Shown here one piece after another: positions 1 through 64,000 of a stretch of 64,000 nt of DNA. The translations under genes and the position numbers were made by a program. How positions within the stretch are numbered: the stretch's first letter is position 1; the number at the start of each line of letters is the position of its first letter. The stretch is taken from the IMG/VR virus record IMGVR_UViG_3300043610_000044, positions 4,239-68,238 of that record. One strand, given 5' to 3'. Under the pieces are notes generated by a model, which was not told the origin of the DNA, searched no databases, and saw only the letters and a program-made list of their open reading frames with translations. Origin of the DNA: a virus (lineage: Duplodnaviria; Caudoviricetes).

Positions 1-271
1 TGCCGTACGAGCCGTGGCAAGCACTCACCGAGCAGCAACGACTGGCCCTGGTAGACCACGAGTTGTCGCATTTCTACGTAGCGATACCGGAAGGCCCGGA
101 CGAGGACCGGAAGCTGGTGATGCTCGGCCACGACCTGGAGGAGTTCACTGCGGTGGTGGAGCGTCACGGGTTGTGGCGGCCGGACCTGAAAGAGTTCGCC
201 CGGGTCGTCGCGCGGCGCAGCGATCAGCCGACGCTGGACGAGGACGTGGACCCGGATACGGGTGAGATCGG

Positions 272-1543
272 GTGACCGGCGTGGACTTCGGGGACGCGGG
301 CGTGTTCGAGGGCCTGACGGGACTGTCCGAAGAGGACGCTGCCGCGTTCATCGCAGCAGTCAACGACGCACCGACCGGCCACACCCTGTCCGTCACCATC
401 AACCGCGACCGCGTCGAGCTCGAGGTCGCCTGCCATGAGCCGCAAGGCGCCGACTGCCGACTGTCTTGCGACAACGAAGGCTGCGGCGACGTCGAGACGT
501 GCAACGACCGGGGCGAGACATGCCACCTGTCCGACTCCGGCGACTGCCAGCCGTGTCTGCACCTGAACGAAGACCCGAGCATGATCGAGGAGTGGCACGA
601 GGCCGTGGTCGAGCCGCTGACCGACGGCATGCCGATCGTGTGCACCTGGGATGGGGGCGGGTACACCTGGCGCGGCGCACACACCCCGCCGGCCGAGTCT
701 GAGGTGCGGCCGTGACCGCCCCCTGGCCGGTACCCGAGGAAGCCGTCCAGGCCGCTATGGATCTCTCGCCGTTGTGGCCGCAGATCACCACCGCACACGT
801 CCAGGCGCTACTCGCCCTAGCCGCCCCGCACATCGTGGCGGCCACCCTCAGGCAGGCAGCCAGCCGGTACACCACCGAGATCGCCGCCGCAGTCCACGCC
901 GCCACGAAGGCCCTCAGGAAGGACGCCACCCTCGGACAGGAATGGGACGGCACGGTCCGCGTCCAGGCCGCCGAGGGTATCGCCGCGGTCCTGAACCGGT
1001 GGGCCGAGCAGGTGCAGCCATGAACGCCGACGCCATCCACATCACCCCGAACGGCAGCATCAGCCTGCTCATCGGCGGCGAGTGGACAGACTGCGACCTC
1101 GCCTCCGACTGGTTCCTCGACGGCTGGCGCTGCATCGCAGAGCGGGCCGCAGCAGCCCACGGGTACCGGCTGAGCGGGCCGTGGGCCGACCACGAGGAGG
1201 CCGGCGGGTACTTCGGTGTCCGCGCCGCGATCGAACCCGTGGCGACACCATGACCGCCCCCGACTGGACCGTGCGCGCGCCCCGCAGCCTCACCGACCTC
1301 GCCTGCCCGCAAGGCCACTTCATCACCCAGACGCAGGACCGTCGATGGCTCCACCGCCTCGCCATGGCACTGGACCACCACGACCAGCGGCAACTACGGC
1401 TCGACCTCGCCCGGTACCTCGCCGATACCTGCGCCCACCACTGGCACGACATCACCGACAGCCCGCCCGTCTTGCCGCTGTGGCAATGCCTGTGGTGCTG
1501 CCGAGTCGAAGGCCCCGAGAACCCGCAGGCGGTGACCGGATGA
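272..1543 (+). CDS. Four small coupled hypothetical phage genes (272-715 Cys-rich, 712-1023, 1020-1253, 1250-1543)
   Basis: Consecutive ORFs with RTGA stop/start overlaps and upstream GGAG/GAGG; no recognisable domain. Confidence 0.65.
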
Positions 1544-1791
1544 CCGTGTTCCTCGAATTCCGCTCCCGGTGCTGGCTGTGCGGCTACCGGCTCCGCGGCT
1601 GGCAGTGCCGCGTCGTCCGCATCAACAAACACAGCCTCCGCACCACCGACCGGACAGGGCTCGGCGCCTACGACCGGGCATGCCCCGAATGCCTACTCCC
1701 CGGAGACGCCGGACTCGTCAAAGGCGAAGACGGGGTGTGGCGGTTCCCGAGCGACCCGGACGCGCCGCCGTGGTGGGAAGGCCGGCAATGA
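1540..1791 (+). CDS. Cys-rich small protein; in-frame fusion of two genes that are separate at 63252-63742
   Basis: N-half matches 63252-63404 and C-half matches 63637-63742; joined at CGAATGC. Confidence 0.75.
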   Translation: MTVFLEFRSRCWLCGYRLRGWQCRVVRINKHSLRTTDRTGLGAYDRACPECLLPGDAGLVKGEDGVWRFPSDPDAPPWWEGRQ

Positions 1792-2015
1792 AGCCCCGCG
1801 ACGTGATCGACCGCTGCCCCGGATGCGGATGCACCCGCTACTGCGACGGGTGCGGCTGCTACGGCTGCTACCGGCCCGCCTGCCGCTGCTACCAGCCGCT
1901 GGAAGGCGCGGTCACCCGCCCACCCGACATCCGCATCACCCCACCCACCCCGCGGGTGCTCGTGAAAGAAGGCCCGGTCAAGCCACCGCCCGCCTGGTTC
2001 AGAGGCCGGCGATGA
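1788..2015 (+). CDS. Small Cys-rich (putative Zn-binding) protein; near-identical copy at 63739-63966
   Basis: CxxC-rich N-half; ATGA overlap; 3 nt differences from second copy. Confidence 0.7.
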   Translation: MKPRDVIDRCPGCGCTRYCDGCGCYGCYRPACRCYQPLEGAVTRPPDIRITPPTPRVLVKEGPVKPPPAWFRGRR

Positions 2016-2883
2016 CCAAACACCGAAGCGGAACCGGCGGCATCACCCCACCACCGGCCACCACCGACCAAGCACGCGCGACGATGCTCCTCGCCGTTGG
2101 CAACGGCATCGGCCACGTCTACACCGGCGCCCCCGACGGCATCCGCGAATGGACGCCGACGCCCGACGAGATGGCCGCCATAAGGCGCCTCGCACGGCCC
2201 GTTCTCGACGTACTCGGGCTGCTCCCCGACCCTGCCAAGACGCCCCGGTCAAAGGTTCAACCGGGCCCCACCGTCCCACCCACCGACGCCGCCATAAAAC
2301 TCGCCGCCCGAGTCATCCCCGACCGTCTCGACCCCCAACGGGCCGCCACCCTCGCCCGGCTGTACGAACGCCACGGGCTACCCGTACCGCTACGCGTCGC
2401 GAAACTCAGGGCCGAATACCAGGCCGAACGACGCGCCGCCAGGAGAGCAGTATGAGCCCCGCGCAGCAGGCCCTCGCCGAAGCCGCCGCGGCAGAAGCTG
2501 CCCGGGTGTACGGCGGCACCTGCCCCGAATGGCAACCGACCGACCGGCCACCCACCCCCGATGAACTCCGCCGCGCCAACGCCGACTATGCGCGCCTACG
2601 CCGCGCAGGCCAGCCCGTACCCGTGCACACCTACGACCTCTACAACGCCTACCAGCGGCACCTGAAAGCCCGGCGCCGCGCCGAACTCGCCGACATCGGT
2701 CGGCCGTCCACAGCCGGTGGACAACCCGTGGAGTCGCCTGTGGATTACCTGTCCGACTCGAACGCGTGTGCAGAAAACGGTAGGATGATCTTACCCGACA
2801 ACGGGCGGGCCGGCCAGGGTATCCCCACCCCAACCGGCCCTGGGACCTCCACCGATCAGCCGGAAGGAGGCCGTGATGCCTGA
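2012..2883 (+). CDS. Two hypothetical early proteins (2012-2455, 2452-2883)
   Basis: ATGA overlaps; ORF track. Confidence 0.6.
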
Positions 2884-2948
2884 TGCTGTCCCACCGGGCA
2901 CCGGCTGCGCAACCCCCCCCGTCTCGACGCCGAAACGCTGCCGCTGAG

Positions 2949-3881
2949 ATGGCCCGCATCCGCTCCGTGAAGCCCGAGTTCTGGTCCGACTACGACCTGG
3001 CGCAATTGAGCCGGGACGCCCGGCTGCTGTACATCGCCCTGTGGAACCAGGCCGACGAACACTCGCGACTCCATGGAGACCCCCGGTGGGTCAAGGGGCA
3101 CTGTTTCCCCTACGACGACGACCTGAACCTGGCCGCGATCAGCCGGCTACTGGACGAACTCGAACGAGACGGGAAGCTCACCCGGTATGTCGTGAAAGGC
3201 GCCCCGTACATCTTCCTGGCCAACCTCGACGAGCATCAGCGGCTCGAACCGGAGAAGGTGGCCAGCAAGCTCCCGGCGCCCTCTGAGGCGGACCCGGCGA
3301 TGCCCGACCCGGACCCGTCGCAGCGCGGCGCAGACTCGTCCGAGCGCCGCGCAGAGAAGTCTGCACGGCAGGGTGCAAATCCCCGCAAAACACCCCCGTC
3401 AGCGCTCCCACCTGCACGTATAGATAAGTCTGCGCCGCGCGCAGACTCGTCCGAGAAGATTGTCGCTTCTTTGGGTTGCATGGAGCATGGAGCATGGAGC
3501 ATGGAGCATGGTGATGCCGGCGACTCCGCGCCGGCCGCACGCGGCCCGACGGCGGGCCAGCGAGCCAAGAAGATCACCGACGCCTACGCCGCCGCCGAGC
3601 CCATGTGCCGCTGGCCCGCCATCAACGGCATCACCGCCAAGGCGATCAAAGCCGGCCGCTGGACCGACGACGAAATCCGCGATGCTCTGCTGCGTCTTGC
3701 CGCCGAACGTCGCACCGTCACCGTGGACACCTTGCGGATCGAACTCGACGGGCTACCACCGAATCGGATGGCCCCGCCGCGGGAAGCGGATGAAGCCCCC
3801 GCCACCCGGCTGCTTCGCCGCATGGCCGCCGGCGAGAACACCACCGTCGTGCCGATACGCCCCGAACTGGAGGCCCGATGA
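2949..3881 (+). CDS. Phage replication initiator (lambda O/DnaD-like N-terminal winged helix)
   Basis: MARIRSVKPEFWSD...ARLLYIALWNQADEHSRLHGDPRWVKGHCFPYDD N-terminus; low-complexity central region containing DNA repeats. Confidence 0.8.
   Translation: MARIRSVKPEFWSDYDLAQLSRDARLLYIALWNQADEHSRLHGDPRWVKGHCFPYDDDLNLAAISRLLDELERDGKLTRYVVKGAPYIFLANLDEHQRLEPEKVASKLPAPSEADPAMPDPDPSQRGADSSERRAEKSARQGANPRKTPPSALPPARIDKSAPRADSSEKIVASLGCMEHGAWSMEHGDAGDSAPAARGPTAGQRAKKITDAYAAAEPMCRWPAINGITAKAIKAGRWTDDEIRDALLRLAAERRTVTVDTLRIELDGLPPNRMAPPREADEAPATRLLRRMAAGENTTVVPIRPELEAR
3328..3511. repeat. Putative replication origin inside initiator gene: 17-bp direct repeat plus GCATGGA tandem array
   Basis: GCGCAGACTCGTCCGAG at 3328-3344 and 3439-3455; AAGTCTGC at 3357 and 3426; (GCATGGA)x4 + GCATGG at 3478-3511. 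Confidence 0.6.
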
Positions 3882-4444
3882 CCCCCGCCGAAACGGTGCT
3901 GCTCCTGGCCTACGCCGGCAACATCGACTCCCGCGTCCGCCGTAAGGCCGACGCCGACACCGAGATGCAAGCCCGCGCCTGGCACGCCGTTCTCGGCGAC
4001 GTCGCCCCGGCCGACGCCGAGGTAGCCATCACGGCCCATTACCGGCGTCCAGACCCGCAGCCGATCCTCCCCGGCGACATCCGCGCCTACTGCGTCGCCC
4101 GAGCCAACGAACGTGCCGAAGCCCGCCAGATGCAGGCCCTGACGGGCCCCGACCTGGTGCCCATGCCCGAACAGGTCCGCGAACAACTCCGGCAGATCCG
4201 CGAGAACTGGTCCGCACCGATCCGGATGAACACCCCCGACCGCGACAGGAGCGCGCCACGTCGCAGCGGCCATGCCGAAACCGACGCCGACCGGGCCGCA
4301 CGCGGTCGCGCTGTCACGGTGTGTTTCCGGTGCGCCTGCGACATCCCGGCGCCGGCCGGGTGGAATCCCCGCGACCGGGAAGCGCCGCCCGTCTACTGCG
4401 ACCCGTGTACCGCCGCTCCCAACCGGCAGGAGGCCGCGTCGTGA
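3878..4444 (+). CDS. Replication-associated protein (helicase loader/inhibitor-like)
   Basis: MTPAETVLLLAYAGNIDSRV...AWHAVL...AITAHYR...ILPGDI pattern typical of the gene following actinophage initiators. Confidence 0.55.
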   Translation: MTPAETVLLLAYAGNIDSRVRRKADADTEMQARAWHAVLGDVAPADAEVAITAHYRRPDPQPILPGDIRAYCVARANERAEARQMQALTGPDLVPMPEQVREQLRQIRENWSAPIRMNTPDRDRSAPRRSGHAETDADRAARGRAVTVCFRCACDIPAPAGWNPRDREAPPVYCDPCTAAPNRQEAAS

Positions 4445-4676
4445 GCGGGATCGTGAACAAGCCACGTAAGCTCCGACACGACTGCGAGCCGCCCGATCGG
4501 CGCGGTCTGCCGGAGTCGGCGCTCTGGCGGTGCGACTGCGGCCGCCTGTGGAGGGTCGGCCCGGCGTGTGACCTGTGCGATTTCTACGGGGGCCATTCGA
4601 CGGGGCAGTGCACCGTCGGCCGGGTATGGCGTCCGGCGCGGATGGGTCAGCGGTTCCGCTACTGGCGGAGCAAGCC

Positions 4677-5366
4677 ATGACCGAATCCTCGCCGCGCTGT
4701 ACTGACCGCTGCAACCGCATGACCGACCGCGGCCTGTGCGACTGGTGCGCCCGCCGGGTCGGTGCCGAACTCGCCGACCTCCCGGAGCTGTGGACGGCGC
4801 TCTGCGAGTCGTTGGAGCCGAATGGCGGTCACGGCGACGGCCGCGGCACCGGCGAGCCGGCGATAGGGGTCCGCATCGACGTTCTGAACTTCACCGGCCC
4901 GGCCAGTGAGCCCCGTATCGTCAATGGCGAACCGCACGCCGCCGACCAGTCCGGCGCCATTCCCCTTGTCGCCGTATTGGCCTGCTGGGCGGAACTCGTG
5001 ATGCAGGAACGCCATTTCGCGAGTAGGGCCCGCTTGACGTTCGCCACCTCCAGGCGCTATCTTGTGGCCCAGCACGAGTGGATCTGCCGCCAAGCCTGGG
5101 CCGATGACTACGCCGCCGAATTGCACGGGGTGTGGTGCACAGCCCGGACGTTGACAAATACATGGACCTCCCCGGAATTGCTCCGGAACAGGTATTGCCC
5201 GTGGTGCAAGATGGGCTGCCTGTACCAGGAGAGGCGCAACGGGTCAGGGGTTATCGAATGCCAGCCGAGCGCCGGCGGCTGCGGGTCCTGGTGGATGAGC
5301 GCCGAGCATTACGAGCAGACGGTGAAGATGCGGGTGGCGTATGAGAAAGCGAACGGGGCCGCGTGA
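4677..5366 (+). CDS. Putative Zn-finger late-transcription regulator
   Basis: N-terminal CxxxC..CxxC and C-terminal CPWC..C..C motifs; position upstream of HTH gene and packaging genes. Confidence 0.45.
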   Translation: MTESSPRCTDRCNRMTDRGLCDWCARRVGAELADLPELWTALCESLEPNGGHGDGRGTGEPAIGVRIDVLNFTGPASEPRIVNGEPHAADQSGAIPLVAVLACWAELVMQERHFASRARLTFATSRRYLVAQHEWICRQAWADDYAAELHGVWCTARTLTNTWTSPELLRNRYCPWCKMGCLYQERRNGSGVIECQPSAGGCGSWWMSAEHYEQTVKMRVAYEKANGAA

Positions 5367-5698
5367 TGGATGACGAGAGTGAACTCGAAGATGGCGGACA
5401 ACGGTTCGAGCTAGTCATGCCCTTCGTGGTCGTCACCAGTAAGGGTGGTCCATACGATGACGCGGCATTCGTAGCTGGCTGGGAATGCGCCGTCATAGAC
5501 AAAGCTCTCGGCGCAGTTGCCGAATACGAGGCGACTTTCCGGCGGACCGTCCACTCAGCGAATCTGCCACAGCTTGACCTGATTGCGATGAAGCACGGTT
5601 ACGCCATGGAAGGGCTGGAACTGGACGTCGATGCGAAGCTCGCCGATCCAGCAGGTGAGTGGTCGTGGGTCTCGTTCGCCCCTATGGATCCGCCATGA
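5363..5698 (+). CDS. Hypothetical protein (moron-like, lower GC3)
   Basis: ORF coupled at both ends; visibly more A/T-ending codons. Confidence 0.6.
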   Translation: MMDDESELEDGGQRFELVMPFVVVTSKGGPYDDAAFVAGWECAVIDKALGAVAEYEATFRRTVHSANLPQLDLIAMKHGYAMEGLELDVDAKLADPAGEWSWVSFAPMDPP

Positions 5699-5952
5699 CC
5701 CGCCCCCGCGTCTACACCCTCCCCGAGGCCGCCGCCCGCTGCGGCGTCTCGCCCCGCACCATCCGCTCCTGGATGGCCCCGGCCCCGCCGTGGCGACCCG
5801 AACGGCCCTGCCTGGAACCCATCCCAGACTCGTGGGTGCTCCTCGGCCACCACCTGTTCACCGAACCCGCCCTTGCCGCCGCCGAGCTCGCGAACGCGGC
5901 CGGCAGGACCCGCCGAAAGCGTCAGCGCGTTCCTACCGCACACACAGCGTGA
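5695..5952 (+). CDS. Helix-turn-helix DNA-binding protein
   Basis: YTLPEAAARCGVSPRTIRSW MerR/Xis-type HTH. Confidence 0.7.
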   Translation: MTRPRVYTLPEAAARCGVSPRTIRSWMAPAPPWRPERPCLEPIPDSWVLLGHHLFTEPALAAAELANAAGRTRRKRQRVPTAHTA

Positions 5953-5954
5953 CA

Positions 5955-5963
5955 TGTTAGGGT
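5955..5963 (+). promoter_or_regulatory. Extended -10 promoter candidate (TGtTAGGGT), possibly late
   Basis: TGn-TANNNT immediately after the HTH gene, at the start of a 190-bp non-coding gap. Confidence 0.4.
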
Positions 5964-6144
5964 GCCCGTGATTGTGGATCTCCCCGCCCTGAACGCCCCC
6001 GGTCCGCGCCCCGTCGGTCCTGGGGTTTGCGTGCCGGCCCGGCAGCGGCCCCCTGCCTGGGGAGTCGGGGGGCCCACCGGGCCGGACACGACCACAGGAT
6101 CCGAACCGAAGTCGCTCCGTGACGGAGCGGGAAAGCCAGGCGTG

Positions 6145-6507
6145 ATGCCCCGCGAGCAGATCAACTACCCGCAGCCCGTAGAAGCCCTGGTGATCGACGG
6201 GCCGTCCGGACTGCCGACCGGCTTCAGGACGTGGACCACCGACCCAGCGTTGCACGTCAACTGGCACGGCGACGACTGTGGCAACGGTCACGTGCAGGTG
6301 GCGTTCGAGGCCGACCCGGCGTATCTCCGGCTGGCGCTGGACTCCCCGAACGAGCCCGCCGACCGGACGTCGATGTACACCCCGGTCCTGACCGCGGCGG
6401 AGATCAAACGGCTGATCCGGACGTTGAAGCGGGCATCGAGGGCCGCCTACGGCAAAGACGCGGCCGAGGTCGGGACTGCGTCGCCGCCTCCCGGGCTGAG
6501 CGGATGA
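6145..6507 (+). CDS. Hypothetical phage protein
   Basis: ORF with typical codon usage after long leader. Confidence 0.65.
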   Translation: MPREQINYPQPVEALVIDGPSGLPTGFRTWTTDPALHVNWHGDDCGNGHVQVAFEADPAYLRLALDSPNEPADRTSMYTPVLTAAEIKRLIRTLKRASRAAYGKDAAEVGTASPPPGLSG

Positions 6508-6684
6508 CCGGCGAGTGGACCGTCGCGGACCGGCAGCCGTGACCGGCGTACGCAAGCAGCTATGGCGGATCCGGCGGACGTCCTGCAATTGCGGCGGCTC
6601 ATGGGCGTGGTACCGGCAGCGGCCGTCAGGTGCATGGCAGTGCGAAGGCTGCGTCTGCCACCACTTCTGGACATTGGTCAGTTG

Positions 6685-7160
6685 ATGACCGGTGAGTTCG
6701 AGGGGTTCCTGTCCGCCGCGCTCCGCGACCTCTGCGGCGCCGGCATGCCGGCGCCGCAGAGGTCGCGGAGCGCGGCGGACAGGGGCACCTACTCAGCCAG
6801 CTCGACGACCTCGACCCGGGAGCCGGGCTCACGGCGGAACAGCGGCGCCTGATGGGGCTCCCGTACATCCCGGTCGGCGATGCGGGCCACGGGTTCGACC
6901 CGGCGCTGGTCTCCGACGGGACGCACACCGTTGGCGACCTCCGTAACGCGGTCAAGCTCGGCGGCTACGTCCCGGTCTCCCACGAGGCGCTGTGCGACTA
7001 CACCGACCACGTCTGCACCGCCGACTGCCCGCCGCCGTACGTGCCCCCGCCCGTGCCGTTCCGCCGCCGCGCCCGGTACGCCCTGCGCCGCTGCTGGTGG
7101 TGGGTCACCGGCCTTCGGGTCGCCCACCGGTCCCGCATCGACCAGGACGGGGACGACTGA
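6685..7160 (+). pseudogene. Probable single gene frameshifted across the palindrome (alternatively two ORFs 6685-6852 and 6852-7160)
   Basis: Coupled ATG at 6685 (MTGEFEGFLSAALRDL); after the palindrome the protein-like frame is -1 (GHLLSQLDDLDPGAGLTAEQRRLMGLPYIP). Confidence 0.45.
6708..6783. repeat. Perfect 76-bp palindrome (38-bp arms, no loop, centre GCA|TGC)
   Basis: CCTGTCCGCCGCGCTCCGCGACCTCTGCGGCGCCGGCA followed directly by its exact reverse complement. Confidence 0.97.
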
Positions 7161-7400
7161 TGGCGCGCATCGAGGGGCAGCAGGCCGTTGCCAGCACAGC
7201 CGTACCGCCACGCCCGACAGTCGCACCGGACCCGCCGCCGGTCTCCAGCGGCGTCACGGCCGGCACGCCTACGCGGGTGCTGGTCCACCCGGCCGACATG
7301 ACCGTCTACAGGGACCACACCGGGCACGTCGTCGCCTACGAGATCGCCTGGTACGAGTGATGCGCGTTCAGGAGAGCCCCCGCTGTAACAGGCCTCACGC

Positions 7401-7691
7401 TCAACCGTAGCAACCGACCGTCCGCATCCTCGCGTTAGCCGCCTCCATCCACCCGATAGCCCGCCGACGCGCAGACTCATCCCCCACCCGCTGCCGATCC
7501 GCCGCGATCACCGACGCGTTGTCGAACTCCCGCTGTAGCACCGGACACCCCGACTCCTGCAAGATCCGCTGCACCACCGGATCCGGCTGCACCGACGGCG
7601 AACTGCGGGTCAACGCGAACACACCACCCCCGGCCACCAGCAGGACGAGGACGACGACAGCGGACAGCAGGACCGAACGTTGGATGGTCAT
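7401..7691 (-). CDS. Membrane-anchored/secreted protein, reverse-oriented moron
   Basis: N-terminal hydrophobic helix VLLSAVVVLVLLVAGGGVFAL; two Cys. Confidence 0.65.
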   Translation of the reverse strand: MTIQRSVLLSAVVVLVLLVAGGGVFALTRSSPSVQPDPVVQRILQESGCPVLQREFDNASVIAADRQRVGDESARRRAIGWMEAANARMRTVGCYG

Positions 7692-7744
7692 CCCGCCATG
7701 ACACCCCACCACGGGGTCGGCGCACTAGGGCCGAAAGGGTAGCC

Positions 7745-8098
7745 ATGGCCCGCACCGAAGATGCCGCCGCCCGACGGTGGAGGCCACACCGCCACGCCAC
7801 CCGCGGTCGCCGCCCCTCCCGGGCGGACCTCGCCGGCGAGTACGGCCACCAGCACCGGCAGATGCGGGAGCAGTGGCGGCCAGTCGTAGACGCAGGGCAC
7901 GCGACCTGCCACCGCACCGTCTGCCTCATGCCCACCCGCCACATCCAGCCCGGCACGCCCTGGGACCTGGACCACACCGACGACCGCACCGCCTGGACCG
8001 GGCCGGCGCACCGCCGATGCAACCGGGCGGCGGGCGCGCGCACAGCCAACACACAACGGCGGGCCCGGAGGGCTACGGCGACCTCGCGAGCCTGGTGA
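7745..8098 (+). CDS. HNH endonuclease (packaging cofactor, HK97 gp74-like position)
   Basis: C..C...WDLDH...GPAHRRCNRAAG; directly upstream of terS. Confidence 0.8.
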   Translation: MARTEDAAARRWRPHRHATRGRRPSRADLAGEYGHQHRQMREQWRPVVDAGHATCHRTVCLMPTRHIQPGTPWDLDHTDDRTAWTGPAHRRCNRAAGARTANTQRRARRATATSRAW

Positions 8099-8208
8099 GG
8101 CGAGTCGGACATGCCCGGTTTTTCTTGATCCACATCGTAGCCCGCCTCCGCACGCCTCCTATCTCCGCCCGGTAGCGGGTCGTTCCGGAACCCCGGGGGT
8201 GGCCCGCT
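8099..8208. other. Probable cos/packaging region
   Basis: Non-coding gap between HNH and terS with T-run (GGTTTTTCTTG) and pyrimidine-rich tract; exact cut site not determinable. Confidence 0.45.
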
Positions 8209-8619
8209 ATGGACCGAGCCTGCGATTCCTGCGGCGGGACGTACGAAGCGAAGCGCCGGACCTCGCGGTTCTGTTCGGACCGGTGTAAGCGCCGCGCGCA
8301 TCGGGGGCATCTGGCGGCGGTCCCTGTGCCGGATTCCACCCCGCCGGGGGCTGCTACCCCCGTGGAGGGCTCGCCGGGCCGTCTTTCGGCCGCTACGCGG
8401 GCCGAGTTGGCTGCGGTGGGCCGGGTGGAGTCTCCGGCGGGGCAGCAGGCGCTGATGTTGGCGGAGCGCCTGGACGCCGGGCAGGACACCGGGTCGGGGA
8501 TCGCCGCGTTGTCGCGGGAGTTGCGCGCCACGATGGTGGTGGCGATGGCGGACGCGCACCGGGTCGAGTCGGAGTTGGACAAGCTCCGGAGGCGTGATGC
8601 CGACTGGCGCAGCGCCTGA
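8209..8619 (+). CDS. terS: Terminase small subunit
   Basis: N-terminal CxxC..RFCSDRC finger, helical C-half ending ELDKLRRR; overlaps terL. Confidence 0.75.
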   Translation: MDRACDSCGGTYEAKRRTSRFCSDRCKRRAHRGHLAAVPVPDSTPPGAATPVEGSPGRLSAATRAELAAVGRVESPAGQQALMLAERLDAGQDTGSGIAALSRELRATMVVAMADAHRVESELDKLRRRDADWRSA

Positions 8620-10063
8620 CTGGGCGGTCCCGCCGCAGTACTGCTGGATTCCGCCGTATAGGGCCACAAAGGGGGCTATCGCGGCAGATTTCGGCTGCCA
8701 GTTGGGGTTGGCGCCGGATGTTGAGCAGCGGGCGATCCTGGATGCGATTTACGCGGAGAACGAGCCGGGTATTCCGGCGGCGTTCGAGGTGGCGATCATC
8801 GCGCCGCGACAGAACTTGAAGACCGCCGTGTTCATGATCGCCGCGTTGGCGGATCTGTTCGTGTTCGGCGATGAGCTGATCGTGTGGACGGCGCACCTGT
8901 TCAAGACCGCCGTGAAGGCTTTCGAGGGCATGCGGCGGCTGATCGCCCGGAATCCGGAGCTGAAAGCGGAGTGCAGGTGGCCCCCGCGGACCGCGAACGG
9001 CGATGAGGCGATCGAGTTGAGGTCGGGCGCGAAGTTGGAGTTCCATGCCCGGTCGAAGGGCGGGGGCCGCGGGTACGACGGGGTGGACAAGGTCTGTCTC
9101 GACGAGGGCCTGTTCCTGGCGCCGGGTGAGCTGGGTGCGTTGCTGCCGACGCTGGCGACCAGGCCGGCGGCGCAGGTGCGGTACGCGTCGTCGGCCGGGC
9201 TGGCGGATTCGGATCCGCTGCGGGCGGTCCGGGACCGCGGTAGGGCCGGAGATGACCCGGGGTTGGCGTATTTCGAGTGGGGTGCGCCGAAGACGGCCTG
9301 CGAGCAGCCGATGTGCCGGCATGCGCCCGGGGCGCCCGGGTGCGCGCTGGACCGGCGGGATCTGTGGGCGATGGCCAGCCCGGCGGTTGGCCGCCGGATT
9401 TCGATCCGGCGGATCGAGGCGTTCCGCCGGGCGTTGCCGCCGGTGGAGTTCGGGCGCGAGTTCCTGACCTGGTGGGATGAGCCGGCGGGCGCCGGGGCCA
9501 TGTCGTTGGATGACTGGGGCCGATGTACCGACGCGGAGTCGGTGTTGTCGGGGCGCCCGGTGTTCGCGATCGACGTGAGCCCTCGGTCGGCGTCGGCTGC
9601 GGTCGTCGCTGCCGGCTTGAATCAGCACCGCATGCCGTATGCTGAGGTCGCGGAGCACCTGCCCGGCACCGATTGGGTGGTGCCGTGGTGTGTGGAGCGG
9701 AAGCGGCACAATCCGCACGGCTGGGTGATCGACGCGGCGGGACCGGCGGGGGCTCTGAAGCCGGACCTTGAGCGCGCCGGGATCGAGTTGACGGAGATGA
9801 CGTCCCGGGAGCTGGGGCAGGCGTGTGAGGACCTGACGTCGAAGGCGGCTGTCGGCGGGTTCGCGCACCGCGAGGACGACCGGCTGACGAGGGCGATCGA
9901 GGGCGCCGGGCGGGCGGATATCGGTGACGGGCTGTGGAAGTGGTCCCGGAAGCGGTCGGACGCGGATATCTGCCCTCTGGTGGCGTTCACCGAGGGGTTG
10001 TGGGGGCTGAGCAAGTTCCGGGTGGGCGAGTACGACCTGCTGAACAGCGTGCACGTGGGGTAG
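8594..10063 (+). CDS. terL: Terminase large subunit
   Basis: Walker A APRQNLKT, Walker B VCLDEG, motif III YASSAG, RNase H-like FAIDVS and C-terminal DICPLVA. Confidence 0.93.
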   Translation: MMPTGAAPDWAVPPQYCWIPPYRATKGAIAADFGCQLGLAPDVEQRAILDAIYAENEPGIPAAFEVAIIAPRQNLKTAVFMIAALADLFVFGDELIVWTAHLFKTAVKAFEGMRRLIARNPELKAECRWPPRTANGDEAIELRSGAKLEFHARSKGGGRGYDGVDKVCLDEGLFLAPGELGALLPTLATRPAAQVRYASSAGLADSDPLRAVRDRGRAGDDPGLAYFEWGAPKTACEQPMCRHAPGAPGCALDRRDLWAMASPAVGRRISIRRIEAFRRALPPVEFGREFLTWWDEPAGAGAMSLDDWGRCTDAESVLSGRPVFAIDVSPRSASAAVVAAGLNQHRMPYAEVAEHLPGTDWVVPWCVERKRHNPHGWVIDAAGPAGALKPDLERAGIELTEMTSRELGQACEDLTSKAAVGGFAHREDDRLTRAIEGAGRADIGDGLWKWSRKRSDADICPLVAFTEGLWGLSKFRVGEYDLLNSVHVG

Positions 10064-10082
10064 GTCGGGTAGTCTCGGGTGC

Positions 10083-10199
10083 ATGGGTGACATCGGGCCG
10101 GTCCGGCGGCGCGTGGATCTCGAACCGCTGGAAGTGCCGGTCGAGGCGCCGGTGGTTGAGCCGACGCCCGAGCCGGTGAAGGTTCCGGTTCCGGGCTGA
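10083..10199 (+). CDS. 38-aa Pro/Glu/Val-rich peptide, probably leaderless
   Basis: MGDIGPVRRRVDLEPLEVPVEAP...; TAGTCT 7 nt before ATG; TGATG coupling to next gene. Confidence 0.55.
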   Translation: MGDIGPVRRRVDLEPLEVPVEAPVVEPTPEPVKVPVPG

Positions 10200-10831
10200 T
10201 GGTCCGACTGCCACGGCGGGCCGTGCCGACTCCCCTAGCGTCGCCTACGTGGTCTCAGCGGGATTTCGGGGATAAGGGCGACTTCCCGCTGGCTCTCGGC
10301 GCGGTGTACGGCGTCCGATGGTGGTCTCTGGACCGTTCGGGGCTGCTCAAGGGCATCTACGCGACGTGGCAGCCCGAGGTCAACGTAGCTGGGTGCGTAA
10401 AGCCGCAGGAACGGAGCCCGACGGGGGTCGCGTTCCGCGCATGGGCCAAGGGGGCTGGACCGGCGGTTCTGCCGGACGAGTTGGCTGTGAACGAGCCGGA
10501 GCTGTCGGGGCATGAGGCTCCGCAGGAGAATTGCGCCTGCGGGTTCTACGCCTTCTGGGAGCCGGAGCCGGCGCCGGTGAGGGCTCAGTTCCCGGTGGCA
10601 GGGGTCATCGAGGGCACCGGGCGGACGTTGATCGGCTCCCGCGGGTTCCGCTGCGGCAAGGCCCGGGTCCTGGCCCTGCACATCCCGATGGCCGACAACG
10701 CGGACGCCGAAGCATTGAGCCTGGTCGCCGAGGCCGAGTCCATCCTCAGCGACCGGTATGTCGTGCCCGTCTATGCGACCATGCGGCTGATGCTGCTGCG
10801 ACACCCGCCCACGGTGGACTACACCGGCTAG
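10199..10831 (+). CDS. Hypothetical protein with H..C.CGFYA motif inserted between terL and portal
   Basis: GHEAPQENCACGFYAFW and VAGVIEGTGRTLIGSRGFRC motifs. Confidence 0.7.
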   Translation: MVRLPRRAVPTPLASPTWSQRDFGDKGDFPLALGAVYGVRWWSLDRSGLLKGIYATWQPEVNVAGCVKPQERSPTGVAFRAWAKGAGPAVLPDELAVNEPELSGHEAPQENCACGFYAFWEPEPAPVRAQFPVAGVIEGTGRTLIGSRGFRCGKARVLALHIPMADNADAEALSLVAEAESILSDRYVVPVYATMRLMLLRHPPTVDYTG

Positions 10832-10847
10832 CCGACCTGGGGGGTTG

Positions 10848-12059
10848 ATGCGTAATCCCTTCAGGAGGCGGGTCGAGGAGCGGGCGATCACGTCCGTGCC
10901 GTGGGACACCGGCGGCGCCCTCGGTTCGGCGACGGTCAACGAGGAACGGGCGCTGTCGCTGGCGCCGGTGTACTCGGCGACGTCCCTGATCGCGGCTGCG
11001 GTTTCGACGTTGCCGGTCAGCGCGTACCGGATGGTCGGGGTCGATCCGCGGCCGGTGGTGAAGCTCCCCGACCTGTTCGCGTTGCTCCGCGACGACGGGA
11101 CGCTGATCCCGTGGCTGCACCGGTGCATGACGTCGTTGCTGCTCCGCGGCAACGCCTACGGGCTGGTCACTGCCCGGGACCCGATGGGGTACCCGACGGG
11201 CATCGAGTGGCAGCACCCGGATGTCATGTCGGTGGTCGATCAGATGCCGGCCGGTCCGGGATCGTTCCGGCTGCCGAGGTGGTACTGGCGTGGCCGGCAC
11301 CTGCCCACCGAGGATCTGGTGCATATCCCGTGGTTCACGCTGCCGGGGAAGGTGCAGGGCCTGTCGCCGATCGGCGCGTTCGCGGCGACGGTCAATGGTG
11401 GCCTGTTCGTCCAGGAGTACGGCAACACCTGGTTCGAGCACGGCGGGTTCCCCCCGGGGACGTTCAAGAACGCCAATCAGGAGGTTGACCAGAAGGAAGC
11501 GGAGGCGATGGGTGCCCGGCTGGACCGGGCGATTCGCCGCCGCCGGCCGCTGGTGTACGGCAAGGACTGGGACTACAAGCCGATCAGTGTGCCGCCGAAC
11601 GAGGCGCAGTTCATCGAGGCCGCGAATCTGTCGGCGAACCAGATCGCGGCTATCTACCATCTGCCGGCGGAGAAGGTCGGCGGGCAGCCGCCCGGCGGGC
11701 TGCATTACACCACGGCAGAGATGGATCAGATCGACGTGGCGATGTTCGGTGTCCGGCCGTGGGTTGAGGTGCTGGAAGGCGCATTCTATGCCCTGCTGCC
11801 CGGGCAGCAGTATGTGAAGCTGGACCTGGACGCATTGGTGCGTGCAGATCTGAAGACGCAGCACGAGGTGTACCAGATCGACATTGCGGCGGGGATCAGG
11901 ACTGTCGATGAGGTCCGGGCGAGGATGGACCTGCCCCCGCGGCCCGTTCCGCCGCCGCCACCGGCGCCCGCCGCACCGGCAGGTCAGCCGGCGCCTGCGT
12001 CCGCCGCGAACGGCGCGAAGCCCCCCTTGCAGGCGGTCAACGGCTCCCAGGGAGCGTGA
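10848..12059 (+). CDS. Portal protein, HK97 family
   Basis: LLLRGNAYG, EDLVHIPW, GLSPIG, AAIYHLP..VG, YVKLDLDALVRAD, TVDEVRARMDLPP. Confidence 0.93.
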   Translation: MRNPFRRRVEERAITSVPWDTGGALGSATVNEERALSLAPVYSATSLIAAAVSTLPVSAYRMVGVDPRPVVKLPDLFALLRDDGTLIPWLHRCMTSLLLRGNAYGLVTARDPMGYPTGIEWQHPDVMSVVDQMPAGPGSFRLPRWYWRGRHLPTEDLVHIPWFTLPGKVQGLSPIGAFAATVNGGLFVQEYGNTWFEHGGFPPGTFKNANQEVDQKEAEAMGARLDRAIRRRRPLVYGKDWDYKPISVPPNEAQFIEAANLSANQIAAIYHLPAEKVGGQPPGGLHYTTAEMDQIDVAMFGVRPWVEVLEGAFYALLPGQQYVKLDLDALVRADLKTQHEVYQIDIAAGIRTVDEVRARMDLPPRPVPPPPPAPAAPAGQPAPASAANGAKPPLQAVNGSQGA

Positions 12060-12775
12060 TCGTGGCCGAATTGGTGAATGAATGGAGAAATGACATGGCG
12101 GCGGTGGTCGAGCGGCGTTTCACCGCCGTGACGGTGGAGGTGCGCGCCTCCGACGGGCAGCCGAGGATCGGCGGGTACGCGGCGAAGTTCAACCTGTACT
12201 CGCGGAACCTTGGCGGGTTCGTTGAGGTGATCGAGTCGTCGTTCTTCAACAAGTCCCGCGGCGACGGGTGGCCGGACGTGATCGCCCGGTACAACCACGA
12301 CGACAACATGTTGCTGGGCACCACCGGCGGCCGGACGCTGGCCCTGTCGATCGACGAGACGGGGTTGCTGTATGAGGTGACACCACCGCAGGCCCGGGGT
12401 GACATCGTGGAGTTGGTGGCCCGCGGCGACGTGCGGAAGTCGTCGTTCGCGTTCCGCCTGCCGGCTTCCGGCGATGAGTGGACGATGACCGACCAGGGGT
12501 TCCCGCTGCGGAAGCTTGTCACCGGCGCGTTGGTCGATGTGGCGCCGGTGAACATGCCCGCGTACGAGGACACCACCGCCGGCCTGCGGTCCCTCGCCGA
12601 GCACGTCCACGCCGACATTGATGAGGTCCGGAAGCTTGCCGAGGTGGGCGAGCTGCGGAAGTTCTTCAAGCGCACCGACAAGGGCGGCAAGCCGATCGTG
12701 CCGCCGAGGCCGCGGCTGCTCGGCGCTGCGGCGAAGTTGCAGCTCCTGGCCCGCACGCAGGACCCCGAGGCGTAA
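12056..12775 (+). CDS. HK97-family prohead protease (likely start 12095)
   Basis: IGGYAAKFN, ARYNHD (His), SSFAF (Ser), DVAPVNMPAYEDT. Confidence 0.92.
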   Translation: MIVAELVNEWRNDMAAVVERRFTAVTVEVRASDGQPRIGGYAAKFNLYSRNLGGFVEVIESSFFNKSRGDGWPDVIARYNHDDNMLLGTTGGRTLALSIDETGLLYEVTPPQARGDIVELVARGDVRKSSFAFRLPASGDEWTMTDQGFPLRKLVTGALVDVAPVNMPAYEDTTAGLRSLAEHVHADIDEVRKLAEVGELRKFFKRTDKGGKPIVPPRPRLLGAAAKLQLLARTQDPEA

Positions 12776-12940
12776 GACCGCAAGCCCGGATCCCACCGGG
12801 ACGGCAGGCCGACAGCCACCGTCGCCGGATCCGACCCGCCGTGGGCGGGAACCCGCAGTCCGCCGGTAAGTGGACATGGGGCAGCCAGCACGCACCCCGC
12901 AGCCAACCAAACCAACCCCCCAAGGAAGGGGGATCTCGCC

Positions 12941-14203
12941 ATGAGCGAGGTCGCAAAGAAGCTGCGGGACAGGCGGTTGAACGTCTGGAACCAAGCGATG
13001 GAGGTCGTGGACAGGGCCGCGGAGGAGAACCGCGAGCTGTCCCCGGAGGAGCAGGGCACCTATGAGGCGCTGAACGGGGAGATCGACAACCTCGACAAGC
13101 GAATCAAGGGTGTCCTGGAGCAGGAGAAGCGGTCGAAGGACGCCGACGCGCAGTTCGAGACGCTGGTCGGGAAGCCGGTCGAGCGCGGGCAGCAGCAGCA
13201 GACGCCGGCGTCGGCGGAACTGCGTGCGTTCATGCGCGGCGACGCCGGCGCGCCGAAGGTGTTCGCGGTCCGCCCCGACGGCCCGCTGCCGATCGACCTG
13301 CGGACTCTGTCGAAGCTGACCACCGGCGCGGGCGGCAACACCGTGCCGACGTCGTTCTACGACCGGCTGATGGCGCACCTGATCGAGGTGTCCGCCATCT
13401 TGCAGGCCGGCGCGACGGTCCTGAACACCAACAGCGGTGAGACGATCCAGGTCCCGAAGACCACCGCGCATTCCACGGCGCTACTCACCGCTGAGGCCGG
13501 CACCCTGTCCGCGTCCGACCCGACGTTCGGGCAGGCGTCGCTGGGCGCCTACAAGTACGGCGTGATCATGCAGGTATCCCGGGAGCTGGTGGACGACACC
13601 GGCGTGGACCTCGAGGGGTACCTGGCGATGCAGGCCGGGCGGGCGCTGGGTAACGCGCTCGGCGCCGACCTGGTCACCGGCAGCGGCTCATCCAAGCCGA
13701 CCGGCCTGCTGAACAACACCACGCTGGGTGTCACCGGTCCGTCCGGTGTCTCCGGCGGACTCGGCGCCACCTCGGGCACCCTGAACCAGGGCGCGGACCT
13801 GCTCTACGACCTGTTCTACTCGGTGATCGCGCCGTACCGGGCGTCGTCGGCGTGTTCGTGGCTGGTCCGGGACGCGACGATGGCGATCATCCGGAAGGTC
13901 AAGGACACGACGGGGCAGTACCTGTTCCAGCCGTCGCTGATCGCCGGCACCCCGGACATCCTGATGGGTAAGCCGATCCTCACCGACCCGTTCATGCCGG
14001 CGGTGGCGACCGGCGCGAAGTCGATCGCGTTCGGTGACCTGTCGCAGTACTTCGTCAGGCTGGCCGGCGGTGTCCGGTTCGAGCGGTCGGATGACTTCGC
14101 GTTCGGCACGGACCTGATCTCGTTCCGCGCCCTGGTCCGAGGTGACGGGATTCTCGTGGATCAGACCGGCGCGGTCAAACATTACGCCGGAAACGCGGCC
14201 TAA
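12941..14203 (+). CDS. Major capsid protein, HK97 fold with N-terminal delta domain
   Basis: Coiled-coil N-terminus, GGNTVPTSF, AYKYG...VSRELVDD, KDTTGQYLFQPS, ILMGKPI, FGDLSQY; strong SD GGAAGGGG. Confidence 0.95.
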   Translation: MSEVAKKLRDRRLNVWNQAMEVVDRAAEENRELSPEEQGTYEALNGEIDNLDKRIKGVLEQEKRSKDADAQFETLVGKPVERGQQQQTPASAELRAFMRGDAGAPKVFAVRPDGPLPIDLRTLSKLTTGAGGNTVPTSFYDRLMAHLIEVSAILQAGATVLNTNSGETIQVPKTTAHSTALLTAEAGTLSASDPTFGQASLGAYKYGVIMQVSRELVDDTGVDLEGYLAMQAGRALGNALGADLVTGSGSSKPTGLLNNTTLGVTGPSGVSGGLGATSGTLNQGADLLYDLFYSVIAPYRASSACSWLVRDATMAIIRKVKDTTGQYLFQPSLIAGTPDILMGKPILTDPFMPAVATGAKSIAFGDLSQYFVRLAGGVRFERSDDFAFGTDLISFRALVRGDGILVDQTGAVKHYAGNAA

Positions 14204-14231
14204 TGTCTGGCCGCGGCGCATAACGCAGAGC

Positions 14232-14300
14232 CATTCCGGGGTGGGGTGCCGCCGAGATCGGTGCCCCACTCCGGAATGCCCCACCCACCTATCTCGGAGG
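14232..14300 (+). promoter_or_regulatory. 20-bp RNA hairpin whose loop is complementary to the downstream SD region
   Basis: Arms 14232-14251 and 14259-14278 fully paired with 3 G-U; loop CCGAGAT complements ATCTCGG (14291-14297), which overlaps GGAGG. Confidence 0.6.
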
Positions 14301-14307
14301 TGCGCAA

Positions 14308-14841
14308 GTGATCAGTCTTCCGTGGCGTGACGTGGCGCCCGGCCCAGGCCCGGCGATCAGCACGTCGCTGACCGCCGCCGAGACGGACCGGCTCCGCGAC
14401 CTCGCCGCGAAAGAAGCGGTCGTGCTCGAGGTCGGGTCCGCCTACGGGTATTCAACGGTGGCGATGGCGCTGGCCGGCGCGACGGTGACCGCGGTGGATC
14501 CGCATGTGGCGATGGGTTCGCGTGGGGTCTACGAGGCGAATCTCGGGTTTTACGGGATCGCCGGACAGGTCGAGACGGTGGCGGAGTATTCCCAGGATGC
14601 TCTGCCGCGGCTGTTCGAGGATGGCCGCCGGTTCGACGTGGCGTTCGTGGACGGTGACCACCGCAGGTCTGCGGTCGCGCATGACGTGGAGTGGGCGCTG
14701 CGGCTTCTCGTTCCCGGTGGGGTGTTGGCGTGCCACGACTACGGGGAGATGACCTGTCCGGACGTCGCCGAGGTGCTCGACGATCTGTTCCCGAACGGCC
14801 CGTCGGAGCTGGTGGACACGCTGTTCGTGGTCCGCACATGA
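14308..14841 (+). CDS. Class I SAM-dependent methyltransferase (Methyltransf_24-like, probable sugar O-methyltransferase)
   Basis: VLEVGSAYGYST, AVDPH, FDVAFVDGDH, GGVLACHDY. Confidence 0.85.
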   Translation: MISLPWRDVAPGPGPAISTSLTAAETDRLRDLAAKEAVVLEVGSAYGYSTVAMALAGATVTAVDPHVAMGSRGVYEANLGFYGIAGQVETVAEYSQDALPRLFEDGRRFDVAFVDGDHRRSAVAHDVEWALRLLVPGGVLACHDYGEMTCPDVAEVLDDLFPNGPSELVDTLFVVRT

Positions 14842-15665
14842 GGGTGCTGGTGACCGGCTCGGCCGGGTTCATCGGCCGCCGGGTGTGCGCCGAGCTGCAG
14901 ACCCGGGGTGTTGGGCCGGTGCCGTTCGACCGGCCCGGGTCGGACGTGCTGAACCTGGCGCATGTCGGCGCAGCGGTACGCGACTGCGACGGCGTGATCA
15001 ACCTGGCGGGTGTGCTAGGCACCGCTGAGACGTTCGGTGCGGACCGGGCCGCGGTCGGGACCAACATCGTCGGCGCGCTGAATGTGTTCGACGCGGCGCT
15101 GGCCGAGGGCGTGCCGGTGGTGCAGATCGGCACCGGGCACAAGGGCCAGCCGAACCCGTACGCCATCACCAAAGGCTGCGCCGAGGATCTGGCGTTGGCC
15201 CGCTGGGCGCAAGGCCAGCCGATCGCGGTCGTCCGTGCCTATCACGCCTACGGCCCCGGGCAGAAGACGTGTCCGCCGCACGGTTCGGGGAAGGTCCGCA
15301 AGATCGTCCCGTCGTTCGTCTGTCGGGCGCTGACGGGGATGCCGCTGGAGGTCTACGGCTCCGGTGAGCAGCAGATCGACCTGGTGTACGTGGACGACGT
15401 GGCCCGGGTGTTGGCCCATGCGGTCCATGGCCCGTACGGCGCGGTGATCGAGGCCGGGACGGGGAAGCCCACGCCTGTGCTAGAGGCTGCCCGTGCGATC
15501 GTCGAAGCATGCGGGTCGAAGTCCCCGGTCGTGCACCTGCCGATGCGTGAGGGTGAGCCGGAGGTATCCCGAGTTGTCTCGGCTAGCAGGGCATGCCCGA
15601 ACCCGTGGCCGTACCGGCTCGAGGAGACCATCGACTACTACCGGACGCTGCTGGGGCTGCCATGA
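14838..15665 (+). CDS. NAD-dependent nucleotide-sugar epimerase/dehydratase (extended SDR)
   Basis: VLVTGSAGFIG, INLAG, NPYAITK (YxxxK), YGPG, DLVYVDDVA. Confidence 0.9.
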   Translation: MRVLVTGSAGFIGRRVCAELQTRGVGPVPFDRPGSDVLNLAHVGAAVRDCDGVINLAGVLGTAETFGADRAAVGTNIVGALNVFDAALAEGVPVVQIGTGHKGQPNPYAITKGCAEDLALARWAQGQPIAVVRAYHAYGPGQKTCPPHGSGKVRKIVPSFVCRALTGMPLEVYGSGEQQIDLVYVDDVARVLAHAVHGPYGAVIEAGTGKPTPVLEAARAIVEACGSKSPVVHLPMREGEPEVSRVVSASRACPNPWPYRLEETIDYYRTLLGLP

Positions 15666-16306
15666 CCCGCGTCGCGGTGGTCTCGGCGGTCTATGGCGGT
15701 TACGACGAGCCGTTCCCGCCGCCGCCGCAGGACATGCCCTGCGACTGGGTCCTGGTGTCGGACCGGGACTACGACGTGTGGCCGTGGAAGGTCGTCGTCG
15801 AACCCCGTCCGCAGTTGCATCCGCGGCTGGCGGCGAAGGTCCCGAAGGCCCGCCCGGAGTGGTATGCCAACGCCGACGTGTACGTGTGGATCGACGGGAA
15901 CCTGAGCATCGACGCCCCCGACTTCGTATCGTGGTGCGTCGGGGCGCTCGGCGGGTCGCCGCTGGCGCAGCACCACAGCCAGGAACGGACCAGCATGATC
16001 GCGGAGGCGCACACCGCCGCCGGGATGGAGAAGTACTCCGGGCTGCCCGTCGTCGCGCAGGCCGAGCACTACATAGCCGCCGGCTACCCGGAGAACTGGG
16101 GGCTGTGGTGGACCGGGCTCATGGTCCGTTCTGCCGGCTGCCCGAACTTCGGCGACGCGTGGCTGGCGGAGATGGTCCGCTGGACGTATGAGGACCAGAT
16201 CTCGCAGCCGTACGTCCTCCGCGGCGCCGGGCTGCGGCCGGTTGACCTGCCGATCGACTGGTCCGCGAAGCGGTTCAGCCTGCGCGGCCATCGGGACGCG
16301 CGGTGA
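15662..16306 (+). CDS. Glycosyltransferase-like protein (DUF616/TOD1-MUCI70-like)
   Basis: VVSAVYGGYD, PRLAAKVPK, YVWIDGN, EDQISQPY. Confidence 0.7.
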   Translation: MTRVAVVSAVYGGYDEPFPPPPQDMPCDWVLVSDRDYDVWPWKVVVEPRPQLHPRLAAKVPKARPEWYANADVYVWIDGNLSIDAPDFVSWCVGALGGSPLAQHHSQERTSMIAEAHTAAGMEKYSGLPVVAQAEHYIAAGYPENWGLWWTGLMVRSAGCPNFGDAWLAEMVRWTYEDQISQPYVLRGAGLRPVDLPIDWSAKRFSLRGHRDAR

Positions 16307-16887
16307 TCTCCGTCGTCACCCCGACGTGGCGCCGGTTCGAGCTGCTGACCCGCCGCTGCATCCCCTCGGTGGCTGCGCAGACCTACCCGGGGGGATTTGA
16401 GCACGTCGTCGTCTCCGACGGCCCCGATGAGGAGCTGCGGGCCGTGCTTGCCGACGTGCCCGGGGTCCGGTACGACGAACTCGCCGAGCACAGCCCCGTC
16501 GGGCAGTGGGGCGAGTTCCCGCGGCTGGCCGGCATCGAGGTCGCGAAGGGCGACGTGATCGCCTACCTGGACGACGACAACGCGTTCCGGCCGCGGCACC
16601 TCGAAGTCCTCGCCGAGGCGTTGGGGTCCTCCGGGGCGGGGTTCGCGTACGGGCAGATGGCGGTCAACTTCTCCTCGGGCTCGCAGGCGGTCATTGGCGG
16701 CGACACGCCGGCGTACTGCCACATCGACACCTCGATGATCGTCCACCGGCGGGAGCTGCTGGACGTGGCGACGTGGCGTGTCGGGTATCCGACGATCGAC
16801 TGGGATCTGGTCGAGCGGTGGATGGCCGCGGGGGTGCGGTGGGTGCACGTACCTGAGGTGACCGTTGACTACTACTCCCGCGTATGA
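16303..16887 (+). CDS. Glycosyltransferase family 2 (GT-A)
   Basis: ISVVTPTW, VVVSDG, GDVIAYLDDDN, DWDL. Confidence 0.88.
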   Translation: MISVVTPTWRRFELLTRRCIPSVAAQTYPGGFEHVVVSDGPDEELRAVLADVPGVRYDELAEHSPVGQWGEFPRLAGIEVAKGDVIAYLDDDNAFRPRHLEVLAEALGSSGAGFAYGQMAVNFSSGSQAVIGGDTPAYCHIDTSMIVHRRELLDVATWRVGYPTIDWDLVERWMAAGVRWVHVPEVTVDYYSRV

Positions 16888-17872
16888 GCCTGTTCGGCGC
16901 GACCCCGTGAAGGTGTGGGGGTTCCACGACGGTCACGCCTGCGGCTGGTATCGGATCCTGCTCCCCTTCGACGCGCTGACCGCCCGGGGTCACGACATGG
17001 GCACGTCGTGGGGCTGGGCCGACGACGCCCGCGACTCCCCGATCGTCGTCGGTCAGCGGGTCTCCAAGACGGAGGCGCTGCCGGTCTGGCGGCGGCTACG
17101 GCCCCGCCACAAGCTCGTGTACGAGACCGACGACGACCTGTGGTCGATCGACCCGAGCAACCTCGGCGCGTACGTCACACACGGCCTGGCCACGCTCGAC
17201 GCGGCAGAGCAGGCCGTGCGGGTGGCGCACATGGTCACCGTGTCCACCGAGCCGCTGGCCGAGGTGCTGCGGAAGCACAACGACAACGTGGTGGTACTGC
17301 CGAACCACATCGACGGCCGGATGTTGGAGTTGGAGCGGCCCCGCCGGGACAAGGTGGTCGTCGGGTGGGCCGGCGGCGACTCGCACCTGCGGGACCTGCT
17401 GATGCTGGCGCCGCACCTGAAACGGTTCCTTCGCCGCAACCCGCACGCGGAGTTCCACAACATCGGCACCGACTTCGCCGGAGTGTTGCGGATCCCGGGC
17501 AGGGTGACGCCGTGGGCGGCGAACATCTGGGACTACTACCGGGCGATCGACTTCGACGTCGGCCTGGCGCCGCTGGTGGACATACCGTTCAACCGGGCGA
17601 AGTCGGCGATCAAGGCGATCGAGTACGGGGCCCTGGGCATTCCGGTGATCGCCTCCGATGTGGAGCCGTACCGGGAGTACGTCCTGGACGGTGTCACCGG
17701 GTACCTGGTCCGTTCCGAGCACGAGTGGGGTAAGCGGCTGTACGAGCTGGCCAACGATGAGGCGATGCGCGCCGAGATGGGTGCGAAGGCGAAGGAACAC
17801 GCGGCGACGATGACAATCCAGCGCGGCTGGCGGCTGTGGCAGTCGGCGTATGAACGGTTGGAGGCAATGTGA
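16865..17872 (+). CDS. GT-B glycosyltransferase (GT4-like; likely start 16907)
   Basis: CGWYRILLP, YETDDD, VTVST..LA, VGWAGG..H, FN..KS.IK.IEYGALGIPVIASD. Confidence 0.85.
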   Translation: MTTTPAYEPVRRDPVKVWGFHDGHACGWYRILLPFDALTARGHDMGTSWGWADDARDSPIVVGQRVSKTEALPVWRRLRPRHKLVYETDDDLWSIDPSNLGAYVTHGLATLDAAEQAVRVAHMVTVSTEPLAEVLRKHNDNVVVLPNHIDGRMLELERPRRDKVVVGWAGGDSHLRDLLMLAPHLKRFLRRNPHAEFHNIGTDFAGVLRIPGRVTPWAANIWDYYRAIDFDVGLAPLVDIPFNRAKSAIKAIEYGALGIPVIASDVEPYREYVLDGVTGYLVRSEHEWGKRLYELANDEAMRAEMGAKAKEHAATMTIQRGWRLWQSAYERLEAM

Positions 17873-18102
17873 AGGTCCGCATGCGGGTGCATGTGTCCGG
17901 GGACCGCAACGGTGCGCCGTGGCCGCCGCCGGGTTCGGTGATGGAGTTGCCGGACGCCGAGGCCGCGGAGTACTGCGCGGCGGGGATGGCGGACCCGGTG
18001 ACGGACTTCAAGGAGTCGGAGAAGACCGTCGTGCCGCCCGCGGAGGAACGCGCGGAGAGAACGGCCGGGCTGACGAAGAAGACCGGCCCACGAGGCGGCT
18101 GA
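17869..18102 (+). CDS. Small head-associated protein
   Basis: MKVRM..VSG.RNG..WPPPG...ELPD.EA type protein usually found just after actinophage capsid genes. Confidence 0.6.
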   Translation: MKVRMRVHVSGDRNGAPWPPPGSVMELPDAEAAEYCAAGMADPVTDFKESEKTVVPPAEERAERTAGLTKKTGPRGG

Positions 18103-18163
18103 GCCGCTGGGCCGATCCCAAGTACACCGATCCGTCACATCAATCCCCTGGAGGGAACCCCTG

Positions 18164-18589
18164 ATGCGTAGCCGCATCCTGTTCGCAGTCCTGTCCCTGT
18201 TCGCCGTGTTCAGTGTCGCATCGCCGGCGTTCGCCGGTTCGGCGCATTTCGTGGACGATTCCCTGTCCGCGGCTGCGGATGGCGCCACCCTGACCGTGTC
18301 GGGGAAGGAGGCCGGGCTCGGCGATGAGGCGCAGGTTCACATCGTGGTGACCGCCGACGCGCAGTGTGTGAATCCGGGCGGGAACGCGCCCGCCGCGGGG
18401 AACAAGGGGTCGGCGCAGGCGGCGGCTGATGTTCCGGTGCAGAATGGTCATGCCGACTTCAGCCTGACGCTGGTCGCCGGCTTCCAGCCGTCGTGTAGCC
18501 CGCCGATGACGGTCGTCTGGTCTGAGGTGGTGGTCACCGATACCACCAACGGGATCACCGCGACGGTCGATCCGAAGGAGACAGCATGA
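18164..18589 (+). CDS. Secreted protein with Sec signal peptide
   Basis: MRSR-hydrophobic core-AFA|G; two Cys; beta-rich. Confidence 0.7.
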   Translation: MRSRILFAVLSLFAVFSVASPAFAGSAHFVDDSLSAAADGATLTVSGKEAGLGDEAQVHIVVTADAQCVNPGGNAPAAGNKGSAQAAADVPVQNGHADFSLTLVAGFQPSCSPPMTVVWSEVVVTDTTNGITATVDPKETA

Positions 18590-19664
18590 CTCTCGGCCTG
18601 CCGAAGACGAAGGCGGACCTGGACAACAAGATGGGGCAGGAGGTCGCGGCTGCCTGGAATGCGCTGGCGGCGGCGACCTCGCGGTTGTCGTGGCTGAACG
18701 ACAGCAACCTGGTGCCCGGCCCGAACTCGAGCACCGGATTCCTCCAGCAGACTCTCGGCTACACCGGCGGGGAGGAGACGACGCTGCGGGCGGCGTTCGC
18801 CGACCTGGACAAGCTGCGGCAGATCGCGCACGCTGCGGCGACGCAGGCCTCCGCGAACGACTTCTTCTTCAACGCCAAGCTGCTCGGCGGAATCACCTTC
18901 TTCGGCTGATGCTCGTCATCGACGGTTCGTCGCCGGATACGGCGCTGGAGACGAACGGGACCACGGCGGCGGTCGTCTCGGATCCGTTTCTGCCGCCGGC
19001 GGACCCGTCGGCGTGGCTGGCTCTGTGGGCGGGCAACGCCCAGTCGGGTGTGCAGCCCTCGACCCCGACGATTGTTTCGAGCCCGACGGAGACGTGGAAT
19101 CTCGTCGGCTATGACAACGGCTGGGCGGGTCCGCCGGCGTCGGTGACCGGTCAGGCCGCCGTGTGGGGCTCCGGGGTCACCGACACGCCCGGGTCGTCCA
19201 CGGTGACCGTCACCAACCAGGCCGCGTCCACGTTCCGGCATGCGGCGCTGCGGGTGCTGGTCATCGCCGGCGCCGACACAACCGGGCCGACCGGGAACAG
19301 CAGCGTGTTTCATCAGAACTCGGGTTCGTCGATCACCGCGTCCTACAACGCGACCGTCACCGGCAGTTGGGGGTTCCTCGTGGTCTCCGACTGGAACGCG
19401 GGGGATGTGACCGGCTGGACTCCCGGGACCGGCCAGACCCTGATCGAGGCCGGCACGCCCGCGGGCCAGTTCTCGTACGCGTTCGTGCAGCGGGATTCGC
19501 CGGACGGGATCAACGGTGTCACCACGACCCTGAGCCTGTCCGGCCTGCCGGCCGGCGGCCTGTACCACGTGATCGCCGTCGAGGTCATCCCCGACCTGAC
19601 ATTGGTCGATGCGACGACCGCTGCCACGGATCTGATGTTGGACCCGGGTCGGGCGCTGTTCTGA
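18586..19664 (+). CDS. Two putative virion proteins (18586-18909; 18909-19664 Thr/Ser/Gly-rich beta protein)
   Basis: Coupled ORFs in the morphogenesis operon. Confidence 0.6.
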
Positions 19665-20314
19665 TGGGCGACCAGGAGATCGCGCTGCCGCCGGGGTCGG
19701 TGGGCCGGTCGATCCATGTGCGGCAGCGGACCGTGTCAGGGCCCGGTGTGGTCAACGAGCCGTACGTGATCCCGATCTCGGCCAGGTTGTCGTCGGGGAT
19801 CTATCTGGGGACGGTCGCCGGTACCGTCCAGGCGTCCGCGCAGAACGGCACCAGCACAGGGTTCTGGTGGCTGTACAACACGATCGGTTCCGGTCTGTCG
19901 GTGGCGCTGCGGTCGATCAACGTGGCCACCCAGTCGGCGTCGGCGCTGGTCACGGTGACGAGCCCGCGGCTGCTGTTGCAGGCGTTCACGTTCACCGGCA
20001 CCGCGGCGGGGACGAACGTGGCGCCGCGGAAGGCGGATACCTCGTTCGCGGCGGCGGCAGCGAGCCTGCGGAGCACTCAGGTGACGTCGGTGGTGACGCT
20101 GACCGAGCAGGTCTGCGCCTGGCTGCCTTACGCGAACCAGACCGCGGTGAACGGCAACCCGCCGTCCGGTTCGACATGGGCGCCGAAGGAGGACGAGCAG
20201 GTGGTCCTCGCCGCCGGCCAGGGGCTGGTGCTGTACCAGCCCGACGCGGGCACCGCCTCGGACACGCGGGTGGTGTCCACGTCGCTGGCGTGGTCTGAGT
20301 ACACGGTGCCGTAG
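19664..20314 (+). CDS. Putative virion decoration protein, paralog A
   Basis: Thr/Ser/Ala/Val-rich; collinear with 20315-20971; ends WSEYTVP. Confidence 0.7.
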   Translation: MGDQEIALPPGSVGRSIHVRQRTVSGPGVVNEPYVIPISARLSSGIYLGTVAGTVQASAQNGTSTGFWWLYNTIGSGLSVALRSINVATQSASALVTVTSPRLLLQAFTFTGTAAGTNVAPRKADTSFAAAAASLRSTQVTSVVTLTEQVCAWLPYANQTAVNGNPPSGSTWAPKEDEQVVLAAGQGLVLYQPDAGTASDTRVVSTSLAWSEYTVP

Positions 20315-20971
20315 ATGGGTGACTCGAGCATCGGGATGCCGCCGGAGTCCTCCGGCGTGCAGATCCACACCCGCGAGCTGACCGTCGCCGGCCCTGGGGT
20401 GGTGCAGCAGGAGTATGTCCTGCCCACCTCGGTGCGGGTCACGGCCGGCCTCGGGGTGTACCTGGCGCACGCCGGGGTGCGGGTTGTCACCGTGGCTGCG
20501 GACACGTTCCCGGCGGGGTCGTGGTGGCTGATCAATCCGGTCGGGTCGGTGGTGAAGGTTGCGCTGCGGACTGTCACGTTCTGTTCGCAGACCGGCTCGG
20601 CGCTGGCCGTGCCGACATGCCCCCGGTTCACGCTGGTGGCGTTCACGTTCACGGGCACCGCGTCCGGTGCGACGGTGACTCCGCGGAAGGCCGACACCAC
20701 CATGGTCGCGGCGACCGGGAGTCTCCGGACCGCCAGCACCGGGATGACGATCACCCGGACCCAGGACGTCTACAACTTCCTGCCGGTCAACGCGCTGACC
20801 GCGGCCGGCGGGACCGCTCCGCAGGAGCAGACGGTGCAGCCGCCGGAGGATGAGCAGGTGGTCCTGGCCGCGGGTGAGGGTGTGGTCCTGACGCAGGCCA
20901 CGGCAGGCACCACGTCGGATACCCGCCGGACCGTCACGAACCTGGTGTGGGCCGAGTACACGGTGCCCTGA
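20315..20971 (+). CDS. Putative virion decoration protein, paralog B
   Basis: Collinear with paralog A; ends WAEYTVP. Confidence 0.7.
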   Translation: MGDSSIGMPPESSGVQIHTRELTVAGPGVVQQEYVLPTSVRVTAGLGVYLAHAGVRVVTVAADTFPAGSWWLINPVGSVVKVALRTVTFCSQTGSALAVPTCPRFTLVAFTFTGTASGATVTPRKADTTMVAATGSLRTASTGMTITRTQDVYNFLPVNALTAAGGTAPQEQTVQPPEDEQVVLAAGEGVVLTQATAGTTSDTRRTVTNLVWAEYTVP

Positions 20972-20981
20972 GGGAGGGCCG

Positions 20982-21698
20982 GTGACCCTCCCGTGGGTGG
21001 AGTTCGCGCTCACCCAGTCGATCCGCTGGCCGCAGCCGGTCATCGCCTACCAGGTCAACTCCGCCGGCTCCGACCTCACCACCCTGACCACGCCGACGTT
21101 CACTCCCGCCGCGGCTGAGATCTTCGTCGTGAAGTGCGTGGCGGCGGACTCGTCGTTGACGTTCGGCACTCCGACCGGCGGCGGTTGGACGTACGACCCC
21201 CGCGGCAACGACGGCACCGCATCGCATGTCCGGGCGCAGATGTGGACCGCGCAGGTCACCGGAACCCCGGCGTCGATGAGCATCGCGGTCACCGCGACGG
21301 GCACTGTCCACGAACATTCGATCTTTGTTGAGCGGTGGCGGAACACCCAACTGGCGTCTAGCCCGGCGCTGACCGACACCACCGGCTCCGGTGCCCCGTC
21401 GGCGACGAATGCCACCACCGGTGTCCGGTCGGTGGTGTCGTGGTGTTCCGGCGACTGGGCGGCGGTGGACGGCATCGCCCGGGCGTACCGGTCGGAGGCG
21501 CAGGAGACCGGCTACACCCTGCGAGCCGGGGCGTTCACCGGCTACTCCGCATACCAGCCCGCCGCCGTGCCCGGTGCTCAGACGTTCGGCCTGACCCTGC
21601 CGGCTGGGCAGACGTGGACCGTGTTGGCGGTCGAGCTCCAAACCCTGGCGCCGGTCAAGGCGATCCCTCCGATCACCCAGTACGCAGGCTTCTTCTAG
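20982..21698 (+). CDS. Putative virion protein, Thr-rich, similar in style to 18909-19664
   Basis: Beta-rich; shared SDW/GDW and 'AVE(V/L)' C-terminal motifs. Confidence 0.6.
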   Translation: MTLPWVEFALTQSIRWPQPVIAYQVNSAGSDLTTLTTPTFTPAAAEIFVVKCVAADSSLTFGTPTGGGWTYDPRGNDGTASHVRAQMWTAQVTGTPASMSIAVTATGTVHEHSIFVERWRNTQLASSPALTDTTGSGAPSATNATTGVRSVVSWCSGDWAAVDGIARAYRSEAQETGYTLRAGAFTGYSAYQPAAVPGAQTFGLTLPAGQTWTVLAVELQTLAPVKAIPPITQYAGFF

Positions 21699-21713
21699 AG
21701 AGGACGGGACCGC

Positions 21714-22217
21714 ATGGCCCGCTTCACCAGCACGGTCATCTCCACCGCGGCCATCGTCGCCACCGCCCCGACGGGCGGCACCGCGAACGCGCTGTTCGCG
21801 AACCTGAACGCCTCCGCGGTGGCCGGGTACAAGATGCGGCGGATCACGATCGGCTGCATCGCAGGCGCGTCCACGCCGACGTCGCAGCAGCTCGCGGTAG
21901 CGCTGGTCCGGACGACCGCCCGCGGTACGGCGACAGCGACGTTCGCGCCGAAGGCCCTGGATCCGAACTCGCTCCAAACCCCCTCCATCACCGGTCTGGA
22001 CACCGCGTGGTCCACCGTCCCGACGGCGACGTGGACGTCAGGCAACTGGTCGTACCTGATCCCGTTCAACTCTCAGTCCAGCGCGGACCTGCCGTACGAG
22101 ATGCTGGAGGAGTTGGTCTGCGGCATCGGCGTTGCGAACGGCATCAGCTTCATCAACGTCAACAACGCGCTGCCGGCCTCGCACTCGTACGTGCTTACCG
22201 TCGAGCACGATGAATAG
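21714..22217 (+). CDS. Putative virion decoration protein, distant paralog C
   Basis: TARGTATATFAPKALD resembles TGTASGATVTPRKAD; terminal LTVEHDE strand. Confidence 0.55.
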   Translation: MARFTSTVISTAAIVATAPTGGTANALFANLNASAVAGYKMRRITIGCIAGASTPTSQQLAVALVRTTARGTATATFAPKALDPNSLQTPSITGLDTAWSTVPTATWTSGNWSYLIPFNSQSSADLPYEMLEELVCGIGVANGISFINVNNALPASHSYVLTVEHDE

Positions 22218-22244
22218 AGGGTGAGACCCTTGGTAGAACGGCCT

Positions 22245-22538
22245 CTATTCCAGCCATACTGTGTCCGGCTCGACAAAGGGGATTCTCCGCCCGTCTGGCG
22301 CGTGCAAGACCATCCTCGCCGGTCCGCCGGGGGTCTCCGCGATCAGCGTGGCCTCGCCGCCGGTCAGTAGCCATACCTGTACTGGTCCGATGGGGGCTTC
22401 GTCGCTCCTGATCCATGGCCAGATCCCCGGCCACAGCCAGTATCCGGGGGCATGGAGGGCGGCAAGTAACACGTTGCCGTCTGGTCGGCGCCACTCATAG
22501 CGGACGGGGATTTCAGTAGCCTCGGTCATTGGGTCCAT
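22245..22538 (-). CDS. Trp-rich hypothetical protein inserted antisense in the structural operon
   Basis: MDPMTEATEIPVRYEWRRPDG...DTVWLE; fills the gap between + genes; lower GC. Confidence 0.5.
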   Translation of the reverse strand: MDPMTEATEIPVRYEWRRPDGNVLLAALHAPGYWLWPGIWPWIRSDEAPIGPVQVWLLTGGEATLIAETPGGPARMVLHAPDGRRIPFVEPDTVWLE

Positions 22539-22631
22539 CCCTCTGCTGTAGGGCCCTGGATCAAGTGGCCCGGGTGACGCTGACATCGTCCCCGGGCCGC
22601 GCTGCGTCCAGGGTAGCTCGGGAGGCGGCCG

Positions 22632-23798
22632 GTGTTCCGTCGGTGGCGCGGTCTCCTCAGCCGGCGGGGCCGGTTCGGCTGGGTCCCGCCGCCGGCACAG
22701 GCGCCCGCCCCGCCGGCATGGGTGCCACCAGTCCTCGAACAGGCCGGGTGGCGGCCGAGAGCCCCCCGGTTCCTGCGACACGGCCGGTTCATCGCCCCCC
22801 CGTGGCCGGCCGTCACGCCACCGGCGGTTCCCCCGGTTCCTCCGGGGCTGACCCGGCAGGCTGGGCGTCGCTGGCCGCAGCCTCGTCGTGGCCGCTTCTA
22901 CACCCCGCCGCCGACCCAACCCGTCCAACCTCCCGCGGTAGCCCGCGCGCGGCTCCGTGCGGCACTGCTGCCGCGGCGGGGGCAGTTCACAGAAGTCCCG
23001 CCCGCGGTCGTCCCGACGGCGCCGTCGTCGGTGCCGCAGTGGCTCCGCGCCGACCAGCGTCCGGTGTGGCGGCGTCGCGGCCGTCTGGTCGAACCCCCGT
23101 GGCCCGCCGTCATTCAAGCTGCGCCGCAGGCCGTCCCGCAGGTCATCCGGAGCCGGTCCCGGATACTGTTCGTCCGGCGAGGCCAGTTCGCCGAACCACC
23201 GTGGCCGCAGGTCGCCGCCGCCCCGGCCGTGTACGTCCCTGCGGTGGCGGTGACCCGCCGGCCCCCCGTCCGAGTCGTCCGCCGGGGCCGCATCACCGGC
23301 CCGCTGTCCGCACCCGCCGCGCCGGCCGCCCCGACGTGGCCGCCGCAGAACCCGATCCGCCGCCGCCCGCCGCCGTGGGCGCGCCGCGGCCGGTTCACCG
23401 CCGCGCCCACCGGGACACCCCCGCCGCCTCCAGCCGCACCGGCCCGGCGGCGGCCACCCGTCACCCGGCCTCGGGCCGGCCGGTTCGCCCAGCCGCCGTG
23501 GCCGCAGGTCGGCCCGCAGCCGTCGGTGTGGCGGCCGCAACCGACCGTGGCGCGGCGGCGCATCAACTGGTGGCGGCGGCGAGGCAGGCTGTTCGAGCCG
23601 TCGTGGCCCGTTGTTCCGCCGGCGCCGTTCACCATCGGCACCCTCGGGACCTCAGCCTCGACGTCATCAGGAATGAGTTCCGGCACAACAACTGTGAGCG
23701 GAATCGGATCCTCAACCAGCCGGCCGGCCGCCGTGGACTCAGGAGTTGGCGCTACGGGGATCACCACGAGCACCCAGCGGAAGGGAGGGCCGGGCTGA
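22632..23798 (+). CDS. Pro/Arg-rich repeat protein with 10 RRG(R/Q)(F/L/I) motifs and Ser/Thr-rich tail
   Basis: SD GGGAGG before GTG; TGATG coupling to connector gene; motifs counted in the translation. Confidence 0.75.
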   Translation: MFRRWRGLLSRRGRFGWVPPPAQAPAPPAWVPPVLEQAGWRPRAPRFLRHGRFIAPPWPAVTPPAVPPVPPGLTRQAGRRWPQPRRGRFYTPPPTQPVQPPAVARARLRAALLPRRGQFTEVPPAVVPTAPSSVPQWLRADQRPVWRRRGRLVEPPWPAVIQAAPQAVPQVIRSRSRILFVRRGQFAEPPWPQVAAAPAVYVPAVAVTRRPPVRVVRRGRITGPLSAPAAPAAPTWPPQNPIRRRPPPWARRGRFTAAPTGTPPPPPAAPARRRPPVTRPRAGRFAQPPWPQVGPQPSVWRPQPTVARRRINWWRRRGRLFEPSWPVVPPAPFTIGTLGTSASTSSGMSSGTTTVSGIGSSTSRPAAVDSGVGATGITTSTQRKGGPG

Positions 23799-24607
23799 TG
23801 GATTTCTACCCGCTCGGCCAGCCCGTCCGGATACCCATCACGGTCAAGGACGCCGCCGGGCTACCGGCTGACGCCGGCGCGGTGACGCTGCGGCTATACA
23901 AGGATGGCGCGCTAGTCCAGACGTACGCCGCGCCGTCCCACGACGGCGTCGGCTTGTACCACCAGGACGTCCCTGTCACCGACCTGGCCACCGCCGGGCA
24001 GTACCGGCAGATCCCCACCGCGACCGGCGCCAACGCGGGCGTGGACTTCGACGTGTTCACGGTGTTCGACCCGGCGACGTACCCGCGGCTGGTGTCGTTC
24101 GCCGACGCCAAGGAGTTCCTCGGCGTCACCGGCACCGCCAAGGACGCGATCCTCGACCGGATCATCGGGTGGGCGTCGGCGCGGATTATCCGCGAGGTCC
24201 AGGCCGTCACCGCCACCGTCACCGAACGCGTCACCGTCGCCGCCGGCGGGTTCGTCCTACCCATCACCCCGGTTCAGACGATCACCGCGATCACCGCGGT
24301 GACCCCGTACTCGCCGGCCATCGCAGTGGCCAACGCCTACGTGACCAACTCTCTCGGCGGGACCGTGGAGCTGTACTCCACCGCAGCATGGGGCGTCTAT
24401 GACGTGACGTACACCGTCGGGTACTCCGAGGTCCCGCCCGGTGTGAACGGGGCGTGCGAGTCGCTGATCCGGCACTGGTGGAACCAATCGCAGGCCCACG
24501 GCTCCGCCACCTACGGCGACGCCGGGTTCGTCCCCGACTTCGCTGATCTGCCGAACGTGGTGAAGAACATGCTCCGGTCGGTGCCGCGTGTCTCGGGCGT
24601 CGCGTGA
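23798..24607 (+). CDS. Head-tail connector (gp6-like) fused to an N-terminal Ig-like domain
   Basis: C-part LVSFADAKEFLGV...DAILDRIIGWASARI...YTVGY..VPPGV..AC..LIRHWW. Confidence 0.75.
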   Translation: MDFYPLGQPVRIPITVKDAAGLPADAGAVTLRLYKDGALVQTYAAPSHDGVGLYHQDVPVTDLATAGQYRQIPTATGANAGVDFDVFTVFDPATYPRLVSFADAKEFLGVTGTAKDAILDRIIGWASARIIREVQAVTATVTERVTVAAGGFVLPITPVQTITAITAVTPYSPAIAVANAYVTNSLGGTVELYSTAAWGVYDVTYTVGYSEVPPGVNGACESLIRHWWNQSQAHGSATYGDAGFVPDFADLPNVVKNMLRSVPRVSGVA

Positions 24608-24945
24608 CGTTCCTGGCGGCGAAGACCGCTGTTGTCGCTGCTGCGATTGCAGCGTTGAACGATACGTCGGTGTCGGTGTTGCCGTTCGATGGCCCGGTGA
24701 TCTCCGGCAGCGCGGTGACGGTGTCCTCGGCGGGCCTGTCGGCGACGGAGTACCGGCTGTTCATCCGGGTCTACGAGCCGGACATCCAGTCGCAGGAGGC
24801 GCAGGACCGGCTGGACGTGCACACGGAGGCGTTGGACCAGATGGGGTTGGCGGCGCCGCGGTCGGACTGGGAACTGATTTACGACGAGGTCAAGGGCGCG
24901 TTCTACATGCAGACGACGCTCGAGTACCCGCGGCAGGACTTCTAG
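24604..24945 (+). CDS. Putative tail terminator/head-tail joining protein
   Basis: Position and size. Confidence 0.5.
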   Translation: MTFLAAKTAVVAAAIAALNDTSVSVLPFDGPVISGSAVTVSSAGLSATEYRLFIRVYEPDIQSQEAQDRLDVHTEALDQMGLAAPRSDWELIYDEVKGAFYMQTTLEYPRQDF

Positions 24946-25986
24946 GTGCGCATCCTCGCCGTCCGCCCAGGGCCGGCGTTCAGCGTGGCGGATGTCCACG
25001 ACGGCTGGGTCGCCGGCCTGCGTGAGGCTGGCGCCGAGGTGGTGGACTACAACCACGACGCCCGCGTCGAGTTCTACTGCCGGGTCGCCCTGGAGAAGCA
25101 GCCCGGGGAGTTCGCCCTGGCGCTGGACCCGGAACGGTCCCTGATCTTCGCGCTGAACGACCTGCACGCCGTCTGCTACCAGTACCGGCCCGACGTCGTG
25201 TTCATCACCTCCGGGTTCTACCTGCGGGATACCTACCTGGATGTGATCCGGTCGTACCGGACCCGGGTGGTGCTGCTGCACACCGAGTCGCCGTACCAGG
25301 ACGACGACCAGATCGTTCGCGCGGCCAAGGTGGATCTGAACCTGATCAACGACCCGACGAACCTGGAGCAGTTCCGGGCCGTCGCGCCCACCTTCTACGT
25401 TCCCCACGCGTACCGCCCGGACAGACACTTCCCGCGGCAGGGCATGTCGGAGCATGCGTCGGACTTCTGCTTCGTCGGCACCGGCTACCCGTCGCGGACC
25501 GGGTTCTTCGAGGCGGTGGACTTCGCCGGGATCGACGTGGCGCTGGCAGGGAACTGGCAGTGGACCGACGAGGAGTCGCCGCTGCGGAAGTGGCTGGCCC
25601 ACGACGTTGAGGTGTGCTGCGACAACGAGCAGACCGCGTACCTGTACGCCGCCACGAAGATGAGCGCGAACCTGTACCGCCGCGAGGCGAACCGGCCGGC
25701 GCTGTCCGCCGGTTGGGCGATGAGCCCGCGTGAGGTCGAGCTGGCGGCGATGGGCGTGCCGTTCCTGCGGGACCCCCGCGGCGAATCCGATGCGGTGCTG
25801 CCGATGCTGCCCACCTTCGACGGCCCCGCAGAGTTCGGGGAGCGGCTGCGGTGGTGGCTCGCCCACGACGATGCCCGCCACCAGGCGGGGTGTCAGGCCC
25901 GGGAAGCGGTCGCTGACCGGACGTTCGTATCGCACGCCCGACAGCTTCTGAGGCTGCTCGACGACTCGACAAGGGAAGTGATCTAG
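24946..25986 (+). CDS. GT-B glycosyltransferase (CgeB/DUF3880-like)
   Basis: HTESPY, YVPHAY, DFCFVGTGY.SR, LAGNW, MSPREVELAAMG.P.L, DRTF...AR.LL. Confidence 0.8.
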   Translation: MRILAVRPGPAFSVADVHDGWVAGLREAGAEVVDYNHDARVEFYCRVALEKQPGEFALALDPERSLIFALNDLHAVCYQYRPDVVFITSGFYLRDTYLDVIRSYRTRVVLLHTESPYQDDDQIVRAAKVDLNLINDPTNLEQFRAVAPTFYVPHAYRPDRHFPRQGMSEHASDFCFVGTGYPSRTGFFEAVDFAGIDVALAGNWQWTDEESPLRKWLAHDVEVCCDNEQTAYLYAATKMSANLYRREANRPALSAGWAMSPREVELAAMGVPFLRDPRGESDAVLPMLPTFDGPAEFGERLRWWLAHDDARHQAGCQAREAVADRTFVSHARQLLRLLDDSTREVI

Positions 25987-26362
25987 TTCCACCGAGCGGC
26001 TGCGCCCTTACGTCCGGCGATACTCCGGAGTCGGCGTGTCTCATCGGTGACCGTTAGCGAGGCCCGGCGGTTGTTCTCCCGCATGGTCACAGGCTCCAGG
26101 TGTGCCGGGTTGACGCATAGGCGGCAGAAGTGAAGCGGGGAGGGTCAGCCAAGGTGCCGCGTTTGGTGAGCCGCTGGTAGTGCATTCCGCAGAGGCCGCG
26201 CCCCTCGCGCTCCCGGTCGCAGCCCTCGACCGAACAGCCCGTCATCACGACGACTAACGGCGGCAATGTGCCGTGTCGCCGACGGAAGTGATAGTGCCGG
26301 TTGCAGAGTCCGCGCCCTCGGGTCGGCTGGCCACATTCCGGCTCGGCACAGGTCGTTGCCAC
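25985..26362 (-). pseudogene. Internally deleted, frameshifted HNH homing endonuclease
   Basis: Frame 1: two C-x4-C...GLC-x2-HY repeats; other frame: CRLCVNPAHLEPVTMRENNRR; the central FW..KV..H region is missing. Confidence 0.75.
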
Positions 26363-26393
26363 GACGGCAACATTACCATGAAGGAGTGGAATA

Positions 26394-26795
26394 GTGGCCA
26401 GAATAGCCGGGCGTAACGCGACGATCTACATGGGTATCGCCTCCTCGGCGGCATTGGCGAGCCCGGTCGCGTACATGGCGAAGTTCACCATCAACTCCGC
26501 CTCGGACAAGATTGAGGTGACGGCGTTCGGTGACACGTCGAAGGTGTACGTGGCCGGACTCCCGGACGCCTCGGGCGCGTTCAGCGGGTTCTACGACGAC
26601 GCGTCCGCGCAGACGTACACGGCGTCGCAGGACGGGCAGGCCCGGAAGATGTACATCTACCCGTCCACGCTGACCGCGACGCAGTACTTTTTCGGGACCG
26701 TGCTGGTGGACTTCGCGTTGGACGCGGGGGTGTCGGACGCGGCGACGGTGGCGGCGAACTGGTCGGCGGCGACGCCGGTGTTCAAGGTCGGCTGA
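26394..26795 (+). CDS. Major tail (tube) protein
   Basis: ARIAGRNA.IY, IEVTAFGDTSKVYVAGLPDASG.FSGFYD, YFFGTVLV; strong SD AAGGAG. Confidence 0.85.
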   Translation: MARIAGRNATIYMGIASSAALASPVAYMAKFTINSASDKIEVTAFGDTSKVYVAGLPDASGAFSGFYDDASAQTYTASQDGQARKMYIYPSTLTATQYFFGTVLVDFALDAGVSDAATVAANWSAATPVFKVG

Positions 26796-27230
26796 GTGGC
26801 CGACTACTCGATCAGGTTCGCCGGTCTGGCGGAGCTACGCCGGGATCTGCGGGCCATCGACAAGTCGTGGGGCCCGGAGCTGGGCAAGGCGAACCAGAAG
26901 GCCGCCGACGTCGTCGCCGTCGAGGGCCGGGAGATCGCCGGGACGAAGGCCGGCCCGCACCAGGGTGGCGGGTCGGTGGCGCCGATCGCCTCGACGATCC
27001 GTGCGTTGCGGCAGCAGTCCCGCGCGGTGATCTCAGCCGGTGGGGTACGGTCGCCGCAGGCCGCGCCACGGGAGTTCGGCGGCACGTTGCGCCGGTACCA
27101 CTCGAGCAAGCGGACGAAGGTGACGAAGAACCCGTCGCTGTACCCGGCGCTGGACGCCAAGACCGGCGAGGTGGTCCGCGTGTATTCGCTGGCTCTTGAC
27201 GGTGTGATGCGTCGGGCGTTCGGCCGTTAG
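26796..27230 (+). CDS. HK97 gp10-like tail completion protein
   Basis: IRFAGLAELRRDLRAID..., PREFGG. Confidence 0.65.
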   Translation: MADYSIRFAGLAELRRDLRAIDKSWGPELGKANQKAADVVAVEGREIAGTKAGPHQGGGSVAPIASTIRALRQQSRAVISAGGVRSPQAAPREFGGTLRRYHSSKRTKVTKNPSLYPALDAKTGEVVRVYSLALDGVMRRAFGR

Positions 27231-27233
27231 TCA

Positions 27234-27283
27234 CCCTCCGGTTGGCCGCTTGGATGGTCGGCCGGCCGGAGGGCAACCATCCA
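27234..27283 (+). terminator. 15-bp hairpin (2 G-U) with loop complementary to the sequence just downstream
   Basis: Arms 27234-27248 / 27259-27273; loop TGGATGGT vs ACCATCCA at 27276-27283. Confidence 0.5.
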
Positions 27284-27547
27284 CGAACCGTCCGCAGGTA
27301 GGAGATTCACCGTGACTACGCACATGGCGGAGACCCCCGACGGGCCACGCGAGATGTCCCCCGAATGCACCTGTGACCTGATCGAGGTCAGTCTGCTCGG
27401 AAAGGTCGAGTACGTGCGGGGCTTCTCCCGTGGTTGCCTGATGCATCCGGCGACCGAGTCCGAGCGTAAGACGCTTGCAACCGAGGCGGCAGCCGACGCG
27501 CGGGAGAATGCCGAGCACGAAGCAGCGCAGCAGCGGGCGAGGCGGGC

Positions 27548-28107
27548 GTGAGCGACAACGGGCAGCAGGCGCCACCGAAAGAGAAGCCGTGGCAGGAGTT
27601 GGAGGAAGACGCCCGGCAGGCTGACGCCACCGGCATCGGCCTCAAGGTCACCTGGGAGGGCACGACCTACCAGTTCCACTTCGGCGAGCTCTCGGCGTTC
27701 GACGCGGCCGAGTTGCGCCGCCAGACTGGGCTGACTACGTCGATGCTGTACTTGCAGGCCGCGGACTCGGTGGACATAGACACGGTCGCGGCGATCATCT
27801 GGCTGTCGCGGCGTCTCGCCGGGGATACGGTGTCGTACGCGCAGGTCGCGTCCGCGGTGAAGTGGCAGGCCCGGATGACGGTGGAGCTGGCGGACCCGGT
27901 GCCGGTCGCACCGGCGCCGGTGACCGGCGAGACGGGGGAGGCCGAGCACCCCCAAGCGTGAGGCGGGCCTATCGGCGGTTTCTGCCGGTGCTGGCCCGCC
28001 ATTTTCCCGGCTGGGACTGGTCCCGGATTGAGGAGATGCCGGGCGCGGAGATCGCCGAGTTCATGCACCAGTTGCAGGAGATCCTGGACCCGCTCGACGC
28101 GGACTGA
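27548..28107 (+). CDS. Tail assembly chaperones G (27548-27961) and GT via -1 programmed frameshift
   Basis: In-frame slippery candidates G GGG GAG (27934-27940) and C CCC CAA (27949-27955); -1 frame open to 28107; directly upstream of tape measure. Confidence 0.8.
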
Positions 28108-28272
28108 AGCACCCAGGGTCCGCTTCGCCAGGTCCATCCATCGGGGATGCATCCCGATGGATGACTTTGGCTCCTCACTTCGCAGGGCCCTCGCGGCCGC
28201 TACTACCCCTACCCGCTTGCGCGCCCTGGGTGCCCGCTCATGGTGACACATACAAGGCGGGGGTGGTGATCC

Positions 28273-31200
28273 GTGGCACCGTCCCGCAAGTTCCAGGTCA
28301 CGATTTTGGGCGATGCGAAGGGCGCCAAGGGGGCGGTCCGGGACACCGAGTCGGCTCTCGGGCACCTGTCCGCCCGCGGCCGGATCACCGGCCAGGGCCT
28401 GTCCGTCATCGGCACCGGAATCAAGGGCCTCGGCGTGGCCGCGGTCGGGTTCGGGATCGCCGCGGGGGTCGGCCTGGGGGCCGCCGCGAAGTCGGTCGTG
28501 AGCCTGGGCATCCAGTACCAGAACCAGCTCAACACGATGCAGGCAGTCAGCCACTCCACCGACGCGACCATGGCGCAGGTCGCGAAGACCGCCCGGGCAC
28601 TCGGCAACGACCTGAGCCTGCCGGCCACCTCTGCCGCCGACGCGGCGCAGGCCATGACCGAGCTTGCCAAGGGCAACTTGACGGCGCAGCAGGCGATGCA
28701 GGCTGCGAAGGGGACCTTGCAGCTTGCGGCGGCGGCGCAGATCGACGGGGCCACGGCTGCGACGATCCAGGCCAGGGCGCTGAACGCGTTCGGCCTGGCC
28801 GCCGGACAGGCGGGGCATGTCGCCGATGCGCTCGCGAACACCGCGAACGCCGCCTCCGGTGAGATCACCGACTTCGCGCTCGGCCTCGCGCAGTCCTCGG
28901 CGGTGGCGCACCAGTTCGGCGTGTCCATCGACGACACCCTGACGGTGCTGGGGGAGTTCGCCAACGCAGGCATCGCCGGGTCCGACGCCGGCACGTCGCT
29001 GAAGACCGCGCTCCAGTCGCTGGCCGGCGCGTCGGGACCGGCGGCGAAGGCGCTGAAGACGCTCGGCGTGGACGCGTTCGACGGCAAGGGCAAGTTCGTC
29101 GGCCTGCGGACCGTCTCCGAAGAGTTGGCGACTGCGCAGAAGCACATGTCCGCGGAGGCGTTCAACGCCGCCGTGAAGCTCGCCTTCGGCAGCGACGCGG
29201 CCAGGGCCGCGGGGATCCTGGCGTCCAACGGCGCGGCCGGGTTCGACAAGATGAGCACGGCAGTCGGGCGGGCCGGTGGTGCGGCTGAGGTTGCGGCGGC
29301 GAAAACCAAGGGCGTCGGCGGGGCCCTCGAGGGGCTGAAGTCGCAGGTCGAAACCGTCAAGATCGACGTGTTCACGAAAGCCGCCCCGAGCCTTGAGGCG
29401 TTCATCCGGCGGGTGTCCGCGGACCTGCCGAAGGCCGCCGACATCGGCCTGCGTGGCCTGGACAGGCTGTTCGGGTTCGTCGCCAGCGAGGTGCCGAAGG
29501 CCAGGTCGCTGTTCGGACAGTTCGGCCCGGACGTCAGGCACCTGGTCGGCGATGAGCTGCACAAGGCGGGCCAGGTCGCCGACCAGGTGTTCGCCCCGGC
29601 GTTGCGCGGGGTCGGCACCGTGCTGCATGCGGTGCTGGGCGAGGCGGTGTCGGTCGGCGGGTCGCTGGGGCAGGTGTTCGCCTCCGGTGTGGGCGCAGCC
29701 GGGCACGCCGCGCAGTCGTTCGAACTGTCCGCCCACGGCCTGGCCGACGCGGTGCATGAGATCGGCTCGTCGGTCAACGCGGTGGTGCAGGGCGCGTTGC
29801 CGGTGCTCCACGTCGGATTGGGCGCTGCCGGTGTCGCCGCCGGTGCGCTGATCACCACGGTCACCGGTGCGACGAAGGCCCTCGGCCCGTTCGCCGGTGC
29901 GCTGCTCGCGGCTGCCGCTGCGGTGAAGGTCGCGCAACTGTCGATGTCCGGGTGGGGTGCCGCCGGGACCGCGATCACCAAGCTGACGGGCGCATACAAC
30001 GCATTCGCGACCGGTGCGGCGATCAAGACGGGGATCGCGGTCGAACGGGTTTCCAAGGTGATCGGCGCGGACGTGACCGTCGCCGCAGCACGCGGCACCG
30101 CGGCCATGTCGGCGCTGTCGGGCGCGTTCGCAGTCGCCGGCCCCGTCGCGATCGTCGCCGGCGCCGCGTTCCTGGCACACAGCTACACGGTGCAGAAGAA
30201 CGCCGAGGCGATGCAGTCGGCGACCGCCGCGGCCCGCGGCTGGCAGGACGCGACCCGGCTCGGCGGTCAGGCAGCCCTCGACGCTCAGGCGAAGCTCGGC
30301 GGGATGAACGAGACGCTGGACAAGATGCGGCACGTCGGCGGGTTCACCACCGACGCGGTCGAGAAGTTCGCGGCGGCGACCCGCAGCGGAGTCCAGGCAT
30401 CCGATGAGGCGTACAGGTCGCTGTCGGTGCAGGACCAGGCGGCGCAGAAGGTCACCACCGCGCAGAACGACCTGACGCTGGCGATCGGCAAGTACGGGGT
30501 GGGGAGCACCGAGGCGCAGACCGCCGCGAACACGCTGAACGCGGCCTTGGGCAACCAGAAGACGTTGCAGGAACAGGTCTCGGCGGCAACGGAGACGACC
30601 ACGGAGCGGCTACAGCGGCTGACCGAACAGGTAGCCACCGCAGCCGGCGCGGCGAACGCTCTGAACATCTCCGAGATCGGGGTGAAGCAGAACGAGCTGG
30701 CGTTGACCGACGCGCGGAAGGCCGCGACGACGGCCACCGCGAAGTACGGCGAGAAGTCGAAGGAGGCGCAGGCGGCGACGCTGCAACTGCGGGCGGCCGA
30801 GGCCGCGTTGCAGGGGCAGGCGCTGGCCACGGCGCAGCGGGCCCGGGACCTGGCGACGGCGACGGACCGTTCCGGGGATGCGGCTCATGCCGCGCGGGCG
30901 GGGTCCGCGGCGTACCGCGCCGAGCTGGTCAAGCTTGCCGGGCAGGCTGCCCCAGGGTCGGCGCTGCGGAAGTACCTTGCCGGGTTGATCGCGGCACTCG
31001 ATGCTGCCGGCCGCGACCGGACTGCGAATCTGCGTGTGGTGGTGCACGCCCCGTCGGGGATCACCGTCGGGTCAGGTGCGTTCAAAATCGAGGCCCGCGC
31101 GGGCGGCGGTCCGGTGGCCGCCGGTCAGCCGTATGTCGTCGGCGATGCCGGCCACCCGGAGTTGTTCGTGCCGGACGTCCCCGGCCGGATCGTCCCCCGC

Positions 31201-31362
31201 GTGCCGGCCGCAGGACGGCCCACCGGCGGCGGCGGTAACACCTACATCACGCTCAACGTGGCGCTGGCGGCCGGGGCGAACATGCGTGAGGCGGGCCGGC
31301 AGATCGCCGAACAGCTCGCCGCGTACGTCGATGGCGGCGGAAAGGTCCGGACCGTGCGATGA
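28273..31362 (+). CDS. Tape measure protein (TP901-like core)
   Basis: 1029 aa Ala/Gly-rich; A..LG......A.DAA.AM.ELAKG, GIAGSDAGTSLK, C-terminal RAGGGPV..GQPYVVGDAG.PELFVP. Confidence 0.93.
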   Translation: MAPSRKFQVTILGDAKGAKGAVRDTESALGHLSARGRITGQGLSVIGTGIKGLGVAAVGFGIAAGVGLGAAAKSVVSLGIQYQNQLNTMQAVSHSTDATMAQVAKTARALGNDLSLPATSAADAAQAMTELAKGNLTAQQAMQAAKGTLQLAAAAQIDGATAATIQARALNAFGLAAGQAGHVADALANTANAASGEITDFALGLAQSSAVAHQFGVSIDDTLTVLGEFANAGIAGSDAGTSLKTALQSLAGASGPAAKALKTLGVDAFDGKGKFVGLRTVSEELATAQKHMSAEAFNAAVKLAFGSDAARAAGILASNGAAGFDKMSTAVGRAGGAAEVAAAKTKGVGGALEGLKSQVETVKIDVFTKAAPSLEAFIRRVSADLPKAADIGLRGLDRLFGFVASEVPKARSLFGQFGPDVRHLVGDELHKAGQVADQVFAPALRGVGTVLHAVLGEAVSVGGSLGQVFASGVGAAGHAAQSFELSAHGLADAVHEIGSSVNAVVQGALPVLHVGLGAAGVAAGALITTVTGATKALGPFAGALLAAAAAVKVAQLSMSGWGAAGTAITKLTGAYNAFATGAAIKTGIAVERVSKVIGADVTVAAARGTAAMSALSGAFAVAGPVAIVAGAAFLAHSYTVQKNAEAMQSATAAARGWQDATRLGGQAALDAQAKLGGMNETLDKMRHVGGFTTDAVEKFAAATRSGVQASDEAYRSLSVQDQAAQKVTTAQNDLTLAIGKYGVGSTEAQTAANTLNAALGNQKTLQEQVSAATETTTERLQRLTEQVATAAGAANALNISEIGVKQNELALTDARKAATTATAKYGEKSKEAQAATLQLRAAEAALQGQALATAQRARDLATATDRSGDAAHAARAGSAAYRAELVKLAGQAAPGSALRKYLAGLIAALDAAGRDRTANLRVVVHAPSGITVGSGAFKIEARAGGGPVAAGQPYVVGDAGHPELFVPDVPGRIVPRVPAAGRPTGGGGNTYITLNVALAAGANMREAGRQIAEQLAAYVDGGGKVRTVR

Positions 31363-33176
31363 CCTTCCCCATTCCGGTCGTCGAGGTGGGGTTCACCGCC
31401 GGACCCGACACCGGCGACTACGGCCTGTGGGACGACATGGGCCGCGGGTTGTGGGACACCGCGACATGGGCGCCGGACAACCTGTGGACCGATGTCACCC
31501 GGTACGTCCGCCAGTTCTCAACCCGCCGCGGCGCAGCCCGGGTGGACTCGCCGATGCTGCGCTATGAGGCGGGCACAAGCACTGCGACGTTGAACAATGC
31601 TGACCGCCGGTTCGACCCGACCAATTTGGCCGGGCCGTACGTCGCCGCCGGCCTGACGCAGGTCACACCGATGCGGGCCGTGCGGTACCGGGCGGTGTGG
31701 GCGGGCGCCACGTACGAGCTGTGGTCGGGCAACTCCGACGCTTGGCAGATCTCCTACGTCCAGCCGGCATACTCCTCGGTGATCCTGACCGCCACAGACG
31801 CCTTCAAGACGCTCGCCGCGTACTCGCGGGTCGCCGGGTCCGCTGTCGGCGCCGGGGAGAACACCGGCGCCCGGGTGGCCCGCATTCTCAACTCGGTGTC
31901 ATGGCCGGCGAACGCCAGGGTCGTGGCCGTCGGCGACTCGACGTTACAGGCGACCACCCTCGATGGTGACGCGTTGGCGGAACTCCAGCTTGCTGCGGAC
32001 TCTGAGCTTGGCGAGGTGTACGCGGATGCCGGACGACGGGTGGTGTTCCGCAACAGGCGAGCGATTCTGACCCAGGCACGCTCCGCCGTGCCGGTGGCCC
32101 GGTTCGGCGACGGTGCGCCCAACTCCGCCGAGCAGACCACGGTCAACCTCCATACGAATCCGTCGGTGGAGACGGGCATCACCGGTTGGATCGGCGGCGG
32201 GTTCGCGAACCAGCCGAGCGTGGCGCAGTCCTCGGCGCAGGCGCAGGTCGGGACGAAGTCGGTGTTGGCGACGTGGGCGACAGCGACGCAGGCCACCGAC
32301 CTGCCGCTGGTGCAATGCGGTGCGACGGTGACCGGTCTACGCCCCGGCAGCACGTACACGTTCTCCTTGTATGCCCGGGTCCCGGCGGGTTCCCCCGATG
32401 TGTTCGCGGTCATCGCTGCGGTCGCGTTCGGGTCGTCCACCGGCGGCCTCAGGGATCAATGGGTGCGGCTCACATGCACCGCCGTCGTGTCTGGGACGTC
32501 GGCGACATTCCAGGTGTGGCCGGTCGCTGACACCACCGCCGGGCAGCAGGTATACCTCGACGGCGCCCAAGTCGAGGAGGGTGGCACCGCCACCGCATAC
32601 ACCGACGGCGACCAGACCAACTCCTCGTGGGACGGACCGGCGCACGCCTCCACGTCCCGGCGTACCCCCGAATTGCCGTACGAGGACGTCACCATCGACT
32701 ACGACGACACGCAGTTGGCGAACCTTGTGCGGATCACCCGGGTCGGCGGTGCGACGCAGACCACACAGGATGTCGCGTCGCAGGGCCAGTATCTGATCCA
32801 CACCTACGACCGTGACGACCTGATCGTCCAGACCGACACCGATGCGGCGAACATCGCCGGATGGCTGGCCTACCAGTCGGCGCAGCCGGAGCTGAGGTTC
32901 GCCACGTTGACGATCAACCCGCGGCGCGACCCCGACCGGTTGTACCCGCAGGTGCTGGGCCGTGAGGTCGGGGACCGCATCGCGGTGGTGCTGCGCCCAC
33001 CGGGCGGCGGGACCGTCACCCGGGACGTGTTCATCCGCGGGATCACGCATGACGTGGACGCGCACAGCTTGACGTGGCGGACCACGTTCGCGCTCCAGTC
33101 GGCGACGAAGTACGCGTTCGGCATGTGGGATTCCAACACCCTCGGCCTGTGGGACGAGAGTGCCTTCGCCTTTTAG
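31359..33176 (+). CDS. Minor tail/baseplate protein with an inserted carbohydrate-binding-like domain
   Basis: N- and C-terminal hub-like segments interrupted by NLHTNPSVETGITGW...YLDGAQVEEG..ATAYTDG insert. Confidence 0.7.
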   Translation: MTFPIPVVEVGFTAGPDTGDYGLWDDMGRGLWDTATWAPDNLWTDVTRYVRQFSTRRGAARVDSPMLRYEAGTSTATLNNADRRFDPTNLAGPYVAAGLTQVTPMRAVRYRAVWAGATYELWSGNSDAWQISYVQPAYSSVILTATDAFKTLAAYSRVAGSAVGAGENTGARVARILNSVSWPANARVVAVGDSTLQATTLDGDALAELQLAADSELGEVYADAGRRVVFRNRRAILTQARSAVPVARFGDGAPNSAEQTTVNLHTNPSVETGITGWIGGGFANQPSVAQSSAQAQVGTKSVLATWATATQATDLPLVQCGATVTGLRPGSTYTFSLYARVPAGSPDVFAVIAAVAFGSSTGGLRDQWVRLTCTAVVSGTSATFQVWPVADTTAGQQVYLDGAQVEEGGTATAYTDGDQTNSSWDGPAHASTSRRTPELPYEDVTIDYDDTQLANLVRITRVGGATQTTQDVASQGQYLIHTYDRDDLIVQTDTDAANIAGWLAYQSAQPELRFATLTINPRRDPDRLYPQVLGREVGDRIAVVLRPPGGGTVTRDVFIRGITHDVDAHSLTWRTTFALQSATKYAFGMWDSNTLGLWDESAFAF

Positions 33177-33185
33177 GGGGTCGAG

Positions 33186-33536
33186 TTGACGTTCGCTCCT
33201 GGTGATCCGATCACCTCGGCGTGGGGTAACACTGTCCCGGCGTTCGCGAACTCGGGAGACAACGGGAAGAAGATACAGGTCGGTACGAGTTCGGCCATCA
33301 TCATCAGCGGCAACAACTTCGTAGCCGGTAGTTCGATAACGTTCACCACGGCATTCGGGTCATCGCCGAACGTCCAGGCTACGGTGGACTCGACGCTCGG
33401 TGGCACAAACGGCAACTACGGTGTCCGGGTAACTACGAAGTCCACTACGGCGGTAACGTTCACGGTGTTCCGCACCGACGGTTCGAACGCGCCAGGGAAC
33501 CAGGCGGTGTCCTTCTCCTGGGTGGCCATCGGCTGA
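33186..33536 (+). CDS. Short tail-tip/receptor-binding protein (gp53-like/H-type-lectin-like C-terminus)
   Basis: ITFTTAFGSSPNVQAT...STTAVTFTV...VSFSWVAIG; lower GC. Confidence 0.6.
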   Translation: MTFAPGDPITSAWGNTVPAFANSGDNGKKIQVGTSSAIIISGNNFVAGSSITFTTAFGSSPNVQATVDSTLGGTNGNYGVRVTTKSTTAVTFTVFRTDGSNAPGNQAVSFSWVAIG

Positions 33537-33544
33537 GACCTTGT

Positions 33545-33554
33545 GGGGGGGGGG
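33545..33554 (+). repeat. G10 homopolymer just upstream of ATG 33558
   Basis: GTGGGGGGGGGGCGTATG. Confidence 0.9.
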
Positions 33555-33557
33555 CGT

Positions 33558-34338
33558 ATGAACGCAGCATTCCGTGCCCGTGTTGGTCGCCGCGGCGCCG
33601 CGCTGCTGGCGTTCGCGTTCCTCGACGGCGTGGTGGGCTGGTCGCTGCTGGATTCGCAGGGGCAGGTGCAGGTCCGTGCGGCACCGGCGTACCGGGTGAT
33701 CGTCGGCGTGGCGCCGCTGCCGGTGTGGGCGTGGCTGTGGCTGGCCGTTGGCGCGCTGGCCGCGGTCCAGGCGTTCACCCGCTTCGGCCGGTTGGGATAC
33801 ACCGCGACGATGGGCATCAAGGTGTTGTGGGCGCTCGGGTTCGCCGGGTCGGCTCTGGCGTACCGGGCGCCGCGGGCGTGGCTGGCCGCTGCGACGTGGG
33901 CCGTGTTCGCCGCGCTGGTGGCGGTCTGCTCGGGGTGGCAGGAGCCGGGGGCCCGCGGTGATCCTGGCCGCTGAGGTGCCCGGCGGGGCCACGTTGCTGC
34001 CGCCGCTGGTCGCTCTCGCCGGCGGGTTGGTCGCCGCATGGCTGGCATACCGGCAGTCCACCCGGGTCGCGAATATCGCGGCGGGCACCGAGGCGCAGAA
34101 GATCTCCGGGGCGGAGTACGACCGGGCGCGGGGTCTGATGGAGGCGGGGAACGCCCGCCTGCTGGATGAGATCGTCCGGTTGGAGAAGAAGATCAGCCAG
34201 CTCCGGGAGGACGGGTCGGCGGATGCCCGTCAACGCACCGAGGACCGGATCCGGATTGCGGAGTTGGAGCGGCATGTGGCGCGTATGCAGATCCGGCTGA
34301 TCCGCGCCGGCATCGAGGACACCAACGGCGCCCCGTGA
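33558..34338 (+). CDS. Two lysis-module membrane proteins (33558-33974, about 4 TM; 33958-34338, 1 TM + coiled coil)
   Basis: Hydrophobic segments; position between tail and endolysin. Confidence 0.65.
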
Positions 34339-34363
34339 TGCCCCGGACCGGAGGTGATGCCTG

Positions 34364-34770
34364 ATGTTGACCGCCCCGTACACGTACGCCGCTACCGTGC
34401 TTGCCGTACATGACGGTGACACCTAGCCATCACCTGCGATATCGACCTCGGGTTCTGCATGTGGCTGCGGGGTCAGGCGTTCCGGCTGCTCGGCTGCAAC
34501 GCCCGCGAGCTCGCCGAGCCCGGCGGGGTGGAGGCCCGGGATCATCTCGCGGGGCTGGTCCTCGACGTCGGCGTGCCGGTGGGGCTGGGGCGTCGCGGGG
34601 TCGTGTTGACCTCGGTCAAGCGGGACAAGTACGGCGGCAGGTATGACGCGGCCGTCACCTTGCCGGACGGGTCGGATCTGGTGGCGGGGCTCATCGCCGG
34701 GCAGTGGGCGGCGCCGTGGGACGGCCGCGGGCCACGGCCTGTGCCGCCGTGGCCGCGGACCGTGCCGTGA
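34364..34770 (+). pseudogene. Thermonuclease (SNase-like) gene disrupted by a frameshift/stop after DGDT
   Basis: YAATVLAVHDGDT-TAG; continues in another frame ITCDIDLGF...FRLLGCNARE...DKYGGRY. Confidence 0.75.
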
Positions 34771-35085
34771 CCTGACGCCCACGAAAATATACCGGCTCTC
34801 ATACCAGCCGATCCACGGGAGAGCGCGAGGAGGCATGGTGACCCGCTACAGCACGCCCATCTCCGAGGAACTCCTTGCACAAGGTGATCCGCTGGAGGCC
34901 GAGGGCTGGCGTGTCGTCGAGGTCGGCCCGCCGGATCCGCAGCGTCCCGGTATGCGCATCTGCATCTGCGAGGACGCGGACGCGCCGCGCGTACTGGCGG
35001 GGCTGCTGGTCGAGCCGACGTTCCGCAGGGAGGCCGACGGGCGGGTGTCCGTAATCGACCGGCGGGTGCTCACGGGGGCGACGCC

Positions 35086-36045
35086 ATGACGTGGGCTGAC
35101 ACCAGCCATTACCAGGCGGTGGACCTCGGCGCGTACTTCGCCGCGCACGACCGGCTCGCCCAGAAGGTCACCGAGGGCGGCTGGGACCACACCCAAAACC
35201 GGCCCGTGTACGTGGATCCCACCTTCGCCTCCCGATACGCCTACTGCCGAGACCGGCGGCTCCCGTTCGTCGCCTACCACTTCGACCGAGCCAGGTTCGA
35301 CGGGGCCGAGCAGTTCGACACGATGCTGTGGGCTATTCGCCAGGCGGGCGGCCCACGTGCGGGCCTAGACCTGCTCTGCCTGGACTCCGAGGACACCCAG
35401 ACCCCGGGCCGGGCCGCGGCGTCGGCGCACGAGTTCACCGGCCGGGCTACCGCCCTCGGCTTCCCAGCGGGCGCGGTGTACTCCGGCGTGTGGTTCGCCA
35501 GCCCGTACGGCATCGTGCCGTCGCTGCTACCGCCGGGCTGGCGGCGGCTGTGGCTGTCGGACTACAACGCCGCACACACCGACGCCACGATGGCGCTGCC
35601 GTTCGGCTGGACCCGGGACCAGGTCATCGCCCGGCAGTACACCAGCACCGCGACGGTGGCCGGTGTCTCCGGGCCGTGCGACGCCAACCGGACCCTGATC
35701 GACTGGCTACAGGAGGATGACGTGACCGCAGCCGAAGTGTGGGCGGAACGACTGGCCGTGCCGGCAGCGCTGGACGCCGACTACTCTGCGCCCTCGTATA
35801 CCGCCGCCGATGTGATCTACGGGGCGAACGTGTTCGGCGCCCGCGCCGCCAAGGTGCTGGCACGGCTGGAGAAGGCGCAGGCCGCCGAGTCCGCCGCGCT
35901 GACCGCGCTGGCCGGGCTGGTCGCGGCCGGCACCAACGACCTGACTGCGGCGGATGTCAAGGCGGCCGTCGCGCAGGCGCTGGCCGAGGGCACGGTGTCG
36001 GTGGACGTGAGCGTCCACGGCGACCTGGCGCCGGTGACGCCGTGA
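35086..36045 (+). CDS. Endolysin, GH25 muramidase
   Basis: WADTSHYQ, QKVTEG, AYHF, LDSE (DxE), LWLSDY, RQYTS, CDAN. Confidence 0.85.
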   Translation: MTWADTSHYQAVDLGAYFAAHDRLAQKVTEGGWDHTQNRPVYVDPTFASRYAYCRDRRLPFVAYHFDRARFDGAEQFDTMLWAIRQAGGPRAGLDLLCLDSEDTQTPGRAAASAHEFTGRATALGFPAGAVYSGVWFASPYGIVPSLLPPGWRRLWLSDYNAAHTDATMALPFGWTRDQVIARQYTSTATVAGVSGPCDANRTLIDWLQEDDVTAAEVWAERLAVPAALDADYSAPSYTAADVIYGANVFGARAAKVLARLEKAQAAESAALTALAGLVAAGTNDLTAADVKAAVAQALAEGTVSVDVSVHGDLAPVTP

Positions 36046-36560
36046 CCGTCCTGGCCGCGAGCGGCGCACTACAGACGCACCCGCTGTACGTGTTCCTGCT
36101 GCTGCTGGCCGTGGTGCTGCTCGGCCTGGCCGCGTTCGGCGTCGGACACCCGCGGGTCAGTCTCGGCTGGCTGGGGCTGGCGTGCTGGGCGCTGTACGTC
36201 CTGCTCGTCCTGGGCGGCTGGGGATGACCGCGGACCGCCGTGAGCAGCCGCCGCGGCCGGTGGTCCTGACGTGGACCGTCCCGCCGTACGCGGTCCTGGT
36301 ACCGCCGGCGTCCCGCGGGCACGGCACCACAACCGTCACCTGGCGGGCGGGCTGAGGAGGAGCGCCATGGCCGAGCTACGCAACGAGATCCCCGGCTGGG
36401 AGGGCACGCAGGGACCCTTCCCGAGCCAGTACACCAGTCCCCACGTCTACGCCCGCAGCATCCACTCCGGCGCCGGTAACTGCGTCTGCGGCGCGGCACT
36501 CGGCGACTCGGTCCACGTCGCGGCGGCGCCGGGCGTGCCGGTCCCGGATCGGCTGCGGCC

Positions 36561-36917
36561 GTGACCGCCGACCCTGGCCGGTGGGCCCGGGAGATCGTCG
36601 CCCGCCGCGCCCTCGCCGTGTCCACCGCCACCGCGCTCATCCACGCCGCCGTCGTCATCTGGGCGCTCCCCCCGACCCTCGAAACGCAGGCGCCGGTGGC
36701 GGTCGGGTCGGTGATCGACATGCTCGGGGTGCTGGTGCTGGTGCTGTGGTCCCGGACCGGGGTGACCCCGGCGGACCCGGCGCTCGCACCGACGGCCATG
36801 GACGGGCGGGCGCTGGTACCGGAGTCGTACGGGCCGCTCGCCGGCGCGAAGTCGCCGCTGCCCGTGGAGAAGACGCTCACCGACCAGCCGGCCCGCAGAA
36901 CGGAGAGCGGCCGATGA
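36561..36917 (+). CDS. Putative holin
   Basis: Two TM segments, R..VTP motif, downstream of the lysin; another 2-TM ORF at 36042-36227. Confidence 0.55.
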   Translation: MTADPGRWAREIVARRALAVSTATALIHAAVVIWALPPTLETQAPVAVGSVIDMLGVLVLVLWSRTGVTPADPALAPTAMDGRALVPESYGPLAGAKSPLPVEKTLTDQPARRTESGR

Positions 36918-37393
36918 CCCGACTCTGGTTCGACACCGAATTCATCGAGGACGGCCGAACGATCGAGCTGCTGTCCATCGGCATCGTCCGCGACGACGGC
37001 GCCACCTACTACGCCGAACCGGCCGAAGTGGACCGCAAGTCAGCGAACGCATGGGTGCAGGAGCACGTTCTGCCGCTTCTGACCGGTCCGGTCAAGCCAA
37101 GAGCGGACATCGCCCGTGAGATCGTCGAGTTCGCCGGCCGCGACCCGGAATGGTGGGCCTACTACGCCGACTACGACTGGGTAGCGCTGTGCCAGCTCTA
37201 CGGCACGATGATGCATCTACCCGACGGTTGGCCGATGTACTGCCGCGACCTGAAACAGCTACACGATGAGTGCGGCCGGCCGAACATGGACGCGGTCCGG
37301 ATGAAGGGTGTGGAGCATCACGCGCTCGCCGATGCGATCTGGTGCCGCACCGCATGGGACTACCTCACCCGTGTGCCCCCGTCAGACCGATGA
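36914..37393 (+). CDS. 3'-5' exoribonuclease, DEDDh (RNase AS/Rv2179c-like)
   Basis: WFDTEFIEDG, YADYDWV, WPMYCRDL, HHALADA. Confidence 0.85.
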   Translation: MTRLWFDTEFIEDGRTIELLSIGIVRDDGATYYAEPAEVDRKSANAWVQEHVLPLLTGPVKPRADIAREIVEFAGRDPEWWAYYADYDWVALCQLYGTMMHLPDGWPMYCRDLKQLHDECGRPNMDAVRMKGVEHHALADAIWCRTAWDYLTRVPPSDR

Positions 37394-38027
37394 ACGCCTG
37401 GTTCCTTGCCGCGTACCTGCTCCTCGGTGGCGCGCTGCTCGCGGTCGAGCTGGTCGGTGCGCTGGTCCGGAAGAAGCCCGGCGACACGATCACCGAGGCG
37501 TGGCGCACGCTCGACACCAGACTCCACGGGGCGCCGCAGTGGACGTACCGGGTACTCACCGTCGGCGTGCTGACGTGGACGATCCTGCACCTGGCGCACG
37601 TGTGGTGACCGCGCCCGCGCACGACTACCTGTCCACCGCCTGCTGGCACGCTCAACACGGCCGGTGCCGGCTGACGTGCAAGTTCTGCCCGGCGCCGTGC
37701 TCCTGCGGCTGCCACAAGGGATCCAACGAGAGGATCAGCATGAGCTGGGGCATCCAGTGCCTGTCGCAGACCGCCTCCACCATCGATGCGGCAGGCCGGG
37801 CGGCCTACGCCGACTACCGCGCCACGTTGAAGGCCGACCCCGGCGAGGTGTCCGCGATGGACGAGCAGGTCGAGGCCGCGCTGACCGCGGCTCAGGCTCT
37901 GCTCGACTCCGGCGCCGTAGGCACCGGCGCCTGTCTGGTCAGCCTGTCCGGGCACGCCAACCCGGACCACGCCAAGCGGAAGGGTTGGAGTAACGACCGC
38001 ATCGTCATCACGGTCGAGCAGCACTGA
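37390..38027 (+). CDS. Small accessory ORFs (37390-37608 2-TM; 37605-37743 Cys-rich; 37740-38027)
   Basis: Coupled ORFs. Confidence 0.55.
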
Positions 38028-38036
38028 CCCCCCCGG

Positions 38037-38114
38037 GGGCCTACGGGACTTGCACCGTCGGCTGTGGCGCCCAACAAAGCCGGCTGAACCGTTGCACCTG
38101 ATGTGGTGAAGCCC
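38037..38114 (-). ncRNA. Candidate tRNA-sized cloverleaf RNA (not a canonical tRNA)
   Basis: Closing stem GGGCUU/AGGCCC; hairpins CACC/GGUG, CGGCU/AGCCG, ACGG-UGCAAGUC-CCGU; lies where the + and - operons converge. Confidence 0.35.
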
Positions 38115-38376
38115 GGCTACGGCGCCTAGGCGTAGGCGACCCGGCCGGGCTCAACTGCCACCGACCCTACCCCGTCCTGCCGCTCCAGCTTCACCCGGCA
38201 CGGCCACGTCTCGCTGTCCACGCAGCACAGCAACGGCCCGGACGGCCCCAGGCAACACAGGCCCGGGTCGGGGCAATACACCCGGTGCGGGTGGTGGTCC
38301 GCCGTGCTGCATTGGGCGTTGCGGGTGTACTCCCATGAGGTCACTGCCAACCGGGTCACTGTTTCTTTCCCTACCC

Positions 38377-38413
38377 AGCCGCCGTCCGCCCTCCGGGGGC
38401 GGGCGGCGGCTTT
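38377..38413 (+). terminator. Intrinsic terminator-like hairpin
   Basis: AGCCGCCGTCCGCCCT-CCG-GGGGCGGGCGGCGGCT followed by TT; G-U pairs favour + strand. Confidence 0.6.
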
Positions 38414-38452
38414 CGCACGTCCGGGGTCAGAGCCTCACGATCCACACCCTTC

Positions 38453-39217
38453 TCAGATCCGGGTACGCCGGAACTGGATGCCGGCCTCGCACAGCGCCTG
38501 GAACCAGCGGCCGTCCTCCGCCGACGGCACGTACATCCACGCGCAGTCGTTCGCCGGTGCTGGGTACCGGCTGGCCAGCCAGCCGGCCATGGTCTGGTCC
38601 CACAGCACCCGCAGAGCGGTCTCGTCGGTGTCGTCGTCGATCATGTAGGCGGCGGTCATCGCTGCGCTTCCTTCTCCGCTCGGGCTGCCGTCACGGTGGC
38701 CCAGTGGTCCGGGTGGGTGCGGTCCAGCTCGGGGGGTCCGAAGTCGCAGAGGGTGCCACGGCCGTCGATGTACCGGCCGTGCATCCCTTGGGCCAGTAGG
38801 CCGTCGTTGGTGTGGTGGGTCTCGCCGGGGTGGCTGCTGGTCATCGCTGTACGTCCTTCCTTGGTCGTCCACCGCCGGCACCTCGGCCGGGCCGGTTGGC
38901 CAGCCACTCCTTGGCCGTCGTCTCATACCACCAGGGCCGGCCGGAGACCCAGCCGTCCGGCTGCGGCATCTGCCCGCGTTCCCAGTAGCGGGTCACCGAC
39001 TTCTGGGCCACCCCGGCCAGGGCGGCCATCGCCGCCCTGTCCAGGATTTTGGGGCTGGTCACCGGTGGGTGCCGCACCAGGAGCACCCGTTGGGGTTGTA
39101 GCCGACGGTGGCGCTGTGCTCGCACGTCGGCGCGGTGTGGCTGTCGTCCGCCGTGTGTGCCGGCTCCGTCGGGGTGTGGCTGGCGGTTTCGGGGTTCGGG
39201 ACTGTCTGGCGGCTCAT
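38453..39217 (-). CDS. Four-gene leftward cassette (39059-39217; HTH 38841-39062; 38656-38844; 38453-38659)
   Basis: 38841-39062: LDRAAMAALAGVAQKSVTRYWERGQMPQPDG..GRPWWYE AlpA/MerR-type HTH; coupled overlaps. Confidence 0.7.
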
Positions 39218-39254
39218 CCGGTTCTCCTTGGTGGTGTTCTCTCCGACACCTCTG

Positions 39255-39299
39255 AACTTAGTCGTCTCGGCGGACGTTGTCAAGTAGGGCGACTAAGTT
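39255..39299 (-). promoter_or_regulatory. Consensus SigA promoter TTGACA-17-TAAGTT flanked by a 10-bp inverted repeat (operator)
   Basis: -35 at 39278-39283, -10 at 39255-39260; AACTTAGTCG (39255) / CGACTAAGTT (39290). Confidence 0.85.
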
Positions 39300-39309
39300 T
39301 CTTAGAAGA

Positions 39310-41400
39310 TCAGGCGGATTCCCCGCACACGTCGCACTTGGTGAACAGCCAGTAGTCCCCGTCTGCGTTCTCATCGCCGAACGCCGCGTGCACCAACCCG
39401 GGACAGTTGTCGCCGTCGCACGGCCTCGGGTAGTAGCCGCTGTCGCCTGCGCACCAGCCCTCGGTGCAGTCGAGGTCACCGACGGTGTGTGGCTCGTCGG
39501 GCCAGTCCGGCAGGGTGATCGTCTGCGGGTCCGGGCCGGGGGCCTGGGCAGCGGCCACCGGACCGGCGTGGGGGAACCGGGGCTGGGGGCGGGTCACGAG
39601 AACCCGATCCCGGCGCTCGCCCGTTCAACCTCTGCGCGCATCTCGCCGGGGTCCGCGGGCCCCGGGTCGCACACGCAGGGCCACTGGTCGCAGTTGTCGC
39701 ACCACGGGCCGCTGAAACTGTCGTAGCAGCCGCCGCATCGCTTCTCGGTCATCTCATCGCTCCTCGGTGGTCACGGACTTGGGGGAGTGGGCGGCACTCA
39801 GGGCAGGTGACGCGGGCGGCGTTCTCGGAAACCAGCAACTGGCCGAGCCCGCCTCTCTTGCCGCACGCCGGCTGCCAGTCGTGGCCCGGCCGGTGCACCA
39901 AGCCATCCGAGGCCAACGGCACCCACGTCGTCACCACGCCCTCGGTGGCCACGGGCTCAGCAGCGAGGCCGGAGGCAATCGCGCTGAGGTTGGCCGAGAT
40001 GTGGGCGAGTCGGCGGGGGGCACACTCGGTGCAGAAGTGCGGCCCCCCACGGAGTCCCAGGCGCGCCGTCGCAGCCACCCTGGGCGTGGTCGCAGCCCTC
40101 ATAGCGCCCGTCGCAGCGGCACCGCGGCACGCTCACGCCGTCACCACTTTCCCCATTCCGGGTGCCGGTCCACGACCCGCGCCGTCTCCGGACACGGCCA
40201 GTCCCGCCGGCAGCACATGCACACCAGACCGCGGCCGTCGATCGGGACGGGCGAGTGGAGCCGCAGCACCCACCGGTCGATGCCGAGCGCGAACCGGTCC
40301 GGCAGGCCGGCCAGAGCCGCGGCGTACTGACGCAGGACGTTCACTCCGTCACCTCCGTGGCCCACTCGGGCCGGAAGCCGGGCGCCGAACGGTAAGGCGC
40401 AGCGAGGGCGCGGGCGGTTGGGCACGGCCAGTCCCAGGACCCATCCAGCCGCTCATAGGCGCACGTCGCACACTCCCCGGCGTTGTCCTGGTGCCGCCGC
40501 AGGATCTCCCGTTTCGCTGCGACCTCGGCCAGCACCCGGGCAGGATCCCAACGGGCAATGTGGTCCATCTCGTTCGGCCACGAATGCAGCGTGACGGGGG
40601 TGCCGGCCCCGGTGCGCACGCCATCGTTGTTCCCGTCGCCAGCGACCCACCGATTAATCTCGGGCTGTAGCCGCGACCCAGCCGCCCACGCCACCCGCGC
40701 GTCCTCGTCGAGCGCCGCCGCTATGAACGCCACCAAGTCATCCATCACGTCACCGCATCCTCGAACGGCTCCAGCAGATCGGCCACGTCCGGCTCCGTGT
40801 CGCCCTCGGCCGCCAGCCACCGCCGGGCGAACTCGCCGAACGCCGCCCGCGGGAGGAAGCCCCGCTGCATATAGATCTCCCCGTGGTCACCCCAGGTGCA
40901 GCCCCACGGCCGGTAGCCGCTCGAGCCGGTCTCATCCGCGCGGGCGAGCCGGGACTCGTGGGTGTCCGCCGGCCGCATCTCGTGGTTGCCGTCGTTGCCG
41001 GCCAGGTACTCCAGCGCCTCAGCGCGGGTACCGAACCACGTCGGCGCCTCAACGATCGACGACCACTCCATGTACAGGTCGTCGTCGCGGCCGACCTTGA
41101 TGATCTGCCTGCCCATCACGCGCCACCCAACGGCTCGTAGGGCGCCGTCAACGCGAGGTATTCCGGCCACCGGTCACACGGGATCAACTCGATCAGCCCA
41201 TTGCCCAGCGCACACCGGAATGCCTCCGTCACCGCCGCGTGGACCTCCTCCGCCCTGGTGCGATGCTGGCGGTTCAGGACGGCGTCGTCAGCAGCGAAGA
41301 CCGCGGCTCTGATCACTTCATCGAGCAGTGCGTCGCCCGTCGGCGCGTGCCCGGTAGTCTCTTCCATCGGGTCCAGCCCTTCGTGGAGGGTTGCGGCCAA
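39310..41400 (-). CDS. Cluster of small leftward hypothetical genes including a DUF6221-like protein (40349-40745) and 40745-41116
   Basis: DDLVAFIAAALDED...HIARWDPARVLAEVAAKR..L...PY...PGFRPEW; coupled overlaps. Confidence 0.6.
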
Positions 41401-41549
41401 GCGGTCCCGGTCGAGTTCACGCTCACCGGGGCCGCGGCCAGACTACTGCCGTCACCGCCATCCTTTCGCCGTGTTCCACACGCCGATCGCGGCGATGGCC
41501 GCTAGCAGGCCGGCCAGGACCCACCGCCGCACCCGGTCGCTCGGGAATC

Positions 41550-42128
41550 TCACGGCGACCGGAAGTCCCGAGCCTTGAGCTTCGCCATGCGGCCGTCGGG
41601 GTGGTGCCACACGATGCCTTCCCAGCCCAACCCGCCCTGCCGTATAACGGTCTCCTGGATGTACTCGACCAGCCGGTCCCCGGGCACATCGAGTAGCCGC
41701 TCAGCATCCTCGTGCCGGATCAGGGTATTCCGGCCCAGCCGTTCCGGGTTGCCGTTGACCTTCGGGCCAGCCAGTTCGTAGGTGCCCGACTTGTAGCCGC
41801 CGCCGATGCCGTCCGCGCGAAGGTCGTTTTCGAACGCGTCGCGGAACGTCTTGGCGAACGCCGACTGGTCCACCGGCTCCCACCCGACCGTCTTGCCGGT
41901 GACCTCGTCAGTCTCCACCGCCCAGAAGTTCGCCGGTGGCATCTTGCCGGGCTTCACCTCCCGCCGCGCCCACCACCCGGACCCGTCGAGCATCACGCAG
42001 GTGCCGTCGTACTTCCGGGTCGCCTCGCCCTCGCCGGCCAGCACCCATTCACAGCCCGGAGTCACCTCGGGAAGGACGTGCCGCATGTCGTCGGGGTCGC
42101 GGCGGAACACCGTGGGGATCTTCTGCAT
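41550..42128 (-). CDS. ATP-dependent RNA ligase-like nucleotidyltransferase (DUF5565/RLIG1-like)
   Basis: MQKIPTVF, motif I ATRKYDGTC, TYELAGPKVNGNP, motif IV EGIVWH, motif V AKLKARDF. Confidence 0.75.
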   Translation of the reverse strand: MQKIPTVFRRDPDDMRHVLPEVTPGCEWVLAGEGEATRKYDGTCVMLDGSGWWARREVKPGKMPPANFWAVETDEVTGKTVGWEPVDQSAFAKTFRDAFENDLRADGIGGGYKSGTYELAGPKVNGNPERLGRNTLIRHEDAERLLDVPGDRLVEYIQETVIRQGGLGWEGIVWHHPDGRMAKLKARDFRSP

Positions 42129-43153
42129 CACGTCTCCTCGGGGTCGCTCACGGTCCCACATCCGCCCCGTAGACCCGGTGGCAGACCCGGCACCACACCC
42201 GCACGTACGCGCCGCTGTCGTGGATGATCTCCTGGCCGTCGCCGGCCCCGCACCCCGGGCACTCGACCTCGGCCGTGGTCGGGACCGCACCGATGCGGAT
42301 CGGGTCGTCCGGACGGTCACCCGCCATGGCGGACCGCCCCGAACGGCTCGCCGGCGTCCCAGCGGGCCAGCAACGCGGCGGCATTGTCCCGGACCGGCAG
42401 CCAGGCCAGCGACGGATCCAGCATGCTACGGACCATCTCCATGGCCGCCGCCGCGTACTGGCCGAAGTCCTGCGCCGGGGGCAGGGTGGGCTCCGGACCG
42501 TTGCCGCCTTCGCCGCCCATCACACGCCTCCGTCCGGAGAGATCTCCTCGTACAGGTGGAACACAAGCCCGCCGGCGCCGCGCTCACACGTCGCATGCCA
42601 CGCGGCGCCGTCGGGGATCGGGTGACCGGTACCGAAGACCCGGAACCGGCGGACGGTCGCGGGGAACTCGGTGCGCTCCGCCCAGAACTCCACCCCGGAG
42701 ACAAGCTCGACGTTGCCGGCGGGTGAAACAACTGCGACAGCCGGCTCGCATGTCAGCGCAACCTCATGCCAGGCGTCGTCAGCCGGGACCTCGTACCGCC
42801 ACATCGACTTCACAGCTCCACCCGGTCCACGCCACACGCTGCGAGCGCCGCCCGCGTCTCCGCCAGCTCGGCGCTGACCTGCTCGTACTCGCCCATCAGC
42901 GCCTCGACGTCGCCGGTCCGGTACCCGTCCAGGCCGTTGACCAGCCGCTCCCGGATGTGCTGGATCCGCTGCTCCGTCGTGCGCACCTTCACATCAGCCA
43001 TGAGAGCACCCCCATCGTGAACACGGTCATCAGGCAGGCGTAGACGACGAGCACGGACAGACAGCCCTTCTTCTTGGGGAGGATGCCTCCCAGTGCGGCA
43101 TGCACCTCCCGTGCCAATGGACGGCCCGATTTGTCGTTGATATGCGGGCGCCG

Positions 43154-44275
43154 TCATGGCAGCGTCACCTCGTACCATTCCGGCCGGTACGCGTGCGGGT
43201 CCGACAGCGCCCTCTCGCCCGGGTTCGCACACACGCTCATCAGGTACCTGCCGTTCGGCAACCGGCCGTGCAGCAGCGCCGCATAGTGGGACACGCCGGG
43301 GATGGCCGGCTGGGACAGGGCCTGCGGCCCGAACGCCCACGGTCCCCACGGCGCGGACGCGGTGTAGGTCACCGCCGCGTTCGTCTCAGCGTCGAAGAAC
43401 TGGCCGAGGATGGTCCACCGGCCGTCATCGTGGACTACCGAGAACTGCGCGGCCAGCCCGTACTGCGTGATGGTCAGCGGCGACGCGTCGCTCGGCGTCG
43501 GCGACCATCCGGCGCCGGAGCGGAACCGCCACGCCGACAGGTCCAGCAGCCGGCCGGCCGGCACCCGGGCCAGGGTCAGCGTCCGCCACGGGTCGCCCCG
43601 CGGCCATTGGTAGCCGAACACGTACAGCCACCCGCCGTCGGGGACAACGGCCTCGGCCCAGTGCGCCGCAGCACCATAGGCCGGCGAGGAGAGCGGCAGC
43701 GGGAACCGGCCGACGTAGCGGGGTTGCTGCCCGTTGGCCACGTCCAGGACGGCGATCTGCGTCCCGTCGTCGATGAACCCGCCTGCCATATCCGGCGCAG
43801 GGGTGACCCGGTTCACCGTCACGTACACCCGCGTCCCGCCGTCGATCGGCACGGTGTAGTTGGCGACCGGCCAAAAGTAGTCCACGCCGGAGTCGGGCAG
43901 GAGCTGCGCGTCGGCGTGCAACGTCATCGCGCCACACGGGTCCTGCATCACGTACGCGGAGTGCAGAAACACGCCGGGGCGGATCGTGTCGCCGAGCAGC
44001 CACAGCGTCCGTCCGTCGCCGAGGCGCGCGCTGGACCACGAGTCGGCGCCCCAGTCGTGCGGGGTGGCCTCGACCGCGGCGGCGTACTGCGCGGCGGTGG
44101 GCAGCGGCCGGCACGGGGCATGCGCCGGTACGGTCGCCCGCCGCTGCGGGTTGGCGGTCTGCGCCGCCGACGCGCACACCGACCCGCCGACGGCCAGCAG
44201 GCCGGCCACGGCCAGCACCCACCCGCGGGTACCGATCCGGGCCCGGCTCGCAGCGCGACGTTCGGCGGCGGTCAC
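43154..44275 (-). CDS. Secreted/anchored beta-propeller glycoside-hydrolase-like protein (DUF4185/DUF5005-like)
   Basis: N-terminal hydrophobic segment; WGADSWSSARLGDGRTLWLLGDT; LARVPAGRLLDLSAWRF. Confidence 0.65.
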   Translation of the reverse strand: MTAAERRAASRARIGTRGWVLAVAGLLAVGGSVCASAAQTANPQRRATVPAHAPCRPLPTAAQYAAAVEATPHDWGADSWSSARLGDGRTLWLLGDTIRPGVFLHSAYVMQDPCGAMTLHADAQLLPDSGVDYFWPVANYTVPIDGGTRVYVTVNRVTPAPDMAGGFIDDGTQIAVLDVANGQQPRYVGRFPLPLSSPAYGAAAHWAEAVVPDGGWLYVFGYQWPRGDPWRTLTLARVPAGRLLDLSAWRFRSGAGWSPTPSDASPLTITQYGLAAQFSVVHDDGRWTILGQFFDAETNAAVTYTASAPWGPWAFGPQALSQPAIPGVSHYAALLHGRLPNGRYLMSVCANPGERALSDPHAYRPEWYEVTLP

Positions 44276-44878
44276 GGGGTCACCTCACCCTCCGGGTAGA
44301 ACGGGATCTCACGCTGGAAGTCGCACGTCAGCCCGCACGTCTGGCACTCGCCGCCGTAGGAGATCGTGAGCGTGCCCGTCTCGGCCCCGTAGATCTCGTA
44401 GTCCTCGCGGAAGGTCTCGGCGGGTTTCGCGGCCTGCCTGCTGTCAACCTCAGCCAACATGGACAGGTACTCGTCCGCGGGCACCTTGCCGTAAGCAACC
44501 GCCACGTCCTGGGCGCGTGCGGCCGCCGCCGCCTCGGCCCCGGCAAGGCATCTGGGGCAGGCCGTCCAGTTGTCAGCGCTCATCGGGTCATCTCGCGCAT
44601 GCCGCGCCCGGACCAGCCGGGGCAGTGGGCGAGGACCGTGCCCAGCGACCACCCCGGGTCGGCCATCTCCTCCACCTCCAGCAGGTCGTAGGCGAGGACC
44701 CGGGCCTCATCGGCGAGTGGCCGTCCTGTTCGAATCCGCCTCATGTCGTCCCTCCACGGTGCTGGCGCCGCCAACACGGCGACGTATCCAGGTGGAGCGG
44801 GAGGCTCGTCGTAGACCCGACCTGCACGGCGACACCACCGGGGCACCGGGTTCCCGGCCGGTCAGGGCTGGGATTCAG

Positions 44879-44904
44879 GCGGGTTCGATTCCCGCCACCT
44901 CCAC
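44879..44904 (+). mobile_element. att core = 3' end of tmRNA (ssrA); attP-like junction
   Basis: GCGGG-TTCGATT-CCCGC T-arm + CACCTCC-A acceptor strand with U70 (Ala identity); GTGTTGGC arm-type candidates at 44943, 44964 and inverted at 44770; 100 bp upstream of integrase. Confidence 0.8.
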
Positions 44905-45002
44905 TACGATTACTCCTGCTCAGGGGCTGACTGTACGCGGCGGTGTTGGCACAGGCAAGTCCTGTGTTGGCGCCGCCGCGTTTTTTGCGGGATCATCCGA
45001 AC

Positions 45003-46163
45003 GTGGCGAGCATCCGAGAGCGACCCCGGTCCGACGGCACCGTCGCCTACGTCGTGCTGTGGCGCACCGGCGGCCGGGGCTCCCCGCAGCCACAGTTGAC
45101 CTTCGACGACCGGCCGGCGGCGGAACGCGCACGGCACATCATCGAGCTGACCCGGGCCGACCCGGAACGCATCGCCGAACTGCTCGCCGCGTCCACGCCG
45201 GACCGTACCGTCCGAGACGCCGTGCACATCCACGTGGAGGCGCTGACGGGGGTGTCGTCGCGGACCCGCGCCGACTACCTGCGCGACTCCCGACGCTACA
45301 TCGAGCCGGTGCTCGGGGCGTTGCCGGTGACCGCGCTGGACCGCGACACCGCCGCCGGCTGGCTGAACCGGCTGGACGGCTGGGTGCCGCGGATCTCCGA
45401 CAAGACCATCGCCAACCTGCACGGGCTGCTGTCGGCGGCGATGGGCAGCGCGGCCGAGCGCGGCTGGGTTGAACGCAACCCGTGCCGGGGGCTGCGGCTG
45501 CCCGCCCGGGACTACGGCGATGAGCAGATGGTGATCCTCACCCACGCCGAGTGGACACTGCTACTCGGGGAGATCCCGCCCTACTGGCAGCCGCTGTATA
45601 CGTTCTTGGCCGGGACGGGCGTGCGGTGGGCGGAGGCGGCCGGGCTGACCGTCGCCCACCTGGACCTGGACGCCGAACAGCCGGCGGTGCGGATCGTGCA
45701 GTCGGACAAGCGCGGCGCGCCCGGCTCGGGTCGGCGGCTGGGGTCGCCGAAGTCCCGCCGGTCGCGGCGGACGGTGACCCTGCCGGAGCCGGTTGCGGTG
45801 GCACTGGCGCCGGTGGTCGCCGGCCGCGGCCCGGCGGAGCGGGTGTTCACCACCCGCCGGGGCGGGCCGCTGAACCGCTCGCACTACGGGCAGGTGTGGC
45901 AGCCCGCGGTAGCCCGGGCCCGCGACCCGGACCGGCACGGCGCCGCCGCGCTGGCCCGGGGGCCGCGTATCCACGACCTGCGGCACTCCCACGCGTCGTG
46001 GCTGCTCGCCGCCGGTGTGGACCTGCTGACGGTGTCCCGCAGGCTGGGGCACGAGTCGATCACGACGACGGCGGACAGGTACGGGCATCTGCTGCCGGAG
46101 TCGCAGCGGCGTGCCGCCGAGGCTGCGGCGCGGGCGCTCGGCGGGGGTAGTCCGGTCGGGTGA
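45003..46163 (+). CDS. int: Tyrosine integrase
   Basis: GTGVRWAEA (R), HDLRH (HxxR), LGHES (H), DRYGH (Y); N-terminal arm-binding segment. Confidence 0.95.
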   Translation: MASIRERPRSDGTVAYVVLWRTGGRGSPQPQLTFDDRPAAERARHIIELTRADPERIAELLAASTPDRTVRDAVHIHVEALTGVSSRTRADYLRDSRRYIEPVLGALPVTALDRDTAAGWLNRLDGWVPRISDKTIANLHGLLSAAMGSAAERGWVERNPCRGLRLPARDYGDEQMVILTHAEWTLLLGEIPPYWQPLYTFLAGTGVRWAEAAGLTVAHLDLDAEQPAVRIVQSDKRGAPGSGRRLGSPKSRRSRRTVTLPEPVAVALAPVVAGRGPAERVFTTRRGGPLNRSHYGQVWQPAVARARDPDRHGAAALARGPRIHDLRHSHASWLLAAGVDLLTVSRRLGHESITTTADRYGHLLPESQRRAAEAAARALGGGSPVG

Positions 46164-46349
46164 ACTGCCGGGGTTCCGGCCACGGCCGGCCGGTTATCCG
46201 GTGTAGTGGCGTCACCACTCCCGGTGTTGACCCGGGGGGACGGGGGCAACCCATGGACCAGCCAGAGTTAGTGATCGCCACCGATGCGCTGCCTGATGGT
46301 GTGCAGCGGGTGGAGTACGAGCGGGACGGTCGGGCGGTGACCCTCGTCG

Positions 46350-46712
46350 CTACGGGCCGTCCTCTCCGACATGACGTACGGCGGCGTCCAGCGCGGCCAT
46401 GATGATCGCGCGGCCCCGGTCGTCCAGACGCCGGAGCTTGTCCAACGCGTCGCGGTCGCCTACGACGACCAAGTGGTCCTCGTCGGTGGACAGGTCCATT
46501 GAGTCCTGGACCGGGTTCAGCAGCTCCTCCACCGGGACCCCGAGCGCAGCGGCGATCTCGTCCACCTTGTAGGGCTCCGACGTGCGGCCGTTCTCAACGT
46601 TCTGGACGGTCGTGCGGGTGATGCCCGCAGCCGTGGCCAGTTGCTCCTGCGTCAAGCGTCGCCGCTTGCGTGCCGCCCGGATCCGTTGTCCGAGCGCAAC
46701 CGTCTCACCCAT
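46350..46712 (-). CDS. Immunity repressor (XRE HTH)
   Basis: RIRAARKRRRLTQEQLATAAGITRTTVQNVENG; divergent from cro. Confidence 0.85.
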   Translation of the reverse strand: MGETVALGQRIRAARKRRRLTQEQLATAAGITRTTVQNVENGRTSEPYKVDEIAAALGVPVEELLNPVQDSMDLSTDEDHLVVVGDRDALDKLRRLDDRGRAIIMAALDAAVRHVGEDGP

Positions 46713-46838
46713 GGCTCTAAAGATAACCACAAGTCGGGCTCAAGTTGACAGCCCAAAGAGGTAGCAACCGGACGGGCTAGCTAAGCGTCCCGGTTCGGAG
46801 CTTGACTTGAGCTAAATCGTAGCTCTACTCTCGTTCCC
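46713..46838. promoter_or_regulatory. Divergent lysis/lysogeny promoters and operators; both transcripts appear leaderless
   Basis: Rightward TTGACT(46802)-18-TACTCT(46826), 7 nt before ATG; leftward TATCTT 7 nt before repressor ATG; inverted GCTCAAGT(46738)/ACTTGAGC(46805). Confidence 0.7.
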
Positions 46839-47168
46839 ATGAGGCTCAAGGGCTCGACGGTTGCAGACCACCGCAGGCTGCTCGGCCTGACTCAGGTACA
46901 GCTCGCCGAACGCGTCGGAGTCTCCGAGCAGACGATCGTGGCGTGGGAACGCGGCGCCACGACGTTGCCGCAGCCCGAGCGCTTGGCGACGCTGGCCCGG
47001 GCGCTGGGGCTTGAGATCCGCGATCTCGTAGCCCTGGATGCCACTGACTCCCCGGCTAGCGCGGTGGCTCCGCAGCCGGGGACCGCCCCCGCCCCCGCCG
47101 CAGCGCCTGCCCCCGTGGGCGCGCCGGGGGCGGGGGCGACTGACGACGACACCGAGGACGTGGCGTGA
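46839..47168 (+). CDS. Cro-like XRE HTH protein
   Basis: RRLLGLTQVQLAERVGVSEQTIVAWERG. Confidence 0.85.
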   Translation: MRLKGSTVADHRRLLGLTQVQLAERVGVSEQTIVAWERGATTLPQPERLATLARALGLEIRDLVALDATDSPASAVAPQPGTAPAPAAAPAPVGAPGAGATDDDTEDVA

Positions 47169-48399
47169 TGGACGACGACCTCACCATCGACGAAGCCCGC
47201 ACGAAGGTCGAACTCGTCAAGGCGCTGGTCGGCACCGTCTGGACCGAGGTCGCAGACCTGTTCCGCGGACGGGCGTGGCTGGCACTGGGCTACGCCTCGT
47301 GGGATGCGCTGTGCGTTGCCGAGTTCGACGGGGCGCGGATCCGACTGCCGCGGGAGGACCGCCGCGAGATTGTCGGCTCGTTGCGCGAGGCCGGGCTGTC
47401 CGTTCGGGCCATCGCTGCGGCGACTGGGGTGGCTCCGGCAACCGTCCACGATGACCTCTCAGGTGTTCAGAACCGAACACCTGAGACGACCGGCACCGAT
47501 GGTAAGCGCTACCCGGCGTCCCGTCCCGCTCCTCCGCCGGAGCCTTCCGACGTCCCGGCCGCTGTCCCGACAGCAGCGCCGCCGGGGCCGCCGGTCCCTG
47601 CCTCCGCCGAGCCGCCCCGTGCTCCGGAGGCAGGGACACCGGAGCCTGCGTGGCCCCGGCCGCCGGCGTGGGACCCGGAGGAGCGCCGCCAGCACGAGGC
47701 CGAGGTGCAGCGCATCCGCGACATCGAGGCGGCTCGGCGGTACGCGGCGGACATCCTCACCGATCTCCGGACGGCGGTGTGCACCATCGTCGCCGGCTCC
47801 CGGCTCGGCGAGGCCGGCCTGGTCACCAAGGCGATGGTTCGCGAACTCCACGAGGCGATCGACCTGCTGGAGGGGGAACTGTGAACAGCGCCGACGCGTA
47901 TGCCTACGCCTGGTCCCATGCCGAGCGGAACCCTGACGGCAGCCTCGTCGAGGCCAGCCTCGTCGAGCTGATCAAGGACAACGTCGACTTCGACGCGGAC
48001 GCCGCGAAGCGGGGCCTTGCGCAGCGGATCCTAGCCCGCCGCCGCCGGCCCGGTCAGACCGCCCCCGCGGGTGAGGTGGTGTTCCCAGGCATGGAGCACT
48101 ACGCCTACGAGCCGCACCGAGTCCTCGGCGACGACCGGGGCAACATCATCGAGAACGCTGCAGCGCCGGTTCGATTCAAGACGGCCGAGGCACGACGGGC
48201 GCAGGTGGACGCGCAGGCGGCGGTAGTCCGCGCATCGCGTGAGCAGCGGGAGGCGGGGCATTTCGCCGACTGGACCGCTGAGGAGCTGATCCGTGGCCGG
48301 GACCCGCGTGAGGTGACGTGGGACGCCTGTGTCCGGGACACCGGCCTGTGGAAGGACGCCGACATCACTGGCGACGGCCCCGGCGAGGACGACCAGTGA
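47165..48399 (+). CDS. HTH-containing early protein (47165-47884) and hypothetical protein (47881-48399)
   Basis: RAWLALGYASWDALC..EF...GLSVRAIAAATGVAPATVHDDL HTH. Confidence 0.65.
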
Positions 48400-48701
48400 C
48401 CACCGCCAGCGTCCCGCCCGGCCCGGATGCCGCGATCACCCCGGCGGAGGCCGCCGCGCTGATCGGCGCATCGGAACGGTGGGTCCGCGACCAGATCCGG
48501 GACCGCAAGGTGCCGCACCAGCGGTACGGCTCGGCGACCCACGGCCGGATCGCGTTGCTCCCCGAGCATGTGGCCGCGCTCCGTGAGCTGGCGACGGTGC
48601 CGTCTGAACGGCCGGTCCGGGCCCGGCCGTTGCCGGCGGCGCAGTTGGTGGCGCTCGGTGCGACGGCACGTTCCCGGGCGGCGCACCGCCGCCCGGCCTG
48701 A
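48396..48701 (+). CDS. Excisionase-like HTH protein
   Basis: ITPAEAAALIGASERWVRDQIRDRKVPHQR. Confidence 0.7.
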   Translation: MTTASVPPGPDAAITPAEAAALIGASERWVRDQIRDRKVPHQRYGSATHGRIALLPEHVAALRELATVPSERPVRARPLPAAQLVALGATARSRAAHRRPA

Positions 48702-48843
48702 CCAACAACCCGGAACGGGGGGGAACGCGATGGACACCAATAGCTGGGAGTAGGCGGCAGTAAGGGACGGGCCGCCCGTCCACCGGTCGGCCCGCCCGCA
48801 CCCCGATGGAGACCTACCAGAGCAGGAAGGGATCGGGATCGCC

Positions 48844-51800
48844 ATGACGATACCTGACGGCACCGCCGCCAACGCCCGGGAACGCATCCGGGAGTGGCAG
48901 GACACCACCTACTTCCGCGGGCTGCTCGCGCAGTTGCAGATCGCCGTGACCGAGCTGGCCGCCGACTACGACCGGCTGGTCGCCGGGCACCTGCCGACCC
49001 GGGTCGCCGGGCCGGACGCGGAGGTGCGGTCGTGACCACGCCGACAACCGTCGCGGAAGTGTTGGACGCGGCGGCGGACATGATCGCCCGGCGCGGGTTC
49101 GCGCAACGCGACGCCACCAGCGCCGCGTACCAAGACAACGACTCGCCGCTGTGTCCCGGCCTGGCGTTGCAGTGGACCGGCGCCTCCTCCGAGGTACAGG
49201 CCGACGCATCCCGGCGGTTCAAGGCATACCTCGGTCACTCCGACATCATCCTGTGGTCCGACCGCGACGGCCGCACCAAGGAGCAGGTCGTCTCTGCTCT
49301 GCGTGAGGCCGCCGCAGCCGCGAGGGCCGAGCAGTGACCGACTACCGCGTCACGTTCGACCGTATCGGCCGCACCCGGGACGTGCCGCCGCAGACCTTCG
49401 CCGCCGCCGACCCCGACGCGCTCGCCGAGGCGGTCTGGTCATTCGCGCGTCCCTACTGCGGCAGCCTCGATCTGTCCGTTAGCCTCCGCCTCGATGGCGC
49501 TGGCGGCGCCCTCTTTGCGGGTGTCCGCAATGCCGGCGCGTTCGTCGTTGAGCCTCCGGCCCCGGCCCCGAGGGCCGAGCAGTGACCGGCCTGCTGCACG
49601 GGATGACCCCGCTGTCGTGGGTCCTGCTCTGTCTCCTGCTGGCCGGTGTGCTCGGTGTGCTCGGCCTCATCGTCGCCGGGGCCAGGGACGCCATCCGCGG
49701 GCGTCGCGCCGCTGAGGAGCACCGCGCCGCCGAGGACGCGCTGCGGTACGCGCCGTGGACAAGCCCTGACGACGGCGGTGCGCTGTGACCGCCGAGACGT
49801 ACGACGCCGAAGCCCTCGGCCTCGCGACCCTCGTCCAGCACGCCCTCGACGACGGCCGCGACCTGGAGCGCCGCGCCGCCGCGCTGGTCGCCCTCGCCCG
49901 CCACGACAGCTACGCGCACGACGCGGACGACCGGACGTGGACGCTGCTGCTGTTGCTGGCGCCGTCGTGGTCACCCGGCCTGTGGGCCGACCTGTGCCGC
50001 TACTGCGCCGAGTACCACGACGTGCACACGCGGATCGAAACGCTCGAAGGCGACCCGTCCGCGATCGACGCCTACATCGACGGGCCGATCCGCGACCGCG
50101 GCGGGTACCGCGAGCAGGTGCTGGACGGGCTGTGGACCGAACAGCAGCACCTGCTCGATGAGGAGATGACGGTGGCCCGGTGGATGGTCACGATGAGCGG
50201 AGATGTGGCATGAGCCTGCAGGGGTATGTCTACATCACGGCTGACACGCCGATCGTCGCCTGGGACCGGCCGGACCCGACGATCCGGATCGGCGACAACC
50301 TGCGCCTGTACCTGCGTGACCGGTCGGCCGCGGAGCGGCTGATTGCGGCGATCGGCGAAGCGTTGCTGCTGCTGTCCGATGTGGACACCCCGGCGGTGAC
50401 GCCGTGACCACCGTGACCAGCCGCACCGAACACACCCTGATGACGGTCACGATGTGGCTGACGCTCGCCGACGCCGAACCGCGGCCCTTCCAATGGTCCG
50501 TGGTGGCCGGCCGCATGTACCAGCCGCTCTCGGCCAAGCTCACCTACGAGCGACACGACTCCGACCCATGGGACGTGACGGTCGAACTGACCGGGGTCGG
50601 CCTACGGAAGGACGGCCAACCTGGCCGGATGGAGACCAGCGAGCTGTTCTGGTCCGGCCATGATGACCAACCTGACTGGTTGCGCGCGCTGGTTGACGAG
50701 TACACCCCGGCGGTGACCGCATGACCGGCCCGCTGCCCGTCGGCGCCGACGTGGTCGTCACCATCGTCGGTCGCGTCGAGTACGCCGACGAGAAGATCGT
50801 CAGCGTCGTCACCGGGTTCGGGGGCACCCTGACCGCGCCGCTGACCGCCGGGGTTGTGGTCACCGTCGTCCCGTCGCAGCAGGGGCCGCCGACTGACGCC
50901 CAGTTGGCGCGGCTGTGGGAGATGGGCGGCGCGACACCGGGGACGGTGTCTTCCGGGCTGATGGACCAGGGGCCGGCGGGTGAGCCCGACGGTAGAACCG
51001 GGGAGGGCGGGATCGCTGCGACGACCCGAGCCCTGCCCGCCGGCCCCGACCCCTGCGAGCACGCCTTCACGCGCAGCGCCGCGCCCCGCGGACCGGAGGC
51101 GTCCTGATGGCCGCCTGCCCGACGTGCCGCATCAACCACTCCCCGTACACCTGCGCGCAGTACGCGGCGCTGGCCCGCGGCGAGAACCGTGCCGACGCGC
51201 ACCGCGTCCGGACCCGGTCCGCCGACGCCCGCAGGGCGTGTCCGCTGGCGTTGACGTCGCTGCTGCTCGCCGCGCCCGTCCTGGCCGTACGACTGCTCGG
51301 CGCCTACCACACCGCACCGACCGAAGGGGGCCCGTGATGGCCGAGTACTTCGCACCGGACCAGATCTTCCAGGCGCTCTCCGGCGCCTGCGACAACGACC
51401 TGTACATCCAGCTCGACCCGGACCGGCTACTCGACGTGGAGTCCTACCTGTACGGCGTCGGCGAGGTGTCGGTCCGCGACAGGGACGGGGCGGTCGTGGC
51501 CCGTTTCCGGGTCCGGATCGAAGAGATCGAAGACGCGGTGGTGCCCGATGCCTGACACAGCCTGGGGTGTCGAGGTCAACGAGGCCCGCGTCTACGCGAC
51601 GACATCCGGCGGCGCGTGGTGGTTCGCCTTCCGGCAGCACTACGACCCGATCGGGCGGATCGTCGATGGGCCGATGACGCCGGTCGGGTCGCGGACGTGG
51701 GTGCTGTGCGAAGACCGCGCCGACGCCGACTCGCTGGCCATGCTGATGGCCGCCGCGGGGATCCACGCGAGCGCGCTGCGGGTCCGCGAACAGCCGATCG

Positions 51801-53479
51801 GCGCGGCGCAGCAGGCCCTGCTGGCCCGCATCAGCGCGTTGACCGAGGGGGAACGGTGACCGACGAGACGTGCACGCGGGAGAGCGTCACCCCCGACGGG
51901 GACATGCTGATCGTTGACTGCTCCGCGCATGGCGAGATCGGTCGCGTGCCGGCCGGCGGGGATGAGTACGGACGGGTTGAGCGGCTATGGGTGGCGCATG
52001 CCGTCGAGCCTGACTCGCCGGCCCCGGTCGAGGACCGGCGGATCTCCTACATCCGCGCGAAGGTCGCCGAGTGGGGCTCGATCGGCGCGTCCGACCTGAT
52101 GTTCGCGCTCGCCGACTTGGAGGCGCTGCTAGGTGCCTACGACCAGACGCGGGAGACCGCCGACCGGTACAACGCCGCTGTCAACAGCCTCAGCGACGAC
52201 AACGGGCGGCTCGGCGGCGAGAACGAGGCGCTGCGGCGGCTCACCGCGTCGCTGCGGGCCGACCTCGAGCAGATGACGGTGCAGCGCGACGCCGGGAGGG
52301 TCTGGAAGGCCCGAGCCGAGGCGGCCGACGCCGACCGGGACCGGCTCGCCGCAACGGTGGAGACGTTGGAACGGCAGCTCCGCGAGGCGGGCGAGGGCTG
52401 GGACACCGCCAGCGCGGAGAACGAGGCGCTGCGGGCCGAGAACGCGGTCGCCGAGGACGAGGCCCGGGACTCCATCGCCACCGCCGAACGGGTCATGGCC
52501 GAGCGGGACAGGCTCGCCGCGCAGGTGCAGCGGGTCCGAGACCTGCACCAGTCGATACCGGCCAGCGTCCTCGCTTGGGCCTGCCACCAGGACACCTGCA
52601 CTGGTCACGAATCTGGGTGCCCGGAGATCGAAGTTCAGGTCTGCGCAGAGTGCGACGAGATCCGCGGGGAGCACGACGATGAGGGCAGCGTGAAACCGTG
52701 GCCCTGCCCGACGATCGAGGCACTGTCCACCCCGGACGCCGACCAGCCGAGACCGACCGATGTGACCGACAGACATCCCGCCGACGAACGGGGCCGCTGG
52801 GAGGCGGAGGCCGAACGGCTGAAGCGTGAGACCGACCGGCTCGTCGCGCAGGTGCAGCGAGTCCGGGACGTCGCTGACCGGCTCGACGGCATGGCCGGTG
52901 ACGACCGCGACGACGACGCTGCTGTGGCGATGCGGAAGGCCGCCGGCTGGATCCGGTCGGCGCTGTCGCCGGTCCTGGCCGAGATCTACCCGGACGCCGA
53001 GCGGCCGGAGGCCGGCCAGTGACCGCCCCGAAGCGCACGGTCGAATCGAAGCAACCGACCGGGCTGGCCGTGCTAAGGCTCCTCGTTCTGGTCCTGTTGA
53101 CCGTCGGGCTGGTCGTGTTCGTGGTGTACGCGGTGCACAGGGTCGGTGACCTGCACATGCAGGCCCTGCGTTCCGACCAGGAAACGGCGAAGGTGCTGCT
53201 GAATGAGGCGCAGACCATCGGGTCGCTGGGATGGGGGGCGTTTCTCGCCGCCGTGCTCGGGTTCGGATCGGCGCTGCTGAACGTGCTGGAGGCCGGCCAG
53301 TGACCGTATCCGACTCCGAAACCCCCACCGCCCAAGTCAGCGGCTGGCTCGGCGAGGGCTACGCCACATGGGGCGGGCTGGTTGACGGCGAGTGGGTCGA
53401 GTACCAGATCGTGCCTGCCGGGGCGCACCCGCTTGCCGCTCTGTTGGAGCGGCACCTACCAACGGCGGCGACACGGTGA
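48844..53479 (+). CDS. Array of about 15 small coupled early genes, including a DUF6197-like protein (49032-49337) and a long coiled-coil mosaic protein (51856-53022)
   Basis: RTGA overlaps throughout; W.D..GRTKEQVVSALREAA motif; repeated DRL.AQVQRVRD. Confidence 0.6.
49321..49588 (+). repeat. 20-bp exact direct repeat bracketing gene 49334-49585
   Basis: CGAGGGCCGAGCAGTGACCG at 49321-49340 and 49569-49588. Confidence 0.92.
50385..50717 (+). repeat. 16-bp exact direct repeat bracketing gene 50404-50724
   Basis: ACACCCCGGCGGTGAC at 50385-50400 and 50702-50717. Confidence 0.9.
53007..53306 (+). repeat. 19-bp exact direct repeat bracketing membrane-protein gene 53019-53303
   Basis: GGAGGCCGGCCAGTGACCG at 53007-53025 and 53288-53306. 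Confidence 0.92.
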
Positions 53480-54285
53480 GCGCCGCCCTGCCCGCCTGGG
53501 CCACCGACCCCGGCGCAGCCAACGACCCCACGTGGCGGCTCGGCGAGCAGTTGCAGGACGACCGCGCTGACCTGCGCAAGGGAAACGCCCTGGTCCAGTC
53601 GCCCGACTTCATCGTGGACTTCATCCTCGACCTGACGTACAAGCCGGCCGTTGAGGAGTTCGGGTTGGCCGGCGTCACGCTGATCGACCCGTCGTGCGGC
53701 ACAGGCAACTTCCTCACCGCCGCGTTCATGCGGACCGCCGCCGGGTACCTAGCGATGCTCCGACCGTTCACGCCGCCCGGCATGGAGCCGTCCGGCCGCA
53801 CTCGGGCGGCGATGGCCCGGGACGTGCTGCGGCAGATCGCCGGGGTGGACATCGACCCCGACTGCACCGACCTCGCCCGGCACCGCCTGACCGTGCTCGC
53901 CAACCAGCTCGCCGGCCTACCCGACGACGACACGTCGCAGCGGTGGCTGTTGCAGGTGGCGTGCGCCGACAGCCTCCTCCACGGGCCGGCCTCCGACGGT
54001 GCGCTGCCACCCGACGGGCACTGCTGCGGCGACCGCGACTGCGCGCAGGCCCTGGACATCCTCGGCCGCACCTACGCCGTGGTCGTCGGCAACCCGCCGT
54101 ACATCACCGTCAAGGACCCCGCCAGGAACGCCGCGTACCGGGCGCGGTACGACGCCTGCTCCGGCAAGTACTCGCTGTCCGTGCCGTTCACGCAACTGAT
54201 GTTCGGGCTCGCGCACCGCGGCGCCGAAGCCGAACCGGCTACGTCGGGGCAGGGCGCGCTGGACCTCGAAGGGGTGCCGGCATGA
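53476..54285 (+). CDS. Truncated N6-adenine methyltransferase core resembling BREX-2/Pgl PglX
   Basis: LGEQLQDDRADLRKGNALVQSPDFIVDFILDLT, IDPSCGTGNF, IAGVDIDP, ACADSL, VVGNPPYITVKD, RYDACSGKYSLSVPFTQLMFGLA; ends about 45 aa after NPPY. Confidence 0.8.
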   Translation: MSAALPAWATDPGAANDPTWRLGEQLQDDRADLRKGNALVQSPDFIVDFILDLTYKPAVEEFGLAGVTLIDPSCGTGNFLTAAFMRTAAGYLAMLRPFTPPGMEPSGRTRAAMARDVLRQIAGVDIDPDCTDLARHRLTVLANQLAGLPDDDTSQRWLLQVACADSLLHGPASDGALPPDGHCCGDRDCAQALDILGRTYAVVVGNPPYITVKDPARNAAYRARYDACSGKYSLSVPFTQLMFGLAHRGAEAEPATSGQGALDLEGVPA

Positions 54286-54732
54286 CGGCCAAGTCTCTGC
54301 ACTACGCGGTGGCGCGATGAAGCCCAACCACATGCTGCCGCTGCAGGGCCGCCTGTACGTCTTTAGCGGCTGGACCGTCAGACGGGGCGTCGCCATGTGC
54401 ACCTGCGGTACGCAGTCCGATGCGCTGCCTACCGCGACAGCTCGCCGCGAATGGCACCGCCAGCACAGGGCGGGCGCGGTCGCCGTGGAACGCCGTGCCC
54501 GACTTCGGTTGCTCGGCCGCGACGGGGAGTCGGTCGCATGATCGGCGAACTGTGCCACTGCTGCGGCGTCGAGCCGATCGGCGACCGCGACGGGATCTGG
54601 TGCGAGGGCTGCTCGATCACCCGGCACGACTGCCCGGGCCACCGCTACGTCGCGGCCGGACGCTGGCCGGATCTGCCGTCGCTGACCTACGCCGAGGTTG
54701 CTGCGCGGCGGGCTAGCGGGGTGCCGGCATGA
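54271..54732 (+). repeat. 15-bp exact direct repeat bracketing small genes 54317-54541 and 54538-54732
   Basis: GGGGTGCCGGCATGA at 54271-54285 and 54718-54732. Confidence 0.9.
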
Positions 54733-54907
54733 AGGCGCTGGCCGTCTGGGTGGTGCTGTCGTTGGCGTCCCTGGCCGGAGCCTGGGTGCTGCTCCGCGCC
54801 GACCACGAAGCCGACATCGGCACCGACGACGACGGCTGGTCCGACGCCACGGCCGCGGGCTATGAGACCGGCGGCATCGGCTGGCTACTCCAGGAGGAGG
54901 CAGGACC

Positions 54908-55981
54908 GTGAGCGCAACGAAGATCCGCAGTCGGAAGCCGACCGGACGCGTGCCATGGCCGATGATCCTCCTCGAAGGTGAGGAGAAGGCCGGCAAATCG
55001 TGGGCGGCAGCGCTGCTGTCCGCCAGCCCGAAGGTTGGCATCACGTACTGGATCGACCTGGGGGAAGGCGCCGCCGACGAATACGGCGCCGTCCCTGGCG
55101 CCCGGTACGAGGTCATCGAGCACAGCGGCGACTACCACGACGTCCTGTCGCAGATCGTCGCGGTGAAGGCCGAAGCCGCCCGCATCGCCGAAGCGGGGGA
55201 ACCGCCGGTGGTGCTGGTCATCGACTCCATGACGGACCTGTGGGAGGGACTGAAGGACTGGGCCAGCGCCCGCGCCCGCAAGTCGCACTACGCCAAGCAA
55301 CTACTCGCGAAGGACCCCAACGCCGACATCCCCGTGTCGATGAACCTGTGGAACGACGCGGGCGCCCGGTACCGCAAGGTGATGACGCAACTGCTGACGT
55401 TCCCCGGGATCGTCGTGATCACCGCGAAGGGTAAGGAAGTCACGCCGCTCACCGAGGACGGCAAGCCGAAAGAGCGTGCACCGAAGGAGTACCGCGTCGA
55501 GGGGCACAAGTCGATGCCGTACGACGCCACGATGTGGGTCCGGATGTACCGCACCCAGAAGCCCGTCGTGGTCGGCGCCCGGTCGGTGAAGCACGGCATC
55601 CGGCCCGGGAAGGACGACCCGTCGCCGATCGATGCGGACCCGGAGAACCTGCTGGAATGGCTGGTGTTCGACGTGCTCGGCTGCGACCCGGCCACCGCGC
55701 ACGTTCGGGAGATCCAGCACGTGGCCGGCGGAGACCTGACCGAAGACGAGCGGGCCGGCGAGGCCGCGCCGGGCGGGCCGGCGACGGACCCGACGTGGCT
55801 GGCGGACATGCAGCAGGACATCGGCACCTGCCAGACCGAGGACGCGTTGCTGGCGTTCTGGCCGCAGATCGTGACCGCAGTCAAGGAGTCCCGCTGCGCC
55901 CCCGCCGACGGTGAGGCGTTGAAGGACCGCATCAAGATGCGGCGGGGGCAACTCAACGCCGCGAAGGGGAGCGCGGCATGA
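54908..55981 (+). CDS. AAA/RecA-fold ATPase, probable Sak4-like single-strand annealing recombinase
   Basis: Walker A GEEKAGKS, Walker B VLVIDSMT, GHKSMPYD. Confidence 0.7.
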   Translation: MSATKIRSRKPTGRVPWPMILLEGEEKAGKSWAAALLSASPKVGITYWIDLGEGAADEYGAVPGARYEVIEHSGDYHDVLSQIVAVKAEAARIAEAGEPPVVLVIDSMTDLWEGLKDWASARARKSHYAKQLLAKDPNADIPVSMNLWNDAGARYRKVMTQLLTFPGIVVITAKGKEVTPLTEDGKPKERAPKEYRVEGHKSMPYDATMWVRMYRTQKPVVVGARSVKHGIRPGKDDPSPIDADPENLLEWLVFDVLGCDPATAHVREIQHVAGGDLTEDERAGEAAPGGPATDPTWLADMQQDIGTCQTEDALLAFWPQIVTAVKESRCAPADGEALKDRIKMRRGQLNAAKGSAA

Positions 55982-56987
55982 CCGGCGAGCTCTACCACTC
56001 AGGCGGGGTGCCGATGCACGCGATCCGACTGACCGTGACCGGCGTCGGTCTGGAGGAGCTGAATGCGTTGCTGGCCGAGTTCCCCGGGCTCAGCGGAGAC
56101 GACAGCCGGCTGACGTTCGAGGTGGACGGGACCGGCCTGTCCGCGACGCTCCGAAGCTGTCTGTCTGAGCGCCAGACGCAGGGCATCATTGCCGCGTTGT
56201 ACGAGGCGAGGCGCCAACGTGAGGCGGCTGCGACATGACCGAGCCGCGGATCCTCGCCCGAGACCTGCTGGTCCTGCGGGCCCTGGCCGACAGGGTCGCC
56301 GCCGCGCTGGTCGCAGCCAAGACGGACACGCTGGCCGCGATGGAGGTCGGGGAACGGCTGGTCGTCAAGGTCGGGGACACCCCGGTCGGGACGGTGACGG
56401 TGACCCACGGCCGGGTCGCCGCCCGCATCACCGACCCGCGGGCGCTGCTGGCGTGGGTGAAAGCCAACCACCCCACCGAAGTGGTCACCACGCAGGAGGT
56501 CCGGTCGTCGTTCGTCGTCGCGCTGTTGAAGCGGGCGAAGGACAGCGGCGAGGTCGTCCCCGGCATCGACGTGTCGCAGGGCGATCCGTATCTGCTGGCG
56601 CCGGTGGACGACGTCGCGGCCGCGGTGATCGGGGCGGCGTGGGCGGACGGGTCGCTGTCGCTGCCGGCGTCGGTGCTGCCACAGATCGAGGCGCCATGAC
56701 CCTGCGCGTCTACCGGCTCAACGTGGCCTACCCCGAGGGGAGCCGCACGGCAGAAGGCGGCACCGCGCCCGGGTGGCGGCCGGAGAAGTGGCAGCCCGGC
56801 GAGCCGTTCTCCCGCCTCTGGGATGCAGAAGGCGCGGATCCCGAGTTCGCGTGGCCCGTCTACGGCCCCCGCCGGTACCTGTCTAAGACCGGCGCTGGCA
56901 AGGCCGCCGAGATCTACCGCCGCTGTGGCTGCACCGTCGAGGTGGTCGCGTCCGATCCTGTGACGTGGCCGGAAGACGGCGGCCCCG

Positions 56988-57335
56988 ATGCGTAGGTCCC
57001 CGCTCAAGCCGGGCAAGCCGCTCGCGCGGGGCACGGGGCTCGCGCGCACCGTCCCGCTCCGCCAAGTCTCCGCCAAGCGCCGCTTGCAGTTGGCGCAACG
57101 TCGCCCCGCCGTTGCTGCGCTGCTCGCCGCGCAGCCGTGGTGTCAGGCCCGGCTGCGCGGCTGTCAGGGCCGGTCCGTGGACGCCCACGAACTGCTCCGC
57201 CGGTCGCAGGGTGGGGACCCGACGAAGCCCGACTTGGCGCTGTGCCGCTGGTGTCACGACTGGGCGACCACCCATCCCCGTGAGTCCGTGGCGCTGGGGC
57301 TGGCCGTGTGGTCCTGGCAAGGCGGTGCGGCGTGA
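56988..57335 (+). CDS. HNH-like Zn-binding nuclease
   Basis: CQARLRGC..R.VDAHELLRRSQGG...LCRWCHDW. Confidence 0.65.
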   Translation: MRRSPLKPGKPLARGTGLARTVPLRQVSAKRRLQLAQRRPAVAALLAAQPWCQARLRGCQGRSVDAHELLRRSQGGDPTKPDLALCRWCHDWATTHPRESVALGLAVWSWQGGAA

Positions 57336-57600
57336 TCCGCGAAACGATGCGGACCGCCCGAAAGTGGCGCCCGTGCTCCTCCTGCGGCCACGGCATCGAC
57401 GTCGGCGCCGTGTACCGCGAAGTTGTCGCATCGCCGGACCACGAGGGCATCACCGGCCCGCACTGGTGGCGTCTGGCTGAGTGCTTCGCCTGCTCGGACC
57501 GGTACGGCCACCTGCCCGCAGACCGGGAGGTGCGGCCGGCTGCCCCGTTCGGGGAAGGCGGGGCAACTGCCGCACCTCCCACCCCGAAGGGAGACGTCCC

Positions 57601-57930
57601 GTGCCGCCCATCGTCATAGCCACGCTGGTCGTGTTCTTCGCCCTGCTGGCGACGCTCGTCTACTTCGTCCGGCAGGGCATGGGCGCCGAGAACCGGCGCG
57701 CGCTGGCCCGGGCCGACGCGCTCGCCGCAGAGCAGGTCGCGGTCGCGCAGAACAACGCGCAGAAGGCGAAGAACGTTCAGATCAACACGGAGATCGAGAG
57801 CATCCGGGCGCTGGTCAAGGTGCTCGGGCCGAACGGATACATCCTCTACAAGGCGATCCAGGACGGGGAGATCACCGTGATGCCGATCCCGATGGGTAAC
57901 CCGCTGAGCATTCCGGTGCCGACCCGCTGA
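57601..57930 (+). CDS. Membrane protein resembling the C-terminal part of SPFH/band-7 proteins
   Basis: N-terminal TM, Ala-rich coil, GPNGYILYKAIQDGEITVMPIP.G.P. Confidence 0.45.
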   Translation: MPPIVIATLVVFFALLATLVYFVRQGMGAENRRALARADALAAEQVAVAQNNAQKAKNVQINTEIESIRALVKVLGPNGYILYKAIQDGEITVMPIPMGNPLSIPVPTR

Positions 57931-59997
57931 CCACCTGGCCGGCCGGCGCGGGGTTCCGCCCCCCGGACCCCGCGCGGCCACCTACGAGACGGAGACGACA
58001 TGAGTAAGCCGGACCTGAGCGCAGAGATCGCCAAGCACATGGGCTCCTACACCTACGGCGGCAAGGGCGTCAACCACGACCGTGTCGTAGACCTCGTCAC
58101 CGACGATCTGCGGCCGTTCGTCCGTGCTGCCGTAGATGCTGCGTACTCAAGCTTCGATGACGCGACGCGCGCCGCTGGCGGTGCCCGGTGACCGCCCCGA
58201 CGCCGGTTGTGGTGGCGACGCCGACCGCCACGGACGGCCTCGTCCTGCGCTGGTACCGCGACGAAGCCGCCTGGAAACGGTCCGCCGAGTTGTGCTCGGC
58301 CAGCCGCAACGGCGTGTCCATCTACGCCGAGTATCTGCACGAGGTCCCCGTCGGGTGGTTGGAGGCCGCGCAGGAGGCGCACCGGCTGATGGAAGCCGGC
58401 CGGTACGACCAGGCGCGGGAGACGGTGGCCACGCACCGGCCGACGCGGCTGCTCGGCGGCGAGTTGGAGCCGATCGGCGGTGACCGGTGAGTGCCGCGAC
58501 CGCGGCGGCCCTGCTGGTCGCCGCGCTGCTCATTCTGCTGGCGAATCTTGGCGTACTCGGGATCACCGTCAAGCTCTACACCGAGATCCTGAAGGACCGG
58601 AAGTTCGACGTGCGCGAAGCACGATCCGGACACGACGGCGGCCGGCAGCTCCCGGCAACTGGCGGCGCCCGATGACCGGGACCACCGACGTGCCCGCAGA
58701 GGCCATCCTCGTCATCGCTGCCAAGTATCAGGCCCGCGACTACCCGGGCGCCGTCGTCAGTGAGGGCGGCCCCGAGGCGCCTTACGTGGCTGACGTGCGC
58801 GACGTGCTCGCTGCTGCCGCTGAGGCCGGTTGGGTGCTCGTCCCCGAACCCGCAGGGCCGGAGTACCGCCCCGGGCAGCTACTCGGCGCCCGGCACGACG
58901 ACCCGGACCCGACCGGCGCGCTGACCGGCTCCGAGACCATCCCGCCGGTCGGGTCCACACAGGACGGAGAAACGACGTGAGCGAAGACGCAGACAAGCTC
59001 GGCGGGCATCTCGGCCTCTGGTTGTGCGAGCGGATGTGGAACGAGTACGGCGCGCTCCGGCTCGGCGCCGAGAAGTACCGGGTCGCTTCCGCCGAGGACT
59101 ACGAGGCGTGGGGTTACGACAGCCACGACGTGACCGGGCCGACGCTGCTGGTCCGCGAACCCGACGGGCAGGTCTTCGAGATCGAGGTCGATGTGCACGC
59201 CCGCCGAGTCGCACCGTCCACACGGGACGGAGCATCGTGACCGCCTACCTGCTGCTGCTCGGGTTCGCCGCGGTGTGCCTGCTCGCCGCCACGGTCCCGC
59301 AGGTCGCCGCCCGCCGCCGCCACTCCCTCGGCGCCATCGGCCGCTGGCCCGGCGCCACACCCGGTTGGGGAGACGAACTCGCCGAGTGGCTCCGTACCGG
59401 CATCGGATCGGCGGTAGCACGGTGAGCCGCGCTGTGGACGTCCTCACCTGCAGGCTCGCGCTGGCCGCCGCCTACGCCGGCCTCGTCGGCTTCGACTGGC
59501 TGCTGCGCCGGGTCCTGCGGGCGGAGGAGCCGGAGCGGCCGGTGGTGCGGCCATGACCGACTTGACCGGCCCCGAACGCGTCGGCTACGTCGTCGTCTGC
59601 TGGAACCAGGCCAGCGGCCAACCCGACGTCGTCGAGTGGACGTTCAGCCACACGCGGGAGAGCGCCGAACGCGACCGCGACCGGGAACGGGCCATAACCG
59701 CCAACGTCGGCCGCCGCGAGACCTACGCCGTCGCCGAGGTCGTCCCACTCGAGGACTCGACGTGAACCGGCCGGCAGCCGACCTGCGCGCCTACGAGACC
59801 GACCCGGGCCTACTCATCCGCGACCCCGGCGGCGGCAGCGTCAACGAAGCCCGGGACCTGATCGAGCTGATCGAGGACCACCCGGACGGCTGCGGCATGT
59901 GCGGCGGACCACGAACGGACGACAAGACGGCACGCTGGCCGAGACCGCGGATCTTGGACCGGCTAGACGAGGGGCCGACCGCGGGAGCCGAGCGGTG

Positions 59998-60207
59998 ATG
60001 GACAGGTGGCACGGGGCTGGGGCGGGCACGCTGTCGCTGCTACAGGCTTGCCGGCGGGCGCACTGCGGGCCGCCGAAGATGCGCAGGCTCATCGCCGCCG
60101 GCGCCATCCGCGCGTACCGGCCCGGCCGCGAATGGCGGATCAACGCCGCTGACCTCGACTCCTACCTCGCCGGGAACATCCAGCCTAAGGAGAGCGACCA
60201 TGCCTAG
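59998..60207 (+). CDS. Excisionase-family HTH DNA-binding protein
   Basis: RRLIAAGAIRAYRPGREWRINAADLDSYL. Confidence 0.6.
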   Translation: MDRWHGAGAGTLSLLQACRRAHCGPPKMRRLIAAGAIRAYRPGREWRINAADLDSYLAGNIQPKESDHA

Positions 60208-60725
60208 CCCGGCCGACGAACTGCGCGCAGCAGCAGCACATGTCCGAGAGCGCGCAGGGAAGGCCGCTGAATGGTTCGCGGCGAAGGACTTCGAGGACGA
60301 CTACCCGGCGATGGTTGAGAACTGGCTAGGTGGCCCAGTCGGCGAGCACGCCGCCGGGTGGTCCCCGCCGCCGGCCCTCGCCGTCGCCGCGTGGCTGGAC
60401 CTTTCGGCCGCGCAGTACGAGGAGGCCGACGCGGCGCTCTGGCAGGTCGAGTACCACCTGACGCAGCAGGCCGTTGACGCCGCGCTGGCCGTGGCCCGAA
60501 CAATCCCCGGCGGTGAGACATGAGCGACCTCGACCGCATGCTGTCCGACAAGGTCGCCGACGGCCGGATTACCGAACATGACGCCGTCGTGGTCCTCAAG
60601 TTCCGCGACTTCCTACGGCAGGCAGGCCGCGTGGGCGGTCCGCTGACGGATGAGGAACAGGCGTTCCGGCGGCGTTGTCACACCGACCCGGAGTGGCGCG
60701 AGTTCCTGGGGCTGGGGCCGACACC

Positions 60726-61001
60726 ATGACCACCCACGAACTGAAGACGGTCCCGCCCTATTGGGAGGACGTCGCCGCCGGCAGGAAGACCTTCGAGGTC
60801 CGCCAGACCACCGACCGGACGTTCGCCGTCGGAGACATGCTGCGCCTGCGGGAGTGGGAGCCGACCGGCGAAAGCCACGACGACGGCACATACACCGGCC
60901 GGGTCGTCTGCGTCCGCGTGGTGTACCTGCTCACCGGTCCCGGGATGGGAGTCCCGGCACACCTTGCGGTGATGGGCATCGAGACGGAGCCGGCGCCATG
61001 A
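60726..61001 (+). CDS. ASCH/PUA-like domain protein (DUF3850-like)
   Basis: HELKTVPPYWEDVAAGRKTFEVR..DR.FAVGD.L.LREW. Confidence 0.85.
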   Translation: MTTHELKTVPPYWEDVAAGRKTFEVRQTTDRTFAVGDMLRLREWEPTGESHDDGTYTGRVVCVRVVYLLTGPGMGVPAHLAVMGIETEPAP

Positions 61002-61595
61002 CCGACAGCGAAGCCCGGCGGTTCGTGATGGCCATCTTCTACGAGGGCCCATGGGAACGGCTGGCCGGCTGGCTCCTCAAGATCGACGGGTGCACCCTCG
61101 AGCTACGCGGCGAGGTGACGCCCGGGTCGCTGCGGGAACGACTGTCCACCGTCTGTGAGACACGGGACCGTGCGTGGCGGATGCACTACGTCCGCAGGCG
61201 CACCGATCCGCCCGCACGCTGGAAACGGCGCCTCCCGCCGAACGCTGTTGCACCTCGCGGCGCGATGAGCGTAGGCGTCTTGCTGCGCAGCGTCTTCTCG
61301 GCGCTGTTCGTCGGTTTCGCCGTGTACTTCGTGTCGAGAGCGCTGGGCGCACCGCACATCCGGCTCAGACGGTGGCTCGAACGGTGGCTGGACCAGTGAC
61401 CACCGAGACGCGCATCCACCCCGAAGCCGAAGCCCTCGCCGGGCGGCTCCGGGACGCTGCTGCCGCGCTCCTCGACGGAACCGCCGCAGCCGCCCTGCTC
61501 GCCGACCCCGACCGCCGTCCCGGCGGCTGGGCCGGTCCGGTGGACCTCGGACCCGGGGTCGTGCTGTGGGTCACCCTGCCCGCCGGGACGACGAC

Positions 61596-62051
61596 ATGAC
61601 CGGCGGCCTGCGCATCGTGCCCGTGTCGTTCGGTCAGGCGTGCGAGTTCGTCGCTGCGTGGCACCGGCACCACGCGCCGCCGGCCGGCCACAAGTTCAGC
61701 CTCGGCGTCTCCGGCGACGACGGGGTGCTCCGCGGCGTCGCAATCGTCGGCCGTCCGGTCGCCCGCCACCTCGACGACGGCGCCACCCTCGAGGTCACCC
61801 GCACCGCCACCGACGGCACACCGCACGCGAACAGCGCGCTGTACGCCGCCGCGTGGCGGGCCGCGAAAGCCATCGGGTACTCGCGACTCGTCACCTACAC
61901 GCAGGCAGGCGAAACGGGCGCCAGCCTGCGCGGCGCAGGCTGGCTCGTTGTTGCCGAACGGCCCGCCCGGCCCGGCTGGACATGCCCGAGCCGGCCGCGG
62001 GTGGACCGCGGCACCAGCGGCGTCCAGCGGACCTTGTGGGAGGCGGTGTGA
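61596..62051 (+). CDS. XF1762-family (Mom-like GNAT) putative DNA-modification protein
   Basis: ACEFVAAWHRHH, GVAIVGRPVARHLDDG.TLEVTR..TDGT.HA.S.LY.AAWRAAKA.GY..LVTYT...ETGASL..AGW. Confidence 0.8.
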   Translation: MTGGLRIVPVSFGQACEFVAAWHRHHAPPAGHKFSLGVSGDDGVLRGVAIVGRPVARHLDDGATLEVTRTATDGTPHANSALYAAAWRAAKAIGYSRLVTYTQAGETGASLRGAGWLVVAERPARPGWTCPSRPRVDRGTSGVQRTLWEAV

Positions 62052-62687
62052 CCGCCCCGGCCTGCGGCCCCGGCTGGACCGGCCGGCGCTTCACCGACTG
62101 GCCCCGCCGCCCAGCACCGCCCTGCGGCCTGTGCGGCCAGCCCGGCCGCCCCTACCCTGCCGGGGCGCGCTGCGACACCCATCGCCCCGGCCGGCCACCG
62201 CCCACCGTCTACCCGCTCGAACGGCCACCCGCCGCCGAAGGGGCCCTCGACCGGGCCCGTCGCCAATGGCCGACCGCGCCCCTGTGCGCCGCCACCGACC
62301 ACCGCGGACAACCCGCCTGCTACTACCCGCTCGACCCGGCCAACGGGGACGAGGTCATGCACCAGAGCTGCACGGCGGAGTACCGGCGGTACGTCGCAGC
62401 GATGCGGCTGGTCGAGGAACGGCGCCGGTCCGAACCAGCACGGGCAGCGCTGCGGCGAGGTGCGGCATGACCCTCCACGAAGGCGGCAACTACAACGGCA
62501 CCCGACGGCACTACGTCCGGGCGTGGACCCTCAAAGAGCCGCGCGGCGGGATGGGCGGTGAGCCGTTGTGCCGTCTCACCAGGTATGTCTACGACCAGGA
62601 CTGGCACGACAAGGCGGCGCGAAAGGTCGTCGCCGACATGCCGCTGTGCAGGCTATGCCAGCGGGCGGCAGCGAAGGGCGGTGTGGC

Positions 62688-63185
62688 GTGACCGTAGCCG
62701 ACACCAACCGCGGCAGGACCACCGAACGCGCCGCCGCACTATGGCTCCGAGGACACGGCTTCCCCGGCGCCGAACGGACCGTCCGCACCGGGTATCGCAC
62801 CCGGACCCGCACGCTGGCCGATGCTGCCGACCTCAACCTGTGCCCGGGCCTCGTCGCCCAAGTCAAGTCGCTACGACCAGCCAGCCGTGCCGAGCGGGCC
62901 GTGGACGGCTGGATCGTCGAGACCGAGCAGCAGCGCAAAACCGCCGGCGCTGCGGTGGCGCTGCTGATCGTCCGCCGTGAAGGCACCGCCGACGTCGGCG
63001 AGTGGTGGGCGTGGCTGCCGCTGCGGTCCCTGCCCGGCGTCCAGCCCGAGTTCGTCAACCCGATGAGCACCCCCCGGCTGGCGGCGCGGGCGCTAGTCCC
63101 GGTGCGGTTGGCCGTCGCCGACGCCTGCTACCTGCTGCGCTCCATCGGCTATGGGGCTCCGCCAGACAGTGAGGAAGGTACCTAG
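62688..63185 (+). CDS. Holliday-junction resolvase, PD-(D/E)xK type
   Basis: RGRTTERAAALWLRGHGFPGAER, DAADL..CPGLVAQVKS, LIVRR. Confidence 0.65.
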   Translation: MTVADTNRGRTTERAAALWLRGHGFPGAERTVRTGYRTRTRTLADAADLNLCPGLVAQVKSLRPASRAERAVDGWIVETEQQRKTAGAAVALLIVRREGTADVGEWWAWLPLRSLPGVQPEFVNPMSTPRLAARALVPVRLAVADACYLLRSIGYGAPPDSEEGT

Positions 63186-63242
63186 AGTGGGCGGCTTCGC
63201 GTGCGAGATCTGTGGGTGGCTATTCCCGACGGTCAGGTCCCG

Positions 63243-64000
63243 GGTGACCGGATGACCGTGTTCCTCGAATTCCGCACCCCGTGCGCGCTGTGCGGCTACC
63301 GGCTCCGCGGCTGGCAGTGCCGCACCATCCGCATCAACAAACACAGCCTCCGCACCACCGACCGGGCAGGGCTCGGCGCATACGACCGGGCATGCCCCGA
63401 ATGCTCCTGGCCCGCCGACGGCGCCCCGTGGACATTCGCCGGGCTCGGCCGGGCCGACCGCGTCAAGGTGGACGCGGCGCGGGCACGGCGCGGCTGGGAG
63501 CCGCTACCCGGGCAGGTGAGCCCGTGATCACCTGCGTGTGCGGCGCCAAATGGACCGGCACCGGCCGGGCCCATTGTGGCTCCTGCCACCGGCTCTACTC
63601 CGGGCTGGGCGCGTTCGACGCGCACCGCAAAGGCGGCGAATGCCTACTCCCCGGAGACGCCGGACTCGTCAAAGGCGAAGACGGGGTATGGCGGTTCCCG
63701 ACCGATCCGGACGCGCCGCCGTGGTGGGATGGACGGCAATGAAGCCCCGCGACGTGATCGACCGCTGCCCCGGATGCGAATGCACCCGCTACTGCGACGG
63801 GTGCGGCTGCTACGGCTGCTACCGCCCCGCCTGCCGCTGCTACCAGCCGCTGGAAGGCGCGGTCACCCGCCCACCCGACGTCCGCATCACCCCACCCACC
63901 CCGCGGGTGCTCGTGAAAGAAGGCCCGGTCAAGCCACCGCCCGCCTGGTTCAGAGGCCGGCGATGACCAAACACCGAAGCGGAACCGGCGGCATCACCCC
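63243..64000 (+). repeat. Diverged second copy of 1531-2049 (genes 63252-63527, 63524-63742, 63739-63966, start of next)
   Basis: Homology starts at GGTGACCGGATGACCGTG; extra 239 bp relative to copy 1; several substitutions. Confidence 0.95.

Follow-up and report, generated by a model that had tools for sequence, protein, structure and literature searches.

A truncated PglX-like protein with a clamp-binding-like tail in a temperate actinobacterial phage and its possible role against Pgl/BREX-2-type defence

The 269-aa protein encoded at positions 53476-54285 of the window (the whole 64,000-nucleotide stretch of phage DNA analysed) is predicted to be the front roughly 60% of the catalytic domain of a BREX-2/Pgl-type gamma-class adenine methyltransferase, with motifs X and I-V, strands beta1-beta4 and a SAM pocket that includes the NPPY loop. 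This protein, referred to as mini-PglX, is homologous to PglX, is truncated at a point fixed among its same-length relatives, evolves under purifying selection, is distributed in phages only and belongs to a family with a tail motif of its own. As its function, a non-catalytic, clamp-docked PglX-like module interfering with Pgl/BREX-2-type defence is tentatively proposed as a possible reading. Very probably, mini-PglX is not a DNA methylase, though databases would label it so.

ORF listing and translation placed the gene (P0001) on the plus strand, with a GTG start sharing bases with the upstream stop (GTGA) and a TGA stop sharing bases with the next ATG (ATGA). Third-position GC of its codons is 0.89, the same as in the adjoining genes. 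The coupled start and stop described in the initial annotation are thus present, and all peptide segments quoted there were found in the translation. The features of the gene are as follows.

53476..54285, plus strand: mini-PglX gene (269 aa), matching positions 178-415 of the BREX-2 PglX profile (E 1.9e-59); the start fits the N-termini of aligned homologues
53587..53610, plus strand: motif X (ALVQSPDF), residues 38-45; A38, L39, Q41, P43 and F45 invariant in 19 short forms
53686..53706, plus strand: motif I (DPSCGTG), SAM-binding glycine loop, residues 71-77; D71, P72, C74, G75 and G77 invariant in the 19 short forms and also conserved in full-length PglX
53842..53856, plus strand: motif II (GVDID), residues 123-127; G123 and D125 invariant in the 19 short forms
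53965..53976, plus strand: motif III (ADSL), residues 164-167; D165 and L167 invariant in the 19 short forms
54019..54042, plus strand: mini-clade signature HCCGDRDC, residues 182-189, in the insertion between motifs III and IV; H182, C184 and C189 at least 90% conserved in A1
54091..54102, plus strand: motif IV (NPPY), residues 206-209; unchanged across an alignment of 119 short and full-length sequences
54169..54210, plus strand: motif V helix (YSLSVPFTQLMFGL), residues 232-245, after which no further folded element is predicted; AF2 helix at 235-245
54223..54282, plus strand: disordered C-terminal tail, residues 250-269; pLDDT 51-58 (deep alignment) or below 40 (shallow alignment); unalignable across the family except for the motif
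54250..54267, plus strand: QGALDL, clamp-binding-like motif (Q-x-x-L-x-L), residues 259-264; resembles the beta-sliding-clamp consensus type
54282..54320, plus strand: 12-codon micro-ORF linking the mini-PglX stop (ATGA) to the start of the next gene (ATGA at 54317), from direct reading of the sequence

The likeness to the catalytic core of BREX-2/Pgl PglX, asserted in the initial annotation, proved to be real and specific. The NCBIfam profile BREX_2_MTaseX (1185 positions) gave the E value listed above, compared with 7e-5 for the next NCBIfam family; furthermore, the PADLOC PglX profile matched with E 4e-62 and Pfam Eco57I (PF07669) with 31.8 bits (cut-off 25.3). The score stayed below the equivalog cut-off of NF033451 (201.4 bits vs 400; 198.6 on the whole record). 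Judged by profile E values, PglX is the methyltransferase family nearest to the region from motif X to motif V, all long relatives of mini-PglX are PglX proteins of about 1200 aa, and profile and fold searches matched methyltransferase families and folds only. The gamma-class motif order X, I, II, III, IV (NPPY), V is complete. Residues 20-255 are 40-47% identical to the about 1200-aa PglX (BrxX) proteins of BREX type 2/Streptomyces Pgl (NF033451) and share with them motifs X and I-V as well as a PglX-type insertion between motifs III and IV. In contrast to these proteins, mini-PglX is phage-encoded without a pgl operon and has gained a C-terminal QxxLF-type tail. It reaches only about 22% of their length, as the N-terminal helical domain is missing along with motifs VI-VIII, the target-recognition domain and DUF7008.

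The missing parts were searched for with a full-length profile built from 92 full-length PglX sequences and run on all six frames of the window. No PglX part beyond profile positions 181-416 was found in any frame, which confirms the reported absence of the N-terminal region, the later motifs and the target-recognition domain; a profile search of the whole 68,238-base phage record also returned a single match and no second PglX piece. A split gene was likewise considered and rejected, as the full-length profile (E up to 1) recovered only the known piece in six frames of the window and five related phage loci. Neither mini-PglX nor the record contains a DNA target-recognition domain or specificity subunit. 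No PglZ domain was found in the 68-kb record, and no ORF in the window is long enough for PglW or PglY, the longest convincing one being the 1029-aa tape measure; the early statement that no pglW/Y/Z is present therefore holds. Instead of the BREX-2 operon neighbours (pglW, pglY, pglZ, brxD/brxHI), phage early genes lie beside mini-PglX. In the AF2 model, four strands and a disordered end were obtained, and the seven-stranded fold is incomplete (beta5-beta7 missing). With only 19 short sequences as alignment, confidence was low after residue 206 and residues 207-269 were not placed confidently. The fold aligns with residues 209-552 of solved type 1 PglX (Z 15.6; solved type 1 relatives are 8C45, 8Q56 and 9EWZ), and motif order and SAM-binding half-fold are those of gamma-class N6-adenine DNA methyltransferases (M.TaqI 2NP6; CamA 7LT5; Eco57I PF07669). 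The catalytic domain of M.TaqI comprises roughly 243 residues. The fold alignment with this enzyme (2NP6; 30% identity over 129 residues) ends at residue 157 of M.TaqI, and mini-PglX has no counterpart of the remaining catalytic domain or of the DNA-binding domain. Full-length PglX runs straight from the motif V helix into beta5, and the alignment of mini-PglX stops just before this strand. Because the target-recognition domain and strands beta5-beta7 are lacking, mini-PglX cannot be a sequence-specific methyltransferase, in agreement with the initial annotation.

The carrier is a temperate actinobacterial phage; its setting includes terminase, tape measure, tyrosine integrase, an AAA_24 recombinase-like ATPase and an HNH gene, and IMG/VR lists the record as viral, with a completeness of 89%. 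About 20 relatives of the same length, 41-77% identical to mini-PglX, were detected in the early regions of phages belonging to at least five genome types, adjoining recombinase/replication genes in every context. The truncation point is identical in all of them, so that the random cuts that would have marked a decaying pseudogene were not seen, and the two closest pairs showed dN/dS values of 0.22 and 0.18, in agreement with the suggestion that same-length homologues with dN/dS below 1 might exist in other actinophages. Since same-length relatives with a common cut, dN/dS of about 0.2 and invariant SAM-pocket and NPPY residues were observed, mini-PglX is not a decaying fragment. In the tree, a branch with 97% support separates all short forms from the 92 full-length PglX. 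Because of this separation from all sampled full-length PglX, mini-PglX is not a recent host capture, and the view of it as a recently captured host fragment was abandoned. The short forms are an old separate clade not tracking host PglX, which counts against the anti-BREX reading. All-against-all BLAST of the neighbours revealed no gene common to all relative contexts, and no informative Pfam domains were found in neighbour genes. Anti-defence-type genes, namely an Acb2/Tad1-hairpin gene and an Acb5 gene, occur near relatives. In L002, a 204-aa neighbour is similar to the gene that precedes the 395-aa form in L010; the window contains no equivalent. One relative, P0062, is carried by a Streptomyces genome. 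Matches of 400-470 aa to 'PglX' that end near the same point were discarded as an artefact of the search length window, their ends scattering from -51 to +38 residues.

The family differs from host PglX at its C-terminus. The QGALDL of the window's copy lies five residues before the end, where the model has pLDDT values below 60, and relatives carry the canonical QLDLF, QLSLF or QLGLF at this place, many copies being textbook QLSLF or QLDLF; the published clamp-binding consensus is QLxLF (PMC4549789), and an actinobacterial example is QLPLWG of ImuB (PMC10421592). A QxxLF or QxxLxL motif was present in 32 of 45 short forms (20/30 in the first set and 12/15 further ones), whereas shuffled tails would give 0.35 of 30 against the 20 of 30 observed. 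The motif ended none of 102 full-length host PglX and 3 of 160 other phage ORFs, and within host PglX no column is conserved for a clamp motif. Thirteen of the 45 short forms are without it, among them P0003 of the closest related phage, and QGALDL itself is a weaker match than the QLxLF of the relatives. The initial annotation did not mention the tail motif. Because the family has a clamp-binding-like C-terminal motif that host PglX is without, the replisome, and not free Pgl complexes, is the docking site that it suggests.

Based on these features, mini-PglX might be made early in the lytic cycle and its tail might dock on the host beta clamp, the host protein being the suggested site because no phage-encoded sliding clamp was found in this phage. 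Docked there, it would act non-catalytically on replicating phage DNA by competing with PglX-type methyltransferases or by mimicking their SAM-bound core. Nascent phage DNA would as a result be less affected by modification and restriction of the Pgl/BREX-2 type. In Pgl, PglX-dependent modification of phage DNA leads to restriction (PMC4365076), so that blocking it would pay for the phage. On the other hand, the N-terminal helical domain has been proposed as the BREX-complex interface (PMC12839542), and its absence from mini-PglX counts against the anti-BREX reading. The extension to the whole actinophage family of reduced PglX proteins, as clamp-docked dominant-negative mimics of the BREX-2/Pgl methyltransferase at the replication fork, is a more doubtful suggestion.

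The non-catalytic part of this proposal has to be weighed against the conservation of the active-site region. In favour of the proposal, the short forms vary at many positions that are invariant in host PglX, with the SAM-pocket residues retained; position 127 in motif II is D in 96% of short forms vs N in 100% of full-length PglX, position 241 in the motif V helix is L in 96% vs R in 98%, and full-length PglX has the consensus HxYxxED at the site of the HCCGDRDC signature, whose insertion is absent from the midi relatives. In M.TaqI, NPPY chiefly grips the target base and not SAM. Its invariance wherever the region is present hints at possible substrate binding or catalysis and counts against a non-catalytic reading. 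A HemK-like, glutamine-methylating interpretation of NPPY, in which the Gln of the tail would be the substrate, was dropped, as it rested only on E 0.1 matches over NPPY. Mini-PglX might instead be a clamp-tethered DNA adenine methyltransferase, or a subunit of one, with little or no sequence specificity, in which the clamp replaces the DNA-reading domain and methylated nascent phage DNA evades restriction and BREX. This is considered unlikely, but it would account for the invariance of all SAM-pocket and NPPY residues, and orphan methyltransferases are a known counter-defence of phages and plasmids (PMC11541004). Close relatives with a complete catalytic domain exist: the midi forms (P0008, P0013, L091-L099) keep motifs VI-VIII, a part that scores about 200 bits vs host PglX, and carry the same tail, and circularly permuted but complete versions occur as well. 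However, mini-PglX without beta5-beta7 (motifs VI-VIII) lacks part of the fold and of the base pocket, no complementing piece is encoded in the phage, and some Streptomyces restrict methylated DNA (PMC4365076). Moreover, micro forms consist only of motifs X-III and the tail, NPPY being absent altogether, and no partner with motifs IV-VIII was found for them within 4 kb on either side. Mini and midi forms swap within one lineage while the tail stays; the catalytic half is thus lost or exchanged in relatives and the front half and tail are retained. Because micro forms keep motifs X-III plus the tail and mini and midi forms interchange with the tail kept, catalysis looks dispensable in the short-form family, as far as these architectures indicate.

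The same persistence of the tail would suit a protein without relation to BREX that is directed to the replisome for host takeover or regulation, whose tail fills the partner cleft of the clamp and whose PglX-like domain is a folded, perhaps SAM-sensing body. Apart from motifs X-III, no feature is retained as consistently as the tail motif, and the gene adjoins recombination and replication genes in every context. Furthermore, the clamp is exploited by other mobile elements, namely by IS transposases (PMC4549789), Tn3 TnpA (PMC11417375) and phage Mu MuC (PMC12867686), which likewise use a short QLxLF-type peptide in a flexible, near-C-terminal region; the putative binding motif of mini-PglX differs in that it sits on a half-methyltransferase and reads QGALDL in this copy. 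A simple clamp blocker, however, needs no constant PglX-type SAM-binding half with an intact pocket, and the motif is absent in the 13 members mentioned above; this explanation is judged quite unlikely.

Compared with the clamp-docked inhibitor proposed here, a decoy working free of the clamp, either by poisoning the assembly of Pgl complexes or by sequestering SAM, as first suggested, is improbable. Specific PglX homology and conserved truncation agree with it, and BREX defence requires SAM (10.1101/2023.02.27.530186, 10.1101/2024.04.12.589305). Nevertheless, one-to-one sequestration of SAM by a protein with a single site appears quantitatively implausible, the conserved tail motif is left unexplained, the domain proposed as complex interface is missing, and the invariant SAM-pocket and NPPY residues would be needless for a pure assembly poison. 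A decaying methyltransferase remnant without a function of its own, already disfavoured, is very improbable. In its favour, the protein has a truncated fold and belongs to a family that is small at 50% clustering, 50,697 GenBank phage records gave no match to a mini or midi form in DNA or protein, and the best 80 matches among 185,579 species genomes included no prophage copy of the mini form and only full-length host PglX of at most 46% identity. However, intact frames, an end point that is fixed in five genome types among sequences 41-77% identical to the window's copy, dN/dS of about 0.2, a translationally coupled start and stop and genome-typical codon GC3 stand against it.

To our knowledge, few phage countermeasures to BREX/Pgl have been described (Ocr, SAM lyase and a handful of others), and the way in which BREX/Pgl stops phage replication is still unclear in the field. 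T7 Ocr (PMC7261183) and T3 SAM lyase (10.1101/2023.02.27.530186) take effect via PglX or via SAM as its cofactor, and the same target space is proposed for mini-PglX; unlike these proteins, to which it has no sequence or fold likeness, mini-PglX has a methyltransferase fold and is not a DNA mimic or lyase. Viral homologues of defence components can act as inhibitors, as described for viral cas genes (10.1101/2023.06.24.545427), which are virus-borne reduced homologues of a host immune-complex subunit and follow the competition logic proposed for mini-PglX. They concern another defence system, however, and inhibition by mini-PglX is a proposal. In line with the initial annotation, no anti-BREX factor of the truncated-PglX kind was found in the literature searched.

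If the proposal of a clamp-docked inhibitor is true, no earlier anti-BREX factor would share with mini-PglX the origin from a subunit of the defence system itself. Furthermore, it would provide a handle on the site of action of BREX-2/Pgl, namely the replication fork, and on the question which PglX surface matters. Even if unrelated to BREX, a replisome-tethered half-methyltransferase would represent an undescribed kind of phage accessory protein.

In the window, the mini-PglX ORF lies in a chain of overlapping reading frames, with its start overlapping the upstream stop (GTGA) and its stop sharing bases with the ATG of a micro-ORF, which is in turn chained to the next gene:

53476-54285, + strand: mini-PglX ORF, 269 aa, GTG start
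54282-54320, + strand: 12-codon micro-ORF (MTAKSLHYAVAR), ATGA overlaps with the mini-PglX stop and with the start of the next gene (54317)

The micro-ORF may serve translational coupling. Upstream of mini-PglX, in the same operon, a long coiled-coil protein is encoded (51616-53022; 391-468 aa depending on start choice), for which weak Pfam matches of the coiled-coil type only were obtained. The peptide segments quoted in the initial annotation are all present in the mini-PglX translation, and the likeness to PglX proposed there is real and specific: the NCBIfam profile BREX_2_MTaseX matched with an E-value of 1.9e-59 (profile positions 178-415 of 1185) versus 7e-5 for the next family, the PADLOC PglX profile matched with 4e-62, and the Pfam Eco57I cut-off was exceeded. 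The described absence of the remaining PglX parts and of pglW/Y/Z was likewise confirmed, as no further PglX piece was detected in any frame of the window or of the 68,238-base IMG/VR virus record from which these 64 kb derive, PglZ was not found in the 68-kb record, and no ORF of PglW or PglY size is present. Genes for a terminase, a tape measure protein, a tyrosine integrase, an AAA_24 ATPase and an HNH protein were identified in the window. Because of these phage genes, including the integrase, and a terminase sharing 36-38% identity with its Gordonia and Mycobacterium phage counterparts, the record is assigned to a temperate actinophage without a close cultured relative.

A near-length search with mini-PglX retrieved approximately 20 proteins of 255-293 aa showing 41-77% identity. 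All of them share one end point directly after the motif V helix (...VPFxELxFGLAHRG), followed by 6-40 variable residues, so that truncation is non-random. Residues D71, P72, C74, G75, G77, G123, D125, D165 and N206-P207-P208-Y209 are invariant in the short forms. Selection on same-length homologs, suggested earlier as a check, was evident from dN/dS values (NG86 method) of 0.146/0.661 for mini-PglX (P0001) and its relative P0002, and of 0.199/1.116 for the relatives P0014 and P0015. Moreover, the contigs of same-length relatives fall into at least five types of phage early region, namely Rad52 type (L002), RecT/YqaJ with DnaB (L006), ERF with RusA (L007), integrase with NUDIX (L009) and AAA_24 (the window). 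Mini-PglX is a member of a conserved family and no remnant. When a tree was built from the shared region, a branch with 97% support separated 27/27 short forms from 92/92 full-length PglX proteins, which speaks against a captured host fragment if the capture was recent; lacking a root and having long phage branches, this tree only tentatively identifies the short forms as an old phage lineage. Many residues that do not vary in host PglX are less strictly conserved in the short forms; the SAM pocket is kept, and position 241 has changed from R to L. A signature H-x-C-x4-C, nearly invariant in the mini clade (HCCGDRDC at 54019-54042 of the window; HxYxxED in host PglX), could represent a metal site or a disulphide stabilising the cut-down fold.

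AF2 with a deep alignment modelled mini-PglX with a pLDDT of 89 and a pTM of 0.88. The model contains four strands, beta1-beta4; its helices extend to residue 245, and residues 250-269 form a disordered tail. When 19 short sequences only were supplied, residues 1-200 were still confident and residues 207-269 were not. Salmonella PglX (8C45, residues 209-552) aligned to model residues 16-249 with Z 15.6, and M.TaqI only up to its residue 157 (Z 9.7, 30% identity). Full-length PglX runs straight on into beta5 (AGxVGxITxNSFMKREFG...), whereas the mini form lacks this strand; its motifs IV-V are kept and the N-terminal helical domain is absent.

The otherwise unalignable tails of the short forms carry a motif overlooked in the initial annotation, Q-x-x-L-F/W/L or Q-x-x-[LF]-D-L, usually 3-10 residues before the end. 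It occurs in 20 of 30 short forms, with 0.35 occurrences expected from shuffled tails and never more than 4 across 2000 shuffles. Of 160 other phage ORFs from the same loci, 3 carry it at their ends; the 102 full-length PglX C-termini are all free of it, and host PglX has no such conserved column. The window's copy is QGALDL (residues 259-264); relatives feature QLDLF, QLSLF, QLGLF, QLELF and QGxLF. Judged by its sequence, this putative clamp peptide matches the published, usually C-terminal beta-clamp-binding consensus QLxLF (PMC4549789), an actinobacterial example being QLPLWG of ImuB (PMC10421592). No clamp is encoded by the window's phage. A clamp-like C-terminal QPGLF was also observed in a 252-aa protein encoded just downstream of a DnaB-like helicase in a Streptomyces prophage (L010, 15183-15941).

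Further architectures were obtained from IMG/VR contigs, protein libraries and Streptomyces prophages:

Midi forms (L091-L099, P0008, P0013): profile positions about 120/180-510, full catalytic domain, no target-recognition domain
395-aa forms (P0058, P0062 and others): most of the N-terminal helical domain present; P0062 lies in the prophage-like region L010
Circularly permuted forms (P0358, P0367, P0378, L101 at 3044-4573): motifs IV-VIII, then helical part and motifs X-III, then QLxLF tail
Micro forms (L098, L103, L105): helical domain and motifs X-III alone, NPPY absent; the flanking 4 kb in both directions contain no partner

Adding the other wider-family forms to the 30-form set, which includes the mini forms and also midi forms P0008 and P0013, brings the tail motif to 32 of 45 short forms. 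In the tree built from the X-III half, P0008 and P0013 nest beside P0001 and P0002 (100% support) within an otherwise all-mini clade; the P0013 tail equals that of P0002 almost letter for letter, and the IV-VIII block of both midi forms lacks the PglX insertion present in mini forms. This nesting, the kept tail and the differing block indicate that the back half has been gained, lost or swapped; what persists is the tail and the front half that binds SAM. Large linear Streptomyces plasmids harbor PglX-like 'DNA methylase' genes of approximately 434 aa (P0071 type) without target-recognition domain and without clamp-like tail (L135 6968-8278 on S. clavuligerus pSCL3, and 36 other plasmids); a second 'N-6 DNA methylase' of 194 aa is located 4 kb from the P0071-type gene.

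Regarding the neighbourhoods of relatives, an Acb2/Tad1-hairpin gene (L006, 11696-11965) is located two genes downstream of P0014, a homologue of mini-PglX, and an Acb5-domain gene near midi form P0008, which suggests an anti-defence neighbourhood. A 204-aa gene downstream of the L002 mini form (10810-11424) shows 34% identity to a gene in L010 (9240-10004) that contains an HTH and lies directly upstream of the 395-aa form there; the window has no equivalent. Neither the literature searched, including a 2026 BREX-diversity survey and a catalogue of 268 anti-defence proteins, nor GenBank phage records revealed a factor of this kind or a homologue in cultured phages, respectively.

Mini-PglX is a PglX-type module that is truncated, under selection and specific to phages; it is unable to recognise a DNA sequence, and part of the catalytic fold is missing from it. 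The SAM-binding half and the clamp-like tail as the constant parts suggest a non-catalytic protein that would be docked at the replisome. Because NPPY is invariant and some relatives are catalytically complete, a methyltransferase-related role stays in play, and a function at the clamp unrelated to BREX is possible. In Pgl, restriction follows PglX-dependent modification of phage DNA (PMC4365076). Since mini-PglX is specifically PglX-derived, and since relatives lie near Acb2/Tad1-hairpin and Acb5 genes, this dependence makes it plausible that the module may act as a counter to Pgl/BREX-2.
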